Shown: piece after piece, positions 1-64,000 of the stretch
How positions within the stretch are numbered: the first letter of the stretch is position 1
Layout: each line of letters begins with the position of its first letter
Origin: Bacillota bacterium
GTDB taxonomy: Bacteria; Bacillota_I; Bacilli_A; RF39; UBA660
Reading direction: 5' to 3'
Length of the DNA: 64,000 bases
NCBI GenBank assembly: GCA_015059375.1
Contig: SVAN01000004.1
Location: forward strand, 142 to 64,141
Translations under genes and position numbers: made by a program
The notes under the pieces: model-generated
The model's input: the letters and a program-made list of their open reading frames with translations, nothing else
The model's database searches: none
Told to the model about the DNA's origin: nothing

Positions 1-400
1 ATGCGCCAAGAACAATACCTAAAACGATTGTGAAGCAAACAAGAATAATTGCTAGAGAGAAGCCATTCATTTCATCAAGTGGTCCCATTGAGGGACCGTT
101 AGGATTTTTTAATGTTTTAGTAAAAGGTTTTTCCATTTCCATTCCTTGTTCGTTTAATTTACCTTGGATATATAATGCTCCCGGAGATCTCATTGAAAGC
201 GCTTGTTGTACAGGGCCACTCAAGGCTTTTAATCTTTCGGATATTTCTAAGTTCGGAGCATTTAAATTTAAATATTGATGGAGTGTTTGATTATATGCTT
301 GCATAAAATTTTCCAAGCAATTATTAGCGTCGTTATCAAGAGTTGTATATTCCAAAATTTTATAAACTAAGTTAAGATTTTCTTCGAAACTATCCTTCAT
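1..400 (-). CDS. hypothetical membrane protein, C-terminal part cut off by the window edge
   Basis: My own reverse-strand translation is open from ATG (complement of 398-400) to position 1 (133 codons: MKDSFEENLNLVYKILEYTTLDNDANN...GFSLAIILVCFTIVLGIVLGA). GGAGGA lies 8 nt upstream (complement of 409-414). It ends in a hydrophobic TM-like stretch. It is absent from the ORF track because it has no stop inside the window. Confidence 0.55.
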   Translation of the reverse strand, partial: MKDSFEENLNLVYKILEYTTLDNDANNCLENFMQAYNQTLHQYLNLNAPNLEISERLKALSGPVQQALSMRSPGALYIQGKLNEQGMEMEKPFTKTLKNPNGPSMGPLDEMNGFSLAIILVCFTIVLGIVLGA

Positions 401-494
401 AAAATCCTCCTACTATAATCAGTTTATCAAAAATACTTGGCAATTACAATTGTTTTTAAAACGTAATTAGTGTATTATATTTTTGTGATTAATT

Positions 495-1784
495 ATGAAT
501 AATGAACTTAATGAGGAATTTGTCCAAAAATTATCTGAAAGAAAAAATGAACCAAAATGGATGACTGAGTTTCGGCTTACATCATATCAAAAATTTTGTG
601 AATTAGATAATCCTTCGTTTGGCCCAACATTAAAAATTGATTTTAATAAAATTAAATATTATAAAGGAAACTTTAAATCGCCTTCATGTAATTGGGAAGG
701 AGTACATAAGAATGCTCGAGAAACTTTTCAAAAATTAGGAGTAATCGATGCTGAGAAAAAATACCTTGATGGGGTAACTAATCAATATGAAAGTGAAGTT
801 GTGTATCATAGTTCTTCGAATGAAAATATAATTTTTACCTCGACTGATGAAGCTTTAAAAAAATATCCGGAATTATTTCAAAAATATTTTAATAACTTAG
901 TTAAATTTGATGAAAATAAATATACAGCTTTAAATGGGGCGCTATGGAGCGGTGGTAGTTTTATATATGTACCTCCACATACTAAGGTTGATCGTCCTTT
1001 ACAAAGTTATTTTCGAATTGATACTAAAAACTTAGGACAATTTGAAAGGACGATTATTATAGTTGATCATGATTCAGAACTTCATTATATTGAGGGGTGT
1101 ACTGCTAAGAATTATTCAACAACATCTTTGCATGCTGGTGTGGTTGAAATATATGTTGGTAAAAATAGTAAATGTAAGTATTCGACAATTCAAAACTGGA
1201 GTAAAGATGTTTATAATTTGGTTACCAAAAGAGCAATTGTAGAAGAAAATGGTTATATGGAATGGATTGATGGTAACATAGGCAGTGGAGTAACAATGAA
1301 ATATCCATCGTGTATTCTTAAAGGGGATAATTCGGTTGGTAATTCGATTAGTATTGCTTATGCTAAAGAAGGACAATATTTAGATGCTGGTGCTAAAATG
1401 ATTCATTTAGGTAAAAATACTCGTAGTAATATTTTAAGTAAATCACTAAGTGAAGATGGTGGAATTAGTAATTATCGTGGTACGGTGAAAATTGCTAGCA
1501 ATGCAACTAATTCATATTCTAAAGTTAAATGCGACACTATTATCCTTGATAAAAAATCTAAGTCCAATACGTATCCTAAAAATATTGTTTTAAATAATTC
1601 AAGTATTTTAGAACATGAAGCGACAATTTCTAAAATAAATGAGGAAAAATTATTTTATTTAATGAGTAAAGGATTAAGTGAAAAAGCGGCGAAGGATTTG
1701 TTTGTTCTAGGCTTTATATCGGATTTTAAGAAAAGTTTACCTATGGAATATGCGGTTGAGTTAAATAGATTATTAAAAGAATAA
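495..1784 (+). CDS. sufB: Fe-S cluster assembly scaffold SufB (SufB/SufD family)
   Basis: 429 aa. Family-typical motifs GGSFIYVPPHTKVDRPLQSYFRI, HYIEGCTA and NTRSNILSKSL. No sufC/D/S/U flank it. Confidence 0.85.
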   Translation: MNNELNEEFVQKLSERKNEPKWMTEFRLTSYQKFCELDNPSFGPTLKIDFNKIKYYKGNFKSPSCNWEGVHKNARETFQKLGVIDAEKKYLDGVTNQYESEVVYHSSSNENIIFTSTDEALKKYPELFQKYFNNLVKFDENKYTALNGALWSGGSFIYVPPHTKVDRPLQSYFRIDTKNLGQFERTIIIVDHDSELHYIEGCTAKNYSTTSLHAGVVEIYVGKNSKCKYSTIQNWSKDVYNLVTKRAIVEENGYMEWIDGNIGSGVTMKYPSCILKGDNSVGNSISIAYAKEGQYLDAGAKMIHLGKNTRSNILSKSLSEDGGISNYRGTVKIASNATNSYSKVKCDTIILDKKSKSNTYPKNIVLNNSSILEHEATISKINEEKLFYLMSKGLSEKAAKDLFVLGFISDFKKSLPMEYAVELNRLLKE

Positions 1785-1810
1785 ATTTTTAAATTATATG
1801 ATAAAAAACT

Positions 1811-1850
1811 AAAAAGGAATAGATTTTTTGATATTCCTTTTTTATTTTTT
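1811..1850 (+). terminator. rho-independent terminator after sufB
   Basis: Stem AAAGGAATA (1813-1821) pairs with TATTCCTTT (1832-1840), followed by a T-run. Confidence 0.75.
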
Positions 1851-1926
1851 TTAGATAAATATTAATTTTTAGAAATTTGTAAAAGCATTTTTATTAATGT
1901 ATATTGCTTCCTAGAAAGGAGGTTAT

Positions 1927-2313
1927 ATGAATCATGTTGTTTTGGTAGGCAGACTTGTTGAAGAACCAAAAGTAACAACGACAGAAACCGGCAAACAAGT
2001 TACTAGTGTTACCGTCGCAGTTACACGCAACTTTAAAAATCCTGAAGGTATATACGAGTCTGATTTTATAAGATGTGTCCTTTGGAACGGAATTGCAGCG
2101 AATACTTCAGAGTACTGTCATACTGGAGATGTTATTGGAGTAAAAGGTAGACTTCAAACGTCAAATTACAATGATGAAAATGGTAAAAGACATTTTGTAA
2201 TGGAAGTTGTAGCAGAAAAAGTTACATTTCTATCATCTAATAAAAACAAGGAAGTAAAAAATGAAGAAGTTAAAAGTAGTAATAGTAGTAAAAAATCTAA
2301 GAAAGGTGAATAA
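1927..2313 (+). CDS. ssb: single-stranded DNA-binding protein paralog (SsbB-like, no acidic tail)
   Basis: 128 aa. N-terminal OB fold (NHVVLVGRLVEEPKV...VTVAVTR...RCVLWNG...VKGRLQTSNY). The C-terminus is Lys/Ser-rich (SSNSSKKSKKGE) instead of the acidic D-D-D-I/L-P-F tip. It is not in an rpsF-ssb-rpsR context. Confidence 0.8.
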   Translation: MNHVVLVGRLVEEPKVTTTETGKQVTSVTVAVTRNFKNPEGIYESDFIRCVLWNGIAANTSEYCHTGDVIGVKGRLQTSNYNDENGKRHFVMEVVAEKVTFLSSNKNKEVKNEEVKSSNSSKKSKKGE

Positions 2314-2586
2314 ATACATCAAAATAGACTCAATCACAGACAATCTTTCTTTTTAAATATGCTATTGATATAATTAAAATGGTGATTGTATATGCTAGCG
2401 GATTTCTTGAAAAATAGAATAAATATGCAGAATAAACATTTATATGTGAGAATGGGCATATAATTATTAATGCTAATTTAGTTTCAGAATTATTAAAGGC
2501 AATAGGCGAAGGTCAAATATCTTTAATATTAGATGAAAAAGATAAGATGATTATAATTGGCTCGGGAAAGCCAAACGGTTAACGTT

Positions 2587-2620
2587 AAAAAATAGTTGAT
2601 GAAAACCAACTATTTTTTGT
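2587..2620 (+). terminator. rho-independent terminator
   Basis: AAAATAGTTG ... CAACTATTTT hairpin followed by a T-run, directly after the small disrupted ORF at 2392-2582. Confidence 0.7.
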
Positions 2621-2748
2621 TTCTTAAAAGTTTTTGAATATTAGAGTTATTTCCTTGCATACTAATATAAAAAAGTTTACAGTTGGTAATGTTTACACAA
2701 AATAAACAATTGTTCTTTTATACTTAGTCATGAAAGCTGGAGGAAGTA

Positions 2749-3105
2749 ATGATAGTAGGTTCAAGATTAAAAGAGGCTAGAAAAAGCAAGGGGTTATCAC
2801 AAGAGTCCCTTGGAAAATTATTAGGATTAAGTAAAGCAGCAATTAGTTTATATGAAAGTGAGAAACGTAATCCAACGCTTGAGAGTATAGTTGAGTTAAT
2901 GTATATTTTAGGCGTTTCCGCAGACTACTTATTAGGGACTGATGTAATAATTGAAGTTAAAGAAGAAAAGATTCCTAAATATCGAACTTTCACTAAGGAA
3001 GAAGTGGCGTTTATTAATGAGCTACGTAAAGATAAGCTCCTTTATGAAATTTTGTTTACTGACTCAAAACGCGGGATTGAAATAATTAGACAAAGAATTG
3101 GTTAA
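2749..3105 (+). CDS. XRE-family helix-turn-helix transcriptional regulator
   Basis: 118 aa. N-terminal Cro/C1-type HTH: RLKEARKSKGLSQESLGKLLGLSKAAISLYESEKRNPTLESIVELMYILGVSADYLLG. Confidence 0.85.
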   Translation: MIVGSRLKEARKSKGLSQESLGKLLGLSKAAISLYESEKRNPTLESIVELMYILGVSADYLLGTDVIIEVKEEKIPKYRTFTKEEVAFINELRKDKLLYEILFTDSKRGIEIIRQRIG

Positions 3106-3152
3106 AAGGCCAATTTTTTTCATGGTATTTCATATACTTATAAAGAGGTAAT

Positions 3153-3938
3153 ATGAAAGATATAATTAAATATATTGGGCTATTATTTTTAATTGTTTTT
3201 AGTTTTTATTATACTGACAAAATATCAACAATGATTATTTATAATAGTAATTTAATGAAGGAAATTGTGAATAACAAAGAAAAGGAAGGTATTCCATCAG
3301 AAAATGCTGTTATTTCAGGAAGTTTTATTGTTCCGGGTATAAATGGTAAAATAGTAAATGAACTAGATAGTTATTATCAAATGAAAGGGGATTATTTGTA
3401 TCAAAGCAGTAAACTTATTTTTAATGAAGTATTTCCCGAAATATCTTTAGAACAAAATAAACATTTAGTAATCAATCGAGCAAATCAAAGTAAAAAAGCG
3501 GTATCTATTGTTGTAAAAGACAATTCTAATATTATTAATTATTCTGAAAAAGAGAAAATTGCTATAAATAAATTAATAAAATATGAAGAATTTTCTAAGA
3601 ATAGTTATTTTGAACAAATTAATAATGATCAGGATATGGCAAAATTAGATGTATTACTACATAAATATAATATGAATACTAATATATGCTTTGTAAATGA
3701 TTTTAATCGTAATATATGCAAAAAAGGTAGCAAGTATTTGGTAGCAGCAACTTACGAAGTAGATAATGTTTCAATTATTGGATTAGAAATAGAATCGGGT
3801 GATATTATTCTAATAAGTGATAATTTAAGCTTAGCTAATTATAAAGTGTTACTTAAGAAAATTTACTATCGAGATTTAGATGTTGTTTTTCTTAGCCGTT
3901 TAATTAGCGAAAAAAGAAATTATCTTGAGGAAAGTTGA
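3153..3938 (+). CDS. hypothetical membrane-anchored protein
   Basis: 261 aa. One N-terminal TM (YIGLLFLIVFSFYY) followed by an extracytoplasmic domain. There is faint resemblance to polysaccharide-deacetylase-like sporulation proteins (…SGDIILISD…), but I see no catalytic motifs. Confidence 0.5.
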   Translation: MKDIIKYIGLLFLIVFSFYYTDKISTMIIYNSNLMKEIVNNKEKEGIPSENAVISGSFIVPGINGKIVNELDSYYQMKGDYLYQSSKLIFNEVFPEISLEQNKHLVINRANQSKKAVSIVVKDNSNIINYSEKEKIAINKLIKYEEFSKNSYFEQINNDQDMAKLDVLLHKYNMNTNICFVNDFNRNICKKGSKYLVAATYEVDNVSIIGLEIESGDIILISDNLSLANYKVLLKKIYYRDLDVVFLSRLISEKRNYLEES

Positions 3939-4004
3939 TTTATTTATTAATTTTTGTTATACTTATTCCACCAAGAAGACTTTATTTTTTTGAAGGTGAT
4001 AAAT

Positions 4005-5639
4005 ATGTGTAAAATTAAAATTTTTGGTTTGGGCGGTTTAGATGAAAATGGAAAAAACGCCTATGTTGTTGAAATAGATGACGATATTTTTGTTTTTGAT
4101 TGTGGTTTGAAATATGCAACCGGTAACTTATTAGGTATTGACTATGTTATTCCTGATTTTTCGTATTTAATTAAAAATCGAAAAAGAATTAAAGGGGTAT
4201 TTATAACACATGGGCATCAAGAAAATATGGGCAGTGTTTCTGATTTAATTGCTCAAATTCCAAATGTGAGAATTTATGCTACAAAATTTACGAAATTCTG
4301 TTTACTTGAAGACGGAGTTAAAGAAGAAAATATTGTGGAAATTAAGGCTCATAAAAAAATCTCATTTGGTAAAGTTTCTATTTTCCCAATCACGATTTCA
4401 CATAGTTGTCCAGATTCTGTAATGTTTGTTATCAATACTGAAGATGGAGCTATTTGTTATACTGGCGACTTTTTAATTGATCCCTCAATGATGGGCGCTT
4501 ACGATAGTGATTTAGGAAAAATTGCTTATGTTGGAAAGCAAGGTGTACTGTGTCTTTTGTGTGAAAGTAGTTTTGCCGAAATCCCTGGACACACTTCGCC
4601 GAAACATAAATTACAAGGATTTTTTAAAGATATTGTAAAACATAACGAAAAAAGAATAATTTTTAGTGTTTTACCAAATCATCTATATACGATTCAAGAA
4701 ATATTTAATTCATTAGCGTCCTCTCATCGTAAAGTGGTAGTCATGGGTAAAAAACTTCAAAATGTAATTAATTATTCAATTGATAATGGTTATTTGACAG
4801 TTGAAGATGGCATTTTGGGCGACCTTTCTAATTTAAAAGATGAAAATGCTGTGTTGTTAGTGAGTGATGATAAAGCCTATCCTTATGCTAATTTAAATAA
4901 AATATTAAATGGATACGATAAATTCATTTCATTATTGCCCACGGATACTGTAGTATTTTCTGAACCCAAATATGATAGTAGTGAAAAGATTTTTGTTAAA
5001 TTAGAAAATGAACTAGCAAAATTTGGCTGTAATGTAGTTGATATTCCTAAGGGCTATTCGATTTTACAACATGCCTCAAGAGAAGATTTAATGTTAATGA
5101 TTAAACTATTAAATCCTAAGTACTATTTGCCAGTTCGAGGTGAATATCGTTATATGGTAGGAAATGCAAATGTGGCATCATTATTAAATATTCCAAATGA
5201 AAATATTTTGTTAAAACAAAACGGTGATGTAGTCACAATTAATAATAAAACTTTAGAGGATAAATTTGAACATATTAGAGTTGATGACATTTTTATTGAT
5301 GGTAATAGTTCTGACGATATTGGAGATTTAGTAATCAAGGATAGAGAAATCTTGTCTGAAAATGGAATTGTTTTAATAAGTGCAACAGTTTCGAAAAAAG
5401 ATAAAGTTTTATTAGTAGGTCCTGAAGTAACAACAAGGGGTTTTATTTATGTTAAAGATTCGAAAGAAATGATTGAAGAAATTAAGAAAATCTGTGAACA
5501 AGTAATAACTAGTAATATTACTCCAAACTATGTTGATTATAATTTGATTAAGACTCAAATTCGCGAAGAGTTAGGTGAATATTTATACAAAGAAACAGAA
5601 TGTAAACCTATGATTATCGCCGTTGTTCAAGAGGTATAA
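4005..5639 (+). CDS. rnj: ribonuclease J family protein with degenerate catalytic motifs (J2-like paralog)
   Basis: Collinear with RNase J: metallo-beta-lactamase, beta-CASP and C-terminal domains (KIKIFGLGGLDENGKN..., YTGDF, GVLCLLCES, PVRGEYRYM, ...MIIAVVQEV end). Start moved to ATG 4005 behind GAAGGTGA. Motif II reads HGHQEN, not HGHEDH. Confidence 0.85.
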   Translation: MCKIKIFGLGGLDENGKNAYVVEIDDDIFVFDCGLKYATGNLLGIDYVIPDFSYLIKNRKRIKGVFITHGHQENMGSVSDLIAQIPNVRIYATKFTKFCLLEDGVKEENIVEIKAHKKISFGKVSIFPITISHSCPDSVMFVINTEDGAICYTGDFLIDPSMMGAYDSDLGKIAYVGKQGVLCLLCESSFAEIPGHTSPKHKLQGFFKDIVKHNEKRIIFSVLPNHLYTIQEIFNSLASSHRKVVVMGKKLQNVINYSIDNGYLTVEDGILGDLSNLKDENAVLLVSDDKAYPYANLNKILNGYDKFISLLPTDTVVFSEPKYDSSEKIFVKLENELAKFGCNVVDIPKGYSILQHASREDLMLMIKLLNPKYYLPVRGEYRYMVGNANVASLLNIPNENILLKQNGDVVTINNKTLEDKFEHIRVDDIFIDGNSSDDIGDLVIKDREILSENGIVLISATVSKKDKVLLVGPEVTTRGFIYVKDSKEMIEEIKKICEQVITSNITPNYVDYNLIKTQIREELGEYLYKETECKPMIIAVVQEV

Positions 5640-5650
5640 TAACAAGTAAA

Positions 5651-5680
5651 TCATCCATAATAATTATGGGTGATTTTTTT
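5651..5680 (+). terminator. rho-independent terminator after rnj
   Basis: TCATCCAT (5651-5658) pairs with ATGGGTGA (5666-5673, one G-U), then T7. It overlaps the GTG at 5670 proposed as the start of the next ORF. Confidence 0.6.
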
Positions 5681-6116
5681 GACTAAAAATATAGACTTTT
5701 TGAATGATATTTATCAAAATGCACAAATGGGAATTATTGGTATTGATGAAGTTTTGTATAAAGTTAAAGATGATAAATTAAAAAGAGAATTAGAAAGAGA
5801 GAAAAAAGGATTTAATAAGATTATTACTAAATGTACAAAAAATTTAAAAGAATATAAGTGTAAACCAAAGAAAATAAGTTTTATGACTAAAATGAGTTCG
5901 GAATTTTATAGTGAAATGAAACTTAAAAGCGAAAATTGCGATGATATTATTCTCAAAATGATGATTGAAGGATCATATAAAAGTGTTGGAATTTTAACAA
6001 CAAAATTAATGACAAATGATGATTTATCTCAGGTTTCACTCGATTTAGCAGATAAACTTTTAGAGATGATTAACAGCAATATTGAACATTTAAAAAAGTT
6101 CGATAAAATTTGTTGA
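5670..6116 (+). CDS. hypothetical cytoplasmic helical protein
   Basis: 148-aa ORF, Lys/Glu-rich and predicted helical. The start is uncertain: GTG 5670 sits inside the upstream terminator, and TTG 5679 or ATG 5727 are alternatives. No family recognised. Confidence 0.5.
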   Translation: MIFLTKNIDFLNDIYQNAQMGIIGIDEVLYKVKDDKLKRELEREKKGFNKIITKCTKNLKEYKCKPKKISFMTKMSSEFYSEMKLKSENCDDIILKMMIEGSYKSVGILTTKLMTNDDLSQVSLDLADKLLEMINSNIEHLKKFDKIC

Positions 6117-6158
6117 GTCGAATTTAAATTTGTGCTATTATTATGATAAGGTGAATGT

Positions 6159-7253
6159 ATGAAGCATAACAAGTACACGCTAATCATCGTTATAATAATG
6201 GCACTTATTTCTTTTATGTGCTTATCTTTAAGCGTGTCTTACTCTTATGTTTTACGTTCGCGCGTATCGGGAAATGCATTAGTAATTACAACTGGAAATT
6301 TAACTTCTACAGTTACATATACATCTAAAGATTTATTTTTAATTTCACAAAGTGATGATGACGGTTTAGCTCAAGACGAATATGGGATTATTAATATTGC
6401 TAAAAATAATGTTTATAGTGTATTTTACACGATGAATATTGGTTATGCAGTTGATGAACTTCCTTCGGACAAAACTGCTGCAGATTTATTACCAATGGAA
6501 TATATTAGAGTTGCGTTATATGAAATAAGTGGGGGATCATTAAGTGAAAATCCAATCGTGGGACCGATTAAATTAACTGATTTAACGGTATCTTCAGTTA
6601 ATGCTGATAGTGTATATCGTGACACTTTTTTATTAAATTATGGAACGTTTAATTCTGGTAATCAAACTAAAACATTTGGCTTAAAAGTTTGGCTTGATGA
6701 AAATACGCCAATAAGTTATGATGAATATTTAATATATTTAGGAATTAGTGTAAACCAAGAAACGTTAGTAAGCAAATCAATATATAATTTATCTGGTAAA
6801 GTGCTTAATTCAAGTGGTAGTGCAATAAGTGGTGCAACCGTTAAATTCCATAATGGAAAAGTTACCTCAACGACAGCTGCCGATGGGACATATAGTTTAA
6901 ATAATGTTCCAACCGGAACTTACAATATTTCAGTACTATATAATGGTGTCGAATATAAAACGACTATGCATGTTAAATATGGTCAAAGTGTTGCACTACA
7001 AAGTACAGGAGGCGCTACCGGAGCGGCAAGTACTTACCTACAAAGTAGTGCATATACATATTATACTTCTCCAGGCTTGATTATGTCTGCAAATAATCTT
7101 TCAACAACATCAAATCAATTAACGACATCAACTTATACAATTCCAAATGCGTATGTGTTAACAGGGCTAGAATCTTTAAGTATTTTATCAATTAATAACT
7201 TGAATTTAACGTTAAATAATGATAATACTTTAAGTATAGCGTTAGCGTCGTAG
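6159..7253 (+). CDS. secreted/anchored protein: divergent member of the local paralog family fused to a carboxypeptidase-regulatory-like beta-sandwich
   Basis: 364 aa. N-terminal n-region plus h-region ending in SVSYSYV (a variant of the SipW-class motif). Residues ~210-270, SGKVLNSSGSAISGATVKFHNGKVTSTTAADGTYSLNNVPTGTYNISVLYNGVEY, match the CarboxypepD_reg pattern. The C-terminal region is Ser/Thr/Asn-rich. Confidence 0.7.
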   Translation: MKHNKYTLIIVIIMALISFMCLSLSVSYSYVLRSRVSGNALVITTGNLTSTVTYTSKDLFLISQSDDDGLAQDEYGIINIAKNNVYSVFYTMNIGYAVDELPSDKTAADLLPMEYIRVALYEISGGSLSENPIVGPIKLTDLTVSSVNADSVYRDTFLLNYGTFNSGNQTKTFGLKVWLDENTPISYDEYLIYLGISVNQETLVSKSIYNLSGKVLNSSGSAISGATVKFHNGKVTSTTAADGTYSLNNVPTGTYNISVLYNGVEYKTTMHVKYGQSVALQSTGGATGAASTYLQSSAYTYYTSPGLIMSANNLSTTSNQLTTSTYTIPNAYVLTGLESLSILSINNLNLTLNNDNTLSIALAS

Positions 7254-7269
7254 GAAAGGGAATGAAGTA

Positions 7270-7941
7270 ATGAAGACAGAAAGAATAAATATACCATTAA
7301 CTGCCATTTCCCTAATGTCGCTACTATTTATAACCATATCTGCGTCATATGCTTACTTTAGTTCCAAAGCGCAAGGCGATATAACTGTAAATACAAATGT
7401 AACAACTGTGGACGCGGCAACGTTTACTGCATACACATTGGATGCAATAGAGTTAAATGTTACTAGTGAAGATATGTTTTCGTCAAGTACTACACCAGCA
7501 AAAAGTGATAATGGCACAATTGTTGCATCACTAGCGTCTCCACAAGAAAATATTACTGTTAATTGCAGTTATGACATTGAATTAATCTGGGATACAACAG
7601 ATCAATATACCTCTCCAACAACAACTTTAGCAGCCCCATATCCATATGAAATATCATTATTGGGAACGCAAAGCGTAAGCGGAGATACAACAGGACATAC
7701 TTATACAGTAAGTTCATTAACAGAGACTAATTTAACAGGGTTTACTTGGAACGGAACCATAGGCGAAGTAGGGCGAAGTGCCAAAGTAATCTCTGGTGCA
7801 CAAATATATAGCAAATCGTTAAATGCAACGACAGCAACTTGGAACTTTACACTTAATTTTTATTCGTTGCCAACAGACCAAACCGCGATTACCGGCAAAA
7901 ATTATGGCGCTCATTTAGCGGTTACAAATGTAATTTGTTAA
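7270..7941 (+). CDS. secreted TasA/camelysin-like (SipW-class signal peptide) paralog 2
   Basis: 223 aa. Signal region ...LLFITISASYAYFSS, internal Cys99 (VNCSYDIELIW), C-terminal ...LAVTNVIC. RBS GGAAAGGGA sits just after the stop of the previous gene. Confidence 0.75.
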   Translation: MKTERINIPLTAISLMSLLFITISASYAYFSSKAQGDITVNTNVTTVDAATFTAYTLDAIELNVTSEDMFSSSTTPAKSDNGTIVASLASPQENITVNCSYDIELIWDTTDQYTSPTTTLAAPYPYEISLLGTQSVSGDTTGHTYTVSSLTETNLTGFTWNGTIGEVGRSAKVISGAQIYSKSLNATTATWNFTLNFYSLPTDQTAITGKNYGAHLAVTNVIC

Positions 7942-7968
7942 TTTGTGTTAAATTAGTAACAAAAACAC

Positions 7969-7997
7969 TTGCTAACTATAGCAAGGTGTGATAATAT
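7969..7997 (+). promoter_or_regulatory. putative sigma-A promoter of the central paralog
   Basis: TTGCTA (7969-7974), 17-nt spacer, TAATAT (7992-7997) with TG at the extended -10 position. An imperfect hairpin CACTTGCT/AGCAAGGTG overlaps it. Confidence 0.45.
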
Positions 7998-8025
7998 TTA
8001 TAATAGAAAGGAGATAACAAAAGAG

Positions 8026-8694
8026 ATGGAAAAAAGAAATACTTTATTATTAACAGTTATCGCAGTAGCTACATTATTAGTAGCAGTAGTAGGAGCTACA
8101 TTTGCATACTTCGCAAGTACATCATCAGTTACAAATACTTTAGATTTAAATACTACTACTCAAGCGAGTACAGCATCATTAACAGCTGAACAAGCTGCGT
8201 TAGCAATGACTGTGACACCAGACTTAATGCAAAAAGGTGATGCTAAGAATGAAGTTGCAAAATTTGCTACTGAAGATTTAAAAGTTACTTTATCTTCAAC
8301 TATGCCAGCGACTTGTACTTACAATATTTCTTGGGCTTGGGATTCAGGAGTAACTTATACACCAGTTGCTAGTCTTGATAGTTTAGGTGGTAAAGAATTT
8401 ACTATTGCTATTGCATATGCTGATAATAAGGCTACTGGTGATGAGGTAACTAATTCTGGTACACCAGGACAAAATATTACTTTAGGAACAACTGAAACAA
8501 ACTTTGATAAAGTTCCTGCAACTGTAATTACTGGTGCTAAGATTTATACTGATGGTACTGCTGCAACTATACAAACTTGGACAGTTACTGCTAGAGTTTA
8601 TAACTTAAATGCTGATCAAGCTAACCTATTAGGTGCTGAGGAAAAAGGTACATCATTTACTGGTAAATTCAGTATTACTGACGTAGTTTGCTAG
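8026..8694 (+). CDS. secreted TasA/camelysin-like (SipW-class signal peptide) paralog 3, probable major subunit
   Basis: 222 aa from ATG 8026 (RBS AAAGGAGA). Signal region LLVAVVGATFAYFAS is closest to camelysin GGTFAYFSD. Followed by TNTLDLNT, internal Cys97 (ATCTYNISWAW) and C-terminal ...FSITDVVC. It has its own promoter and terminator and noticeably different codon choice (GCT/ACT/GGT-rich). Confidence 0.8.
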   Translation: MEKRNTLLLTVIAVATLLVAVVGATFAYFASTSSVTNTLDLNTTTQASTASLTAEQAALAMTVTPDLMQKGDAKNEVAKFATEDLKVTLSSTMPATCTYNISWAWDSGVTYTPVASLDSLGGKEFTIAIAYADNKATGDEVTNSGTPGQNITLGTTETNFDKVPATVITGAKIYTDGTAATIQTWTVTARVYNLNADQANLLGAEEKGTSFTGKFSITDVVC

Positions 8695-8706
8695 TTATCT
8701 TATATT

Positions 8707-8738
8707 AAAAAAATCGACCATTTATTGGTCGTTTTTTT
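8707..8738 (+). terminator. rho-independent terminator after paralog 3
   Basis: CGACCA (8714-8719) pairs with TGGTCG (8725-8730), flanked by A-run and T-run. Confidence 0.7.
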
Positions 8739-8791
8739 GTTGTCATAAGCACCTAATTTGTGTTATTATATTATTAAGGTAGGAAACCGTA

Positions 8792-9451
8792 ATGAAGAGT
8801 GAAGAAAAGAATTATAAAACTGTTATGATTGCTGTTGTTTCTGTTATAGTGATGATAATTACAGTCACTTCTTTTACGTATGCCTTTTTTACTGCAAAAG
8901 TATCAACTCTAAATAATTTATCTATTAACGCTACAATTAGTGATGAATATAGTCCAGTTTTAACTGCTTATCCAAGTGGCGATTTGTCAGTTATGGTGAC
9001 AAGCGCAGATATGCTTGATACTGGAGCAAGTAGTGATAATACTTCAATAGGTGATTCTGCAAAGCAAAATTTGTATGTTACTTTATCAGCAGGTGGTGGC
9101 CAAGCAAATTCTTCGGTTACTTGTACGTATGATTTAGTTTGGAAAGATACTAGCGCAGCATCTTATGTTCCAAGTCCCAATGCCGTAAGTGAGAATTTAA
9201 AAGAATATACAATTAAAGTTATAGATAATACTGGTAGTGTAATCTATGCTGAAAATGGTGTGGATACAATGCTTTCGAGTGCAGTAAATAATGAGTTAAC
9301 TTTAGCTACTGGTTTAAGCATAGTTTCATCTGGGACAATGACAACTAAAACGTATACAGTAATTGCCACTATTTATAATTTAAATGTGGTTCAAAACATA
9401 TATAATAAAACTTATTCAAGTATGATTGGGGTTACTAATGTAACTTGTTAA
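8792..9451 (+). CDS. secreted TasA/camelysin-like (SipW-class signal peptide) paralog 4
   Basis: 219 aa. Signal region ...VMIITVTSFTYAFFTA, internal Cys111 (VTCTYDLVWK), C-terminal ...IGVTNVTC. Confidence 0.75.
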   Translation: MKSEEKNYKTVMIAVVSVIVMIITVTSFTYAFFTAKVSTLNNLSINATISDEYSPVLTAYPSGDLSVMVTSADMLDTGASSDNTSIGDSAKQNLYVTLSAGGGQANSSVTCTYDLVWKDTSAASYVPSPNAVSENLKEYTIKVIDNTGSVIYAENGVDTMLSSAVNNELTLATGLSIVSSGTMTTKTYTVIATIYNLNVVQNIYNKTYSSMIGVTNVTC

Positions 9452-9462
9452 GAGGGGTAAAA

Positions 9463-10098
9463 ATGAGTAGAAAAAATAAGACAATTGTGTGGCTTTTATT
9501 ATTTGTTTTTTTGATTGTAATATTTACATCACTGGGTACTTATGCTTTTTTTGAAGCTAGAGAATATTTCTATGGTAACTTTGATGTTGAAGTAACTACT
9601 AAAGGCGTTGATACCTTAGCGTTTACAGGTAATCATGATATTGAACTCGTGGCAAATGCCAATAATTTTGCTCCTGATATTGGTTATAATTTAACAGGAA
9701 GGGCTAAAATGGAGGTGAAGCTTGACACGACAAAAGCAAGTGCAAGTTATTGTTATGAACTTAAGATGAACTTGCCAGAAGAAAAAGTGTTTACATATTC
9801 AGTTGGGAGCAATCGACCAGATTTATTATTAAACGTGCGGTTTTCATCGGATGGAAAGCAATATGAAAGTATTATCAGCAATATGGATATTACTGAAAAA
9901 ACGGGAGTGATTGATATTCCAGTTGGTAAAGATGGTAATGTTTATTTACATAAAATTGAAACAACTAAAAATATTACAAATATTCATAATTGGCAAGCTG
10001 ATATAACTTTGGTATGGTTTGATGATGTTGATCAAGTAATTAATGATAATAAAACTTATAGTGCATTTTTAGAAGCAAAACGTGTAGATTGTAATTAA
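9463..10098 (+). CDS. secreted TasA/camelysin-like (SipW-class signal peptide) paralog 5 (most divergent)
   Basis: 211 aa from ATG 9463 (RBS AGAGGGG). Signal region ...LIVIFTSLGTYAFFEA, internal Cys97 (SYCYELKM), C-terminal ...KRVDCN (Cys penultimate). Confidence 0.7.
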   Translation: MSRKNKTIVWLLLFVFLIVIFTSLGTYAFFEAREYFYGNFDVEVTTKGVDTLAFTGNHDIELVANANNFAPDIGYNLTGRAKMEVKLDTTKASASYCYELKMNLPEEKVFTYSVGSNRPDLLLNVRFSSDGKQYESIISNMDITEKTGVIDIPVGKDGNVYLHKIETTKNITNIHNWQADITLVWFDDVDQVINDNKTYSAFLEAKRVDCN

Positions 10099-10129
10099 TA
10101 ATTGTGATAGAATCTAAGTGGTGATTTAA

Positions 10130-10843
10130 ATGGGATTATTATTTACGTTTATAACGGGTGCTTTTTTTCTTTTAGGGATTTTTTTAAATAAGGGATGTAA
10201 CAATAAAAAAAATATTAGTGTTTTATCAATTTCTCTAGCTTTTGTTGTTTTGCTAAATTTAATTGGGTTAGACCTAGCCCCAGAAGTTTTTTCTAATATC
10301 ACTTTATGGCGATTATTCTTTATCGTTTTAGGTTTTACCCTTCTAAAAGCAATGGATTTATTTGTTCCTCATCATGAACACAGTCACCATGAAAAAAAGG
10401 ATAATATAAAAGAACACAATAATCATTTAGAACATATAAGTATTATAACAATTTTAGCTTTAACTCTTCATAATGTGATTGAATGTATGGTGTTATATAA
10501 TGTAACTTTAGGATCTTTGAAAGCTGGAGCATTAATGTGTTTGGCGATTGGACTTCACAATATTCCATTAGGTTTTCAAATCGGGGGAAGTATTAAGAAA
10601 AGAAAGATGCTTTACATTAGTATTTTGACTTTGTCTGGTGTAATCGGCGGAATTATAGCGTTATTAATTGGTAGCATTCCTGAAACTGTTGAATCATATA
10701 TTTTATGTTTTACTTTAGGTATGTTGATTTATTTAACTTTTTTTGAACTATTAAAAGAATTACTATCTTCGTTAAAAAATAAATATACATTATTTGGCAT
10801 TTTAATAGGGATTGTCCTTATTGTTATTACAAATTTGTTATAA
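10130..10843 (+). CDS. ZIP-family divalent metal (zinc) transporter
   Basis: 237 aa, polytopic. His-rich loop HHEHSHHEKKDNIKEHNNHLEH. Motifs HNVIECM and GLHNIPLGF are typical of ZupT/ZIP. Confidence 0.75.
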   Translation: MGLLFTFITGAFFLLGIFLNKGCNNKKNISVLSISLAFVVLLNLIGLDLAPEVFSNITLWRLFFIVLGFTLLKAMDLFVPHHEHSHHEKKDNIKEHNNHLEHISIITILALTLHNVIECMVLYNVTLGSLKAGALMCLAIGLHNIPLGFQIGGSIKKRKMLYISILTLSGVIGGIIALLIGSIPETVESYILCFTLGMLIYLTFFELLKELLSSLKNKYTLFGILIGIVLIVITNLL

Positions 10844-10854
10844 AGAGGTAAAGA

Positions 10855-11784
10855 ATGAAAAAAGTTTTAGTAACAGGAGCCGCTGGAGCAATTGGCTTAA
10901 ATTTAATTAAATATTTATTATCAGAGGGAAAATATGAAATAACAGCGTTGGATTTAAAAAATAAAAAGGTTTATAAAAGACTTCGAAGATATCGAAAACG
11001 GGTAAACATTATTTATGGTGATATTTTAGATAGACCATTAGTTGAAAATTTAGTTAAAGATCATGATGTTGTTATTCATTTATCAACTTGTCTGCCTCCG
11101 CTTGCAGAATATAAAAAAGAATTAGTTGATCTTATCGAATATAATGGTACGGAAAATATCGTAAGGGCTATAAATTATTATAATCCTAAGTGTTATATGA
11201 TTTATGCGTCTTCCACTAGCTTATATAAGGATGAGCAGGGATGTGTAACGAATAAAATTAAGCTTGGCGAATATGATTATTATAATAGCGCTAAAGAACA
11301 GTCTGAAAACCTAATTGCTAAGAAAATAAAATATCATACAATTATCCGTGTGCCATTAGTGCTAAGTGATTTAAGATGTGAGTCATTTATTTATAATATA
11401 AAAAAAAGCACTTATGTTGAATTTATAACTAAAGAAGATGCAGCATACGCATTTTGCCGCGCTGTTGATAAAAACAGTGAATTAAATAAAAAAATTATTA
11501 ATATTGGTGGAGGCGCTACATGCAGATGTACATATCGGGATCTTTTAATTGGAATTTTAAAATATCATGGGTGTAGTTTGAATTATCTTTTGACCCGTAT
11601 ATTTACTGCAAAGAATTTTACTAGTCCCGTTTTACTAGATAGCGATAAGTCAAATGACATTTTAAATTATCGCAGTGACTCTTTACAGAGTTATTTAATG
11701 CGTCAAAAACGGCGGAGTCGTAAAAGAAAATTGCAGATTTTACTAGGCAAACCATTTATTTGGTTTTTGACAAGGAAAAAATAA
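10855..11784 (+). CDS. NAD-dependent epimerase/dehydratase family protein
   Basis: 309 aa. N-terminal Rossmann motif VLVTGAAGAIGLNL. Basic C-terminal tail. Substrate unknown. Confidence 0.65.
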   Translation: MKKVLVTGAAGAIGLNLIKYLLSEGKYEITALDLKNKKVYKRLRRYRKRVNIIYGDILDRPLVENLVKDHDVVIHLSTCLPPLAEYKKELVDLIEYNGTENIVRAINYYNPKCYMIYASSTSLYKDEQGCVTNKIKLGEYDYYNSAKEQSENLIAKKIKYHTIIRVPLVLSDLRCESFIYNIKKSTYVEFITKEDAAYAFCRAVDKNSELNKKIINIGGGATCRCTYRDLLIGILKYHGCSLNYLLTRIFTAKNFTSPVLLDSDKSNDILNYRSDSLQSYLMRQKRRSRKRKLQILLGKPFIWFLTRKK

Positions 11785-11787
11785 AAG

Positions 11788-12831
11788 ATGATAGGATTAA
11801 CATTATCAGGTGGAGGAGTAAACGGCAGCTATCAAATTGGGGCATTCATGGCATTTAAAGAGTGTGGAATTAAATTTGATGGTATAACAGGAACATCAAT
11901 TGGGGCTTTTAATGGAGCTGTTTTAGCTAGTAATATGGAATCGGAACTTCTTGATTTTTGGCTAAATGTTGATGTTGGGCGGCTTCTTGGTTTTAATCAG
12001 AAATATTTAGATAAAGTAAAAAATAAACAAATTGATTTGGAATATTTTTTGTTAAAATTTGATAATTTTGTTGATATTCTGAAAAATCAAGGAGTGAGCA
12101 TTGATGGCTTGCAGAGGGTTTTAGAAGATTTTGGTTTAGAAGATAAAATCCGGAAAAGTAAAATTATTTATGGGCTTAGTACTTTAAGATTAAAAGATAA
12201 TAAACCACTTAACCTCTTTTTAGAAGATATTCCTTATGGTAGTTTAAATAATTATATCTTAGCTAGTTGTTATTTGCCAATTTTTAAAAGAGAAAAATTA
12301 GAGGATGATAGTTATTTTTTTGACGGGGGAATTCATAATTATTGTCCTGTGAATATGCTTTTAGATAAAGGATTTAAGAAAGTTTATGCCATTGATTTGA
12401 AAGCAATTGGGATAAGTGAAATAGTTAAAGATAAAAGTAAAGTAGTTTATCTTAGACCTTCCCGTAAACTTAGTTCCATGATATCTTTAGATCAAGAAGC
12501 GATAAAAGAAAATATTCGAATGGGGTATTATGACACTTTAAAGTATTTAAAAGGATATGATGGTAATGAATATATTTTTAAGAAAAAATCTAAATTGTAT
12601 TATAAATTGATTACCTCGAAAGTAAGTAAGAAAACTTTAGCTCTTGCTAGCGGCTTTTTTGGAACATCATCAAAAAAAGAATTAGTTATCCGTTCTTTAG
12701 AATACATTTTAAAGAAAGACCAACAAACTTATTATCAAATTTATAAGGTAAATGAATTAATTAGGAAGTATCAAAATCATGATAGTAAAGCAATTGCAAT
12801 TCGCTTTATAAGTGAATTACTTAAATTTTAA
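11788..12831 (+). CDS. patatin-like phospholipase family protein
   Basis: 347 aa. Oxyanion motif LSGGGVNG, nucleophile elbow GTSIGA (GxSxG), and FDGG containing the catalytic Asp. Confidence 0.8.
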   Translation: MIGLTLSGGGVNGSYQIGAFMAFKECGIKFDGITGTSIGAFNGAVLASNMESELLDFWLNVDVGRLLGFNQKYLDKVKNKQIDLEYFLLKFDNFVDILKNQGVSIDGLQRVLEDFGLEDKIRKSKIIYGLSTLRLKDNKPLNLFLEDIPYGSLNNYILASCYLPIFKREKLEDDSYFFDGGIHNYCPVNMLLDKGFKKVYAIDLKAIGISEIVKDKSKVVYLRPSRKLSSMISLDQEAIKENIRMGYYDTLKYLKGYDGNEYIFKKKSKLYYKLITSKVSKKTLALASGFFGTSSKKELVIRSLEYILKKDQQTYYQIYKVNELIRKYQNHDSKAIAIRFISELLKF

Positions 12832-12887
12832 GTTGCATTTTTATACTTATTTGATATAATATTTTTCACGAAAAGAAAGAGGTTATA

Positions 12888-13361
12888 ATGAAATTGAAAT
12901 TAACGCCATCGGACATTCAAATGAAAAGAAGTCAAATTAATGAATATAGTAAAAGACGTAAAGAATTATTAGCGAATGAAGACATTCGCATTGAGCGTAA
13001 TGATGAAGACGCTCCAGTTTTATACGAAGATTCACAAGCTGCCTTATTAGGTTCGATTATTCAAAATTTGAAAGAAGAACTTGAAAATTCTGAAGAAGTT
13101 ATTCTCGAAGACTATCCAGAAAATATTATTGGGCTTTATGACTATGTAACTTTATGTTTAGAATATGATGGATTTGAACCCGAAGAAGTAACGTATTTAA
13201 TTTGTGATGTTAAAGTTGAAGGTGAAGCTACAATTACAACTGGTTCACCAATTGGTTTAGCAGTTTATGGTAAAGCCGTAGGAACTGTAACTAGTTGTAA
13301 AACTCCGAATGGCAAATTGAAAATTACTATTTTAGAAAAAACTAAAGGAAGATGCAGATAA
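12888..13361 (+). CDS. GreA/GreB-family protein (divergent)
   Basis: 157 aa. The C-terminal domain fits the Gre C-terminal pattern (TTGSPIGLAVYGKAVGTVTSCKTPNGKLKITILEK). The N-terminal coiled-coil half is poorly conserved. Confidence 0.6.
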   Translation: MKLKLTPSDIQMKRSQINEYSKRRKELLANEDIRIERNDEDAPVLYEDSQAALLGSIIQNLKEELENSEEVILEDYPENIIGLYDYVTLCLEYDGFEPEEVTYLICDVKVEGEATITTGSPIGLAVYGKAVGTVTSCKTPNGKLKITILEKTKGRCR

Positions 13362-13365
13362 AACA

Positions 13366-13398
13366 AGAACTATTGGTTTTAAATCAATAGTTTTTTTG
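13366..13398 (+). terminator. rho-independent terminator
   Basis: AACTATTG (13368-13375) pairs with CAATAGTT (13385-13392), then a T-run. Confidence 0.75.
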
Positions 13399-13477
13399 TC
13401 AAAAATTTTTACTTAGTTACCAATTTTACATTATTTTATGTTATTATAATTTAAGATATTTTTAGTAGGAGTTTGTC

Positions 13478-14746
13478 ATGAGTTATTCAATTTTACCAGC
13501 AGATCGTTATAAAGTAATAAATAAAACAATATTAAGTGAAGTTGATCGTCAAAACTTAATGAATTTTTATGGACCAATTATTGGTTCTTTATCTGTTTCA
13601 TTATATTTAATCTTATGGCAAGATTTAAATAAGTTTTCAGAAGAAAGTGAATTTTTATTACATCATCATTTAATGAGCGTTTTAAAATGTAGTGCGAAAA
13701 ATTTGAAAGAAGCTAGAGAATCACTTGAGGCAGTAGGACTTATCAAAGCTTTTGTTAAAGAAGAAAATGTTCTTGTATATATTTATGAATTATATTCACC
13801 TTTGTATCCCTCAGAATTTTTAAATCACCCAATCCTAAGTGTGGTGTTATATAATAATATTGGCTCTGAAGAATATGAAAAGATTTTAAAACAATATCAG
13901 AAGAAGAAATATGATTATTCTGGTTTTTTAGAAATAACTAAAAATATGGATGAAGTATATAAATCTGAAAGCTTTAATCAAGTTGATAATTTAAAAGAAA
14001 GAGAGGCTGCACAAGTTAAATTAACTAGTAAAATTGATTATGATTTAATTGTTAGTAGTATTCCTAAAGATACTTTATCAGAAAAAGCCTTTAATAAAAA
14101 GAATCGTGAATTAATTGATAACTTATCATTTATTTATGATGTTGATACATTAAAAATGATAGAGTATATTAGGATGAGTATTAATGAATTTGGGATGATT
14201 GATAAACAAACACTACGTAATACGGTTCGAAAGTATTATCAATTATCATCAAATAGTTTGCCAACAATTGTTTATCGAACCCAACCTGAATTTTTGAAAA
14301 AAGCTTCGGGTGATAATTCGTTACGCGGCCAAATTGTAGCAATGTTTGAAAATATATCTCCTTATGATTTTTTAAAAAGTAAAAATAAGGGGGCTAGTCC
14401 GACTTCGAAAGACTTAAAGTTAGTTGAATCCCTTTTAGTAGATTTGGAATTAACACCTGCAGTAGTAAATGTTTTACTTGATTACTGTTTAAGAAAAAAT
14501 AATAATAAATTAACCGTTAATTATGTCGAAACTGTGGCAGCCCAATGGAAAAGAGCTGATTTAAAAACTGCTGAAGAGGCTATGGTTTTTGCCGAAAAAG
14601 AACATAAGAAGAGTTTAAAGAAAGCAACCGAAAAAGAAAAAAGTAAAGCAATTGAACCAGCTTGGTTTAATAAAAACATTGAAAAGAAAGAAGTAAGTCA
14701 GCAAGAAGCTGAAGAACTACAAGAACTTCTTAAGGAGTTTAAGTAA
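13478..14746 (+). CDS. dnaB: replication initiation and membrane attachment protein (Firmicute DnaB, DnaD-domain helicase-loader partner)
   Basis: 422 aa. Sits directly upstream of and overlaps dnaI (TAATG). The C-terminal DnaB_2/DnaD-like repeat reads ...NYVETVAAQWKRADLKTAEEAMVFAEKEHK. Confidence 0.75.
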   Translation: MSYSILPADRYKVINKTILSEVDRQNLMNFYGPIIGSLSVSLYLILWQDLNKFSEESEFLLHHHLMSVLKCSAKNLKEARESLEAVGLIKAFVKEENVLVYIYELYSPLYPSEFLNHPILSVVLYNNIGSEEYEKILKQYQKKKYDYSGFLEITKNMDEVYKSESFNQVDNLKEREAAQVKLTSKIDYDLIVSSIPKDTLSEKAFNKKNRELIDNLSFIYDVDTLKMIEYIRMSINEFGMIDKQTLRNTVRKYYQLSSNSLPTIVYRTQPEFLKKASGDNSLRGQIVAMFENISPYDFLKSKNKGASPTSKDLKLVESLLVDLELTPAVVNVLLDYCLRKNNNKLTVNYVETVAAQWKRADLKTAEEAMVFAEKEHKKSLKKATEKEKSKAIEPAWFNKNIEKKEVSQQEAEELQELLKEFK

Positions 14747-15633
14747 TGGAAAGTATTAATGAAACTTTAAAAAGAAAAATTAATAAAAAATCATCAGAAA
14801 AGGTGGTACTTAAAAAAGTTGATCAAAGATTTATGAAATTAGTTAAACCTTTGGAACTGTCGGATGCAGAAATTGCTTATAATTTGTCTTCTTTCGAAGA
14901 TACTTTGACAGAATTAGATAATTGTAAAAAATGTCCAGGTCTTAGTAAATGCAAAAATCATCTACAAGGATATGTTTATTATCCTCAAAAGGGCGGGAGT
15001 AAAGTAAGTTTTAATTATATTCCGTGTAAGCACCAAAAAAAATACGAAGAGGATATGCAAAATAAAGATGCTAATATGGAGCTTTTAAAAGCGAGAATGA
15101 AAGATATTGATGTAACCGATAAAAGTCGGGTAACATTAATTAAATGGTTAAAGAGTTTTTATGATAATTATGATATTACCAAAACGAATAAAGGATTATA
15201 TTTACATGGAACTTTTGGAAGTGGCAAAACATTTTTATTAGCGGCATTATTAAATGAATTAGCAGATAAAAAGAAAGTAAATTATGAAATTGTTTATTTT
15301 CCGGAATTGTTACGCATTTTAAAAGATAATTTCACTTTGTTAGATAGTAAAATAAGATATTATTCAACCGTCGAGATTTTATTAATTGATGATATTGGGG
15401 CAGAGAAAGTTAGTGACTGGGGGCGAGATGAAATTTTGGGAACGATTCTTCAGAGTCGAATGAATCATCATCTAACTACATTCTTTACTAGTAATCTTAA
15501 TATTGATGAATTAGAAAGACATTTATCACTTTCTAAAAATAGCGAAGATATTGTAAAAGCGCGGCGAATCATTGAAAGGGTTAAACAATTAACTATTGAT
15601 ATGGAATTAATTTCTATTAATCGTCGTAAATAA
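14746..15633 (+). CDS. dnaI: primosomal helicase loader DnaI
   Basis: 295 aa. N-terminal Cys cluster (CKKCPGLSKC...C), AAA+ Walker A GTFGSGKTF and Walker B LLIDDIGAE. Confidence 0.85.
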   Translation: MESINETLKRKINKKSSEKVVLKKVDQRFMKLVKPLELSDAEIAYNLSSFEDTLTELDNCKKCPGLSKCKNHLQGYVYYPQKGGSKVSFNYIPCKHQKKYEEDMQNKDANMELLKARMKDIDVTDKSRVTLIKWLKSFYDNYDITKTNKGLYLHGTFGSGKTFLLAALLNELADKKKVNYEIVYFPELLRILKDNFTLLDSKIRYYSTVEILLIDDIGAEKVSDWGRDEILGTILQSRMNHHLTTFFTSNLNIDELERHLSLSKNSEDIVKARRIIERVKQLTIDMELISINRRK

Positions 15634-15657
15634 CAGCTATAAGCGTAGCTGTTTTTA
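15633..15657 (+). terminator. rho-independent terminator after dnaI
   Basis: ACAGCTA / TAGCTGT hairpin followed by TTTT. Confidence 0.7.
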
Positions 15658-15695
15658 TAACTATTGTTAAACGAACAAATATTTGCGTTTTCTTA

Positions 15696-15724
15696 TTGAC
15701 AATTATTTTTGATTAAGATAAAAT
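15696..15724 (+). promoter_or_regulatory. putative sigma-A promoter of recA
   Basis: TTGACA (15696-15701), 17-nt spacer, TAAAAT (15719-15724), about 30 nt upstream of the recA RBS AGAGGAG. Confidence 0.5.
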
Positions 15725-15756
15725 AAATTTGTCAGAGTTAATAAGAGGAGAGCGTA

Positions 15757-16824
15757 ATGAAAATAACAAAAGATGCAAAGGATAAGGATAAAGCATTAGA
15801 GCAAGTGTTAGCTGACATCCAAAAGCAATTTGGCGATGGTGCAATTATGAAACTAGGCACTGAAGAACACATTGAAATCGATACCACAGGAAGTGGTTCT
15901 TTAACACTAGATATAGCTTTAGGAGTTGGCGGGTATCCAAGGGGAAGAATAGTGGAAATATATGGCCCAGAAAGTAGTGGTAAAACGACTATTGCGTTAC
16001 AGGCCATTGCAGAAGTGCAAAGAGGTGGAGGACGTGCAGCGTTTATTGATGCTGAGCATGCGCTAGATCCTGTCTACGCTAGAAACTTAGGCGTAGATAT
16101 TAATGAATTGCTTTTGTCACAACCGGATACTGGGGAGCAAGCATTAGAAATTTGTGATGCTTTAGTAAAGAGTGAAGCCGTTGATATTGTTGTTATTGAT
16201 TCCGTAGCGGCTTTGGTTCCTCAAGCAGAAATTGATGGTGAGATGGGCGACTCTCATGTTGGGCTTCAAGCTCGCCTAATGAGCCAAGCATTAAGAAAAT
16301 TATCTGGTAGTATGAATAAAACTAAGACAACCGCAATATTCATTAATCAATTAAGAGAAAAAGTTGGCGTTTTATTTGGCAATCCCGAAACCACTCCAGG
16401 TGGTCGTGCTCTAAAATTTTATTCTAGTATTAGATTAGATGTGCGAAAAGGTGAACAGCTAAAAAGTGGTGATCAAATATTAGGTAATAAAATGAATATT
16501 AAAGTTGTAAAAAACAAAGTAGCACCACCATTTAAATCAGCGTCGGTAGATATTTTATATGGTGAAGGAATTTCACGTGAAGGCGAAATTGTTGATTTAG
16601 CAGCTGATTTAAATATAATTGAAAAAAGCGGTGCATGGTATTCTTACAAGGGCGAGAAAATTGGACAAGGAAGAGATAATGTTCGTAATCTTTTAAAAAG
16701 TGATAATAATTTATCTTTAGAATTGGAAAATCAAATACGAGAACACTATGGTTTTAAGTTAATAGATAATCCTAATGCTAATAATGATCAAAGTAAAAAT
16801 AAAAAAGAAAAGAATTTAAAGTAA
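15757..16824 (+). CDS. recA: recombinase RecA
   Basis: 355 aa. Walker [10 protein letters not shown], plus [10 protein letters not shown] and [34 protein letters not shown]. Confidence 0.97.
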
Positions 16825-16833
16825 AAAAATAAG

Positions 16834-16863
16834 TTGACAATCATAAAGTTAATAGTATATAAT
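16834..16863 (+). promoter_or_regulatory. putative sigma-A promoter of the infC-rpmI-rplT operon
   Basis: TTGACA (16834-16839), 18-nt spacer, TATAAT (16858-16863). Confidence 0.6.
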
Positions 16864-16865
16864 TG

Positions 16866-16980
16866 ATTTGTTATTTAAAGGAAAGCGATTAATATCCACC
16901 TGATTGACGAATGCGTTGATGGGTTAAAACCTAAATGTTGATTTTAGTTTTTAAGGTGGATAGAGATATCCATCTTTTAA
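16866..16980 (+). ncRNA. ribosomal protein L20 leader (attenuator) upstream of infC
   Basis: Position matches the Firmicute L20 leader. ATATCCACC (16892-16900) can pair with GGTGGATA (16955-16962). That segment alternatively forms the terminator GGTGGATAGAGATATCCATC followed by TTTT (16953-16980). Confidence 0.6.
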
Positions 16981-17001
16981 ATTGTATGGAGGCGATTTTT
17001 T

Positions 17002-17523
17002 ATAGCAAAGATTGAGGAATTACCAATCAATAACCAAATTAAGGTAGAAGAGTTAATGGTAATAGGGCCTAATGGGGAAAAGTTAGGTGTAAAAAAATTA
17101 AACGATGCTTTGACATTAGCAAATTACGCAGGATTAGACTTAGTTTTAATGAGTGGTAATACGGTTCCGGCTGTAGCTAAAGTAATGGATTATAATAAGT
17201 ACCGTTATGAAAAACAAAAGAAACTAAAAGAAGCTCAAAAAAAACAAAGAGAAAACAGTAAAGAAGTTAAAGAGTATCGTTTATCTGTAACAATCGACGT
17301 AGGAGATTTTGAAACCCGTCGTAAAAATGCGGCAGAATATCTAAAAAAAGGACATAAGATTAAAGCGTTTATTCGTTTTAAAGGAAGACAAATAGCTCAT
17401 CCAGAACTTGGATGCGATGTACTTTTAAGATTTGCGGATGCACTTTCAGATGTTGCAGATATTGAATCAAAACCTCAAATCGAAGGGCGTCAAGTATTTA
17501 TGATGTTATCGCCGAAAAAATAG
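17002..17523 (+). CDS. infC: translation initiation factor IF-3, non-AUG start
   Basis: The ORF-track version (17056) lacks the conserved N-terminus. The frame is open back to 16981 and encodes IAKIEELPINNQIKVEELMVIGPNGEKLGV. GGAGG lies at 16988-16992 with ATA at 17002, 9 nt downstream. The exact start codon is uncertain. Confidence 0.85.
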   Translation: MAKIEELPINNQIKVEELMVIGPNGEKLGVKKLNDALTLANYAGLDLVLMSGNTVPAVAKVMDYNKYRYEKQKKLKEAQKKQRENSKEVKEYRLSVTIDVGDFETRRKNAAEYLKKGHKIKAFIRFKGRQIAHPELGCDVLLRFADALSDVADIESKPQIEGRQVFMMLSPKK

Positions 17524-17539
17524 AAAGGATGTATTAAAA

Positions 17540-17734
17540 ATGGCAAAAAGCAAACAAAAAACACACAAAGCAAGTAGCAAAGTGTTAAACAAGAAGAAAA
17601 ACGGAACTATTACTTATAAGAAGAGTAATGGAAATCACAAAACTGGAAAGGATACAGCTAAAGCAGTTAGACAAAGAAGAAATAAAGGCGTTTTAGCTAA
17701 GGGAGAAAGAGCTAATCTTTCAAACGTAATATAA
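17540..17734 (+). CDS. rpmI: 50S ribosomal protein L35
   Basis: 64 aa, highly basic (MAKSKQKTHKASSK...). Sits between infC and rplT. Confidence 0.9.
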   Translation: MAKSKQKTHKASSKVLNKKKNGTITYKKSNGNHKTGKDTAKAVRQRRNKGVLAKGERANLSNVI

Positions 17735-17746
17735 GGGTGGTAAAAA

Positions 17747-18283
17747 ATGACAAGAGTTAAAGGTGGAACTGTTTCTAAAAATAGAAGAAGAAAAGTTTTA
17801 AAACAAGCAAAAGGATATTTTGGAAGTAAGCATAGATTATACAAAACAGCGCAAGAACAATTATTCCATAGTGGAGCATATGCTTATCGTGATCGTAAAC
17901 AAAATAAGAGAAATTTTAGAAAGTTATGGATTACAAGAATTAATGCTGCTTGTAGAATGAACGATATTAGTTATTCAAGATTTATTAGTGGTCTTACAAA
18001 AGCTAATGTTGAAATTAACCGTAAAATGTTAGCAGAACTTGCTATTGATGATGCAAAAGCTTTTACTGCTTTAGTAGAAACCGCTAAAAAAGTTTTAAAC
18101 GGTGAAGTAGTTAAAACTGCTGAAGTAAAAAAAGAAGTAGCTGCGAAACAACCTGCTAAAAAAGAAGTAAAAGAAGATTTAACAACTAAAACCCTTGCTG
18201 AATTAAAAACACTTGCAAAAGAATCTGGAATTAAAGGGTATTCTACATTAAAAAAAGAAGAATTAATTGAAAAATTAAAATAA
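17747..18283 (+). CDS. rplT: 50S ribosomal protein L20 with a ~60-aa C-terminal extension ending in a Rho_N/SAP-like motif
   Basis: The first ~118 aa are canonical L20 ([38 protein letters not shown]...). The extra tail ends in [30 protein letters not shown]. Confidence 0.9.
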
Positions 18284-18290
18284 TGTAATT

Positions 18291-18321
18291 AGGACTATTG
18301 AATTATCAATGGTCTTTTTTA
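18291..18321 (+). terminator. rho-independent terminator after rplT
   Basis: GACTATTG (18293-18300) pairs with CAATGGTC (18307-18314, one G-U), then T6. Confidence 0.65.
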
Positions 18322-18378
18322 ATTAATTATGGTATTAAAGATAAAGCTTTGTTATAATTGGTTATAGTGGTGGTAGTA

Positions 18379-20379
18379 ATGAATGAAAAATATAAACGAT
18401 TTTTAAAATATGGGATAATTGCGTTATTAATGGCCATTTTCTTGGAAATCTTTGTTTTTAATATAAATCATTTTGTTTCTTTGATGTATCCTAAAAGCGA
18501 AAAACTAGATTTTATAAAAAGCTATGGAGAATCAAATTATTATTCACACGCCAATTTAACGCTATATAGAACAACATATGAAGTTTCAAATATTAATAAA
18601 AAAATCAATAATATATTTTTAAATATTAATCCTAAAGAAAATGCTGAAATAGAATTGTTTTTAACTGATGAAGCTAATAAACTTTTATTTTCTGCAGGTA
18701 GTCATCAAGTAAGTTCTATAGTTGAAAAGAGTAATTTTATTAAAATAAATACCAGTGGAAAAAGCACTGATTTAAAACTTGAGGTTGTTACGCAAAAAAG
18801 TGATTTTAACATTCAGGAGATTTATATTAATAAAACTGTTCCAATATATTTTAATTTTCTTCGCTTCTTTTTGTGTATGGTCATCATTATAAGTGCGATA
18901 TGTTTTAAAAAATATAATCTCTTTTCTCACCAATTTGACGAATATAAATATAAATTTATCTTAATTTTTACTTTCTTTTTCCTTTTTATAGGTATATATA
19001 TATTTGTATACGCTAGTCCTCGAGCTAATGTTAATCTAAGCAGTAATGAGTATTCTGAACATAATCAGTATGTTTTCTTGGCTCAATCATTAAAACAAGG
19101 CAAATTTTCTATTGATTTACCCGTTACTGATAAACTCTTAGCTTTAGAAAATCCTTATGATTTTTATTATCGGGGAAAGCATTTAAAAATGAATGAAGAC
19201 TTTTATCTTGATTATGCTTTTTATAATGGTAAATATTATTCATATTTTGGCGTTGTTCCTTGTTTACTTTTGTATTTACCATTTAATTTAATAACTGGCA
19301 ATAGCTTGTATAATAGTTTTGCTTTATTGATAAGTTGTGTTTTTTATGTTATAGCAGCATTTTATTTAGTATATCAACTTTTTAAAAAGTATTTTCCTAA
19401 TGCTTCTTTTAAATGGTATTATCTTTTTTCACTTTTATTAAGTTTTGCATCCGGTATGTCTTATTTTTTACGACTTGGTCACTTTTATAATATTCCTATT
19501 GTAATGGGGGCAGCATTTACCATGTTGGGATTGGGACTATGGATAAAATCATCGCTTATAAAAGATATTAATAAAAAGTACTTACTCTTAGGTGCGGTTT
19601 GTATGGCTTTAGTTGCCGGATGTCGCCCTCAGATGTTATTAGCTTCATTTTTGATTTTTCCTATATTTTGGAATCAGATTAAATCGAAAGAAATTTTTAA
19701 AATAAAAAATATTATTTGTTTGGCAATTCCATATGTTATTGTTGCAGGATTTTTAATGTATTACAATTATGCAAGATTTGGTTCTGTGTTTGATTTTGGC
19801 GCTAATTACAACTTAACTAGCAATGATATGACTAAAAGAGGATTTGTATTTGATCGGATTTTCTTAGGCATTTATTCTTTCTTATTTGAATTCCCTAAAA
19901 TTAACGTGATTTTTCCATTTATTAATTATTATCATGTTTCAACTTTATATCACGGTATTACAATATCAGAAACTTTGGCGGGTGGCTTTTTTGCATTGAA
20001 TATTTTAGGTATTATTAATTTATTTATATTTAAGCTAAAAAAATTGTTTAAGGATAATAGTTTATATTACTTATCTTTATTTTCAATAATTTTTTCACTG
20101 ATTATTGTGATTGCAGATACACAAATGGCAGGATTAGTTCCAAGATATATAGGCGACTTTGGCTATTTACTTACACTTAGTACAATAATTATAGCGATGA
20201 CTATTTTAACTAACTATAAAGGAAATACCAAATTAATCAGCAAAATATTTATATATCTTATCTTGTTTTCTCTTTTATATAATTTCTTAGTTTATTTCAC
20301 TAGTGAACTAGTAATCGAAGAATATACTTATAAAAATATTTTTTATTATTTTTATTATCTTTTTATGTTCTGGTTATAA
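18379..20379 (+). CDS. large polytopic membrane protein of unknown function (topology reminiscent of GT-C/YfhO-type glycosyltransferases)
   Basis: 666 aa from ATG 18379. One N-terminal TM, a ~150-aa extracytoplasmic segment, then at least 12 hydrophobic segments. The functional call is inferred from topology only. Confidence 0.4.
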   Translation: MNEKYKRFLKYGIIALLMAIFLEIFVFNINHFVSLMYPKSEKLDFIKSYGESNYYSHANLTLYRTTYEVSNINKKINNIFLNINPKENAEIELFLTDEANKLLFSAGSHQVSSIVEKSNFIKINTSGKSTDLKLEVVTQKSDFNIQEIYINKTVPIYFNFLRFFLCMVIIISAICFKKYNLFSHQFDEYKYKFILIFTFFFLFIGIYIFVYASPRANVNLSSNEYSEHNQYVFLAQSLKQGKFSIDLPVTDKLLALENPYDFYYRGKHLKMNEDFYLDYAFYNGKYYSYFGVVPCLLLYLPFNLITGNSLYNSFALLISCVFYVIAAFYLVYQLFKKYFPNASFKWYYLFSLLLSFASGMSYFLRLGHFYNIPIVMGAAFTMLGLGLWIKSSLIKDINKKYLLLGAVCMALVAGCRPQMLLASFLIFPIFWNQIKSKEIFKIKNIICLAIPYVIVAGFLMYYNYARFGSVFDFGANYNLTSNDMTKRGFVFDRIFLGIYSFLFEFPKINVIFPFINYYHVSTLYHGITISETLAGGFFALNILGIINLFIFKLKKLFKDNSLYYLSLFSIIFSLIIVIADTQMAGLVPRYIGDFGYLLTLSTIIIAMTILTNYKGNTKLISKIFIYLILFSLLYNFLVYFTSELVIEEYTYKNIFYYFYYLFMFWL

Positions 20380-20466
20380 AGGCTTTTATATTATTGGTAA
20401 ATGTCAATTGCTCTTGATAAAGACCTAATATTTCGATATAATTATTTATGAAAAATAGGTGGAAGT

Positions 20467-21711
20467 ATGAGGAAAATCATAGCTAGTTTAGATATTGGTT
20501 CGAGTAGTATAAAACTTATTGTAGGAGAAATTCAAAAAAATAAGTTAAATGTTTTAGCTTGCATTGATGTTGTATCCCAAGGAATCAAAAAAGGTTACAT
20601 AGTTAATTCGGAAAGTGCTGAACTAGCACTTAAAGAAGCATTTAAGAAAGCTGAAGACCTACTGGGTTTACCCGTTAAAAAGGTTTTAGTAAGTGTACCT
20701 TCATATAATTTAGAAGGATTTATTTCTTCGGGATCAGTTACGATAACTAGTGATGATAAAGTGATTACTCATAATGATTTAATTAGAGCTATGCAAGCTA
20801 GTGTACATAACAAAGTTGGAGAAAGTAAAGAATTAGTATCGATTTTACCTACAAAGTTTATTATTAATGATGAGGAAGTAGTAAAAAGTCCTGTTAATAT
20901 GATTGCTAATAAATTAACAGTTAATGTTGTCGCAGTTGTTATTCCTAAAAATAATAGTTCTGCGATTATTAAATGCTTAGAAAAATTAGATATTAAAGTT
21001 ATTGATGTGTGTGTTAGTCCCTTAGCAGATTATTACGAATTTAAAAATTCAGAAACGAATCAAAATGTGGGAGCGATTGTTAATGTGGGCTATAGCAATA
21101 CAACAGTTTCGATATTTAACAAAGGCATTTTAACGGCTTGCGAAGTTATTGATATGGGAAGTAGTACGATTGATAATGATATTGCTTATGTTTTTAAAAT
21201 TGCCAAGAAAGATGCCAGTTATTTAAAAGAAAGATTGGTTGTAGCGGATATTCATGCGGCACAACCGGCAGAAACAATATTAGTTAAAGACGTTAATGGT
21301 GAAGCACTCAAAATTAATCAATATGATGTTAGTGCCGTTGCTATTTCTCGGTTAAATGAGCTCTTTAATTTGGTTAAAAAGCAAATTAACCTCTTAACAA
21401 AGAAAGAAATTAGTTATATAATAGTTTCAGGAGGAATAAGCGAGATTAACTATCTTGATCGCTTACTAGAGAATCTGTTTGGTGACGATGTAAAAATAGG
21501 CAGTGTATCAGAAATTGGAGCTCGCAGTAATAAATACTCTGTTGCATTAGGCATGATAAAATATTATAATAGTAGATTGAAATTAAGAAATGTAGAATTT
21601 TCGATATTTTCATTAGATGAGCAGGAAGATTTTGGAGGCACTCATAAGAGAGTTAATATTTCCGATAATTCGCTACTAGGGAAAATATATGGATATTTTT
21701 TTGATAATTAA
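20467..21711 (+). CDS. ftsA: cell division protein FtsA
   Basis: 414 aa. Actin-like ATPase N-terminus ASLDIGSSSIKLIVGE. Directly upstream of ftsZ. Confidence 0.9.
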   Translation: MRKIIASLDIGSSSIKLIVGEIQKNKLNVLACIDVVSQGIKKGYIVNSESAELALKEAFKKAEDLLGLPVKKVLVSVPSYNLEGFISSGSVTITSDDKVITHNDLIRAMQASVHNKVGESKELVSILPTKFIINDEEVVKSPVNMIANKLTVNVVAVVIPKNNSSAIIKCLEKLDIKVIDVCVSPLADYYEFKNSETNQNVGAIVNVGYSNTTVSIFNKGILTACEVIDMGSSTIDNDIAYVFKIAKKDASYLKERLVVADIHAAQPAETILVKDVNGEALKINQYDVSAVAISRLNELFNLVKKQINLLTKKEISYIIVSGGISEINYLDRLLENLFGDDVKIGSVSEIGARSNKYSVALGMIKYYNSRLKLRNVEFSIFSLDEQEDFGGTHKRVNISDNSLLGKIYGYFFDN

Positions 21712-21720
21712 GGAGGATAT

Positions 21721-22776
21721 ATGTCAGATTTATTAATGGATCAAATTGCCAAAATCAAAGTTATTGGTGTCGGTGGCGGTGGCTGTAATGCAGTTAACCG
21801 AATGATTGAAGAAGGCGTACAAAGTGTTGACTTTTATGTTGTGAATACTGATTTGCAAGTATTGAATGCATCACTTGCTACTAATAAAATACAAATTGGT
21901 AAAAATATAACTGGTGGTCGTGGGGCAGGAGCTAATCCAGAAGTTGGAAGGGCAGCAGCACTAGAAAGTAAAGCAGAATTAGAAGAAGCATTAACTGGAG
22001 CTGATATGGTTTTTGTAGCTTGTGGTTTAGGCGGCGGAACCGGAACTGGAGCTGCGCCTATTATTGCAGAAATTGCTCAAGAATTAGGGGCTTTAACAGT
22101 TGGTATTGTAACAAAGCCTTTTAAATTTGAAGGCAAAAGAAGAATGGAAAATGCTTTATTAGGATTAGATGATCTTAGAAAATCAGTAGATACCTTAATT
22201 GTTATTCCTAATGATCGTTTAAGAGATATTATTGATAAAACAACTTCATTTGACGATGCGTTTAAAGAAGTTGATAATGTTCTTCATCGTGGCGTTCAAT
22301 CAATTTCTGATTTGATTGCTGTTACTGGAGTAATTAACTTAGACTTTGCTGATGTTAAAACCGTAATGGAGAAAAGTGGTACAGCTATTATTGGTATTGG
22401 TTGTGCAGCTGGAGAAAATCGTTCAATTGAGGCTGCTAGACAAGCTGTTTCAAACTCACTTTTAGAAGAAACAATTGAAGGCGCTAGAAACGCGATTGTT
22501 AACGTAACAGGTGGAAATAATCTAACATTATTTGAAATTGAAGATGCAGTAGAAACTGTTAGAGAAGCTGCTAATAGTGATGTAAATATTATCTTCGGGG
22601 CTATTAAAAACGAAAATTTACAAGACGAGGTTATTGTTACTGTCATTGCGACTGGATTCGAAGATGAAGTTGGTGAAGAAGCTTTATTCGGTGGAGATGA
22701 GCTTCCAAAAAGAAAAACTCCTGAACTTTTAGATAATGATTATGAAATCCCTCCATTTTTAAGAAATAACGATTAA
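21721..22776 (+). CDS. ftsZ: cell division GTPase FtsZ
   Basis: 351 aa. [16 protein letters not shown], tubulin signature [11 protein letters not shown]-terminal peptide [10 protein letters not shown]. Confidence 0.97.
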
Positions 22777-22833
22777 AAAGAAAATCTGACAAAATTTTAA
22801 TAATAAATATAGTAAATTAAATTAGGTGATAGT

Positions 22834-23625
22834 ATGATAATATACGTAGACCTAATTTTTTTTATTAATTTTGCATATGATTTTTTATTGCTTTTAACAG
22901 TAGGGATTGTATTAAAAAGAAAGACAAATATATATCGACATCTTTTATCTGCAACCTTTGGCGGCTTGTCAATTTTTCTTTTATTTTTGCCGGGAAATGA
23001 GTATTTAATTTTTGGATTAAAGCTTATTGTTAGCGTTATCATGTGTTTAATTTCGTTTAAATATATTTCATTTCGTTATACATTAAATAATTTAAGTTAT
23101 TTATATATGACAAGTATTATTTTAGCGGGTTTTTTATATTATTTAGATACTAAGTTTTCTTATTCTCATCAAGGTTTAGTTTTCTTTTTTAATGGAATTT
23201 CAGTTAACTACCTTTTGTTAATGATTGTAGCTCCAATTATTTTAGTGGCATACATAATTAGTTCTAAAAAATTAAAAAGTACATATAACTTATATTATCA
23301 TCTTGAAATTTATTTTGATGATCTAAAAATAAGTTGTTTGGCCTTGTTTGATAATGGAAATAATTTAAAAGATCCTTTAACCAAGAAACCAGTAATAATT
23401 ATTAGTAAAAAGCTTTTAAAAGGAACCAATCATAATCGTGATCCAATGTATATACCTTATAACACTGTAAGTGGTAGCTCCGTTATGAAGTGTTATAAAC
23501 CCAGTTTTATTATTTTAAATGGTAAAAAAATATATAATTATTTAGTTGGTGAGAGTGACTATCGTTTTAGCGATGGTGTAGAAGGACTTTTGAACGTTAA
23601 ATTAATGGAGGATAAATATGTTTAA
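22834..23625 (+). CDS. spoIIGA: sigma-E processing peptidase SpoIIGA
   Basis: 263 aa. Five N-terminal TM segments plus a C-terminal protease domain with LFDNGNNLKDPLTKKPVIIIS. Overlaps sigE in the conserved ftsZ-spoIIGA-sigE-sigG order. Confidence 0.85.
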   Translation: MIIYVDLIFFINFAYDFLLLLTVGIVLKRKTNIYRHLLSATFGGLSIFLLFLPGNEYLIFGLKLIVSVIMCLISFKYISFRYTLNNLSYLYMTSIILAGFLYYLDTKFSYSHQGLVFFFNGISVNYLLLMIVAPIILVAYIISSKKLKSTYNLYYHLEIYFDDLKISCLALFDNGNNLKDPLTKKPVIIISKKLLKGTNHNRDPMYIPYNTVSGSSVMKCYKPSFIILNGKKIYNYLVGESDYRFSDGVEGLLNVKLMEDKYV

Positions 23626-24298
23626 AAAGTGGTTAAGAAAGATTTTCCAAAAATATCATGAGGTTTTTTTCGTCGGTGCGACCGATAAATTGCCCCCACC
23701 GTTGAATAAAGATGAAGAACTAGAATATGTCAAAAAAGCTAAGGCTGGAGATGAATGGGCTAAAAATAAGTTAATTGAGCACAATTTAAGATTAGTTGTT
23801 TTTTTAGCTAAAAAATATGAAAGTACGGGCTATGATTTAGAAGATTTAGTTTCTATTGGATCAATTGGATTAATAAAAGGAATTAATACATATAAAATAA
23901 ATAAAAATATTAAACTGGCTACTTATGCTAGTCGATGTATTTCTAACGAAATTTTAATGTATATTCGTAAAAATAAAAAAAGAAAAGTAGAAGTCAGTTT
24001 AGAAGAATCCTTGAATTATGATGCTGAAGGAAATGAGCTTCATTTAGAGGATGTTTTAGGAACCGAAGAAGACATAGTACCAAAGACTTTTGAAAATACA
24101 CTAAATAAAGAATTTTTAAATAAAGAAATTCAAAAATTAAATGCGCGAGATAAGGAAATAATGATTTTACGTTACGGGTTAAACAATACTAAAGAATATA
24201 CCCAAAAAGAGGTGGCAAAAATGTTAGGGATATCTCAATCTTATATTTCTCGCATTGAAAAAAAGGTTATAAATAATTTGCAAGTGTTAATTGGCTAG
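23618..24298 (+). CDS. sigE: sporulation sigma factor SigE (pro-sigma-E)
   Basis: 226 aa. Pro-sequence followed by the ...FFVGATDKLPPPLNKDEE junction, region 2 NLRLVVFLAKKY, region 4.2 HTH QKEVAKMLGISQSYISRIEKK. Confidence 0.92.
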   Translation: MFKKWLRKIFQKYHEVFFVGATDKLPPPLNKDEELEYVKKAKAGDEWAKNKLIEHNLRLVVFLAKKYESTGYDLEDLVSIGSIGLIKGINTYKINKNIKLATYASRCISNEILMYIRKNKKRKVEVSLEESLNYDAEGNELHLEDVLGTEEDIVPKTFENTLNKEFLNKEIQKLNARDKEIMILRYGLNNTKEYTQKEVAKMLGISQSYISRIEKKVINNLQVLIG

Positions 24299-24305
24299 TA
24301 TGAAT

Positions 24306-24351
24306 AAAAAGATTCCTTTTACCCCATTATAAAGGCGAAAGGAATCTTTTT
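24306..24351 (+). promoter_or_regulatory. perfect 14-bp hairpin between sigE and sigG that occludes the sigG RBS
   Basis: AAAAAGATTCCTTT (24306-24319) and AAAGGAATCTTTTT (24338-24351) are exact reverse complements. The 3' arm contains AAAGGA and ends 1 nt before the sigG ATG at 24352. Confidence 0.7.
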
Positions 24352-25128
24352 ATGAGCAAATACAAAGTGGATATTACAGGAATTAATACCAGTCAGTTAA
24401 AAGCGTTATCTCATGAACAAAATATGGAATTATTTAAAAAATTGAAAGCAGGAAACGAGGAAGCCAAAAATGAACTGATAAATGGAAATTTAAAGTTAGT
24501 ATTATCTATTTTAAAAGGTTTTAATAAACATAATTTAAATATGGATGATTTATTTCAAGTAGGGGTAATTGGTTTAATTAAAGCAATAGATAATTTTGAT
24601 ATTTCTTATAATTTGAAACTATCTACTTATGGTGTACCGCTTATTTTAGGAGAAATAAAAAAATATTTACGAGATAATACTTCAATTAGAGTTTCGCGGA
24701 GTATCAAAGATAATGCATATCAAATTTTAAGATTTAAAGAAGATTATATTAATGTTCACGGAAGAGAACCGAGTATAACAGAAATAAGCTGTGCTTTAGG
24801 GATGAAAGAATACGATATTGGTTATGCTTTGGAATCTTTAAGAGAACCAATGAGTATTTTTGAGCCAATATATAGTGATGGCGGTGATACCATTTATTTA
24901 GAAGATCAAATTGCGGATAAAAAAGAACAGAGCAAGGACCATGATATGTTAATATCCATGCATCGAGCGCTTCAAAAAATTGATGTTCGAGAAAGAAATG
25001 TTTTGATGGATAGATTTGTTGTCGGAAAAACCCAGTCAGAAATCGCTAGAATGTTAAATATTTCGCAAGCTCAGGTATCTCGAATTGAAAAAAATGCTAT
25101 GGCTAAAGTGCGAAAATTGATAAAATAA
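24352..25128 (+). CDS. sigG: sporulation sigma factor SigG
   Basis: 258 aa. SigF/G-type regions (GNLKLVLSILKGF, LSTYGVPLILGEIKKYLRDN, QSEIARMLNISQAQVSRIEKNA). Sits immediately after sigE. Confidence 0.9.
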   Translation: MSKYKVDITGINTSQLKALSHEQNMELFKKLKAGNEEAKNELINGNLKLVLSILKGFNKHNLNMDDLFQVGVIGLIKAIDNFDISYNLKLSTYGVPLILGEIKKYLRDNTSIRVSRSIKDNAYQILRFKEDYINVHGREPSITEISCALGMKEYDIGYALESLREPMSIFEPIYSDGGDTIYLEDQIADKKEQSKDHDMLISMHRALQKIDVRERNVLMDRFVVGKTQSEIARMLNISQAQVSRIEKNAMAKVRKLIK

Positions 25129-25170
25129 TGGTGCTATGTTATAATCTTTTAAGATATGTGAGGTAATAAA

Positions 25171-25680
25171 ATGATTGAAACTTGTATTGGAATATTTTTG
25201 GCAAGGGCGTGTGATGTATCACTAGGGACAATGCGAATGGTCTATGCTGTAAAGGGTAAAACGTTAATTGCCCCAATAATCGCTTTTATCGAAGTTTTTA
25301 TTTGGTTTATTGTAGCCAGAGAAGCGTTGAATACAACAATTGACTCACTTTGGATTCCAATTTGTTATTCAGCAGGCTATGCTACGGGAACAATGATTGG
25401 AACTTTTATATCAAATAATTTTGTTAATGGTCTTATTTGTATGCAGGTGATAACACAAAAAGATAATCATGAATTAATCGCGGCTGTTCGAGATCAAGGA
25501 TATGGAGTATCGATTGTCGCTTTAAAAAACGATTATGATGCTGTGGAAAAGGAAATGTTAATTATAGAAATTAATAAAAAAAGTCTTAAAGAATTGACTA
25601 ACTTAATCAAAAAGTATGATGCATCAGCTTTTATAATGGTTAATGAAACTAAATTAGTTCAAAATGGCTATATTAAATAG
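25171..25680 (+). CDS. UPF0316/DUF2179-family membrane protein
   Basis: 169 aa. Three TM segments plus a C-terminal soluble domain. The N-terminus ...ARACDVSLGTMRMVYAVKGK fits the UPF0316 pattern. A paralog lies at 45096-45599. Confidence 0.6.
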   Translation: MIETCIGIFLARACDVSLGTMRMVYAVKGKTLIAPIIAFIEVFIWFIVAREALNTTIDSLWIPICYSAGYATGTMIGTFISNNFVNGLICMQVITQKDNHELIAAVRDQGYGVSIVALKNDYDAVEKEMLIIEINKKSLKELTNLIKKYDASAFIMVNETKLVQNGYIK

Positions 25681-25743
25681 CAAAACGGTCATAAATTCCT
25701 TTACTTTGGTGAAAAAGCCGTGATATAATACTTGTGACATTTT

Positions 25744-25772
25744 AAGTGGGACAGAAAATCCCACTTTTATTT
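25744..25772 (+). terminator. hairpin plus T-run upstream of rimP (terminator or leader attenuator)
   Basis: AAGTGGGA (25744-25751) pairs with TCCCACTT (25759-25766), then TTTAT. A TGATATAAT -10-like element lies just upstream (25719-25727), so it could also act within the rimP leader. Confidence 0.5.
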
Positions 25773-25789
25773 ATAAAAGGAGTGATTTA

Positions 25790-26035
25790 ATGAATTTTGA
25801 TCATCTTACACAAAAGATTAATGAAGCATTAAAAGAATTAGATATATTTGTTGATAATATTGAATATATCAAAAAAGGAAAATATAATTTTTTAGAAATT
25901 ACCCTCGATAAAGTTGGGGGAATCGACTTGGATGGAATTGTTGAAGCTACAAGAATTGTAAATCCAATCGTAGATGAAGAAAATTTTACAGAAGATAGCT
26001 ATATATTAGATGTATCAAGTAAGGAAAGAGGTTAA
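25790..26035 (+). CDS. rimP: ribosome maturation factor RimP, N-terminal domain only
   Basis: 81 aa. Matches the RimP N-terminal domain up to ...YILDVSSKERG, the position of the usual LEVSSPG(I/L)ERPL motif. It then stops 2 nt before nusA. The C-terminal Sm-like domain is missing. Confidence 0.7.
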   Translation: MNFDHLTQKINEALKELDIFVDNIEYIKKGKYNFLEITLDKVGGIDLDGIVEATRIVNPIVDEENFTEDSYILDVSSKERG

Positions 26036-26037
26036 TT

Positions 26038-27150
26038 ATGGATAGTAAAGAATTAATAAGAGCAGTAAAATTAATTGTAGATGAAAAAAATATAAGTGAA
26101 GATATTATTTATGAAGGATTAAATTTAGCATTAACCACGGCATATAAGAAAAATTTTGATTCTAAGACAAACGTTTTAGTAGATATCAATCGGGAAACTG
26201 GAGATATTAAAGTCTTTTCATATCTTGTAGTAGTTAATGAAATTGATGAAGGAACCGAAGAAGTAGATGAAGAAGGAAATATTGTAAAAATTCCTCCGGA
26301 GATTAATGTTGATGCTCAAATTTTATTGGAAGACGCGGTTAAGATTAAGGCTGATGCTCAAATTGGCGATACAATTCAAGTAGAAGTTACACCAAAAGAT
26401 TTTGGAAGAGTAGCCGCTGGAACTGCAAAACAAGTTCTAACACAAAAAATTAGAGAAGCCGAAAAAAATAGCATTATTGAAGAATTTAATGGTAAAGAAT
26501 ATGAAGTTATGGTGGGAATGGTAGCTCTAGAAGATGCTCGAAATTTCTATATTGACTTAGGAAGAACCAGAGGAATATTACCAAAAAGTGAAATTATTCC
26601 TGGTGAAGAAATTGAAATGGGATCTAGTATTAAAGTGTATATTACCAAAGTTGAGAGTAACACTAAAGGTCCTCTTATTATGCTTTCAAGAAAACATTAT
26701 GGTTTTGTTAAAAGATTATTTGAACAAGAAATACCAGAAATTATTAATGGAACAATTGAAATATATCAAGTTGTAAGAGAAGCAGGAATTAGATGTAAAG
26801 TGGCGGTATATTCCAATAATGAAAAGATTGATGCAATTGGGGCTTGTATAGGAGAAAGAGGCTCAAGAATAGCTGGAATTTTAAAAGAACTAGGTCAAGA
26901 AAGAATCGATTTAGTTATTTATAGTGAAAATGATGAAGAATTTATTAAAAATGCTTTAGCTCCAGCAAAAGATGTAATTGTTAATATTACTGATCCAGAA
27001 AAGAAAGAAGCGTTAGCTATTGTTACTGATGATAATTTATCACTAGCCATTGGTAAAAAAGGAAGTAACATTAAGCTAGCTAGTAGATTAACACATTATC
27101 ATATTGAAATTAAGACATTATCCCAAATTAATGAAGAAGGTAATAAGTAA
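26038..27150 (+). CDS. nusA: transcription termination/antitermination factor NusA
   Basis: 370 aa. N-terminal domain, S1 domain and two KH domains (GACIGERGSRI, AIGKKGSNIKLAS). Confidence 0.95.
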   Translation: MDSKELIRAVKLIVDEKNISEDIIYEGLNLALTTAYKKNFDSKTNVLVDINRETGDIKVFSYLVVVNEIDEGTEEVDEEGNIVKIPPEINVDAQILLEDAVKIKADAQIGDTIQVEVTPKDFGRVAAGTAKQVLTQKIREAEKNSIIEEFNGKEYEVMVGMVALEDARNFYIDLGRTRGILPKSEIIPGEEIEMGSSIKVYITKVESNTKGPLIMLSRKHYGFVKRLFEQEIPEIINGTIEIYQVVREAGIRCKVAVYSNNEKIDAIGACIGERGSRIAGILKELGQERIDLVIYSENDEEFIKNALAPAKDVIVNITDPEKKEALAIVTDDNLSLAIGKKGSNIKLASRLTHYHIEIKTLSQINEEGNK

Positions 27151-27410
27151 TGAAAAAGATTCCTTTAAGAACGTGTATCATCACTAAAGAAAAATGTGAA
27201 AAGCATGAGCTTTTAAGGGTTGTGAGAACTCCTGATGGCCAAATTATTTTTGATAAGTCAGGAAAGTTAAATGGTAAAGGGGCTTATATCAAAAAAGATA
27301 AGGAAGTAATCCTAAGAGCTCAAAAAAATAAGAACTTAGATCATACGTTTGAGATGGAAGTTCCAGCAGATGTTTACACCGATTTGTTAGGAGAAGTTAA
27401 TGATAAATAG
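27150..27410 (+). CDS. ylxR: YlxR/RnpM-family RNA-binding protein (DUF448)
   Basis: 86 aa. IPLRTCIITKEKCEKHELLRVV...GKGAYI motif. Conserved position after nusA. Confidence 0.85.
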   Translation: MKKIPLRTCIITKEKCEKHELLRVVRTPDGQIIFDKSGKLNGKGAYIKKDKEVILRAQKNKNLDHTFEMEVPADVYTDLLGEVNDK

Positions 27411-27996
27411 ACCAAGTAGAGAAGAATATTATATGTCAATAGCGCATTTAGCGGCGATGAGATCAACCTGTTTATCTAGAAAAGTCGGTGCTATTATTGT
27501 TAAAGAGGATAATCCAATTTCTTTTGGATATAACGGGCCGGCTCGGGGAGTGCAGCACTGTGAAGAGGTAGGCGGTTGTCCAAGAAAATTGAAACCAGAC
27601 TATAAAAGCGGAGCCTATTTAGACTTGTGTCCTGCTTCGCACGCCGAACAAAATGCAATTGCTTTTGCCGCGAGACATGGTATATCAACCGTTGGTGCTA
27701 CTATATACGTTGGAACTTTTCCTTGTAAGGATTGTATGAATTCATTAATTAATGCAGGGATATCCAAGATAGTATATGATAGTACATATAATGCCGATTT
27801 GTCTGCGAAAATTGTTGCTGAAGCAAATGTTGAAATATGTAAATACGAAGGAAGAACACTTAAGCAAATTCTTACGGAGTTTAATTATATTACGGACAGC
27901 GATATTCTTTCTGGTCTAGAGAAAAAAGATAAAATTAAAATAATTCAAACGTTAGCAAAAGATTTATCAAAAGATGAACTTAGTAAAATATTATAA
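27400..27996 (+). CDS. dCMP/cytidine deaminase-family zinc enzyme (ComEB-like) with a ~50-aa C-terminal extension
   Basis: 198 aa. Zinc motifs HAEQNAI and PCKDCMNSLI. It occupies the slot where ylxQ usually sits between ylxR and infB. Confidence 0.8.
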   Translation: MINRPSREEYYMSIAHLAAMRSTCLSRKVGAIIVKEDNPISFGYNGPARGVQHCEEVGGCPRKLKPDYKSGAYLDLCPASHAEQNAIAFAARHGISTVGATIYVGTFPCKDCMNSLINAGISKIVYDSTYNADLSAKIVAEANVEICKYEGRTLKQILTEFNYITDSDILSGLEKKDKIKIIQTLAKDLSKDELSKIL

Positions 27997-28013
27997 TTAA
28001 AAAGAAAGGGTGG

Positions 28014-30128
28014 ATGAAAATGAACATAAAAGATTATGCAAAAGACGTAAATTTATCAGTAGCAGAAGTATTAAAAAAATGTGAAGAAATGGGGATAAAG
28101 GCAGATGCCAATTCAGTTCTTACTGAAGACGATATTATTATTTTAGATAATACGTTAAACTTAATAAGTACTGCTACTGAAACAACATATGAGGACGAAG
28201 ATGTTATTGATGATGTCGTTCAACAAGTTTTAGAAAGTGAAAATATTGATAAAACAACGTCAAATACCACAAGTAAACAAAAGTTAAAGAAGAAGGATAG
28301 CATTAAAGAATCAAAGGATTTTAAACATCTAAAGAAAGAAATGTACAAACATAAAACGAAATTAATGGGAAATAGTAAAGATGAAAATATCGTTTTATAT
28401 ACAAATGGCATGACAGTTGGAGACCTGGCTACTGCTTTAGGTGTATCAGCACAAGATGTTATTAAAAAATTGATGGGATTAGGTTTAATGCTTAATTTGA
28501 ATCAACCAATTGATTTTGAAAATGCTGAAATTTTAACTCTTGATTATGGAAAAACTTTAAAGAAAGAAGAGAGTCAAGATGTTTCTAATTTTGAAAATTA
28601 TGAAATTGTTGATAAAGAAGAAGATTTAGTTACTCGTCCACCGATTGTTACCATTATGGGACATGTTGACCATGGAAAAACTACATTGCTTGATTATATA
28701 AGAAATTCTCATGTAGTTGATACTGAATTTGGGGGGATTACGCAGGCAATTGGTGCTTACCAAATTGAGTATGAAGGTTCAAAATTAACGTTTATTGATA
28801 CTCCGGGGCATGCAGCTTTTACGCAAATGCGCGCTCGTGGGGCTAGTGTAACTGATATTGTAATTATTATTGTTGCTGCTGATGACGGCGTTATGCCACA
28901 AACTAAGGAAGCAGTAGAGCATGCTTTATCCGCAAAAGTGCCAATCGTTGTAGCGGTCAATAAAATTGATAAGCCTGATGCCAACATTGATCGAATTTAT
29001 ACAGAAATGGCTGAATTAAATCTTACTCCTGAAGCTTGGGGCGGTGATATTCCATTTATTAATATTTCTGCTAAGACAGGTGAGGGGATTGATAATTTAT
29101 TAAACACTTTATTAGCTATAGCTGAAGTAAGTGAATTGAAGGCTAATCCTAATCGATATGCTTTAGGAGCTGTTATTGAAGAACGCCTAGATAAAAATGT
29201 TGGGGGAGTAGCTTCTTTCCTAATTCAAAATGGTACCCTTCGGATTGGTGACCCAATAGCTGTAGGAACAACTTGGGGAAAAATAAGAACCATGAAGAAT
29301 GATTTAGGTGTTAATATTGTTGAAGCAGGACCGTCTACTCCTGTTGAGATAACAGGATTAAATGATAATCCAAAAGCTGGTGACAAATTTATGGCGTTTG
29401 AAACCCTTGAAGAAGTAAAGGAAGTTGCCGAAAAACGTAAGGAACAAGCATTGAATAACCGCGAAAAGAAGGGAAGCATCACTTTAGATGATTTATTTAA
29501 TTCGATTAACGAAGGTCAAAAAGAAATTGCGGTTGTTTTGAAGACTGATGTTCGTGGTAGTGAAGAAGCAGTTAAAAGTGCTTTAGAAAAAATAACTGTC
29601 GGCGAAGTTAAAGTTAAAGTAATTCGTAGTGGTATTGGCCCAATTAGTGAAAGTGATGTTGTTTTAGCTAGTGCATCTAAGGCTATTGTAATAGGTTTTA
29701 ATGTTATTGCCAGTCCTGGTGCGAAAGAAATGGCTAAAGAATATGACATTGATATTCGTTTATATACAATCATTTATAAATTAGTTGAAGAGATGGAATT
29801 GGCATTACAAGGAATGCTTGATCCTGAGTTCGAAGAAAAAGTTATTGGTAGTGTTGAGGTAAGACAAATCTTTAAATTTTCTAAAATCGGTAATATTGCC
29901 GGTGTTTATGTAACAGATGGCTTAGTTAAATCCTCTGCGAATGCTCGCGTAATTCGTGACGGTGTAGTTTTAACAGATGCTAAAATTGCTTCTGTTCAAA
30001 GAGGTAAAGATAATGTTAAAGAAGTTAAAAAAGGCTATGAATGTGGAATAACTTTAGAAAAGTATGATGATTTTAAAGAACGAGATGTATTAGAAATTTA
30101 TGAATTGCAAGAGGTAAAACGTGGCTAA
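28014..30128 (+). CDS. infB: translation initiation factor IF-2
   Basis: 704 aa. G domain [25 protein letters not shown]. The start could be ATG 28020, which is better spaced from GGGTGG. Confidence 0.97.
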
Positions 30129-30459
30129 TTATAATTTGAAAAGAATTGAAAGAGATATTGAAAAACATTTACCGGTAATAATTCAACGTGAAGCTACAGA
30201 CGAACTTTTAAAAACGATTACAATAACTGGATGTGAACTTACACATGATTTAAGTTTTTGTAAAGTATATTTTACTTCAATTGCAGATATGGATAAGAAA
30301 TCTTTGGAAAAAGAAGTGAATGAAGCTAGCTCTTTTTTAAGAGGGAAACTTTCCAAAGTTATGGAGATCCGCAATACGCCAATTCTACGATTTGAATATG
30401 ATGAATCCATTGAATATGCGGATCGTATTGAAAATGTAATAAAAAAATTACATGAATAA
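30121..30459 (+). CDS. rbfA: ribosome-binding factor A
   Basis: 112 aa. GTG start overlapping the infB stop. ...ITGCELTHDLSFCKVYF... pattern. Conserved position. Confidence 0.85.
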   Translation: MANYNLKRIERDIEKHLPVIIQREATDELLKTITITGCELTHDLSFCKVYFTSIADMDKKSLEKEVNEASSFLRGKLSKVMEIRNTPILRFEYDESIEYADRIENVIKKLHE

Positions 30460-30470
30460 GAAAGGTAAAA

Positions 30471-31058
30471 ATGTATATTAGTGATCAAAAACCAAATATT
30501 AATATTTTGGGGAGATTAGCGTGTGATTATTATTATGGTAACGAAAGAGTAAATGGTGTCACACTTTTTAGTAAAATCGCAATTAAAAAGTGTGCTGATG
30601 GTGAAATAAATTGTTTACCATTATTGCTATTAGATGGTAATTATAAAAAAACAATTAATCAATTAGAATACGTTTACGATGATATTATTAATGAATTTAT
30701 TGGCTTGTATGCTGATAATGGACATTTAATTGCTCATACTTTTATAACATACTTTCAAACTGATGACTTTAATCAAGTTGTGCAAATTAATGATATTTAT
30801 GTTGAAAACAAAGATGCTTTTAAACTCTCAATATTTGATGGTATTGACGTGCTATCGGGCATTTATCGGCAAATTTTAACTTTTGCTGAAGAGCATATTT
30901 ATCGCAATAGTCCAAATTTTGATAAAATTGAAATTGATGTTTCTTTTAATAAGATTTTATTGTTGATTGTTCAAGAACTTGGATATGAAATTGATGTTTC
31001 TTCGTCAAAGAGTTTAGGTTATAAAGAAAATAATAAAGGATTAAAAAGAGTTTTATGA
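30471..31058 (+). CDS. hypothetical protein, possibly GNAT-like fold
   Basis: 195 aa. The C-terminal half is vaguely GNAT-like (INDIYVENKD...IYRQILTFAEEH...IEIDVSFNKILLLIVQELGYE). It lies between rbfA and truB and overlaps truB. Confidence 0.4.
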   Translation: MYISDQKPNINILGRLACDYYYGNERVNGVTLFSKIAIKKCADGEINCLPLLLLDGNYKKTINQLEYVYDDIINEFIGLYADNGHLIAHTFITYFQTDDFNQVVQINDIYVENKDAFKLSIFDGIDVLSGIYRQILTFAEEHIYRNSPNFDKIEIDVSFNKILLLIVQELGYEIDVSSSKSLGYKENNKGLKRVL

Positions 31059-31894
31059 ATGGTGTAATACTTATTAATAAAAAAAAGGGAAAAACAAGTC
31101 GAGATATGGTTAATGAACTTAACCATATTTTTGGTATGAAGAGAATTGGGCATACAGGGACACTTGATCCGCTTGCTACTGGTGTTTTAGTTATGTGTCT
31201 TGGAAAATATACAAAGTTAGTGGATGAACTTTCTTCTTTAAGAAAAGAATATGTAGCTAAAGTTAAAATAGGAATTAAAACTGATACATTAGATATTACA
31301 GGTAATGTTTTAGAGAAAGATGAATGTACAATTGATACAAATGAACTTAAATTAGTGTTAAATTCAATGTTAGGAAAACAAGTACAAACAATTCCTGCAT
31401 ATTCTGCAAAAAAAATTAATGGAAAGAAATTATATGAATATGCTCGAAAGAAAGAATATGTTGAACTCCCTAAAAATGAGGTTGAAATTTATGATATCCA
31501 GTTACTCGAGGTTACTAGTGATACTTTTACCTTTAAAACCGTTGTTAGTAAAGGAACATATATTCGAAGTTTAATTGAGGAAATTTGTAATCGCTTAAAT
31601 ATTATTGGAACAATGTGTGAATTAGAAAGAACTATGCAAGGAAAATTTTCTGTTCTTGAAAGTTTTGACATTCAGGAAGTTCAAAACGGCAACTACAAAT
31701 TATTGACAATTAAAGATTTATTAGATTATCAAGTGTATGTTTTGAGTGACGAAGAATATTATAAAGTGAAAAATGGGAATAAAATGAACTTTAATTTTAG
31801 TGATGAAAAAATAATTTTGGAATATGATAATAAAGAGATAGCTATTTATGAAAAAGAAAATGGTGTCTATCGAGCTAGTATAATGCTGATATAA
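31055..31894 (+). CDS. truB: tRNA pseudouridine(55) synthase TruB
   Basis: 279 aa. Catalytic motif GHTGTLDPLATGVL. Confidence 0.92.
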   Translation: MNGVILINKKKGKTSRDMVNELNHIFGMKRIGHTGTLDPLATGVLVMCLGKYTKLVDELSSLRKEYVAKVKIGIKTDTLDITGNVLEKDECTIDTNELKLVLNSMLGKQVQTIPAYSAKKINGKKLYEYARKKEYVELPKNEVEIYDIQLLEVTSDTFTFKTVVSKGTYIRSLIEEICNRLNIIGTMCELERTMQGKFSVLESFDIQEVQNGNYKLLTIKDLLDYQVYVLSDEEYYKVKNGNKMNFNFSDEKIILEYDNKEIAIYEKENGVYRASIMLI

Positions 31895-31953
31895 TGTTTG
31901 CAATTTGATTTTTATCATGTTAAAATTGTATATAGAATAAAGAGGTGTTTTAG

Positions 31954-32871
31954 GTGAGAGAGTTTATAGTCGAGTTATATGCAAATGAAAATTTTCCAAT
32001 TTATTTAGGAGCAATAATATTAGTTTTATTGATTGCGTTTTTTATTGTTTTCTTTTTAGGAAAAAAAGATAAGAAAAAAATTGAAATGACGCAACGATTA
32101 GAAACAATTAAAGCAGATGCCTTTAAGGAAGTAACTCCTCCGGTAAAAGTGGAAGCTGTTCCTGCTGAAAATTCTGCAGTAAATATTCCTCCACAAATCC
32201 CTCAAACACCAATTTCAGAACCTAGTCAAGGAGATTTGGATTCTCAAGTAAATACTGCTAATGTTGAAGTAGTTCCAACTGAACCAATGCAAATACCTAT
32301 TCCACAAGTCAATATTCAACCTGTTACTTATGAGCCGGAGGTTAGTCCTATGCCAACTGCTGAAGTGACTATTAACGAGAACCCATATAATGCTCAAACA
32401 GTGATTTCAAATGATAATATTCAACCGGATGTTGCCGAAATAGATTTAAGTAATTTTAGAAATTTGGCAGCTTCAATCGAAACTGAATTATCAGCTTTAG
32501 AAAAACAACAAGAGTTAGCTAGACCAATTGTTGAAAATATTCCTCAAGCAGAGCCGGTAATGAATTATAGTTCCGGCATGGAAAATGTAAATCCAACTCC
32601 AGTTATAACCACAGTGATGACGTCTCCAGTAGTTGACAACCAAGATATCGTAAAACCTATTTTAGAACCAATAGAAACTGAGACAATTAAAATTGATGTT
32701 CCTGAAAAAAGGGAAGAGATACAACCTAATCCTACTAAAGTAATGACTGGTGTATTTAGTTCAGTTTATGCACCGAAAAAAGAGGAACCTTCGTTTTTCG
32801 AAGACACAATGGCAATTGAATTGCCTCGGTTAAAAGATACGCAAAAAAACGATGATAATCGTATGAGTTAA
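31954..32871 (+). CDS. hypothetical membrane-anchored Pro/Val/Glu/Gln-rich protein
   Basis: 305 aa. GTG start behind AAAGAGGTG. One TM (FPIYLGAIILVLLIAFFIVFFL) followed by a low-complexity P/V/E/Q-rich region. Confidence 0.55.
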   Translation: MREFIVELYANENFPIYLGAIILVLLIAFFIVFFLGKKDKKKIEMTQRLETIKADAFKEVTPPVKVEAVPAENSAVNIPPQIPQTPISEPSQGDLDSQVNTANVEVVPTEPMQIPIPQVNIQPVTYEPEVSPMPTAEVTINENPYNAQTVISNDNIQPDVAEIDLSNFRNLAASIETELSALEKQQELARPIVENIPQAEPVMNYSSGMENVNPTPVITTVMTSPVVDNQDIVKPILEPIETETIKIDVPEKREEIQPNPTKVMTGVFSSVYAPKKEEPSFFEDTMAIELPRLKDTQKNDDNRMS

Positions 32872-32892
32872 GCAGAGAATTCTGCTTTTTTT
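32871..32892 (+). terminator. rho-independent terminator
   Basis: AGCAGA / TCTGCT hairpin followed by T6, overlapping the stop codon. Confidence 0.7.
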
Positions 32893-32967
32893 ATGTTGAA
32901 AATTAATTGACAATTTTGTTGCTGGTAGTATAATTAAATTTACTGAAAAGAGGCAATAACATTATAT

Positions 32968-33933
32968 ATGAATAATAAAAAATTAACAGCAGTGAAAAAT
33001 GCGGCAATGGTTGTATCGGCGCTAATCGTTTTAACTGGTTGCGCTAATAAAATGCAGGATACAGGTGCATATATTTCTGATTCTTCATCCTTTTTTCCAA
33101 GCTCAATAGATAACTTAGAAATGGATGCTCCTCAAGAGGAACTTTCGCCAATACCTTATAGTTTTGATATAAGTATTAATGATGCTAAATTAATTTCTGA
33201 TTGTGACTCATATCTTAAATATCTTGATTCACAAGCGCCATTACATGATGCGTTTCAAATTATGCTAGAACCTTATTTGTATTCTGTTGAAAAACAAGAG
33301 TTGGCAGCTTATCAACTTTTAAAAATAAACGGATTAACTGTTGCTGATGTTGAAGAAGAACTTCATAATATATTAGTCTATTCACAAAATCCAACTTGCT
33401 GCAGTACTGAAATGTTTGACAAATTAGTAGGAAAATTAAACAAAACACTTTGCTGTATGGCTAATCCTTTTACTAGTTATTATGCTTTGAGTCAAAGAAT
33501 TCATGAATTTTCTTGCTCTAAGGAGCATTCATTTCAGTATGGTATTTATACGTGTGATAATCTTTTAAAAGAAAATGAAGACATGCGTACGATGACAATA
33601 CTTGAAAGTCTTGAAATGAAATATGCTGAGGATTTGGGATTTCAAAAGATTAAACGAGCACTTTTACAAAATCCTGATTTAAGTATAAATAGTTTTCTTG
33701 TTGAATTGGAAAATTTAATTCAAGCACAGCTTAATCCATCAGGGATGGGATACAATAGCTGGTTTGCACTCTTCGGTAATTTAAATGCAACCTTATCATA
33801 TGGAGAATCATTATATGAAACCTATATCGAATTAGCGGTAAGCATTCATAATGAATTATATCCAGATGATCTTTTAACCAAAAATGAGTATGGTATTTAT
33901 GTTTCAAAATCTTTGATAATGCCTAAATACTAA
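32968..33933 (+). CDS. hypothetical lipoprotein
   Basis: 321 aa. Signal peptide with lipobox VLTGC (…ALIVLTGCANK). No family recognised. Confidence 0.65.
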   Translation: MNNKKLTAVKNAAMVVSALIVLTGCANKMQDTGAYISDSSSFFPSSIDNLEMDAPQEELSPIPYSFDISINDAKLISDCDSYLKYLDSQAPLHDAFQIMLEPYLYSVEKQELAAYQLLKINGLTVADVEEELHNILVYSQNPTCCSTEMFDKLVGKLNKTLCCMANPFTSYYALSQRIHEFSCSKEHSFQYGIYTCDNLLKENEDMRTMTILESLEMKYAEDLGFQKIKRALLQNPDLSINSFLVELENLIQAQLNPSGMGYNSWFALFGNLNATLSYGESLYETYIELAVSIHNELYPDDLLTKNEYGIYVSKSLIMPKY

Positions 33934-33954
33934 TTAAAACCTAGAAAAAACGTC

Positions 33955-33982
33955 AAGAAGATTGCAAAAATCTTCTTTTTTC
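33955..33982 (+). terminator. rho-independent terminator
   Basis: AAGAAGATT (33955-33963) pairs with AATCTTCTT (33969-33977), then a T-run. Confidence 0.75.
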
Positions 33983-34005
33983 TTTATAATGGTTATGGTG
34001 ATGGT

Positions 34006-35910
34006 ATGGCAAAATATGATGAAACATCTATAAAAATTCTTGAAGGTTTAGAAGCTGTTAGAAAAAGACCTGGTATGTATATTGGGTCAACAGATAAAAG
34101 AGGACTTCACCATTTAGTATGGGAAATAGTTGATAATTCCATTGATGAAGTAATAAATGGATATGGCAATCATATAAAAGTTATTTTAAATAAAAATGGT
34201 AGTGTAACAATTAGCGATAACGGTCGTGGGGTTCCAATCGGAATGCATGAAAGCGGTAAAAGTACACCAGAGGTTATATATACAATCTTACACGCAGGTG
34301 GTAAATTCGAAGAAGGCGGATATAAAGTATCTGGAGGACTTCATGGTGTAGGTGCGTCTGTTGTTAATGCTTTGAGTAATTACATGGATGTTGTAATATA
34401 CAAAGAAGGAAAAATCTCCAACATTCGTTTCGAGGATGGCGGAAAGGTTGCAATTCCATTAAAACAAGTAGGAGAAACTAAAAAAACAGGAACAACAGTA
34501 ACGTTTTTCCCTAATCCAGAAATATTTAAAAATTGCAAATTTTCATATACAACAATTTGTGAAAGAATGCAAGAAAGTGCCTTTTTAATATCAGGTCTTA
34601 CTATTGAAGTAATTGATGAAGAAGATGGCCGTAGCGAGACTTTTTTCTATGAAAACGGGTTAAATAGTTTTATTGATTATATTAATGAAGGCAAATCATC
34701 TCTTTGCAATACTTTAAATTTTAATAGTAGTAAAAATGGTATTGAGGTAAGCGTTGCTTTGCAATATACTGATACATACAATGAAAATATTTTATCTTTT
34801 GTTAATAATGTTAAGACTCCGGACGGCGGAAGTCATGAAGTCGGTTTTAAAACCGGAATAACTAAAGCATTTAATGATTATGCCAAAAATAATAATTTAG
34901 TGAAAGGAAAAGATTCACTTTTTGAAGGTTCTGATGTTAGGGAAGGTTTATCTGCGGTTATTAGTTTAAAGATTCCTGAGAATTTATTGCAATTTGAGGG
35001 ACAAACCAAATCTAAGTTAGGTACTCCGGAAGCAAGAAGTATTACGGAAAGTATTACGTATGAACAAATAAAATTCTTTTTAGAAGAAAATAAAGAGGCA
35101 GCTTTAACTATTATTGATAAGGCGACCAAAAGTATGGAAGCAAGAGCGGCAGCCCGAAAGGCGCGGGAACTTGTTCGCAACGGTAAAGGAAAAGAAAAGA
35201 AAGATAAAATTTTAAGTGGTAAGCTAGCTAAAGCTACTGGTAAAAATATTAGTAAAAATGAATTGTTTTTAGTCGAAGGAGATTCTGCCGGTGGCTCTGC
35301 AAAAACAGGAAGAGACAGAGAAACACAAGCAATTTTGCCTTTACGAGGAAAAGTTCTAAATTGTGAAAAAGCTTCGAATAATGACATTCATGCTAATGAA
35401 GAATTAAATACATTAATTTATGCAATTGGGGCGGGAATTGGCAATGATTTTGATCCAAAAGATAGTAATTATGGCAAAGTAATTATTATGACTGATGCTG
35501 ACGATGATGGCGCTCACATTCAAACTCTGTTATTAACTTTCTTTTATCGTTTTATGCGGCCTTTGATTGAAGCGGGGATGTTATATATTGCCAATCCGCC
35601 TTTATATGCCTTAGATTTTGGTAAATACAAAGAATATATAGCTACCGATGAAGAATTGGAAGAAAGAAAAAGAGAAGTAAAAGGAACTTATAAAGTTCAA
35701 CGGTTTAAAGGTTTAGGAGAAATGAATTCTGACGAACTATTTGAAACAACAATGAATCCCGAAACTAGAAGTTTAATTAAAGTGAGTATTACTGATGCTG
35801 CTTTGGCTGAAAAAAGGGTTTCGGTGTTAATGGGAGATAAAGTTGAACCACGTAAGGAATGGATTGAAGAAAATGTGGATTTCACATTGGAAGATAGTTT
35901 TAGGAGGTAA
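34006..35910 (+). CDS. parE: DNA topoisomerase IV subunit B
   Basis: 634 aa. LEGLEAVRKRPGMYIGS, EGDSAGG, PLRGK, IMTDADDDGAHI. ParE-like rather than GyrB-like segments: FFYENGLNSFIDY, LLQFEGQTKSKLG, VEPRKEWIEENV. Confidence 0.85.
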   Translation: MAKYDETSIKILEGLEAVRKRPGMYIGSTDKRGLHHLVWEIVDNSIDEVINGYGNHIKVILNKNGSVTISDNGRGVPIGMHESGKSTPEVIYTILHAGGKFEEGGYKVSGGLHGVGASVVNALSNYMDVVIYKEGKISNIRFEDGGKVAIPLKQVGETKKTGTTVTFFPNPEIFKNCKFSYTTICERMQESAFLISGLTIEVIDEEDGRSETFFYENGLNSFIDYINEGKSSLCNTLNFNSSKNGIEVSVALQYTDTYNENILSFVNNVKTPDGGSHEVGFKTGITKAFNDYAKNNNLVKGKDSLFEGSDVREGLSAVISLKIPENLLQFEGQTKSKLGTPEARSITESITYEQIKFFLEENKEAALTIIDKATKSMEARAAARKARELVRNGKGKEKKDKILSGKLAKATGKNISKNELFLVEGDSAGGSAKTGRDRETQAILPLRGKVLNCEKASNNDIHANEELNTLIYAIGAGIGNDFDPKDSNYGKVIIMTDADDDGAHIQTLLLTFFYRFMRPLIEAGMLYIANPPLYALDFGKYKEYIATDEELEERKREVKGTYKVQRFKGLGEMNSDELFETTMNPETRSLIKVSITDAALAEKRVSVLMGDKVEPRKEWIEENVDFTLEDSFRR

Positions 35911-35912
35911 TC

Positions 35913-38429
35913 GTGGCAAAAACACTAGAAGAAAAAACAATTGTAGAAAAAATATATGATTACACTCTCGAAGATATAATGGGAGAACGATTTGGAAGAT
36001 ATGCTAAAAGCATCATTCAAGATCGGGCGCTTCCTGACGTGCGCGATGGATTAAAACCGGTTCAACGCCGCATTTTATATACGATGTGGGAAGATAAAAA
36101 CACTTTTGATCGTCCGTATCGAAAATGCGCTAAAGCTGTTGGGGATGTAATGGGAAAATATCATCCTCATGGTGACTCATCAATATATGGTGCAATGATT
36201 TATATGTCGCAAGCATGGAAAATGCGTGAGATTTTTATTGATATTCACGGAAATAATGGTTCAATTGATGGTGATGGACCTGCGGCTTATCGTTATACAG
36301 AAACAAGATTAACAAAAATTGCTCAAGTAATGCTAAAAGATATTAATCGCAATGCTGTTGAGATGACTTTGAATTATAGCGATGAGGAATTAGAACCCAC
36401 TGTGCTTCCCGCAAATTTTCCTAATCTTTTAGTAAATGGGTCAACTGGTATTTCTGCTGGTTATGCAACAAATATTCCTCCCCATAATCTCGGCGAAATC
36501 GTAGATGCAACAATTCACCGAATTAATAATCCCAATTGTCGTTTAGAAACAATTATGGAGATTGTTAAGGGGCCCGATTTTCCAACGGGTGGAGTTCTCG
36601 AAGGAAAAAGTGGACTTATCCAAGCCTATGAAACTGGGCGCGGTAGAGTAGTTCTTAAAGCTAGAACTGAGATTGTTAAGGAAAAAGGAACTCACCAAAT
36701 TATTATTCATGAGATACCTTATGATGTTTTAAAAGAAAATCTTCGTAAAAAGATCGAGGATATTAAAATAGACAAAAAGGTCGAAGGTATTTTAGAAGTT
36801 CGCGATGAATCAGATAAAGAGAATATGGCAAAGATTATTATTGATTTAAAAAAAGATGCCAATTCAGAGTTTATTTTAAATTATTTATTAAAAAATACGG
36901 AATTACAAATTAATTATAGTTTTAATATGGTTGCTATTGTCAATCGTCGACCAAAACAATTAGGTATTTTAGCAATTTTAGATGCTTTCATTGCACATCA
37001 AAAAGATGTAATTTTAAGAAGAACACGATTTGATTTAGAACATGCTAAAGCTAGATTACATATTGTTGAAGGCCTTTTAAAAGCGGTTGATATTCTTGAT
37101 GAAATTATTAAAACGATAAGAGCATCGAAAAATAAAGCTGATTCAATTGCCAACTTAATAAAGGAATTTTCCTTTACTGAGGAACAAGCAACAGCAATTG
37201 TAACAATGCAATTATATCGGTTATCTAATACTGATATTACTGAATTAACAAATGAAAAAAATGATCTTGAAAGAATGATTGAATTCTTAAATCTTATTTT
37301 AAATGATGAAGAAATATTGAAAAAACAAATGAAACAGGAATTAAATGAGGTTAAAAAAGCTTATAGTTCGCCAAGAAGAACGGAAATTCGTGATGAAGTT
37401 ACAGATATAAAACTAGACATGAAAGATATGATTCCAAAGGAAAAAACAGTTGTTATAGTTACAAACGAAGGATATATTAAACGAATTTCTCCAAAATCCT
37501 TTGCATCAGCAGAAGATCAAATGACACTAAAACCAGGAGATTATATTCGAAATATTTATAATGTAAATACACAAAATACAATTATATTATTTACAAATTT
37601 AGGAAATTATCTCTATATTCCCGTTCATGTAATCCCAGAAAGCAAATGGAAAGAGCTAGGTAAACATATTAATAATATAGTTATGATGAGTTCCGATGAA
37701 AAAGTAATTGATAGTATTGTCTTTGATGATAAAGATAAAGATGTTACGATTACAACAAAGCTAGGAATGGTTAAGAGGGTTAAGATTGCTGACTTCGAAG
37801 TAACCAGATATTCAAAGCCAATTATGGCAATGAAATTAAAAGAAGATGATGAAGTTTTATCTGTAAAAATTACAGGTAAAGAAATTTTGTTAGTAACTTC
37901 AGTCGGGTATTATCTAAAATATTTGACAACAGAAATCCCAATTATCGGAACTAAAGCCGCTGGCGTTAAAGCAATTAATTTAAAAGACGATTATTTAGTT
38001 TGTTCTGATCAAGTTTTAACTGAAAGCGAGTATTTGAATATTTTTACCAATAATAATACTGCTAAGAGAGTAAAACTAACGGATTTGGTTACTTTGTCAC
38101 GAGCTAAAAAAGGTAATTTAATAATGAAAAAACCAAAAACTAAAGATTATTGTGTTAATTTTGGTTATGTAAGTGAAGCTAGAACAATTAATATAATGAA
38201 GTGTGATAGTGAAATAACGGAGATTAAGAATGCTGAAATTCCAATTATGGATTTAGCTAGTACAGGAAGTTTATTTACTAAACAAAAGGTAGAAGAAGTA
38301 AAACCAAAGAATGATATTTTTACATTCCAAGAGGAAATCCAAGAATCAATAAATGAGAATATTCCAGTAGAACCTAAAGAATCTGGGCAATTGTCTTTCG
38401 ATGATTTTATTAATGATTTTAAAATTTAA
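35913..38429 (+). CDS. parC: DNA topoisomerase IV subunit A
   Basis: 838 aa. KPVQRRILY, KYHPHGDSS, HGNNGSIDGD (ParC-type; GyrA has GNFGS), catalytic-Tyr segment AAYRYTE. No GyrA-box (QRRGGKG) in the C-terminal domain. Confidence 0.85.
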   Translation: MAKTLEEKTIVEKIYDYTLEDIMGERFGRYAKSIIQDRALPDVRDGLKPVQRRILYTMWEDKNTFDRPYRKCAKAVGDVMGKYHPHGDSSIYGAMIYMSQAWKMREIFIDIHGNNGSIDGDGPAAYRYTETRLTKIAQVMLKDINRNAVEMTLNYSDEELEPTVLPANFPNLLVNGSTGISAGYATNIPPHNLGEIVDATIHRINNPNCRLETIMEIVKGPDFPTGGVLEGKSGLIQAYETGRGRVVLKARTEIVKEKGTHQIIIHEIPYDVLKENLRKKIEDIKIDKKVEGILEVRDESDKENMAKIIIDLKKDANSEFILNYLLKNTELQINYSFNMVAIVNRRPKQLGILAILDAFIAHQKDVILRRTRFDLEHAKARLHIVEGLLKAVDILDEIIKTIRASKNKADSIANLIKEFSFTEEQATAIVTMQLYRLSNTDITELTNEKNDLERMIEFLNLILNDEEILKKQMKQELNEVKKAYSSPRRTEIRDEVTDIKLDMKDMIPKEKTVVIVTNEGYIKRISPKSFASAEDQMTLKPGDYIRNIYNVNTQNTIILFTNLGNYLYIPVHVIPESKWKELGKHINNIVMMSSDEKVIDSIVFDDKDKDVTITTKLGMVKRVKIADFEVTRYSKPIMAMKLKEDDEVLSVKITGKEILLVTSVGYYLKYLTTEIPIIGTKAAGVKAINLKDDYLVCSDQVLTESEYLNIFTNNNTAKRVKLTDLVTLSRAKKGNLIMKKPKTKDYCVNFGYVSEARTINIMKCDSEITEIKNAEIPIMDLASTGSLFTKQKVEEVKPKNDIFTFQEEIQESINENIPVEPKESGQLSFDDFINDFKI

Positions 38430-38452
38430 GCAGATTAATTTCTGCTTTTTTT
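38429..38452 (+). terminator. rho-independent terminator after parC
   Basis: AGCAGA / TCTGCT hairpin followed by T-run. Confidence 0.7.
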
Positions 38453-38475
38453 CATATAATTAAATGGTGATATGA

Positions 38476-38820
38476 TTGGATAAAAAGGAATCATTTAAAA
38501 GTTTCGTAGCTAATAAACCTTATTTAGCTAGTTACGTTGAAAGTGGAAAAATGTCTTGGCAAAATTTTTATGAGCTTTATGATTTATATGGGGAGTCATC
38601 TTCGGTTTGGGATAGTTACAATCGTAAAGAAAATAATGCTAGTGCTAAAAATACGCTTAATGATTTATTTAAAAGTGTTGATATTAATTCAATTAAAGAA
38701 CACATTAATACAGCACAAAAAGCTCTTGATTTTGTACAAGAATTAACAGGAAAATCGGTAAGTAATAGTTCATCATCCGTAGTATCTCCGCGACCATTAA
38801 ATAAGTTTTTTGAGGATTAA
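38476..38820 (+). CDS. YlbD-like putative spore coat protein
   Basis: 114 aa. SFKSFVANKPYLASYVESGKMSWQNFYELYDLYGESSSVWDSY resembles, from memory, the YlbD_coat family pattern (...KTWQE(L/F)YE.W.LLGE....W..Y). Confidence 0.45.
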   Translation: MDKKESFKSFVANKPYLASYVESGKMSWQNFYELYDLYGESSSVWDSYNRKENNASAKNTLNDLFKSVDINSIKEHINTAQKALDFVQELTGKSVSNSSSSVVSPRPLNKFFED

Positions 38821-39041
38821 TGAAGCAGATAATTAGTAGACAACTTTTAGAAAATCCTAGATTGCTTAGCCATTTTATGGAACAATCATATTGGATAAAG
38901 CAATTAAATCGTCACTTAGATAGTTGGAAAGACTTTAATAAACAAATGAAAATCTTATATAAAGAAAGGTCTACGGATAAAATAAATAGTGCAATAGATG
39001 GAATTGAAATGCTTTCGTCGTTAATTGACGCAACTAAGTGA
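38820..39041 (+). CDS. YlbE-like protein
   Basis: 73 aa. ...LLENPRLLSHFMEQSYWIKQLNRH... resembles, from memory, the YlbE-like pattern (...F(I/L)REQP.WYR.L.R.P). Translationally coupled to the YlbD-like gene, as in Bacillus ylbD-ylbE. Confidence 0.4.
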   Translation: MKQIISRQLLENPRLLSHFMEQSYWIKQLNRHLDSWKDFNKQMKILYKERSTDKINSAIDGIEMLSSLIDATK

Positions 39042-39100
39042 AAATCTCTTGAAATTACCTAATATAATATGATAATATTAAATCATAGAGGTGAGTGGAT

Positions 39101-39613
39101 ATGTTAAGAAACAAAGATGGTTTCACATTAGTAGAATTACTAGCAGTTATCGTTATTTTAGCGGTTGTTATGCTTATTGCTGTTACGGCTGTTGGACCAA
39201 TGATGACAAGGTCAAGAATTAGTGCATTAGGCACAGAAGGAATTAAAGTTATTGATGCAGCAAAAACTGCATATCAAGCTGAACAATTATCAGGAACTTC
39301 TGCAATTAAAGCAACTTCATCAGTATGTTTTGATTTAGCTTGGTTATACAACGAACAATATTTTGAAAAAGGTTCTGGTGCTAGTGGTGATGGATATGAA
39401 GGTTCTGTATTAGTTACATATTCAGGCGGAAAATATTCTTATAAATATTGGTTAACTAATAGTACTTATTGGTTAGTAGAAGCTGAAGCAAATGGTGGAT
39501 ATTCTGAAGTAAACAATACAACCGTTCGTGATAATGGAACTGGTTTAACAATGAATAACTGTGGCGGAGCTACAAGTGTTGTTAAATGTTCTGGCACTAG
39601 TGCGTGTGCATAG
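39101..39613 (+). CDS. type IV prepilin / pseudopilin-like protein (orphan)
   Basis: 170 aa from ATG 39101 (RBS AGAGGTGA). Class III signal MLRNKDG|FTLVELLAVIVILAVVMLIAV with Glu at +5. C-terminal Cys residues (NNCGG...VVKCSGTSACA) suggest a disulfide loop. Confidence 0.85.
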   Translation: MLRNKDGFTLVELLAVIVILAVVMLIAVTAVGPMMTRSRISALGTEGIKVIDAAKTAYQAEQLSGTSAIKATSSVCFDLAWLYNEQYFEKGSGASGDGYEGSVLVTYSGGKYSYKYWLTNSTYWLVEAEANGGYSEVNNTTVRDNGTGLTMNNCGGATSVVKCSGTSACA

Positions 39614-39622
39614 TATTGAATT

Positions 39623-39648
39623 AAACCGATAGAAATATCGGTTTTTTT
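39623..39648 (+). terminator. rho-independent terminator after the pilin gene
   Basis: AAACCGATA / TATCGGTTT hairpin followed by T-run. Confidence 0.8.
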
Positions 39649-39678
39649 GTGGTAAAATTTAGATAGAGGTAATGAAAA

Positions 39679-40566
39679 ATGATAATAGGATCACATGTTA
39701 GTTTTGGTGGGAAAGGCTTACTTGGTAGTGCAACTGAAGCTGTTAGTTATGGGGCAAATACCTTTATGTGTTACACTGGGGCACCGCAAAATACACTGAG
39801 AAAGCCCATTGATGAAGAGTCAGTCCGAAAAGCACATGAATATATGCAAGAAAATGGAATAAATCCAGAAAATATTATATGTCATGCTCCGTATATTATT
39901 AATCTCGCTAACAAAAGTAAACCGGAAGCGTGGGAATTTAGTGTTAGTTTTTTAAAACAAGAGTTAAAAAGATGTGAAGCTCTTGGTATTAAATACATTG
40001 TTCTTCATCCTGGAAGCGCTGTATCACATACGAAGGAAGAGGCTTTGGAGAATATTTGTGATGCCCTGAATGACATTATTAATGTTGATACAAAAGTTAT
40101 GATTTTGCTCGAAACAATGGCCGGTAAAGGTACCGAATGTGGCAGAAACGTAGAAGAAATTAAAAACATTTTAGATAATATTATTTTTAAAGATAAGATA
40201 GGTGTTTGTCTTGATACTTGTCATTTACATGATTCAGGAATTGATTTAACTACTTTTGATGAATATTTAGAGAAGTTTCATGAATTAATAGGGATTCACA
40301 AAATAAAATGTATTCATATTAACGATAGTTTAAATCAGTTAGGATCTCATAAAGATCGTCATGCTAATTTAGGCTATGGAAAAATAGGATTTAATAATTT
40401 GTTATCTGTAATATATAATGAAAAATTAAAAGATGTTCCTAAAATATTAGAAACACCTTATATTAATAATTATCCACCTTATAAATTTGAAATTGAAGCA
40501 ATCAAAAATAAAGAATTTGATGATAATTTATTTAAACGTGTTGAGGATTATTACAAAAATCTTTGA
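39679..40566 (+). CDS. nfo: deoxyribonuclease IV (endonuclease IV)
   Basis: 295 aa. HAPYIINLAN, VLHPGS, LETMAGKGTE, CLDTCHLHDSG, HINDS. Confidence 0.9.
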   Translation: MIIGSHVSFGGKGLLGSATEAVSYGANTFMCYTGAPQNTLRKPIDEESVRKAHEYMQENGINPENIICHAPYIINLANKSKPEAWEFSVSFLKQELKRCEALGIKYIVLHPGSAVSHTKEEALENICDALNDIINVDTKVMILLETMAGKGTECGRNVEEIKNILDNIIFKDKIGVCLDTCHLHDSGIDLTTFDEYLEKFHELIGIHKIKCIHINDSLNQLGSHKDRHANLGYGKIGFNNLLSVIYNEKLKDVPKILETPYINNYPPYKFEIEAIKNKEFDDNLFKRVEDYYKNL

Positions 40567-40811
40567 TATTTAGAAAAGTATTCGGTGAATACTTTTTTTA
40601 CTTTATCAAAATTTTCGGGACTATATTTACTTTTATAACGGTCAATGTTAAAAAGTTTCGGATTTTGTAGGATTTCTTTATAATTTTTTTTAATAAAAGT
40701 ATATGTAAACTCTAATTCTTCATTAGATAGATTAACACTTTTCTTTTTAGCAAAAGTATCAACATCATTAATGGATAAATTTTTCATATATCTATCGACT
40801 ATATTAAACAT
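40551..40811 (-). CDS. small hypothetical protein (possibly DUF2624-like)
   Basis: 86 aa. Convergent with nfo, 16-nt 3' overlap. The family call is from memory of the pattern only. Confidence 0.4.
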   Translation of the reverse strand: MFNIVDRYMKNLSINDVDTFAKKKSVNLSNEELEFTYTFIKKNYKEILQNPKLFNIDRYKSKYSPENFDKVKKVFTEYFSKYQRFL

Positions 40812-40849
40812 TGTATCACCTTAATACATTGTATGATTTATTTTTTTAA

Positions 40850-42799
40850 ATGAATACTAATTGTAGGGTGATTTGTATAAAAAAAATTATCTTTTTAATT
40901 TGTATTTTTTTGTTGTTGGGGTCGTATATTTGTCTTTATTATGTAAATAATGCTAAATTTTATCAAGAAGAATTATTAACTAAAACCGAATTATTTATTG
41001 AGGGGCCATCAGCTCCGAGAGGGAGAATCTTTGACGTCAACGGTAATGTTTTAGTTGATAATAAGACGATTAATAACCTAGTGTTTCACTATGTTAAAGG
41101 AATTGATACATTAGAAGTTGCAGAAAATTTAGTGCATTACTTTAATTTTCCTGAACCATCTGAAAAAGCATTAATTAATTATTATAAAGCAAAAAATAAC
41201 GTTAACAATTTACTTACAAAAGATGAAAAAAAACTCATTCAAGAAAGAAAAATAGATAAAGATGAAACCATTAACAATAAAATAAAACAAATAATTTCTG
41301 TTTTAACTGATTATGAAAAACAATGTGCAATGGCATATTACCTATTAAATGATGGGTATTTATATAGTCCCAAAATAATTGTTGAAGATTTGACAGATGA
41401 GCAAATTGCAATGATTATAAATAATCTTCCTTTGGGGATAACTATTGAAAAAGCATACGAAAGATATTATCCATATGGTAAAATATTAAAAAATATTTTT
41501 GGAACAGTTGGTAATATTACGGAAGATAATAAATCTGAATATTTATCCTTAGGTTACGATTTAAATGATAAGGTGGGTCTTAGTTATTTAGAAAAATATT
41601 ATGATGAGTATTTGCAGGGAAAACCCGCAATCTATGAAGTTAATGACGATTATTCTTTAAAGTTGTTTAGGGCAGAAGTACCTGGTAATGATTTATACCT
41701 TTCGATTGATATTAATTTACAACTTAAGGTTGAAGAAATAATTGAAAGAAACCTTGTTCAAGCAAAAAAATATCCTAATACGGAATATCTTAGTGATTCA
41801 TATGTAATTATTTCTAATCCCAAAACTGGTGAAATTAGAGCAATTGCAGGAAAAAGATATCTTAAGAATCAGGAATTTAATGATGTTGTTATTAATAATA
41901 TTTCTTCATCTTTTACAATGGGGTCGGTAGTTAAGGGCGCTACTATAAGTGTGGGATACCAAAATAACTTAATTACTCCTGAAAAGAAAATCTTAGATTT
42001 ATGCGTTAAATTAAAAAATCAAACCGCTAAATGTTCTTGGAAAAAACTTGGATATTTAAACGCGATAACAGCTTTAGAACAAAGCTCAAACTATTATCAA
42101 TTTTTAATTGCAATAGGTCTTACTGGTCAAAAATATGTTCCAAATATGGATTTAAAAGTAACTGAAAAAGAGTTTACTGTTTACCGAGAAATGTTAGCTT
42201 CTTATGGTTTAGGTATTAAAACTGGGATTGATTTGCCTAACGAAAAGATTGGGTTAATAGGTAGTAAAATATCCTCAGATTTACTTTTAAATTTAGCAAT
42301 TGGTCAGTATGATACATATACCCCAATTGAACTATTAACTTATATTAATACATTAGCCTCTTACGGAAAACGAAGAAGTCCGAGTTTAGTATCTAAAATA
42401 ATTGGGACTAATAACGATGTGCTTTATGAAAATGATTACACGGTTATCGATAATGTTGATATAACGCAAGAAAATATGAAGCTGATTCATGAAGGTTTAT
42501 ATTATGTTATGAATCGCGGAACCGGATTAGGATTTATGAATCGCAAATTAGTACCCGCCGGTAAAACTGGAACAAGTGAGTCTTTTTGGGATACCGATAA
42601 TGATGGAATTATTGATACGAAAACGCTTACTTTAACTTTAGCGGGCTTTTTTCCATATAATAATCCAGAGTATAGTATGGTAGTAATTTGTCCAAATGCA
42701 TCGCACAATAATGGTTCTAAAGATTATATTTATTATCTAACAAGCCGAATAAGCCGCGAAATAACCGATTTTATGTTTGAAAATATAGTAATTCCTTGA
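40850..42799 (+). CDS. class B penicillin-binding protein (PBP2/SpoVD-type transpeptidase)
   Basis: 649 aa. N-terminal TM, dimerisation domain, transpeptidase motifs SxxK (GSVVKGA), SSN (EQSSNYY) and KTG (GKTGTSE). Confidence 0.85.
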   Translation: MNTNCRVICIKKIIFLICIFLLLGSYICLYYVNNAKFYQEELLTKTELFIEGPSAPRGRIFDVNGNVLVDNKTINNLVFHYVKGIDTLEVAENLVHYFNFPEPSEKALINYYKAKNNVNNLLTKDEKKLIQERKIDKDETINNKIKQIISVLTDYEKQCAMAYYLLNDGYLYSPKIIVEDLTDEQIAMIINNLPLGITIEKAYERYYPYGKILKNIFGTVGNITEDNKSEYLSLGYDLNDKVGLSYLEKYYDEYLQGKPAIYEVNDDYSLKLFRAEVPGNDLYLSIDINLQLKVEEIIERNLVQAKKYPNTEYLSDSYVIISNPKTGEIRAIAGKRYLKNQEFNDVVINNISSSFTMGSVVKGATISVGYQNNLITPEKKILDLCVKLKNQTAKCSWKKLGYLNAITALEQSSNYYQFLIAIGLTGQKYVPNMDLKVTEKEFTVYREMLASYGLGIKTGIDLPNEKIGLIGSKISSDLLLNLAIGQYDTYTPIELLTYINTLASYGKRRSPSLVSKIIGTNNDVLYENDYTVIDNVDITQENMKLIHEGLYYVMNRGTGLGFMNRKLVPAGKTGTSESFWDTDNDGIIDTKTLTLTLAGFFPYNNPEYSMVVICPNASHNNGSKDYIYYLTSRISREITDFMFENIVIP

Positions 42800-42834
42800 T
42801 ATAATAAATTAGGTTTGAAAAAGGAGGCAGAATC

Positions 42835-42999
42835 ATGGCTAAAAACGAAAATAGACAACATGTTATTAATAAATGTAGTGAATGTGGAAAAGAACTTCGT
42901 CCAATTTGCAAAAATAAGAAAAATAATCCAGAACGTTTAGAACTTAAAAGATATTGTTCTAATTGCCGTAAACATGTAGTAGCAAAAGAAAAGAAGTAG
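42835..42999 (+). CDS. rpmG: 50S ribosomal protein L33
   Basis: Not in the ORF track (54 aa). My translation: MAKNENRQHVINKCSECGKELRPICKNKKNNPERLELKRYCSNCRKHVVAKEKK. RBS AAAGGAGG lies 6 nt upstream. Has the L33 zinc-ribbon Cys pairs and the NNPERLELKRYC motif. Confidence 0.9.
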   Translation: MAKNENRQHVINKCSECGKELRPICKNKKNNPERLELKRYCSNCRKHVVAKEKK

Positions 43000-43014
43000 G
43001 AAGGAAAGTAGTTT

Positions 43015-43575
43015 ATGAACATTAATATAAATGATATTAAAAATGGAATGACTGTTGTAATGGATGGCAACCTTTATGTTATTCAAGAATTTCAACATGT
43101 TAAACCGGGTAAAGGCCCAGCTTTTGTAAGAATAAAATTAAAAAATTTAAGAACTGGTTCTACGACTGAAGATACTTTTAATACAAATATCAAAATCCAA
43201 AAGGCTCATATCGAAAAAATCAATGTTCAATACTTGTATTCAGCAGGAGATGTTTATACTTTCATGAACAATGAAACTTATGAACAAATAGAGGTTCCTG
43301 CAAAAACTTTAGGGGATAATATTGATTTCATTAAAGAAGGTTTAGATATTACAATTGATTTTTATGAAGGTGAAATTATTGGTATTACCCTTCCAGAAAA
43401 AGTTGAATATGAAATTATTGAGACTGAACCTGCGGTAAAAGGAAATACTGCCACTAATGCTAGTAAAGATGCCAAAATTGAAACTGGTTATGTAGTAAGA
43501 GTACCTTTATTTATTAATCAAGGAGAAAAAATCATCGTTACAACAAGCGATGGTAAATATTCAGGAAGAGCATAA
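43015..43575 (+). CDS. efp: elongation factor P
   Basis: 186 aa. ...VIQEFQHVKPGKGPAFVRIKLKNLRTG... with the conserved modified-Lys loop KPGKG. Confidence 0.95.
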   Translation: MNININDIKNGMTVVMDGNLYVIQEFQHVKPGKGPAFVRIKLKNLRTGSTTEDTFNTNIKIQKAHIEKINVQYLYSAGDVYTFMNNETYEQIEVPAKTLGDNIDFIKEGLDITIDFYEGEIIGITLPEKVEYEIIETEPAVKGNTATNASKDAKIETGYVVRVPLFINQGEKIIVTTSDGKYSGRA

Positions 43576-43590
43576 TGCTCTTTTTCTTTT
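43565..43590 (+). terminator. rho-independent terminator after efp
   Basis: AAGAGCA / TGCTCTT hairpin spanning the stop codon, followed by T-run. Confidence 0.55.
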
Positions 43591-43639
43591 TGTGATAATT
43601 ATTATTTGCAAACTATATTAAATTTGTTATAATTAGTTT

Positions 43640-43776
43640 GTTGAAGCGAAGGAAAATTTACAACTTTCCATTTCAAATCGTAGATGGCGTTAACATAAAA
43701 GAGTATGATAATCTCATAAAATAAGGTGGTACCGCGGGAACTCTCGTCCTTATATTTTATGAGATTTTTTATTTTT
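43640..43776 (+). ncRNA. T-box leader (Tyr) upstream of tyrS, unusually compact
   Basis: Conserved T-box core AAGGTGGTACCGCGGGAACTCTCGTCC (43723-43749). Hairpin ATCTCATAAAATA / TATTTTATGAGAT followed by T6. Candidate specifier UAC-A at 43659-43662. Extended -10 promoter TGTTATAAT at 43625-43633, with TTGCAA at 43606-43611. Confidence 0.85.
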
Positions 43777-43787
43777 AGGAGGAAAAT

Positions 43788-45014
43788 ATGACATTATATG
43801 AAGAATTAAAATGGAGGGGGCTTATTCAAGACATTAGCAGTCCCGAACTTATTGAAAAATTAAATGCCGGAGGACTTACGTTTTATATTGGAACGGATCC
43901 TACTGCTGATTCGATGCACATTGGTCATTATTCATCGTTTTTAATTTCTAAAAGGTTAGCAAAAGCTGGACATCATCCCTTGTTATTAGTAGGTGGAGCA
44001 ACTGGACTTATTGGCGATCCAAAACCGACAGCTGAAAGACCGATGATTACTAAAGAAGAGGTTGAAAAAAATATTCAAGGCTTAACTAAACAAGCTGAAT
44101 CGATTTTTGGCTTTGAAGTAGTTAATAATTTTGATTGGACTAAGGATATTAATGTAATTGACTTTTTAAGAGATTATGGGAAATATTTTAATGTCAACTA
44201 TATGCTTGCGAAAGATAAAGTAAAATCACGATTGGAAACCGGAATTACTTATGCGGAATTTTCTTATATGATTTTGCAAGCTTTAGATTTTTTATACTTA
44301 TATGAAAATCGGGGCTGTACATTGCAAGTTGCAGGTTCTGACCAATGGGGAAATATAACTTCAGGCATTGAGTTAATAAGAAAAAAACTTGATAAAGAAG
44401 CCTATGGCATGGTTATGCCTTTGGTTACTGATTCGCAAGGTAAAAAATTTGGTAAAACCGAAGGAAATGCTTTATGGCTTGATAAAAATAAAACGAGTAG
44501 CTATGAATTATATCAATACTTAATTAATCTTGAAGATGCAATGATTATTAGTTATTTGAAAATGTTAACTTTTTTAACCCCTGAAGAAATTGAAAAGATT
44601 GAAGCAGAACATTTATTAAACCCTGAACAACGTCTTGCTCAAAAAGCATTAGCTAAAGAAATTATTACAGATTTGCATGGAACTGAAGAATATGAAAATG
44701 CAGTTAAACAAGCACAAGCTTTATTTAGTGGTAGTGTTAAAGATTTAAGTAGTGAATTTATATTAAATGAATTTAAAGATGTTAACAAGATTTCTGTAAA
44801 AAAAGGGGATAAATTATTAGATATTTTAGTTAATGGTCAAGTGTGTGTTTCCAAAAGAGAAGCCAGAGAAATGATTTCCGGAAACGCGATTAGCATCAAT
44901 GGTGATAAAGTTGCTGATTTAGAAAAAACAATTGTCGAAAGTGATTTTATTGATAATAAAGTAATGCTTCTTAAAAAAGGTAAAAAGAGTTATTTTTTAG
45001 GAATTCTTGAATAA
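43788..45014 (+). CDS. tyrS: tyrosine--tRNA ligase
   Basis: 408 aa. HIGH motif (DSMHIGHY), KMSKS variant KFGKT, C-terminal S4-like domain. Confidence 0.95.
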   Translation: MTLYEELKWRGLIQDISSPELIEKLNAGGLTFYIGTDPTADSMHIGHYSSFLISKRLAKAGHHPLLLVGGATGLIGDPKPTAERPMITKEEVEKNIQGLTKQAESIFGFEVVNNFDWTKDINVIDFLRDYGKYFNVNYMLAKDKVKSRLETGITYAEFSYMILQALDFLYLYENRGCTLQVAGSDQWGNITSGIELIRKKLDKEAYGMVMPLVTDSQGKKFGKTEGNALWLDKNKTSSYELYQYLINLEDAMIISYLKMLTFLTPEEIEKIEAEHLLNPEQRLAQKALAKEIITDLHGTEEYENAVKQAQALFSGSVKDLSSEFILNEFKDVNKISVKKGDKLLDILVNGQVCVSKREAREMISGNAISINGDKVADLEKTIVESDFIDNKVMLLKKGKKSYFLGILE

Positions 45015-45036
45015 AATGCCGTAGGGCATTTTTTTG
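45014..45036 (+). terminator. rho-independent terminator after tyrS
   Basis: AAATGCC / GGCATTT hairpin followed by T-run. Confidence 0.75.
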
Positions 45037-45095
45037 TTGCAGTAAATATTTTATTATGATATGATTATGGCCTTGCACATAAGAAAGGGGAGATA

Positions 45096-45599
45096 TTGAT
45101 GTCTGCAACTTGGATATTTATAATTAATTTAGTCGTTATTTTTATTGTGAAAGTTTTAGATAATTTGCTTTCTACTAGTAAAACAATTTTAATTCAAAAA
45201 AATAAAGCATTTTTAGCGGGAATTTCAGTTGTTATTAGCCAAATTATTTTTTATGAATTAATTGACGCTGTATCAACGAGTGGCGACTTAACAATGTATG
45301 TTGTTTCAGTAGCTAGTGGAATAGGCACAATTTTAGCTGTCGGCTTAAGTAATCATTTTTCTAAAGATAGAATGTATATTAATGTTTTACTATGTGATGA
45401 TAAAAAAGTTATGAAAAATTTGCGGAACTTTCTCAAAGAAAATAAAATTACTAACTTAGCTACTGATGGATATACAAAAGATTGGAAGAAAAGTATTGCA
45501 ATTACAGCGTACGCAGAAACAAAAGCACAAAGTAAATTAATTGATGATTATTTGGAATCTTTAGATGTAAAAGTAAAAAGAATAATTAATAAAAATTAG
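45096..45599 (+). CDS. UPF0316/DUF2179-like membrane protein (paralog of 25171-25680)
   Basis: 167 aa. Same layout as 25171-25680: N-terminal TM segments (…KVLDNLLSTSKTILIQKNK…) and a C-terminal soluble domain. Confidence 0.5.
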   Translation: MMSATWIFIINLVVIFIVKVLDNLLSTSKTILIQKNKAFLAGISVVISQIIFYELIDAVSTSGDLTMYVVSVASGIGTILAVGLSNHFSKDRMYINVLLCDDKKVMKNLRNFLKENKITNLATDGYTKDWKKSIAITAYAETKAQSKLIDDYLESLDVKVKRIINKN

Positions 45600-45656
45600 G
45601 TAAAAACCTAAAGAGATAAATTGACATAGCATACATTAAATTGAAAGGTGAGAAGT

Positions 45657-45905
45657 ATGTTAATTTATCCAAATAAAAATATTCCTCCAAGGCCTATGGG
45701 AAATCCTGGGCAGGATCGTTTTATCGTTCCATTTCTTTTAGGAGGACTTGCTGGTGGCGCTGCTGTAGGACTTACAAGGCCAAGACCAATATATAACGTT
45801 GCTCCATATGGTCAAGGCGGTTATCCACCATTTAATCCATATCGTCCAATGGGAAGTTATTCTTATTCTTACTATGTACCTTATGGAAATGGTTATCCAT
45901 ATTAG
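45657..45905 (+). CDS. small Gly/Pro/Tyr-rich protein with one hydrophobic segment
   Basis: 82 aa from ATG 45657 behind a strong RBS AAAGGTGA. Sequence ...FIVPFLLGGLAGGAAVGL...YGQGGYPPFNPYRPMGSYSYSYYVPYGNGYPY. Its 3' end overlaps the opposite-strand RodA-family gene by 74 nt. Confidence 0.45.
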   Translation: MLIYPNKNIPPRPMGNPGQDRFIVPFLLGGLAGGAAVGLTRPRPIYNVAPYGQGGYPPFNPYRPMGSYSYSYYVPYGNGYPY

Positions 45906-46956
45906 TCAAATTGATAATTAAGGCAAGGAATAAGAAACAAACAATGATACTACTACCGCCATAAGATAAAAATGGTAAGGTGATTCCTACAATTGGGATT
46001 ATTCCAATGTTCATCATAATATTAATGAGAATTTGACAGAGTAAAATTAAAAGAAAGCTAATTACTAAGTAGTTAGTTTTTTTATTATACTTATTATTTA
46101 TTTTAAAGCTAATAGTTATTAGCAGCATTAAATAAGTCCAAAGAATTAAAGGACACATAAAAAATCCAAAATTCCCAATTGAAAAGGCAAAAATAAAATC
46201 AGTAGCTCCTTCGGGAATATAAAGTAAAATTCCATTAAAGCCATTACGAATAAAAGGGCTTCCAAATATAGATAGTAAAGAAAGTTCTAACTGATAATTG
46301 CTTTTAAAGTTAATAATTCTTTCTACTCGATAAAAAAAAGATGTACCAATAAGTTTAATTAATAAATCTTGCTGATTTTGATAAAGAAATATAAATAATA
46401 AACCTAATCCTAAAAGAAAAAATATCAGAAATAAATAATAGAACCATTTAATTTTTAATGTTGTTAAAAGATAAAAATAAATGATTAAATAAAAGATAAT
46501 AGCTCCAGTATCAGGTTCTAAGAAAACTAAAATACAGGGAATCAATGTAATAATTGTTAAGTAAGAAAATTTGGCAAATTTATTTAGCTTTTTCTGCGAT
46601 ATTTCTATTAGATATAAAGTTAAACTTATTTTCATAAATTCACTTGGCTGTAAAGTGAAAATCTTAAAATCAATCCAAGCTTTTGTTCCGTTTATTTCAT
46701 CACCAATAAACAATACTAATAACAAAAATAATACATTAATTAAATAGATAATATTACTATATTTAAATATAGCTTTAAAATTCATTTTAGAGGAAATGAT
46801 AATTATTAAAAAACCTAAAAAATACCATATACATTGTTTTAGATAATAATTGTTATAAAATGAATTTAAAAATTTGGCATTATATAAATTAATAATGCTT
46901 ATGAAAAATAGAAGGGTAACTGATAACCATAATAAAACATTTTCATACTTTTTCAT
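45832..46956 (-). CDS. SEDS-family peptidoglycan polymerase (FtsW/RodA/SpoVE family)
   Basis: 374 aa, about 10 TM. PSEFMKISLTLYL and GITLPFLSYGGSSII motifs. Confidence 0.85.
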   Translation of the reverse strand: MKKYENVLLWLSVTLLFFISIINLYNAKFLNSFYNNYYLKQCIWYFLGFLIIIISSKMNFKAIFKYSNIIYLINVLFLLLVLFIGDEINGTKAWIDFKIFTLQPSEFMKISLTLYLIEISQKKLNKFAKFSYLTIITLIPCILVFLEPDTGAIIFYLIIYFYLLTTLKIKWFYYLFLIFFLLGLGLLFIFLYQNQQDLLIKLIGTSFFYRVERIINFKSNYQLELSLLSIFGSPFIRNGFNGILLYIPEGATDFIFAFSIGNFGFFMCPLILWTYLMLLITISFKINNKYNKKTNYLVISFLLILLCQILINIMMNIGIIPIVGITLPFLSYGGSSIIVCFLFLALIINLTNMDNHFHKVHSKNKNNFPLDDMD

Positions 46957-47011
46957 ATTCCTAGTATGCTCAAATTAGGCATAATTATCATATACTATTT
47001 TGGGTGATAAT

Positions 47012-47305
47012 ATGAAAGATTTACCGAGGGTAAGTGCTTTTCCAATTGAAAAAAAATTAGATAATTCTCAAGAACGTTTTTATGGAAGCGAAGATAACAT
47101 TATTTTGGCTAAACCAATTAATGTAATAAGTAAAATTAATCAAATATTTGCTTCGAATAATCATGTTTATAAGAGTAGAGTAAGAATTAAGTATAAAAAT
47201 GATATTGAAGAAAGAACGATTGTTGGCAAAACTAGTACAGACCTTTTGACACTTACTGGTGAAAAGATTAGAATAACTGATATTGTGGATATTGAAAGAA
47301 TTTAA
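47012..47305 (+). CDS. hypothetical small protein
   Basis: 97 aa from ATG 47012 (RBS GGGTGA). No family recognised. Confidence 0.45.
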   Translation: MKDLPRVSAFPIEKKLDNSQERFYGSEDNIILAKPINVISKINQIFASNNHVYKSRVRIKYKNDIEERTIVGKTSTDLLTLTGEKIRITDIVDIERI

Positions 47306-47345
47306 ATTTTAAGATATGCTATAAACAAACAGAAAAGGAAGTCGT

Positions 47346-48041
47346 ATGAATTTTGAAAATGTAGTAATATTAATTACCGGAGCAAGCAAAGGAATTGGAC
47401 AGTGTTTAGCTAATATTTTATGCAAGTATAATGCTAAAGTAATCGGAGTATACAATCATACTAAAATTGAGAATGCTAAATATGATACTTATAAATGCAA
47501 TTTAAGTAGTGAAAAAGAAATTGTTAAATTAGTTAATTATGTTAATGAGCAATATGGGCGAATCGATGTTGTTGTTAATTGTGCAGCGTTAAGTATTGAT
47601 AAAGATATTGAAGAAAAAAGTGGCAAAGAATTTTTAGACGTTTTGACTGTTAACCTTGTGGCGCCTTTTTTATTAAGTAAGTATGCTGCGCAGTATATGA
47701 ATCGGGGAGTTATTATTAATTTGTCATCATTAGATGCACAAGAGACCTTTGATCCTATTTCGATGGATTATGCGGCGAGCAAAGCCGGCCTTGAAAATTT
47801 GACCAAAAATTTAGCTTTGCGGTTTCCCAAAATTAAGATTTGTGCATTAGCTCCTGCTTGGGTAGATACTCAGACGGTATTAGAAATGGATCCCAATTAT
47901 TTAAAAGAACAAATGACTAAGCATAATCAAGAAAAGTTATTAAAAAAGGAAAATGTTGCCTTAAAAATAATCGAAATGATTATTAATAATGACGATTATG
48001 TTAGTGGCGATATTGTAAGAATGGATGGTAAGTATGAATAG
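47346..48041 (+). CDS. short-chain dehydrogenase/reductase (SDR) family oxidoreductase
   Basis: 231 aa. Cofactor motif ITGASKGIG and catalytic YAASKAG (YxxxK). Confidence 0.85.
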   Translation: MNFENVVILITGASKGIGQCLANILCKYNAKVIGVYNHTKIENAKYDTYKCNLSSEKEIVKLVNYVNEQYGRIDVVVNCAALSIDKDIEEKSGKEFLDVLTVNLVAPFLLSKYAAQYMNRGVIINLSSLDAQETFDPISMDYAASKAGLENLTKNLALRFPKIKICALAPAWVDTQTVLEMDPNYLKEQMTKHNQEKLLKKENVALKIIEMIINNDDYVSGDIVRMDGKYE

Positions 48042-49293
48042 TTTATTAAATGAGTTAAAAATTAATCCCGAGGTTTATGAAAAAGTCATTAAAGCTGAAG
48101 AAAAACTTAAAAATCAATATAAAGAAATTGATGAGTTAGCTTTTATAAATAGTATGAAAATTATTGATGCTTTCAAAAAGGAAAATATTTCTGAAAGTGT
48201 TTTTGTTAGTACTACTGGGTATGGTTATAATGATTTAGGCAGAGAAAAAATAGAAAGTGTTTTTGCTAATATTTTAGGTGCTGAAGATGCTTTAGTTCGT
48301 AGCCAAATTATATCAGGAACTCATGCTTTAACGGTTGCTTTATTTGCTTTTTTAAGACCAAATGATACACTTTTAAGTATTACGGGCCTTCCTTATGACA
48401 CTTTGCATGAAGTAATAGGCATTAAAGAAAATGCAAGTAGTTTAAAATCATATAACATTAATTATGAACAGATTGATTTAATAAATGATGATTTTGATTA
48501 TGAAAAAATTAAAGATTTTCTTTTGAAAAATCCAATTAAGTTAATTGAAATTCAAAGAAGTAAAGGTTATTCTACAAGGAAAAGTATAACTATTTCTAAA
48601 TTAGAAAAAGTTATTAAACTAATTAAAGAAACATCTCCAGAAACAATCATTATGATTGATAATTGTTATTGTGAATTTGTTGAAACAAAGTCCCCTTTAG
48701 AAGTAGGTGCTGATATTATTGTTGGTTCACTTATTAAAAATCTAGGTGGTGGTATAGCTCAAAATGGTGGATACATTGCTGGGAGAAAAGATTTAGTTAA
48801 TCTAGCATCTGAAAGATTAAATGTACCGGGCGAAGGTAAAGAGGTTGGTCCGTCGCTTGGACAAAATCGTAACATCTTAATGGGACTTTATCACGCGCCA
48901 TCAGTTGTGGCATCAAGTTTGAAAACCGCAATTCTAACTAGTAAAGTTCTCGAAGAAGTGGGGTATGAAGTTGAACCAAAATATAATGATGAAAGAGCAG
49001 ATATTGTCCAAAATATTTTCTTTGGTAGTCGTGATAATTTAATAAAGTATTGCCAAGGCATTCAAAGTGCATCGGCAATTGATAATAACGCCATTCCCGT
49101 TCCAACTGCGATGCCTGGGTACGATGATGAAATTATTATGGCATCTGGTTCCTTTACACAAGGTTCGAGTATTGAGATATCTTGTGATGGCCCGCTTAGA
49201 GAACCTTTTATTGCTTATCAGCAAGGCGCTTTAACTTACGAGTATGGAAGATTGGCCCTCATGATAGCAGTTTCTCATCTATTAAATAAATAA
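48025..49293 (+). CDS. ynbB: YnbB-type PLP-dependent enzyme (Met_gamma_lyase / 'aluminium resistance' family)
   Basis: 422 aa. ...TGYGYNDLGREKIESVFANILGAEDALVRSQIISGTHAL... is typical of this family. The start may be ATG 48034. Confidence 0.7.
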   Translation: MVSMNSLLNELKINPEVYEKVIKAEEKLKNQYKEIDELAFINSMKIIDAFKKENISESVFVSTTGYGYNDLGREKIESVFANILGAEDALVRSQIISGTHALTVALFAFLRPNDTLLSITGLPYDTLHEVIGIKENASSLKSYNINYEQIDLINDDFDYEKIKDFLLKNPIKLIEIQRSKGYSTRKSITISKLEKVIKLIKETSPETIIMIDNCYCEFVETKSPLEVGADIIVGSLIKNLGGGIAQNGGYIAGRKDLVNLASERLNVPGEGKEVGPSLGQNRNILMGLYHAPSVVASSLKTAILTSKVLEEVGYEVEPKYNDERADIVQNIFFGSRDNLIKYCQGIQSASAIDNNAIPVPTAMPGYDDEIIMASGSFTQGSSIEISCDGPLREPFIAYQQGALTYEYGRLALMIAVSHLLNK

Positions 49294-49319
49294 AAAAATA
49301 CATTAGACAATTTGACTAA
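49294..49319. repeat. left copy of a perfect 26-nt direct repeat
   Basis: AAAAATACATTAGACAATTTGACTAA, identical to 51439-51464. It begins immediately after the ynbB stop codon. Confidence 0.95.
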
Positions 49320-49447
49320 AAAAGCGGATATTAGATGTTAATAAAACCTAGTATATAGTGATAGATTATCGTTATAATAAAATACATAAATAATATAATT
49401 TATTTTTTTATGTATATGATATACTATATATAGTAGGGGAGTGTGAT

Positions 49448-50188
49448 ATGAAAAAAATATTATTTATTTTAGTTTTGTTTTTTATGAATATAAGCGCCGG
49501 AAATGCAAGTACGTATTTTTCTTATAATGTGGCTGAACCTTTTTGTATAACCAAAAGTGAAGAAACGGGTACTGTTATAATTCCAATTAATTATGAATTT
49601 CCAAATGTTTGTGATACCGATGTTATAATTTCAGAAGTAGAAATGATTAATGGTAATGCGCATTATCCTTTAGCTGATGATATCCCAAATTCGTGTAAAG
49701 TGAAGTCCGTGTCTTATGATAAATTAAAAAATGTTATAATAAAGGACAATAAGTTATTAATGGATATTACTGATATTACAGAGTATCAGTATTTTGAATA
49801 CAAAATAAATGAATGTATTCCAAAATTTTCAGTTGTTTTGGAATGCCCTGGAGATTTAATAGAACCCACAGCTGTACAATATTTTAATAGGAGTAATCAG
49901 ATTTTATGGACTCAAGTATACCCTGTTTTTGGCAAAAAAATCCCTGTAGAAAATTGTGAAAAAATTTTTTCTCTTTATGAAATAGAAAAGCCGATTATTA
50001 TAACAGAAGAAGATGGCAATACTGATATAGAAGAATCGCCTAATAAAGATGATAAGATTTCTGTTGATAATGATAAACAGCTTAATATATATTTAATAAT
50101 AATTAATGTACTATTGATAGTAATTCCTTGGGGAGTCCTGTTGAAAAGTAGAATACAAAAAAAAGAAGAACAATCATTATGCAAATAA
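49448..50188 (+). CDS. hypothetical secreted protein with a C-terminal membrane anchor
   Basis: 246 aa. Signal peptide MKKILFILVLFFMNISAGNAS. C-terminal TM LNIYLIIINVLLIVIPWGVLL followed by a basic tail. Lies inside the repeat-bounded insert. Confidence 0.6.
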   Translation: MKKILFILVLFFMNISAGNASTYFSYNVAEPFCITKSEETGTVIIPINYEFPNVCDTDVIISEVEMINGNAHYPLADDIPNSCKVKSVSYDKLKNVIIKDNKLLMDITDITEYQYFEYKINECIPKFSVVLECPGDLIEPTAVQYFNRSNQILWTQVYPVFGKKIPVENCEKIFSLYEIEKPIIITEEDGNTDIEESPNKDDKISVDNDKQLNIYLIIINVLLIVIPWGVLLKSRIQKKEEQSLCK

Positions 50189-50219
50189 ATGATAATGTTG
50201 AGAAATGATGGTGCTAATT

Positions 50220-50933
50220 ATGAAAAAAGATTAAAATAATAAAATTTTGCTGATAATAGTAATATTTTGTGTATTATTATGTATTCTACTAGGTATATTT
50301 ATAGGTTCAAATTTTATAGCTGCTAAAATTAATTTAGAAGAAGATGATAGTAAAACAATATTAGAAAAGTTTGAAAAAGAATTAGAAGGTCTGTTTCAAC
50401 GATCTTTTTCTTCTCTTGAGAATAATCAAAATATTTTGGAAGATGTATGTAATAAATCTATTATTATTACTATAGCGGCTTAAAATCAAGAAAAAGTAGT
50501 ATATACTAATTATGATGGGGGTCAAGATACGACCACATTACCACTATCAACATATGAAGAATTACATAATGGACTATTTTCTAAAAAAATAGACATTAAT
50601 GAATATGTTCTTGAACATCAATCATATAATTGTGGAGTATATGGTAATTTTAGTCAAATGGAAGATACAAAAGAAATGCGTTTTATTTGGAATAATACGT
50701 TTACGCCATCAAGTGCATATGATTTCAAAATTGTTTTAGAAGAAGATAATTTAATAGTTGGTAATATTTTATCTTGTAATGAAGGTCCTAAATGTGTGCC
50801 AAATAATAAAGTGGCTACTTTTGAAATGAGATATTTTAAAGATAATCAAACAACTACGGGAGATACAATTGATTCTTTTGTTTTAAACAAAATAGATAAT
50901 GGCGATTTAAAGGCATATAAAGTGATGGAATAA
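50220..50933 (+). pseudogene. membrane-anchored protein gene interrupted by two in-frame TAA codons
   Basis: A single reading frame from ATG 50220 (MKKD) to TAA 50931. In-frame TAA codons sit at 50232-50234 and 50481-50483. The ORF track shows only fragments 50247-50483 and 50658-50933. There is no frameshift. Confidence 0.6.
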
Positions 50934-51017
50934 TTCGAAGATTGATTTAAACTATATGTAGCTTATTATAGTGGAATTGATACAATAAATCATAAGATTC
51001 AGGTTGTTGAGGCTGCT

Positions 51018-51422
51018 ATGGCTGGTTATTGGGAATCTTATAATCCTAATACGGGAGAGCAAGGCGGATCTTATATTAGTTATGATAAGTTTAATGAAAA
51101 GTACAAGTCTATTTTTGGAACAGATATTGATTTATCAGAAACAAGATTTGGCACTGGAAGGGGGTTTGTTATTAATGGGGGATACAATAAATGTGATATC
51201 AACAGTTTAACAAACTGTATATATTACACTATGAAACCATTTTATGCTGGACCTCCATATATAGATAGTGAAGATGTCGTATATTATGATTTGCAATTGC
51301 ATGATAATATTGTTGAAGGAAAATTATACTATCTATATAATAATACAACTGCTACATTTGCATTAGAATATGAAAAAAAAGAAGAAAATTATTATCTTAA
51401 AAGTTTAAAAGTGATTAAATAA
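51018..51422 (+). CDS. hypothetical protein (related in its C-terminal pattern to the preceding pseudogene)
   Basis: 134 aa. No signal peptide. The end ...ATFALEYEKKEENYYLKSLKVIK echoes ...ATFEMRYFKDNQ...DLKAYKVME of the upstream gene. The frame stays open upstream to 50946. Confidence 0.5.
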   Translation: MAGYWESYNPNTGEQGGSYISYDKFNEKYKSIFGTDIDLSETRFGTGRGFVINGGYNKCDINSLTNCIYYTMKPFYAGPPYIDSEDVVYYDLQLHDNIVEGKLYYLYNNTTATFALEYEKKEENYYLKSLKVIK

Positions 51423-51438
51423 TACTTATTAAACAAAT

Positions 51439-51473
51439 AAAAATACATTAGACAATTTGACTAATGTATTTTT
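51439..51473. terminator. bidirectional terminator hairpin; its first 26 nt are the right copy of the direct repeat
   Basis: AAAAATACATTAG (51439-51451) pairs with CTAATGTATTTTT (51461-51473), a perfect 13-bp stem flanked by A-run and T-run. It overlaps the last codons of the minus-strand gene. Confidence 0.8.
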
Positions 51474-51774
51474 TTAATACTCTGGCATCTTTTCCAAAAA
51501 TTATTTTTAGTTGATTATCAATTTCGACAATTCCTTTGGCTCCAAGTTTTTGAATGCCATCTTTATCAACAATTGATACATCTTTTAAAATAACTTTAAA
51601 TCTGCTCATATTGCACTCGGCATTAATGATATTATCTTTTCCTCCGAGATAAGTTATTAACTTGTTAGCCTCAATATTAAAATCTTTTCGATTAAGCTTT
51701 AATACAACTAGAACAATAATTGTTAAAACAATTGCTATTACAATATAAGTTAATGCAGTTTCCATTTTTATCAC
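51448..51774 (-). CDS. membrane-anchored PTS EIIB-like domain protein (orphan)
   Basis: 108 aa. N-terminal TM, then LITYLGGKDNIINAECNMSRFKVILKD resembling the EIIB(Glc) signature GG..NI.....C.TRLR. No EIIC or EIIA nearby. Confidence 0.6.
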   Translation of the reverse strand: MIKMETALTYIVIAIVLTIIVLVVLKLNRKDFNIEANKLITYLGGKDNIINAECNMSRFKVILKDVSIVDKDGIQKLGAKGIVEIDNQLKIIFGKDARVLKKYISQIV

Positions 51775-51858
51775 CTGTAAATATTATACTATAATTTAAT
51801 AAATAATTACACTTTTTTTATCTGAAAGAATTTTCAAAATAGTTATTTTTGTTTATTC

Positions 51859-51885
51859 ACAAATTTAATTAACAATCATAAATTA
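51859..51885 (+). promoter_or_regulatory. putative sigma-K-type promoter of the CotY-like gene
   Basis: AC (51859-51860), 16 nt, CATAAATTA (51877-51885). This matches the B. subtilis sigma-K pattern AC-N16/17-CATAnnnTA. Confidence 0.4.
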
Positions 51886-51912
51886 TAATGAGCACAAGAA
51901 AGGGTGAATAAA

Positions 51913-52356
51913 ATGAACAATAACACAAACGGATCCGGTAACTGCATTAATGAAATTTTATCAGTTATCCTAGTTCTTCAAGAAAACGCTTGCCCAGATA
52001 ACTGCTTAGATACATGCGATAGACCAATGCTAGGAGGCGGAGCAAACTGTTTAATTTGTAACACTAGGCCAGTAATGCTTTATACTTGCTGCGGAAATGG
52101 TGTTCCATGGAGTATGCCGACGAGTAAAGATAACATGACAAATTGTAGTGGTGAACCTTTAGAAAATACTTGTTCAACTGTCTTTAGAGTTGAAAAAGTT
52201 GAGGGCAATTGCTGTACCTTTAGAGTACTTGCTTCCAATCCGGACGAAACTTCATTAAATCCATATGTTGCAACAAATTCTTTCTTTACAATGGATTGTA
52301 GTTGCTTATGTAGTATTAGATGTTTATCTGATACCTATGTTGATTGTGTTTGCTAA
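51913..52356 (+). CDS. CotY/CotZ/ExsY-family Cys-rich spore coat/exosporium protein
   Basis: 147 aa from ATG 51913. [26 protein letters not shown] parallels CotY [41 protein letters not shown] parallels FFRVEKLCDCCATLSIL. C-terminal [11 protein letters not shown]. Confidence 0.75.
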   Translation: [147 protein letters not shown]

Positions 52357-52371
52357 TCATTTAGCGAAAGG

Positions 52372-52396
52372 TCAAGGTTAAGCGCCTTGATTTTTT
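52372..52396 (+). terminator. rho-independent terminator after the CotY-like gene
   Basis: TCAAGG / CCTTGA hairpin followed by T6. Confidence 0.65.
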
Positions 52397-52413
52397 GTGC
52401 GATAAAAAAACAA

Positions 52414-52617
52414 CTACTTACTTGTAATTGTTTTGTCATCATTATTTTCTTTGTTAGTTTGCGTTGCAAGTGAACCGTATTTTTGTTGCCATACTCGAAT
52501 GTTTGGTGCACTTATTCCGTAGGCTCTTGCAACTTCACTGCGGCGTTTTCCAGATTCAACTAATTGGACAACCTTTTTTTTGAAATCTTCGGTATAGTGT
52601 TCATACGGCTTACTCAT
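52414..52617 (-). mobile_element. orphan IS3-family OrfA-like HTH fragment (transposase N-terminal domain only)
   Basis: 67 aa. YTEDFKKKVVQLVESGKRRSEVARAYGISAPNIRVWQQKY matches the IS3/IS911-type HTH_Tnp_1 pattern. No OrfB/DDE region and no terminal inverted repeats seen. Visibly higher GC than its neighbours. Has its own RBS AAGGGAG. Confidence 0.7.
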
Positions 52618-52666
52618 AACGTTACTCCCTTATTAGTAGTATAGCATGGCTAGCAGTATATCACAA

Positions 52667-53299
52667 CTAATTACGTGTATAAAGAAGAAAGTCAGTTACA
52701 TCTTCTTCGTCAGGCGTAATTTCAAAAATAATTCTTTGGGTTTTGCTTGAATGTTTCCCAGATTTATCAGTAATTGTGTATTTAATCCAGTATTGGTCGA
52801 TTTTTTTTGCTTTATTTACTTCGTGATATACAATATGGGTAATTTTGTAATCATCTCGGTCATCCCAAACTTTTAAATGATCATAATTAATATCATCTAT
52901 ACTTACTACATGGTATTCTTCATTATCAAATTTAATAATTGGAATAGCCACATCGTTTGGATTGTTATTATCTTTCAAATAAGTTCCACTTGTGTTATTG
53001 GCAATCCAGCCAGTTGATCCATCTTTAAATTCTATTTGATACCAATAAAGGTTAGGGTCAGACAAATCATTTTTGATAACACCGTATACTTCACCTTTGT
53101 TAACTTTTGACATTGTTCGAGAATAACGATCTGCTTTCTCACGGACATTAATATACTCAGTAAGAATTTCAACGTGCCATCCTTTTTTTACTTCTTCAAT
53201 TCGTTTTTCTTCTTGTTTTTGGTCAATAACTTTTTTTATTCCGTATCCAATTCCTCCCAAAGCAACTAAAATTAAAAATAATGTGAAAGCTTTTTTCAT
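52667..53299 (-). CDS. membrane-anchored SH3b-domain protein
   Basis: 210 aa from ATG (complement of 53297-53299) behind GAGGTG. N-terminal TM. Bacterial SH3-like segment INVREKADRYSRTMSKVNKGEVYGVIKN...YWYQIEFKDGSTGWIAN. Confidence 0.7.
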   Translation of the reverse strand: MKKAFTLFLILVALGGIGYGIKKVIDQKQEEKRIEEVKKGWHVEILTEYINVREKADRYSRTMSKVNKGEVYGVIKNDLSDPNLYWYQIEFKDGSTGWIANNTSGTYLKDNNNPNDVAIPIIKFDNEEYHVVSIDDINYDHLKVWDDRDDYKITHIVYHEVNKAKKIDQYWIKYTITDKSGKHSSKTQRIIFEITPDEEDVTDFLLYTRN

Positions 53300-53423
53300 A
53301 TCTACACCTCTATGTAAAGATAACATATTTTTATCAATTATTCAATTGACCAAAGGATGTAAAAATTCTTTTGTTCATAATTTATCTTTGGTATAATACT
53401 ATCAAGAAATGTAGGTGTAAAAA

Positions 53424-55517
53424 ATGGATTACTTAGAAGGTTTAAATAAAGATCAATATCAGGCTGCAACGCACATAAATGGACCATGTTTAGTTATTGC
53501 CGGAGCAGGGTCTGGTAAGACAAAAGTGTTAACAACAAGAATTGCTAATTTAATTTCAAGTGGAATAAAGTCTAGTAATATTTTAGCAATTACTTTTACA
53601 AATAAAGCTGCTAATGAGATGCGCCAAAGAGTTGAGAATTTAATTGGAACTCACTATGCTTTTGTAGGGACTTTCCATTCGTTTGGATTAAGGATTATTA
53701 AAGAAAACTATGATATCTTAAATCTTTCTAAAAATTTTACAATAATTGATACGGAAGATGTTTCAAGCATTATCAAAAAAATCTTGAAAGATATGGCATT
53801 AGATCCTAAGGATTATTCTCCGGCATTTATTCGTAACAAAATTTCGTTTATCAAAAACAACATGTTATCTGATGCTGAGATTGAAAAATTTTTAACAATG
53901 CCAGCGGAGAAAGTCGCAGCAAAAGTCTATTGGGAATATGAAAAAATCTTAAAGCGGAATAATACAATTGATTTTGATGATTTATTAAAAAAGCCAGTTG
54001 AATTATTTACGCATCATAGTGATATTTTAGAACATTATCAAGAGAAATATCCGTATATTTTAATTGATGAGTATCAAGATACTAATGAAGTGCAATATAA
54101 AATGGTTAAACTCCTATCTAAAAAGTATCATAATTTGTTTGTGGTAGGAGATCCATCCCAATCGATTTATGCTTTTCGAGGAGCTAATTTTCAAAATATT
54201 TTAAATTTCGAAAAAGATTATGCGGATTGTAAAGTTATAAAGTTGCCACAAAATTACCGGAGTACACAAACAATATTAAGTGCTGCAAATGACGTTATTA
54301 AACATAACTCGCAAAGAAAAGATATTGATTTATTTAGTGAATTGGGCCAAGGTGTTAAAATTAAATATGTTCGTTCGTTTAATGATGAAGCAGAAGTTTC
54401 GCGAGTAGCAAGCGAAATTCAAGATTTAATTAATCATGGATATCAAAAAAAGGATATTGCAGTATTTTATAGAACAAATGCTCAATCACGTGGTATCGAA
54501 GATAAAATGGTTAAGGAAAATATCCCTTACAAAGTATATGGAAGTTATTATTTCTATAAAAGAAAAGAAATTAAAGATTTGCTTGCGTACTTAAAATTAA
54601 TTGCTAATCATGATGATGATATTTCTTTAAAAAGAGTAATTAATGAGCCCAAAAGAAAAATTGGTGAAAAAACAATTGAGAATCTAGAAAATTTAGCAAA
54701 CGTAAGTAATTGTTCCATATTTGACGTGATTGATTCTGGAAAGGAACTAGAATTTAAAAATTTAATATTAGAACTTACAAGGTTAAGTGAAGAGTTATCA
54801 TTAACTGAGTTGATTGATAAAATTTTAGAATTAACTAAGATTAAAGAACTTTATGAAAAAGAAAAGACATTAGAAAGTGATTTGAGAATTGAAAACTTAA
54901 TGGAATTTAAATCTGTTACTGAAAATTTTGAAAAAGTTACGGGTAGTGTCAATTTAAATGATTTTCTAGAAGAAGTAAGTTTAGTAGCGGATGCAGCTGA
55001 ATATACAAAAGATAGTGATGCAGTAACTTTGATGACAATTCATAGCGCTAAAGGTTTGGAGTTTAAAGTGGTTTTTATTATTGGCCTCGAGGAAAATATT
55101 TTGCCTCATTCAAATAGTATATATGAAGAGGGTGGCCTTGAAGAAGAACGACGATTGATGTATGTTGCTATCACGAGAGCTAAAGAAAGATTGTATTTGT
55201 TAAATGCACAAAAACGAATGCTTTATGGTAAACTAACAGCTAATATGCCGAGTCGTTTCATTTCGGAAATAAGTGAAAATCTTTTAGAAGAGGAAAAAGC
55301 TGAAAATAAATCATTACTTCGTCGAACATTGTTATATGATGAACCGTCTTCGGATACCGATGCAGTTGATTATAAAGCTGGCGATGTAGTAATGCATATA
55401 ACATTTGGTAGAGGGGTTGTAACTGGTGTAGATGATAAATTTATTACCATTGCGTTTAGTCATCGTTTTGGTGTTAAAAAGCTACTCAAAAATTATAAAG
55501 GGATAAGGAAGGTATAG
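53424..55517 (+). CDS. pcrA: ATP-dependent DNA helicase PcrA (UvrD family)
   Basis: 697 aa. GAGSGKT, DEYQDTN, QNYRST, TIHSAKGLEF, VAITRAKERL. Confidence 0.93.
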   Translation: MDYLEGLNKDQYQAATHINGPCLVIAGAGSGKTKVLTTRIANLISSGIKSSNILAITFTNKAANEMRQRVENLIGTHYAFVGTFHSFGLRIIKENYDILNLSKNFTIIDTEDVSSIIKKILKDMALDPKDYSPAFIRNKISFIKNNMLSDAEIEKFLTMPAEKVAAKVYWEYEKILKRNNTIDFDDLLKKPVELFTHHSDILEHYQEKYPYILIDEYQDTNEVQYKMVKLLSKKYHNLFVVGDPSQSIYAFRGANFQNILNFEKDYADCKVIKLPQNYRSTQTILSAANDVIKHNSQRKDIDLFSELGQGVKIKYVRSFNDEAEVSRVASEIQDLINHGYQKKDIAVFYRTNAQSRGIEDKMVKENIPYKVYGSYYFYKRKEIKDLLAYLKLIANHDDDISLKRVINEPKRKIGEKTIENLENLANVSNCSIFDVIDSGKELEFKNLILELTRLSEELSLTELIDKILELTKIKELYEKEKTLESDLRIENLMEFKSVTENFEKVTGSVNLNDFLEEVSLVADAAEYTKDSDAVTLMTIHSAKGLEFKVVFIIGLEENILPHSNSIYEEGGLEEERRLMYVAITRAKERLYLLNAQKRMLYGKLTANMPSRFISEISENLLEEEKAENKSLLRRTLLYDEPSSDTDAVDYKAGDVVMHITFGRGVVTGVDDKFITIAFSHRFGVKKLLKNYKGIRKV

Positions 55518-55518
55518 T

Positions 55519-58400
<2,882 letters not shown>

Positions 58401-58443
58401 ATAAATATTATGTAGTATAATGTTGGTGCTTAAGAGGTGAGTA

Positions 58444-58917
58444 ATGAAAAAATTGTGGAAGGAAAATAGAGTTTTATTTATCCTTTGGATAATTTTATTT
58501 ATTTGTTTTATGGCCATTGTATCGGTTGCTTTAACATTCTTTTATTCAAAAGATGTTAGTAGTTATGGTCCAAGACTGGAAGGAATTGAAAATCATCCAA
58601 TTACATCCGAAGATAAGAATACTTATAAAGAGACTATGTTAGAAAATGAAAATGTTACTAAAGTTTCATTTAATCTACAAAAAAGAGTTATATACATTCA
58701 TATTGATTTTGATGCAGAAATATCTGTTGAAGATGCCAAAGCTATTGTAAATAATTCAGTTAATTTATTTAGTGAAGATATTCTTTCATATTATGATTTT
58801 CAATTTGTCTTAGAAAGCGAAAATTTTACTATTATTGGCTCAAAAAATGCAATAGTAGATTACGTATCGTGGAATAATAATCGGGAAGTAGTAGAGGAAG
58901 AAACTGATGAAAAATAA
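58444..58917 (+). CDS. hypothetical membrane-anchored protein
   Basis: 157 aa. One N-terminal TM. Overlaps the start of the next gene (operon). Confidence 0.5.
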   Translation: MKKLWKENRVLFILWIILFICFMAIVSVALTFFYSKDVSSYGPRLEGIENHPITSEDKNTYKETMLENENVTKVSFNLQKRVIYIHIDFDAEISVEDAKAIVNNSVNLFSEDILSYYDFQFVLESENFTIIGSKNAIVDYVSWNNNREVVEEETDEK

Positions 58918-60922
58918 GAAGTACATAATAATAGGGGTTGTAATTCTATTATTAATCATAGCCGTAAGTGGTGGCGTTTATTTTTATTTAAATTCCAACC
59001 ATTTAACCATTTCTGAAAAGAATTGGATTGATTCTAATCGTTCAACATCACAAGTTATTAATATTAATGTAATTAATGATGCTTATGTTTTTGGTAATAC
59101 CGGAAGTGGTATTTTTTATGACTTTATTTCCGATTTTAAAGGACGTTATAATTTAAATATTAATGAAATTACTTTTAATTATGGCAGTGTAAATAACGGG
59201 GTTGTTTTTGGCGCGAAAACCAATCTTACTGAAAATGATGTTGTCTTTTTTACTGACCATTATGTTTTAATTGGTAAAGATTATGAAATTATTGGAGAAA
59301 TTGATGAGTTAGTAAATAAAAAAATTGCCGTTTTAAGTCGCGATTTATCTTATATTTCTAACTACATTAATAGTAGTAATATTAGTTTTAGAAGTTATGA
59401 TTCGGCTGATGATTTATTTACATCAATGTCTGATGAAAATGAATATGCTATTTTACCATTACATTTATATTTAGGAAACATTTTACAAAATAGCTATAAC
59501 ATTATATATCATTTTAGTGATATCAATATGTATTATACGATGACATTAACTGATGATACATTGAGTGGTATTTTAAATAAATATTATATCGATTGGCAAG
59601 AAGATTTTAGTGAATGTTACAGTGATAATTTATTTGATTTGATGGTAAGTAATCTTGGTATTACCGAAACAGAAATCGATGCAATGCAAAGTGTAACCTA
59701 TGAATATGGATATTTAAATAATTCACCTTATGAGGTTATATCTGGTGGTAACTATGGCGGTATCGCAGCAGTTTATTTGAGCGGATTTATGGATTTTGCA
59801 GATATTGAATTTAATTTTACAAAGTATCGAAATTTTAATAAATTTAATAAAGCTCTTAATAAAGGAAATGTTGATTTGTATTTTGGCTATTACAATATGA
59901 TTAATGATTTTTCTAAGACTTTAGGAGGAATTAATGTCGAATATTCAGTTATTGCTAATAGTAAAAATGATATTGTTATTAATTCTGTAAATTCTTTAGT
60001 TGGTAAAGAGGTTTATGTTGATAAAAATTCAATTTTATATACGTATTTAAAAAATATCAACGGAATCAATATTAATACATATGATAATACTAAAGAACTT
60101 TTAAAGCTAAATCGTAAAGATAAAATTATTTTTATTGATAGTAAAATTTTTGAGTATTATCAATCGCATGGATTAGAAAACTATACATTAAGATATCAAG
60201 CAGATATGAATTATGTTTATGGATTTAATGTAAAAAATAGTAGCGCGATGTATAAATTATTAAATAATTATATGTTAGTTACAGATCCTCATCGAGTATT
60301 AAATGAAGGAATATATAATCATAAACAAACCGTAAGTTCTGGTATGGTGCTTAGTTTATTAGCAAAATATTTCATTTATTTTTTAGTGGCTTTTGTGGTA
60401 ATTGCAATAATAGTTATTCATAAAACAAGAAAGATTACTATTGCTAAAAAAATAAAAAAAGATGATAAATTACGTTTTATTGACCAATTGACGCTATTAA
60501 AGAATCGTAATTATTTATCAGAGAATATTAAAGAATGGAGTAATAACACTATTTATCCTCAGGCTATATTAGTTATTGATTTAAATCATTTGCAACATAT
60601 TAATGATATTGAGGGTTATGATGAAGGAGATAAACAAATTAAAGCAGCTGCCAATGCATTAATGAAGACTCAATTAGATAATTCAGACATTATACGAACT
60701 GACGGAAATGAATTTGTGGTGTATATGGTTGGTTATTCTCAAAAACAAGTAACAAATTATATTCACAAGTTAAATAAAGAGTTTAAGAAATTACCTTATG
60801 ATTATGGTGCTGAATTTGGTTATTCCATGATCTTAGATGACATTAAAACAATCGAAGATGCACTTAATGAAGCTGTAAAAGCGCTAAAGAAGCAAAAGGA
60901 ATTAAATGAAAATAAAAACTAA
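58907..60922 (+). CDS. membrane sensor protein with large extracytoplasmic domain and degenerate GGDEF domain
   Basis: 671 aa. TM1 near the N-terminus, a ~440-aa extracytoplasmic region with solute-binding-protein-like repeats, TM2 (FIYFLVAFVVIAIIVI), then a GGDEF-fold domain (DQLTLLKNRNYL..., VIDLNHLQHINDIEGYDEGDKQIK) whose signature reads RTDGNEF. Confidence 0.75.
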   Translation: MKNKKYIIIGVVILLLIIAVSGGVYFYLNSNHLTISEKNWIDSNRSTSQVININVINDAYVFGNTGSGIFYDFISDFKGRYNLNINEITFNYGSVNNGVVFGAKTNLTENDVVFFTDHYVLIGKDYEIIGEIDELVNKKIAVLSRDLSYISNYINSSNISFRSYDSADDLFTSMSDENEYAILPLHLYLGNILQNSYNIIYHFSDINMYYTMTLTDDTLSGILNKYYIDWQEDFSECYSDNLFDLMVSNLGITETEIDAMQSVTYEYGYLNNSPYEVISGGNYGGIAAVYLSGFMDFADIEFNFTKYRNFNKFNKALNKGNVDLYFGYYNMINDFSKTLGGINVEYSVIANSKNDIVINSVNSLVGKEVYVDKNSILYTYLKNINGININTYDNTKELLKLNRKDKIIFIDSKIFEYYQSHGLENYTLRYQADMNYVYGFNVKNSSAMYKLLNNYMLVTDPHRVLNEGIYNHKQTVSSGMVLSLLAKYFIYFLVAFVVIAIIVIHKTRKITIAKKIKKDDKLRFIDQLTLLKNRNYLSENIKEWSNNTIYPQAILVIDLNHLQHINDIEGYDEGDKQIKAAANALMKTQLDNSDIIRTDGNEFVVYMVGYSQKQVTNYIHKLNKEFKKLPYDYGAEFGYSMILDDIKTIEDALNEAVKALKKQKELNENKN

Positions 60923-61751
60923 AGAATTTTTTCAAAGAATAAAGAAAGTAATTAATCGCCCAGACATGATATTATTGCCTGGGCAACTTGCTTTTTTTCT
61001 GGTTTTGGCAATCATTCCAACAATGACAGTAATTACATATGGAGCATCAATCTTAAATTTATCAATTGACTTTCTTTACGATTTTTTGGCTAAAGCTTTT
61101 TCTGTAGATATTGCTAATTTAATGCTTAGTACTTCTGATGCAACGAATATTGGTCTTAAGTTAACTGTAGTAATTGGAGTTAGTTATTATTTAGCTAGTA
61201 ATGGAGCTGCCTCAGTTATTGTAACTTCGAACACAATTTATGGAGTAAAAAATGGATCATGGTTGACTCGCAGATTTAAAGCTATCATCATGTCACTTAT
61301 TTTTGTATTGCTTTTAACTGTTTTGTTAATCGTGCCTGTCTTTGGCGAACAAATAATAGCACTTATTAAAAATGTTAATTTAAATACACAGATAACAAAT
61401 GTAATTGTTCAAATTTTTACACTTATAAAAGGACCAGTAATGTGGATATTCCTTTTTTTACTAATTAAAATTATTTATATATTAGCTCCAGATCGTAAAA
61501 TTATAGCTCATAATGCTAATTATGGGGCAATATTTACCACCATTGCATGGATATTAATGACAAGTTTGTATTCGTTTTATATTAATAATTTAGCGGACTA
61601 TTCTGCGTTTTATGGCGGACTTACAAGCGTTTGTGTACTAATGATGTGGTTTTATTTTTTAGCTTATTTCTTTGTAATTGGCATGAGTCTTAATTATCAA
61701 AAAGAAAACGATGAATTGGAAAAAACTGGCGTAATAAAAACAGTAGATTAA
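60906..61751 (+). CDS. YihY/BrkB (ribonuclease BN-like) family membrane protein
   Basis: 281 aa, 6 TM. N-terminal ...RPDMILLPGQLAFFLVLAIIP and overall layout are typical of the YihY family. Confidence 0.7.
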   Translation: MKIKTKEFFQRIKKVINRPDMILLPGQLAFFLVLAIIPTMTVITYGASILNLSIDFLYDFLAKAFSVDIANLMLSTSDATNIGLKLTVVIGVSYYLASNGAASVIVTSNTIYGVKNGSWLTRRFKAIIMSLIFVLLLTVLLIVPVFGEQIIALIKNVNLNTQITNVIVQIFTLIKGPVMWIFLFLLIKIIYILAPDRKIIAHNANYGAIFTTIAWILMTSLYSFYINNLADYSAFYGGLTSVCVLMMWFYFLAYFFVIGMSLNYQKENDELEKTGVIKTVD

Positions 61752-61854
61752 ACTATAATAGTAATGGCTATTACAGATATTACTTAAATAGCATAATCAT
61801 TTTTCAAATATCAATCTAGCATTTGGAGCTAACGATATTTGAAAGTAATATCTA

Positions 61855-61882
61855 AAAGAAAGGATTGTTCCTTTCTTTTTAA
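61855..61882 (+). terminator. rho-independent terminator
   Basis: AAAGAAAGGA (61855-61864) pairs with TCCTTTCTTT (61869-61878), then T-run. Confidence 0.8.
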
Positions 61883-61954
61883 TTATTAAGAAATATGCAA
61901 TTTTAGCTCAATAATTGGTTGGCAAAAAAAAACATTTATGATATATTAAAAATG

Positions 61955-62146
61955 TAATCAATGAGGAAAGAATGTATATTTTAGTATTTTTATAGAGAGT
62001 TCTTGCTTGGTGGAAAAGAACAAATGAATAAGTATAACTGCTACTTTCTAAGATTAATCGGTGAAAATCGTTAAAGTTTATAAAGTTAAATAAAGGATGG
62101 TACCGTGCGAGATGCACTCCTTGGTATTATTCTTTTTTATTTGGAA
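61955..62146 (+). ncRNA. T-box leader (Ala) upstream of the kinase-alaS operon
   Basis: AGAGAG bulge and GGTGGAA distal-loop elements (61994-62017). Specifier GCU followed by A at 62040-62043, just 5' of CTTTC which pairs with GAAAG (61966-61970). T-box core AAAGGATGGTACCGTGCG (62092-62109) with A1 AAGGA/TCCTT and a 7-nt bulge TGGTACC, then a T-run at 62132-62137. Confidence 0.85.
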
Positions 62147-62159
62147 AGAAAGGATAATT

Positions 62160-62684
62160 ATGAGAATATTTTTAGTTGCAGGAAAAGCTGGAAGTGGTAA
62201 AAATGAAGTTGCCAAATTAATTAAGGAGTTTTACATTTATAAGCATCAGCAAAGTGCAATAACTCACTATAGTAAATATATTAAAAACTTCGCTTTGGAA
62301 TTAACTGATTGGGATGGAACTGATGGCAATAAGCCTCGAAGTTTTATGCAAGAAATTGGTGATAAAATCCGTCAAAAAGATCCTAATTATTTTACTGGTA
62401 ATATGATTAGAGATATTGAAGTGTATTCTGATTATGTTCATAATTTGATTATATCAGACGTTAGAATGCCAAATGAAATTGAAGAAATAAAAGAAAACTA
62501 TGATGAAGTTTATGCAATTTATGTTGTAAATCAATTTGGTTCAAGTAAACTTTCGATTCAAGAACAATCGCATATTACAGAGACGGCTTTAGAAGGATAT
62601 GACGAATTTGATTATACAATTGCCAATGATTCTTTGGCAACGTTAAAAGAGAAAATATTTAAATATTTGGAGGGTTTAGAATAA
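62160..62684 (+). CDS. P-loop kinase, deoxynucleoside-monophosphate-kinase-like
   Basis: 174 aa from ATG 62160 (the upstream part of ORF 62097 is the T-box). Walker A VAGKAGSGKNEVAK. Overall pattern resembles phage/Mollicute-type dNMP kinases (family call from memory). Confidence 0.55.
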   Translation: MRIFLVAGKAGSGKNEVAKLIKEFYIYKHQQSAITHYSKYIKNFALELTDWDGTDGNKPRSFMQEIGDKIRQKDPNYFTGNMIRDIEVYSDYVHNLIISDVRMPNEIEEIKENYDEVYAIYVVNQFGSSKLSIQEQSHITETALEGYDEFDYTIANDSLATLKEKIFKYLEGLE

Positions 62685-64000
62685 ATGAAAAAAATTAGCG
62701 CAAATGAACTTAGAGAATTGTATCAATCTTTTTTTGAAAGTAAAGGACATAAACGAATTGCATCAGCTTCGTTAATTCCAGAAAATGATCCAACAGTTTT
62801 GTTTACAACAGCGGGCATGCATCCTTTAGTTCCTTATTTACTAGGTGAATCGCATCCAGCAGGAAAGCGATTAACTGATGTTCAAAAATGCATTAGAACG
62901 GGTGATATTGATGACGTTGGTGATAATTCCCATTTAACATTTTTTGAGATGTTAGGCAATTGGTCTTTGGGGGATTATTTTAAAAAAGAAGCAATTGCTA
63001 TGAGTTTTGAATTTTTAACTAGCGAAGAATACTTAGCAATTCCTAAAGAAAAATTATATTTTTCGTGTTTTGCTGGCGATGAAACAGCTCCGAAAGATGA
63101 AGAAAGTTATAATGCTTGGTTAGAAGCCGGCGTTGATCCGTCTCACATTTTCTTTTTACCTAAAGAAAACAACTTTTGGATTTTAGGAAGTGGTGTAGGT
63201 CCATGCGGGCCAGATACAGAAATGTTTTATGATACTGGAAAAGAAAAGTGTTGTGATGAATGTAACCCAGCTTGTAGTTGTGGTAAGTATCTTGAAATTT
63301 GGAATGACGTTTTTATGGAATTTTACAAAGGTGAAGATGGTAAGCTTACTAAGCTTGCTCATCATAATGTTGATACCGGAATGGGTTTAGAAAGAGTAAT
63401 CTGTGTCTTAAATGGTTTGGAATCTGTATATGAAAGCGAACTATTCGCAGGAACTAGGGCCAAACTAGAAGCGTTATCAGGAAAAAGATATGAAGATAAC
63501 AAAAAAAGCTTTAGAATCATTATGGACCATGTGAGGACAGCAACTTTTATTTTGGGCGATGATCATGGTATAGTACCTTCGAATGTTGGCGCCGGTTATG
63601 TCTTAAGAAGAATTTTAAGAAGAATGATTCGAGAGATGAAAAAATTAGAAATAACAGCATCTTTATGTGAACTGGCAAAAATTGTTATTAGTGATTATTC
63701 AAAAGTATATCCTGAACTTAAACGAAACGAAAATTTTATTTTAGACGAAATAGCTAAAGAGGAAAATAAATTTAGTAAAACTTTAAAAGATGGCGAAAGA
63801 CTATTTTATAAAACAATTAAACATTTAGAAGGTAAGGTTATTAGTGGAACTGATGCTTTTAAATTGTTTGACACATTTGGTTTTCCTTTGGAAATGACTT
63901 TAGAACTTGCTAAAGAAAATGATCTTTCAGTCGATGAAAAAGGCTTTTATGAAAAATTTAAAGAACATCAAGATAAATCAAGAACGTTAGATGCCGGGGT
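62685..64000 (+). CDS. alaS: alanine--tRNA ligase, N-terminal part (runs off the window)
   Basis: My translation from ATG 62685: MKKISANELRELYQSFFESKGHKRIASASLIPENDPTVLFTTAGMHPLVPYLLG...KCIRTGDIDDVGDNSHLTFFEMLGNWSLGDYFK. Open to the window end. Absent from the ORF track because it has no stop. Confidence 0.95.
   Translation, partial: MKKISANELRELYQSFFESKGHKRIASASLIPENDPTVLFTTAGMHPLVPYLLGESHPAGKRLTDVQKCIRTGDIDDVGDNSHLTFFEMLGNWSLGDYFKKEAIAMSFEFLTSEEYLAIPKEKLYFSCFAGDETAPKDEESYNAWLEAGVDPSHIFFLPKENNFWILGSGVGPCGPDTEMFYDTGKEKCCDECNPACSCGKYLEIWNDVFMEFYKGEDGKLTKLAHHNVDTGMGLERVICVLNGLESVYESELFAGTRAKLEALSGKRYEDNKKSFRIIMDHVRTATFILGDDHGIVPSNVGAGYVLRRILRRMIREMKKLEITASLCELAKIVISDYSKVYPELKRNENFILDEIAKEENKFSKTLKDGERLFYKTIKHLEGKVISGTDAFKLFDTFGFPLEMTLELAKENDLSVDEKGFYEKFKEHQDKSRTLDAG

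Follow-up and report, generated by a model that had tools for sequence, protein, structure and literature searches.

Gene set and conserved operon layout

The window, that is the whole stretch of 64,000 nucleotides analysed here, belongs to a metagenome contig whose host is an uncultured gut bacterium. Its ORF list contains five plus-strand genes, W1 to W5 (Table 1), with the lengths and N-terminal motifs given in a preliminary description of this DNA, and these lengths match those that public gene calls give for the contig. Shine-Dalgarno-like purine runs precede the ATGs (aaggtga, ggaaaggga, aaaggaga, aaggtagga, and aagagggg from W1 to W5), that of W3 being the best of the five. The h-regions of the products end, in the same order, in SVSYSYV, SASYAYFSS, GATFAYFAS, TSFTYAFFTA, and LGTYAFFEA. 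Thr, Ser, and Asn together account for 32-36% of the residues in four of the proteins and for 23% in W5, in keeping with the richness in these residues remarked on earlier.

Table 1. Genes and predicted signals of the W cluster; the arrow marks the predicted cut
Feature	Position	Strand	Description
Promoter-like site	6113..6141	+	TTGAGT-17-TATTAT, extended -10 TG; consensus scan; 18 nt upstream of W1
W1	6159-7253	+	364 aa; presequence ending SVSYSY; N-terminal domain; CarboxypepD_reg β-sandwich (residues 211-279); C-terminal Ser/Thr/Asn-rich region
W2	7270-7941	+	223 aa; presequence ending SASYA↓YF; Cys99 and C-terminal Cys223; family paralogue
W3	8026-8694	+	222 aa from ATG 8026 (ORF opens at TTG 7969); presequence MEKRNTLLLTVIAVATLLVAVVGATFA↓YF, then ~22-residue disordered segment, then 8-strand β-sandwich; Cys97 and C-terminal Cys222
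Terminator-like hairpin	8715..8741	+	CGACCATTTATTGGTCG, then T-run; 21 nt past the W3 stop codon
Promoter-like site	8740..8769	+	TTGTCA-18-TATTAT (TG); before W4; consensus match only
W4	8792-9451	+	219 aa; presequence ending TSFTYA↓FF; Cys111 and C-terminal Cys219; family paralogue
W5	9463-10098	+	211 aa from ATG 9463 (upstream TTG 9445); presequence ending LGTYA↓FF, then EAREYFYGNFDV; Cys97 and Cys210; most divergent paralogue

In relatives whose RNase J is 80-93% identical, the order W1-(W2)-W3-(W4)-W5 is kept at the corresponding chromosomal site. The promoter-like hexamers of W1 recur at the same place before its orthologues in the related loci L008 (8085-8113) and L001 (8094-8122). The hairpin also follows the W3 orthologues of these two loci (L008, 10699-10715; L001, 10649-10664), with changed loop and stem, and L001 has a site comparable to that preceding W4 (TTGAAA-18-TATTAT with TG, 10692-10721). 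W1 orthologues of 362-375 residues adjoin W3-type genes in many loci, and a W1-like protein of 473 residues is encoded within a SipW operon (L054, 13620-15041). W2 orthologues are limited to window-like lineages (L001, L004/L008, and L014), while those of W4 carry C-terminal extensions (600 residues in total in L001, 371 in L014). W5 is a member of a widely conserved orthologous group, and its orthologues directly follow W3 in loci devoid of W2 and W4 (L021, L029, L031, L034, and L059). Lastly, the W3 family comprises 2,899 cluster representatives, and the mature part of W3 diverges fastest, with 41% identity to L008 versus 52-59% for the other four proteins.

Presequences and SipW-type peptidases of related loci

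The preliminary description assigned the five proteins to the class of SipW-cognate signal peptides, which the profile searches support. Of the NCBIfam models, TIGR04088 is matched most often, by 23 of 81 family members (best E-value 4e-4); W3 itself scores 18.3 bits, below the cutoff of 19, and its L054 orthologue 20.6. An hhalign comparison pairs A27 of W3 with A27 of TasA (TFA↓YF versus TWA↓AF), both with a Phe at P2', to which TasA owes its specificity as a SipW substrate (PMC10269814). Conservation is complete at A27 and at least 90% at T25, F26, Y28, and F29. Identity is 86% in the signal region versus 28% in the mature part, a trait shared by the TasA family (78% versus 43%), and since synonymous sites vary freely, selection acts on the presequence peptide. 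In 10 of 87 related loci, W3-type genes with a near-identical presequence lie 2-9 kb from archaeal-type SipW peptidase genes, whose products are TIGR02228-positive and SipW-best (79-113 bits, cutoff 51.85). The window was said to hold no signal peptidase gene, and indeed the box-B motif is absent from every ORF longer than 80 residues, and the SipW proteins of related loci, used as tblastn queries, found no match in it. The search for a SipW gene beyond the window found none in the next ~8 kb of the contig, where the S24/S26 Pfam families are absent; a signal peptidase gene is lacking from the window and from the 72 kb of contig examined.

Two other readings of these N-termini have to be considered. 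The presequence is conserved far beyond the need of a disposable signal peptide, with selection on the protein sequence, it is modelled by AF2 as a confident helix, and no peptidase gene lies nearby, all of which would suit uncleaved signal anchors holding five monomeric, membrane-tethered, and variable surface proteins (adhesins or antigens) that form no fibre. However, the signal is equally conserved in the TasA family, where it is known to be cleaved, positions -1 (Ala), -3 (Thr), and P2' (Phe) agree with the TasA site, operons with SipW hold near-identical presequences, and monomer models leave the segment following the cut disordered, like that of known donor-strand subunits, so that permanent anchoring appears unlikely. 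That the five genes encode one major and four minor subunits of the type IV pilin or pseudopilin kind, assembled by machinery akin to that of type IV pili or type II secretion, is scarcely credible. The conserved hydrophobic N-terminal helix is pilin-like, the five genes, with one major and one large product, recall GspG-K or ComGC-GG, and one family member weakly matches GspH (E-value 1e-3), but no prepilin motif G↓F-T-L-x-E precedes the hydrophobic stretch, the conserved motif following the h-region instead. Moreover, the real prepilin of the window (39095-39613, Pfam N_methyl, 33.6 bits) has a quite different N-terminus, the modelled helix stops at the cleavage motif, unpacked against the globular domain, and genes for a pilus ATPase, a platform protein, or a prepilin peptidase are absent nearby.

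Remote homology and predicted structure of the mature domains

The claim that the five proteins are paralogous stands for W2-W5, which align over their full length with 25-32% identity (alignment A1), while W1 has the signal type in common with them but is weakly related in its N-terminal domain (hhalign of the W1 alignment with A3, 67% probability, E-value 5e-5, 134 columns) and contains in addition a CarboxypepD_reg domain (PF13620, 46.4 bits, E-value 5e-12). In A1, one Gln is invariant, as is a Cys column that corresponds to the last residue in W2-W4 and to the penultimate one in W5 (...VDCN), the sequence that deviates most. Apart from PF13620 in W1, Pfam returns no model for W1-W5, nor for 80 of 81 family members, which supports the lineage-specific subfamily proposed earlier; the mature domains of the family are without a Pfam match.

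The link to TasA is provided by A3, a SipW-linked paralogue group represented here by relatives from other loci alone. Its HMM matches W5 (E-value 3e-18, the best of the four), W4 (1.9e-14), and W2 (2e-11), the W2-W5 values ranging from 3e-18 to 2e-11, and nothing else in the window, so that the match is far beyond chance; the W3 family alignment (A2) aligns with A3 over 190 columns (hhalign, 99.5% probability, E-value 8.6e-23). Three A3-type proteins exceed the 22.5-bit cutoff of PF12389 (Peptidase_M73), with 37.9, 25.3, and 22.9 bits, and one lies just below it, at 22.3 bits over profile positions 10-178 of 196; most PF12389 matches of the group span positions 3-73, i.e. the signal and first strands. 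A3 also aligns with a 43-sequence TasA alignment (77.6% probability, E-value 1.9e-5), while the W3 family, when compared directly with TasA, aligns in the signal peptide alone (E-value 6.5e-3). These comparisons support the W proteins as remote members of the TasA/camelysin superfamily, the relationship previously put forward, with a mature domain that is considerably changed, as seen from its conserved pair of Cys residues and the missing 'PGD' motif of TasA. The locus had also been called a candidate undescribed one, which is an overstatement: a 2024-25 preprint already reports a widespread and highly divergent BsaA/TasA family, often with several paralogues in one operon (PMC11580942).

The AF2 model of W3 (pLDDT 83) is a β-sandwich in which residues 29-50 are unstructured and the presequence helix ends at the cleavage motif. 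Foldseek reports the TasA fibre as its top match (8aur_A, E-value 4e-3, probability 0.85), followed by the FimG, PapG, CupB6, and CsuA/B pilins. For an A3-type model, the highest query-normalised TM-score is again that of the TasA fibre (0.45, probability 1.00). The TasA fibre and chaperone-usher pilins are thus the nearest solved folds, but all matches are weak (none at E ≤ 1e-3 for W3, TM-scores 0.30-0.45) and chaperone-usher pilins score equal to TasA.

A candidate donor-strand fibre

The closest known counterpart is the B. subtilis TasA/TapA/SipW system (tapA-sipW-tasA; PDB 8AUR, 5OF1), with which the W cluster shares the presequence architecture and its unusual conservation, the predicted cut site (T-[W/F]-A↓[A/Y]-F, Phe at P2'), a donor-strand-type extension starting at P1', a β-sandwich core, the proposed pairing of major and accessory subunits, and a dedicated archaeal-type peptidase in related loci. 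Unlike TasA, the W mature domain is not directly alignable, lacks the NLxNxKPGD motif and the long insertions, and carries a conserved Cys pair, one member of which lies at the C-terminus or beside it; five specialised paralogues replace two proteins, the W operon contains no sipW, and no TapA homologue is present. B. cereus CalY/camelysin and TasA (PF12389) resemble the W proteins in their size of ~200 residues, a final strand after D-Q-x-x, and several paralogues near sipW. The CalY motif, TFAYF, is identical. In contrast to CalY, W1-W5 fall below the Pfam model, which only the sister group A3 reaches, mainly over the N-terminal third.

The C. perfringens SipW-BsaA-BsaB-BsaC system (PMC7395162, PMC11580942) likewise comprises remote TasA homologues invisible to BLAST, encoded in a multi-paralogue operon and devoid of an LPXTG motif. 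The post-signal residues of BsaA, predicted to be donor strands, are similarly disordered in AlphaFold monomers (PMC11580942), and BsaA oligomers are membrane-associated (PMC7395162, PMC11580942). However, a conserved N-E-K isopeptide triad was looked for in the W family and not found, a disulfide-type Cys pair being present instead. The cluster also lacks a von Willebrand A protein, and neither sipW nor a sortase gene adjoins it. The Pyrobaculum AbpA/AbpB pili (PDB 7UEG; PMC9245690), compared by description, also involve a very divergent TasA homologue recognised by profiles only, an operon of several genes that also encodes a larger accessory protein of multiple domains, and no dedicated peptidase gene alongside, but their host is archaeal and AbpA processing was proposed to proceed via a generic signal peptidase (PMC9245690). 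Chaperone-usher pili (FimA/F/G/H, PapG, CupB6, CsuA/B), best or near-best in Foldseek, offer Ig-like subunits whose N-terminal extension completes the neighbour, one major and several minor subunits with a larger tip adhesin, and attenuation past the major-subunit gene. In contrast, the W host is monoderm, chaperone and usher genes are absent, and no sequence similarity exists; this likeness is one of analogy, not of membership.

The cluster products, known here from their genes alone, probably build a several-part surface fibre. We moderately favour a SipW-processed, donor-strand-exchange fibre from a deeply divergent TasA/CalY/BsaA (Peptidase_M73) branch with W3 as the major subunit, and infer its cleavage, polymerisation, subunit roles, and stoichiometry as follows. 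The five precursors would be Sec-exported and held in the membrane by their conserved presequence, until cleaved behind the invariant Ala (T-F-A↓Y-F in W3) by a SipW-type (archaeal/ER-type) signal peptidase, whose gene would lie elsewhere in the genome. A ~20-residue N-terminal stretch, beginning with the conserved aromatic pair, would thereby be exposed and enter the β-sandwich of the next subunit as a donor β-strand; such insertion would therefore yield a head-to-tail extracellular fibre without chaperone, usher, or sortase. W3 is proposed as the major, surface-exposed, and fast-evolving subunit, and the others as low-copy specialised ones: W1, with its extra domain, an accessory adhesin, initiator, or anchor, W2 and W4 minor subunits, and W5 a specialised minor subunit acting as initiator or terminator.

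The proteins might instead be spore-associated and act in the spore envelope or in appendages, rather than in a vegetative matrix or pili, like TasA under its earlier name CotN (spore coat-associated protein N). The original description of TasA was that of a spore-associated protein (PMC9674648), and SpoIIGA, SigE, SigG, and a CotZ-type coat protein are encoded in the window. This appears improbable, since the promoter-like site conserved ahead of W1 belongs to the sigma-70/sigA type, the neighbours of the cluster are housekeeping rather than sporulation genes, and the family also occurs in MAGs labelled Mycoplasma or Tenericutes, many lineages of this type being predicted non-sporulating (PMC10868615).

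The conserved gene order, the conserved terminator after W3, and differences in evolutionary rate suggest that the proteins of the favoured fibre may assemble into a single heteropolymer, one of them major and the others minor. A less likely but serious possibility is that these TasA-superfamily proteins do not share a single polymer, being alternative or redundant subunits (antigenic variants, separate homopolymers) or in part non-polymerising accessories. Related genomes have several loci each, and as many as six near-identical W3-type genes are arrayed together, which resembles variant repertoires, C. perfringens BsaB stays out of BsaA oligomers (PMC11580942), and the terminator and second promoter-like site divide the cluster into W1-W3 and W4-W5. 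Yet W1, W3, and W5 are distinct orthologous groups, each marked by a presequence and a mature signature peculiar to it, and they keep a fixed order across relatives though the W proteins are 31-59% identical (W1 31-52%, W5 38-58%). Distinct groups in a fixed order agree better with specialised, non-redundant roles than with interchangeable variants.

The W cluster and its distribution

The five consecutive genes W1-W5 lie exactly where the preliminary description had placed them, and their lengths agree with those of the public gene calls. The window belongs to a metagenome contig of 75.7 kb (JGI 3300032167, Ga0224413_10005031). The host is a low-GC (~30%) member of Bacilli, and a Shine-Dalgarno-like sequence precedes every ATG, the best ribosome-binding site of the five being that of W3, the proposed major subunit. 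All five N-termini comprise a short basic stretch followed by a hydrophobic stretch closing in the aromatic motifs quoted in that description. The five had also been taken for paralogues, which holds for W2-W5, alignable end to end with pairwise identities of 25-32%, but the N-terminal domain of W1 is only weakly related to the other four. When an HMM is built from relatives in other genomes only, it recovers W2-W5 (E 1e-11 to 1e-18), with no further match in the window. W1 has the same type of presequence (the N-terminal signal region) as W2-W5 and contains a CarboxypepD_reg domain (Pfam, 46 bits). W2-W5 hold exactly two cysteines each, one mid-sequence within a strand of the form xCxY(D/N) and the other at the C-terminus (the penultimate residue in W5); W2-W4 end in V-x-C, W5 in VDCN and W1 in IALAS. 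This pair is 99-100% conserved in the W3 family but absent in TasA and in most of the SipW-linked paralogue group that is sister to that family, and it likely serves as a disulfide that staples the last strand.

Features of the W cluster, of related loci (L numbers, from other records; L091 is the window's own contig beyond its end) and of neighbouring genes
Feature	Record	Position	Strand	Length (aa)	Cys residues
W1	window	6159-7253	+	364	
W2	window	7270-7941	+	223	Cys99, Cys223
W3	window	8026-8694	+	222	Cys97, Cys222
W4	window	8792-9451	+	219	Cys111, Cys219
W5	window	9463-10098	+	211	Cys97, Cys210
W3 presequence (W3 codons 1-29; also in W3-type genes of L001-L087)	window	8026-8112			
Terminator-like hairpin and T-run directly 3' of W3	window	8715-8741			
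Same	L008	10699-10725			
Same	L001	10649-10674			
W4 orthologue with C-terminal extension	L001	10742-12544			
Same	L014	10772-11887			
Tandem array or SipW operon	L011	10001-14849			
Same	L086				
Same	L041	954-2933			
Same	L051	4614-12719			
Same	L054	10001-15041			
DUF2383-like gene	window	5670-6116	+		
spoIIGA-sigE-sigG	window	22834-25128			
Type IV prepilin-like gene	window	39095-39613	+		
CotZ-type spore coat gene	window	51904-52356			
GGDEF membrane protein gene	window	58907-60922	+		
EssC-like gene, then small WXG100 genes	L091	14780-20846			

The cluster is flanked on one side by RNase J with a small DUF2383-like gene, and on the other by Zip, epimerase, patatin and dnaB-dnaI-recA, a position identical in several related MAGs. 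In relatives at a greater distance the site holds W1-W3-W5; W2 and W4 are additions in the window's lineage. In a comparison with the closest relative, identity reaches 93% for RNase J, 52-59% for W1, W2, W4 and W5, and only 41% for W3, whose presequence is nevertheless identical. Conservation of an operon with three to five specialised paralogues, among them a fast-evolving major subunit, points towards an organelle on the cell surface that is under pressure from host or phage. Ahead of W1, three lineages have a promoter-like site of sigma-70 type in common; the hairpin after W3, kept in three lineages with varied stem and loop, is followed by another promoter-like site before W4. These sites, together with the ribosome-binding site of W3, the best of the five, form the arrangement that one would expect of a major subunit made in abundance beside low-copy partners. 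Rfam and tRNA scans of the window returned nothing relevant.

The family comprises 2,899 cluster representatives (50% identity) at E <= 1e-3, and 1,537 at E <= 1e-10. Some related genomes have tandem arrays of up to six W3-type genes. Certain members are long (400-1,159 aa; P0201, P0180 and P0211 have long C-terminal extensions), and W4 orthologues reach 371-600 aa in the same manner; extensions giving proteins of up to 1,159 aa suggest adhesin-like tips fused to the fibre module. The sequences come from MAGs of gut and rumen that carry the labels Bacilli, 'Mycoplasma sp. CAG:472' or Tenericutes, and from several records labelled Muribaculaceae; we infer that they belong to the RF39/RFN20/ML615J-28-like radiation. 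Every locus examined comes from uncultured, small-genome Bacilli of animal or human guts.

Presequence, predicted cleavage site and signal peptidase

The NCBIfam model TIGR04088, for SipW-dependent-type signal peptide proteins, reports W3 with 18.3 bits (E 0.0019), just under the curated cutoff of 19 bits, which is passed by an orthologue (L054, 20.6 bits) whose presequence is identical to that of W3 at 26 of 29 positions. W1, W2, W4 and W5 do not match this model at E <= 1; it is by far the commonest among 81 family members, 23 of which match at E <= 0.1. With hhalign, W3 ...VVGATFA↓YFAS (arrow, cut) aligns onto ...VGGGTWA↓AFND of TasA, the sequence used being verified as identical to PDB 8AUR, and this alignment sets Ala27 at -1, Thr at -3 and Phe29 at P2', the second residue after the cut. 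The site thus has the small -1 residue, the aromatic -2 residue and the P2' Phe of TasA (TWA↓AF), the latter being the residue that confers SipW specificity on TasA (PMC10269814). In the W3 family A27 is invariant, and T25, F26, Y28 and F29 are each conserved at >= 90%. The corresponding sites are SYA↓YF in W2, TYA↓FF in W4 and TYA↓FF in W5, whereas W1 deviates (SYS↓YV). Judged from sequence, the W-cluster presequence belongs to the SipW class.

The conservation of this segment is extreme. Among W3-type proteins the mean pairwise identity is 86% for the presequence versus 28% for the mature part, a trend paralleled in the TasA family alignment (78% versus 43%). The 29-residue presequence, ME(K/R)(K/R)NT.LLTVIA(V/I)ATLLVAVVGATFAYF, is nearly invariant in proteins whose overall identity is below 50%. 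The related loci hold 74 different DNA sequences for it, with free variation at synonymous sites. It is therefore the peptide that is under selection, and a DNA or RNA element is ruled out as the cause of the conservation. Such constraint far exceeds the needs of export alone.

As the preliminary description had noted, there is no signal peptidase gene in the 64-kb window, either by motif scan or by tblastn, and no signal peptidase I was found in the next ~8 kb of the contig. An operon with sipW (tapA-sipW-tasA or sipW-bsaABC type) is missing from the window and from its closest relatives (L001, L004/L008, L014 and L021), and is present in more distant ones. ABP pili show that a TasA/BsaA-type operon can do without a peptidase gene of its own (PMC9245690). 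A rival reading makes the W proteins uncleaved, membrane-anchored surface proteins. An archaeal-type signal peptidase I does lie 2-9 kb from a W3-type gene in 10 of the 87 related loci, scoring 79-113 bits on TIGR02228 (cutoff 51.85), with SipW as the first- or second-ranking NCBIfam model. With these loci and the TasA-like cut site in view, SipW-type processing of the W proteins is probable. In a typical SipW operon a W3-like gene and a second small paralogue come first, then a large membrane protein bearing Ser/Asp-rich repeats, then sipW, and last a small membrane protein. Among the products of SipW operons in relatives are a DUF5305 protein, a membrane protein marked by 'EEQYxxLEEEE' and Ser/Asp-rich repeats and, in one operon, a W1-like protein of 473 aa; these are candidate further components of the system, missing from the window.

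Relationship to TasA and predicted structure

Membership in the TasA-type family, as proposed in the preliminary description, finds no direct Pfam match but is borne out through an intermediate. PF12389 (Peptidase_M73, the TasA/CalY/camelysin family; gathering score 22.5 bits) reports none of W1-W5 at E <= 1 and a single one of 81 family members (E 0.039). Pfam and NCBIfam searches with the five proteins and 81 relatives return no domain beyond the signal model and the CarboxypepD_reg of W1, and the family profiles have no match among PDB sequences (hmmsearch). When the W3 family is aligned by hhalign with TasA alone or with a 43-sequence TasA alignment, the signal peptide is the only region aligned; the link is thus drawn through A3, the alignment of the SipW-linked group that contains the second small paralogue of the operons. 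The W3-family alignment matches A3 over its whole length (hhalign 99.5%, E 8.6e-23), and A3 matches the 43-sequence TasA alignment (77.6% probability, E 1.9e-5), the aligned part running from the signal across the donor-strand region into the first strands. On PF12389, A3-type proteins score 37.9, 25.3 and 22.9 bits within the N-terminal third, and a further score, 22.3 bits, spans profile positions 10-178 of 196. The search with A3 for Pfam-annotated bridging relatives reached only 83 proteins, one of them with a PF12389 annotation. With A3 as the bridge, the W proteins very probably belong to the TasA superfamily.

AlphaFold models of W3 and of one A3-type protein (both pLDDT 83) exhibit a presequence helix, 20-25 disordered residues and a beta-sandwich of eight or nine strands. 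The best PDB match of the W3 model is the TasA fibre 8aur_A, at E 4e-3 and TM 0.30; chaperone-usher pilins come next. With the A3-type model it is again this fibre that has the highest query-normalised TM-score (0.45; probability 1.00, E 3e-3), and Fim/CupB6 pilins rank first by E-value, with scores close to those of the TasA fibre. Every one of these matches is weak, but both kinds are fibre subunits, each completed by the N-terminal strand of a neighbour. Residues 29-50 of W3 are disordered in the monomer model; the donor strand of TasA is formed by residues 28-38, immediately after the SipW cut (PMC9674648), and the same residues are disordered in AlphaFold monomers of BsaA (PMC11580942). 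The donor segment has no conserved Asn for a BsaA-type N-E-K isopeptide triad, the conserved residues found in this search being E124, Y192, N193, Q198 and a Lys near 207-209.

Three other protein classes are rejected. A sortase-assembled pilin is not supported, W1-W5 having neither an LPXTG-type sorting signal nor a C-terminal hydrophobic segment. The W3 translation contains no His and so no HExxH motif, which excludes a metalloprotease ('camelysin') for this protein. The type IV pilin or pseudopilin reading fails because W1-W5 have no prepilin leader G↓F(T/S)L(I/L)E and none matches N_methyl, whereas a true prepilin elsewhere in the window does (33.6 bits). The latter (GFTLVELL) is a lone gene with a Cys-rich C-terminus, and no pilus machinery genes were seen near it; in C. 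perfringens, type IV pilus proteins help to secrete the Bsa matrix proteins (PMC11580942).

Proposed fibre and neighbouring genes

Among the protein scaffolds of Gram-positive biofilms, TasA-type fibres are the best understood; the known examples, from cultured Bacillus and Clostridium, have one or two subunit types. The class of system is already known: the BsaA/TasA family is described as widespread, too divergent for BLAST, often with several paralogues per operon and possibly forming heteropolymers (preprint, PMC11580942). New here are a large subfamily missed by Pfam, with a conserved Cys pair and an extremely conserved presequence, a repertoire of three to five specialised paralogues, conserved and including one with CarboxypepD_reg, and the hosts, uncultured gut Bacilli; no publication on the W-type subfamily turned up in a literature search. 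A new Pfam/NCBIfam model would be justified and would end the 'hypothetical' annotation of W-type genes.

If we combine these findings with TasA/BsaA biology, the W precursors would be exported by Sec and retained in the membrane by the presequence, until a SipW-type peptidase, its gene lying elsewhere in the genome, cleaves them after Ala27. The released N-terminal strand, aromatic pair first, would then insert into the next subunit, W3 forming the shaft of the growing fibre and W1, W2, W4 and W5 its specialised subunits. A donor-strand fibre made of W proteins is slightly favoured. That W1-W5 form one ordered heteropolymer is a tentative proposal, set beside the rival in which the paralogues are independent or redundant.

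Doubtful as a whole is a more complete picture, an ordered pilus-like fibre of five components, all with the TasA fold. It would be a monoderm counterpart of chaperone-usher pili built without chaperone, usher or sortase, with W1 as adhesin or initiator, W3 as an antigenically variable shaft, and W5 and the other minor subunits fixing order and length. The near-invariant presequence would be an assembly device rather than an export tag alone, the uncleaved precursor serving as membrane-tethered base and the SipW cut A27↓Y28 licensing each donor strand. Finally, uncultured RF39/RFN20-like gut Bacilli, among which some orders have no sortases (PMC10868615), would carry this fibre as their main surface appendage. 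The cluster offers a natural system for how donor-strand fibres order unlike subunits without chaperone or usher, and the family bears on why SipW substrates retain such conserved presequences.

A further rival has the W proteins act on the spore surface. The organism retains a sporulation toolkit (SpoIIGA, SigE, SigG and a CotZ-type protein), unlike many Tenericutes- or Mycoplasma-labelled relatives.

Among the neighbouring genes, the one between RNase J and W1 encodes a small, helical, probably cytoplasmic DUF2383-like protein, its score of 25.5 bits falling short of the cutoff. Synteny holds for it in L001, L004/L008 and L014, and L021 has a shorter counterpart. Surface or biofilm traits may be regulated by a membrane protein that ends in a GGDEF diguanylate cyclase domain (67.6 bits). 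About 3 kb downstream of the window end lies what looks like a type VII secretion locus, with a 1,537-aa FtsK/SpoIIIE-type (EssC-like) protein and, after it, small WXG100 proteins.

Follow-up and report, generated by a model that had tools for sequence, protein, structure and literature searches.

A conserved cysteine pair and its probable disulfide bond in tandem exported paralogs of an unnamed protein family from uncultured gut Bacilli

Analyses of sequence conservation, residue coevolution and structure models make it probable that A1, A2, A3 and A4, four genes in the 64,000-nucleotide stretch of DNA that was analysed (the window), are tandem paralogs that belong to a large family of exported proteins, as yet unnamed, in uncultured gut Bacilli, and that the two cysteines of each mature protein form an intramolecular cross-strand disulfide bond, by which the last strand is stapled to the core of the domain. 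Judged by the family alignments, the cysteine pair is the hallmark of this family, and the two residues most likely form a structural disulfide of a routine kind.

Organization of the gene cluster and signal peptides

A partner gene, A0 (6159..7253, forward strand, 364 aa), precedes the four paralogs. At the N-terminus, its product carries a signal region like that of the family (..SVSYS↓YV..), and the family HMM covers this product at aa 1-66 only. The mature part of A0 is unlike those of A1-A4, includes a CarboxypepD_reg-like domain (aa 211-279) and, by translation, has no cysteine. In 33 of 84 related loci, an A0-like gene lies no more than 4 kb from family genes.

The four paralogs follow on the forward strand, each with a predicted signal peptide. 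A1 (7270..7941, 223 aa) begins with a predicted SipW-type signal peptide (aa 1-28, nt 7270-7353), which is followed in the AF2 model by a flexible N-terminal extension (aa 29-50) and a beta-sandwich (aa 51-223); its cysteines are Cys99 (VNCSYD, codon 7564-7566) and Cys223, the final residue (VTNVIC-stop, 7936-7938). A2 (8026..8694, 222 aa; signal peptide aa 1-27, 8026-8106) has Cys97 (ATCTYN, 8314-8316) and Cys222 (ITDVVC-stop, 8689-8691), and A3 (8792..9451, 219 aa; signal peptide aa 1-31, ..TSFTYA↓FF, 8792-8884) has Cys111 (VTCTYD, 9122-9124) and Cys219 (VTNVTC-stop, 9446-9448). In A4 (9463..10098, 211 aa; signal peptide aa 1-28, 9463-9546), Cys97 (SYCYEL, 9751-9753) is paired with Cys210 (RVDCN-stop, 10090-10092), after which a single Asn remains. 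This numbering rests on the better-supported start codons, ATG 8026 for A2 and ATG 9463 for A4, each of which has an RBS upstream (AAAGGAGA and AGAGGGG, respectively). Translation reproduced the count given in the initial annotation, namely exactly two mature cysteines at equivalent positions in each of the four ~220-aa paralogs, with no further cysteine past the predicted signal-peptide cleavage site.

A consensus scan, the sole source for both elements, detected a terminator-like hairpin with a T-run (8715..8731, forward strand) 3' of A2 and a promoter-like site (8740-8769) upstream of A3. The hairpin after A2 and the promoter-like site before A3 suggest two transcription units, A0-A1-A2 and A3-A4. 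Further along the window, a type IV pilin-like gene (39095-39613) matches N_methyl and encodes a product with four mature cysteines.

The signal peptides of the family share the consensus ...A-T-[FY]-A↓Y-F..., with Ala at position -1 in 97% of members and Thr, Ser or Ala at position -3, N-terminal conservation being biased in the set of related loci that was collected with N-terminal patterns (A2-type alignment). The TIGR04088 model for SipW-type signal peptides scored 18.3 bits on A2, just under its cut-off of 19, and matched three of 11 relatives, below threshold. Genes for SipW-type peptidases (TIGR02228, 66-113 bits) were located within 10 kb in 14 of the 84 related loci, and in one of these loci (L004) the peptidase gene begins 40 nt downstream of a family gene. 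No signal peptidase was detected in the 64-kb window, either by a regex search or by tblastn with the L004 SipW-type protein. Cleavage of the family's signal peptide by an archaeal/SipW-type signal peptidase I is probable.

Conservation and pairing of the two cysteines

The conservation of the pair, first seen among the four paralogs, extended to aligned homologues. All of the 35 closest homologues have exactly two mature cysteines, which make up two of the five invariant columns in the 35-sequence alignment. In an alignment of 126 sequences that reaches down to 14% identity (21% mean column identity), the two cysteines are the sole invariant columns. As a sequence pattern, the cysteine pair is far beyond chance.

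The two cysteines are also retained or lost as a pair. Both are present in 284 of 302 fully aligned relatives and neither is present in 15, while three have a displaced partner and no clear single loss was found. The bond would be dispensable for the fold, because 15 relatives are without either cysteine. The number of mature cysteines is even in 301 of 307 members: two in 266, four in 25, six in five and zero in five, against three in four members and one in two. Extra cysteines, found in 30 members, always come in closely spaced pairs that lie inside the canonical pair. Even counts and paired extra cysteines together argue that disulfides form in the family domain.

It was considered quite unlikely that the cysteines stay reduced in the anoxic gut and serve as a metal-binding or redox-sensing pair that is oxidised, for example, only on meeting oxygen. 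The hosts, gut anaerobes, belong to a phylum in which aerobic members reportedly exclude cysteine from exported proteins (PMC2823432), which counts against a disulfide, and no oxidoreductase was seen in the window, where a search of the ORFs found no Dsb-like or thioredoxin-like CxxC protein. However, the even-number rule and the extra closely spaced pairs in the 30 members are typical of structural disulfides, the family has no conserved His, Asp or further Cys for a metal site, and the type IV pilin-like protein of the window also has four mature cysteines.

The second cysteine was conserved as such, but the very C-terminal position to which the initial annotation had drawn attention proved to be specific to a subfamily. 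This cysteine is the final residue in 104 of 248 members (42%); in 105 others a tail of 1-15 residues comes after it, and in 36 it is succeeded by extra domains that exceed 100 residues. With such tails, or domains longer than 100 aa, behind it in the other members, the second cysteine is not tied to a free C-terminus.

The position of the second cysteine bears on whether it could be a covalent attachment site for a lipid, the cell wall or a thioester, or, as a variant, form a Cys-Gln thioester with Gln204. Besides the cysteines, only Ala28, Tyr29, Phe30, Tyr101 and Gln204 are near-invariant in the family alignments, and the invariance of Gln204 in 301 of 302 members speaks for such a site; so does the A4-type motif YCYE, which we take to be superficially like thioester-domain cysteine motifs. 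Gln204 is retained, however, in members without both cysteines, so its role is independent of them, and the Cys-Gln thioester was rejected on this ground. Moreover, the cysteines are always lost together, which a single attachment cysteine would not need, and the second cysteine is internal in 58% of members. No thioester-domain Pfam match or lipobox was found in A0-A4, and there is no sortase LPXTG sorting signal, the proteins ending in ...NV[IVT]C or ...DCN. An attachment role is highly improbable.

Structure models and coevolution, taken together, would place the two cysteines close to each other. Two AF2 models reached pLDDT values of 90.9 and 94.0; the latter model had a pTM of 0.85 and a score of about 97 in the C-terminal block, so the terminal cysteine is modelled as ordered. 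According to these models, the mature protein is predicted to consist of a flexible N-terminal extension of ~20 residues and a compact beta-sandwich of 8-9 strands, in which one cysteine starts the third long core strand (aa 97-107) and the other lies just past the last strand (aa 211-222). The N-terminal extension is disordered in the models, has conserved alternating hydrophobics at positions 40, 42 and 44, and carries a conserved amphipathic strand motif. A Foldseek search of the PDB with the two confident models returned nothing at E<1e-3, and the modelled beta-sandwich is one without a close solved relative.

Mean-field DCA of 305 sequences (Meff 281) ranked the pair (102,220) first among 22,366 pairs, (106,217) 15th and (99,223) 21st. 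The antiparallel ladder i+j=322 had a z of 4.4, a value that only 0.12% of comparable ladders reach, and its register agrees with the AF2 strand boundaries 97-107 and 211-222. Coevolution thus places Cys99 opposite Cys223 on adjacent antiparallel strands, in an analysis that is blind to the difference between within-chain and identical-chain contacts. Between the N-terminal extension and strands b3 and b8, coupling was weakly enriched (93rd-95th percentile) and not significant.

Two bonds had been offered in the initial annotation, an intramolecular one pinning the last strand and an intermolecular one joining subunits head-to-tail as in the Ena appendages. The paired loss, the even cysteine counts and the coevolution register favour the former. 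In the latter, Cys99 would be bonded to Cys223 of the next subunit, head-to-tail or through a C-terminal strand swap, and would lock a polymer as in Ena. The tandem paralogs and the flexible, conserved N-terminal extension would suit polymerisation, the DCA contacts could, in principle, be ones between chains, and the terminal cysteine is sterically accessible. Both cysteines, however, are predicted side by side in one confidently folded domain, which puts cis pairing first, and large domains lie past the second cysteine in the 36 members mentioned above.

Comparison with Ena itself points in the same direction. Ena1A/B, Ena3A and the family are alike in having small beta-sandwich subunits, conserved cysteines and a Firmicute host. 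In Ena, however, a Cys-Cys motif located on the N-terminal connector bonds two core cysteines of other subunits, and no signal peptide is mentioned for the subunits (10.1101/2020.08.21.260141), whereas the family has a signal peptide and both cysteines inside one domain. A cysteine in the N-terminal extension was found in 0 of 248 members, and an Ena-like connector was rejected for this reason. DUF3992 had no Pfam match in A0-A4, and the Foldseek comparison with Ena3A (8pdz) gave a negligible TM of 0.15-0.26. An intermolecular bond was accordingly regarded as unlikely, and we infer both that the disulfide forms and that it is made within a single chain.

Comparison with TasA-like proteins and other pilins

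The relation to TasA and camelysin implied in the initial annotation was supported for the signal peptide and not for the mature domain. The TasA signal peptide is like that of the family in its hydrophobic core and in the motif G/A-T-aromatic-A, then aromatic-F, and the cleavage sites align. The family also resembles TasA, CalY (camelysin) and BsaA, which are SipW-dependent proteins of Firmicute biofilm fibres, and the archaeal AbpA in its comparable size (~200 aa), in the SipW/archaeal-type signal peptidase genes that recur nearby and in the occurrence of tandem paralogs. In addition, the mature N-terminus of the family is flexible and has an amphipathic strand motif, and the equivalent N-terminal region is the donor strand in TasA and BsaA (PMC9674648, PMC11580942).

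The mature domain, in contrast, could not be joined to the TasA/camelysin family. Peptidase_M73 (PF12389) matched none of the five proteins A0-A4 (hmmscan, E<=1), and when the 126-sequence profile was compared with TasA by hhalign, only residues 1-32, the signal peptide, aligned, with 9.7% probability. TasA (8aur, 5of1) was missing from the Foldseek top 50, and AbpA (7ueg) reached a TM of 0.21-0.26, which gives no support to a jelly-roll fold like that of TasA. Membership of the mature domain in this family was rejected, as Pfam, NCBIfam, PDB sequence search, hhalign against TasA and Foldseek with two models all failed to support it. The statement in the initial annotation that TasA is without such a cysteine pair was correct, since the TasA sequence of B. 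subtilis, when compared with PDB 8aur, contains zero cysteines.

The principle proposed here is shared with other pilins: exported, beta-rich subunits are stabilised by a conserved disulfide within the domain both in chaperone-usher pilins and in the D-region of type IV pilins, and chaperone-usher pilins polymerise by means of an N-terminal extension. The fold of the family is not significantly similar to those of these pilins (the PapG pilin domain was weak in Foldseek, with a TM of at most 0.33), and the host of the family differs in being of Gram-positive type. No chaperone or usher genes were found among the neighbours. The type IV pilin N_methyl motif (G↓F-T-L-x-E) had no match in A0-A4. 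Type IV pilin genes flank family genes in 11 loci, in one of which (L073) the housekeeping genes Der GTPase and ZIP intervene; this layout looks like inherited synteny in one lineage, and a functional link to the type IV pilin genes was set aside.

Possible role and distribution of the family

An intramolecular disulfide that staples the C-terminal strand to the core would stabilise the extracellular module against unfolding, proteolysis or shear. Surface fibres or stalks may be built from the exported domain, and it is plausible that they would form with the N-terminal extension as the donor strand. Long relatives, in which DUF285/BspA-like, FN3/PKD or DUF6273 domains were found C-terminal to the module, would bear adhesin-like C-terminal domains, and these domains fit a surface location.

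A more specific possibility, of which we remain doubtful, is that the cluster encodes an undescribed SipW-dependent surface fibre of Mycoplasma-related gut Bacilli, with A0 as the tip or anchor and A1-A4 as the shaft, joined by the N-terminal amphipathic strand, and with the cysteine pair stapling the acceptor edge strand or, less likely, locking neighbours. BsaA subunits are locked by Asn-Lys isopeptide bonds and not by disulfides (PMC11580942). If the fibre reading is true, the cysteine pair would be the disulfide counterpart of the BsaA isopeptide lock, and if fibres form, the SipW-dependent TasA/BsaA theme would gain a new fold and a new means of stabilisation.

The cysteine pair points to a very large protein family to which nobody has given a name. 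At 50% identity, this family falls into at least 1,816 clusters; it is present in hundreds of species-level genomes, and was seen only in gut "Bacilli/Mycoplasma-like" MAGs. Its range appears to be confined to uncultured gut Bacilli that are relatives of Mycoplasma-like lineages, in ruminants, rabbits, chickens, mice and humans. It is without a name, a Pfam or NCBIfam model or a solved structural relative. A cluster look-up gave no name, and 28 proteins, likewise nameless, came from a word-indexed search for homologues of the broad profile. In these gut bacteria, which are poorly understood, the members are probably abundant proteins of the surface or matrix. For exported proteins of anaerobic Firmicutes, a near-invariant disulfide would be unusual, because aerobic members of the phylum reportedly avoid exported cysteines, and it would imply that the hosts have means of oxidising exported proteins. 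A CotZ-like spore coat protein is also encoded in the window.

Conservation of the cysteine pair

The window (G+C ~30%) carries almost all of its genes on the + strand, among them five co-directional genes flanked by RNase J/DUF2383 and ZIP transporter genes: the partner gene A0 (6159–7253, +, 364 aa) and the paralogs A1 (7270–7941, +, 223 aa), A2 (8026–8694, +, 222 aa), A3 (8792–9451, +, 219 aa) and A4 (9463–10098, +, 211 aa). For A2 and A4, the ORF listing gave upstream TTG starts; ATG 8026 and ATG 9463, each with a good RBS, were preferred and yield the residue numbering of the initial annotation. The cluster retains its synteny in related MAGs, as at locus L001 (RNase J, DUF2383, genes of 362, 221, 216 and 210 aa, ZIP). 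Between A2 and A3, a bidirectional terminator-like hairpin (8715–8731) and then a promoter-like site with an extended -10 (8740–8769) were identified as consensus matches only, and the cluster may comprise two transcription units, A0–A2 and A3–A4.

The cysteine positions and motifs initially quoted for A1–A4 were all correct on recheck. Each paralog has exactly two Cys downstream of the predicted signal peptide, the first within C[ST]Y[DN] or YCYE, ~70 residues into the mature chain, and the second as the last residue in A1–A3 and the penultimate in A4; mature A0 has none. A four-paralog profile retrieved 35 clusters, all of unnamed MAG proteins with exactly two mature Cys, whose alignment has five invariant columns (Ala28, Cys99, Ile179, Gln204 and Cys223, A1 numbering). 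Exhaustive profile searching of 50% identity clusters yielded 1,816 representatives with E ≤ 1e-3, of which 1,001 had E ≤ 1e-10, and in an alignment of 126 sequences, down to 14% identity, the only invariant columns are the two Cys.

When these proteins were pooled with 187 family ORFs from 84 related loci, the observation made on four paralogs was found to extend to the whole family, with both Cys kept in 284 of the 302 fully aligned, non-identical members. Neither is present in 15, which counts as a caveat to the disulfide reading, and in three the first is apparently absent, with a Cys 15–18 residues downstream instead and even Cys totals. Among 307 single-domain members, mature Cys number zero in 5, one in 2, two in 266, three in 4, four in 25 and six in 5, and in two of the four members counted with three the surplus Cys sits inside the signal peptide. 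Additional Cys, seen in 30 members, are pairs spaced 5–12 residues and nested between the canonical two. As read from these alignments, Cys kept or lost together and in even numbers are the classical signature of structural disulfides.

All but one of 302 aligned members, Cys-less ones included, retain Gln204 (motif F-Y-N-L-x-x-D-Q; 301 of 302), located in the loop preceding the last strand. Mature A1 (7357–7938) has nine N-x-S/T sequons versus 3.7 expected from composition (shuffle p ~0.002), an enrichment not found in A0, A2, A3 or A4.

Predicted fold and placement of a probable disulfide

AF2 modeling of A1 gave a pLDDT of 90.9 for the full-length protein and 94.0 (pTM 0.85) for the mature part with the 126-sequence input. 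The full-length model comprises the signal-peptide helix (aa 7–33), a low-confidence stretch (~aa 34–50) and strands at 51–58, 60–63, 78–89, 97–107, 128–137, 149–154, 170–181, 187–197 and 211–222, with a pLDDT of ~97 in the C-terminal block. Mean-field DCA (305 sequences, Meff 281, 22,366 pairs) ranked the pairs (102,220) 1st, (106,217) 15th, (99,223) 21st and (108,215) 47th, which form an antiparallel ladder (i+j = 322–323) between strand 97–107 and the C-terminal strand. This ladder has a mean score (z = 4.4) that 0.12% of comparable ladders match or exceed, and its register, which agrees with the DSSP strand boundaries, places Cys99 opposite Cys223, just past the last strand pair, 100:222.

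The initial annotation had offered either an intramolecular disulfide or an intermolecular one resembling that of the Bacillus endospore appendage (Ena) subunits. The predicted adjacency of both Cys in one confidently folded domain supports the former. A strand-swapped or head-to-tail bond joining Cys99 and Cys223 of different subunits keeps a low probability because DCA is formally blind to the distinction between intra-chain and identical-chain contacts, but the side-by-side placement in a single domain argues against it, as does the distribution of Cys among 248 strictly aligned members. The second Cys is terminal in only 104 of these, followed by 1–2 residues in 26, 3–15 in 79, 16–100 in 3 and further domains of >100 residues in 36, and none has a Cys in the N-terminal extension. 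The Ena-like option is not supported.

As further caveats, exported proteins of aerobic Firmicutes were reported to exclude Cys (PMC2823432), and a search of the window for a thiol oxidoreductase found none. A type IV pilin-like gene (39095–39613; N_methyl motif, E 2.4e-8) encodes four mature Cys, three within the final 20 residues (…NNCGGATSVVKCSGTSACA); this protein and the extra Cys pairs in 30 family members suggest that extracellular disulfides are formed by these bacteria.

Export signal and family identity

Conservation across the family is highest in the signal region, with Ala at -1 in 97% of members, Thr, Ser or Ala at -3 and Tyr/Phe at +1/+2; that of A2 scored 18.3 bits against TIGR04088 (SipW-type signal peptide; cut-off 19). 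At 14 of the 84 loci, family genes have an archaeal/SipW-type signal peptidase I gene (TIGR02228, 66–113 bits; cut-off 51.85) no more than 10 kb away; none was found in the window. At L004 (1–12101), the peptidase gene begins 40 nt downstream of that for a 519-aa family member (P0056), upstream of which are an F1-like ATPase cluster (ATP-synt_C, two ATP-synt_ab, ATP-synt gamma) and a 62-aa Flp-like pilin gene. Many relatives (e.g. P0041, P0047, P0052, P0059 and P0060) whose mature parts are just 36–51% identical share the initial ~30 residues of A2 (8026–8118; MEKRNTLLLTVIAVATLLVAVVGATFAYFAS) exactly or almost exactly, a conservation unusually strong for a signal peptide, its extent being biased by the collection of part of the data set with that same pattern. 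SipW-adjacent proteins at six loci (L038, L039, L045, L052, L071 and L082) resemble the family in their N-terminal ~50–77 residues only; their mature part is of another kind and contains four Cys (e.g. 82, 89, 127 and 144). More than one domain family appears to use this export signal.

The TasA sequence, verified against 8aur, contains no Cys, in agreement with the initial annotation. Kinship with TasA/camelysin held for the export signal and failed for the mature domain, which matched nothing in Pfam or NCBIfam and had no sequence relative in the PDB. Foldseek returned no significant match (best TM ~0.3), its weak matches including the PapG pilin domain, RrgB, AbpA and Ena3A, and TasA was not among the top 50. 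With hhalign, only the signal peptides of TasA and the family were paired, superposing the cleavage sites TWA|AF and TFA|YF. Only the export signal fits the TasA/camelysin label. The Cys pair is commonplace as a device; what it identifies is a large family that has no name and no structural placement.

Possible assembly, gene neighborhoods and hosts

Most likely, these proteins would be exported via the SipW-type signal peptide, cut after Ala28 and folded as a beta-sandwich in which a Cys99–Cys223 disulfide staples the last strand to strand 97–107. The first ~20 mature residues are disordered in both AF2 models, and the N-terminal extension has a conserved alternating hydrophobic motif (positions 40, 42 and 44); the equivalent region of TasA and BsaA is the donor strand that polymerises subunits (PMC9674648, PMC11580942). 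By this analogy, multi-paralog fibres with A0 or long relatives as adhesive ends may reasonably be inferred. DCA for docking of the N-terminal extension was not significant.

Long relatives have DUF285/BspA-like, FN3/PKD or DUF6273 domains appended after the module. A0 is family-like in its first ~65 residues only (signal region and first strand); the remainder differs and includes a CarboxypepD_reg-like domain (aa 211–279). Its internal SSAYTYYTS (aa 295–303) is similar to the signal-cleavage motif. A0-like genes (~370 aa) are the most frequent neighbors of family genes (33 of 84 loci). Several type IV pilin-like genes also flank family genes (L044, L046, L051, L064, L065, L066, L068, L073, L076, L078 and L083), with Der GTPase and ZIP genes intervening at L073. 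This adjacency, probably synteny inherited within a single lineage, brings to mind the secretion associated with type IV pili that was reported for BsaA (PMC11580942).

All source genomes are MAGs of uncultured gut organisms (goat, sheep, rabbit, chicken, mouse and Hadza samples), labeled Bacilli, "Mycoplasma sp. CAG:472" or Tenericutes, with a few Muribaculaceae. Judged by its gene content, the window organism is walled and probably spore-forming, because PBP, FtsW/SpoVE and CotZ-like genes are present. The last of these encodes a Cys-rich 150-aa protein (51904–52356; Spore-coat_CotZ, E 6e-13), which suggests spores with a CotY/CotZ-type outer layer.
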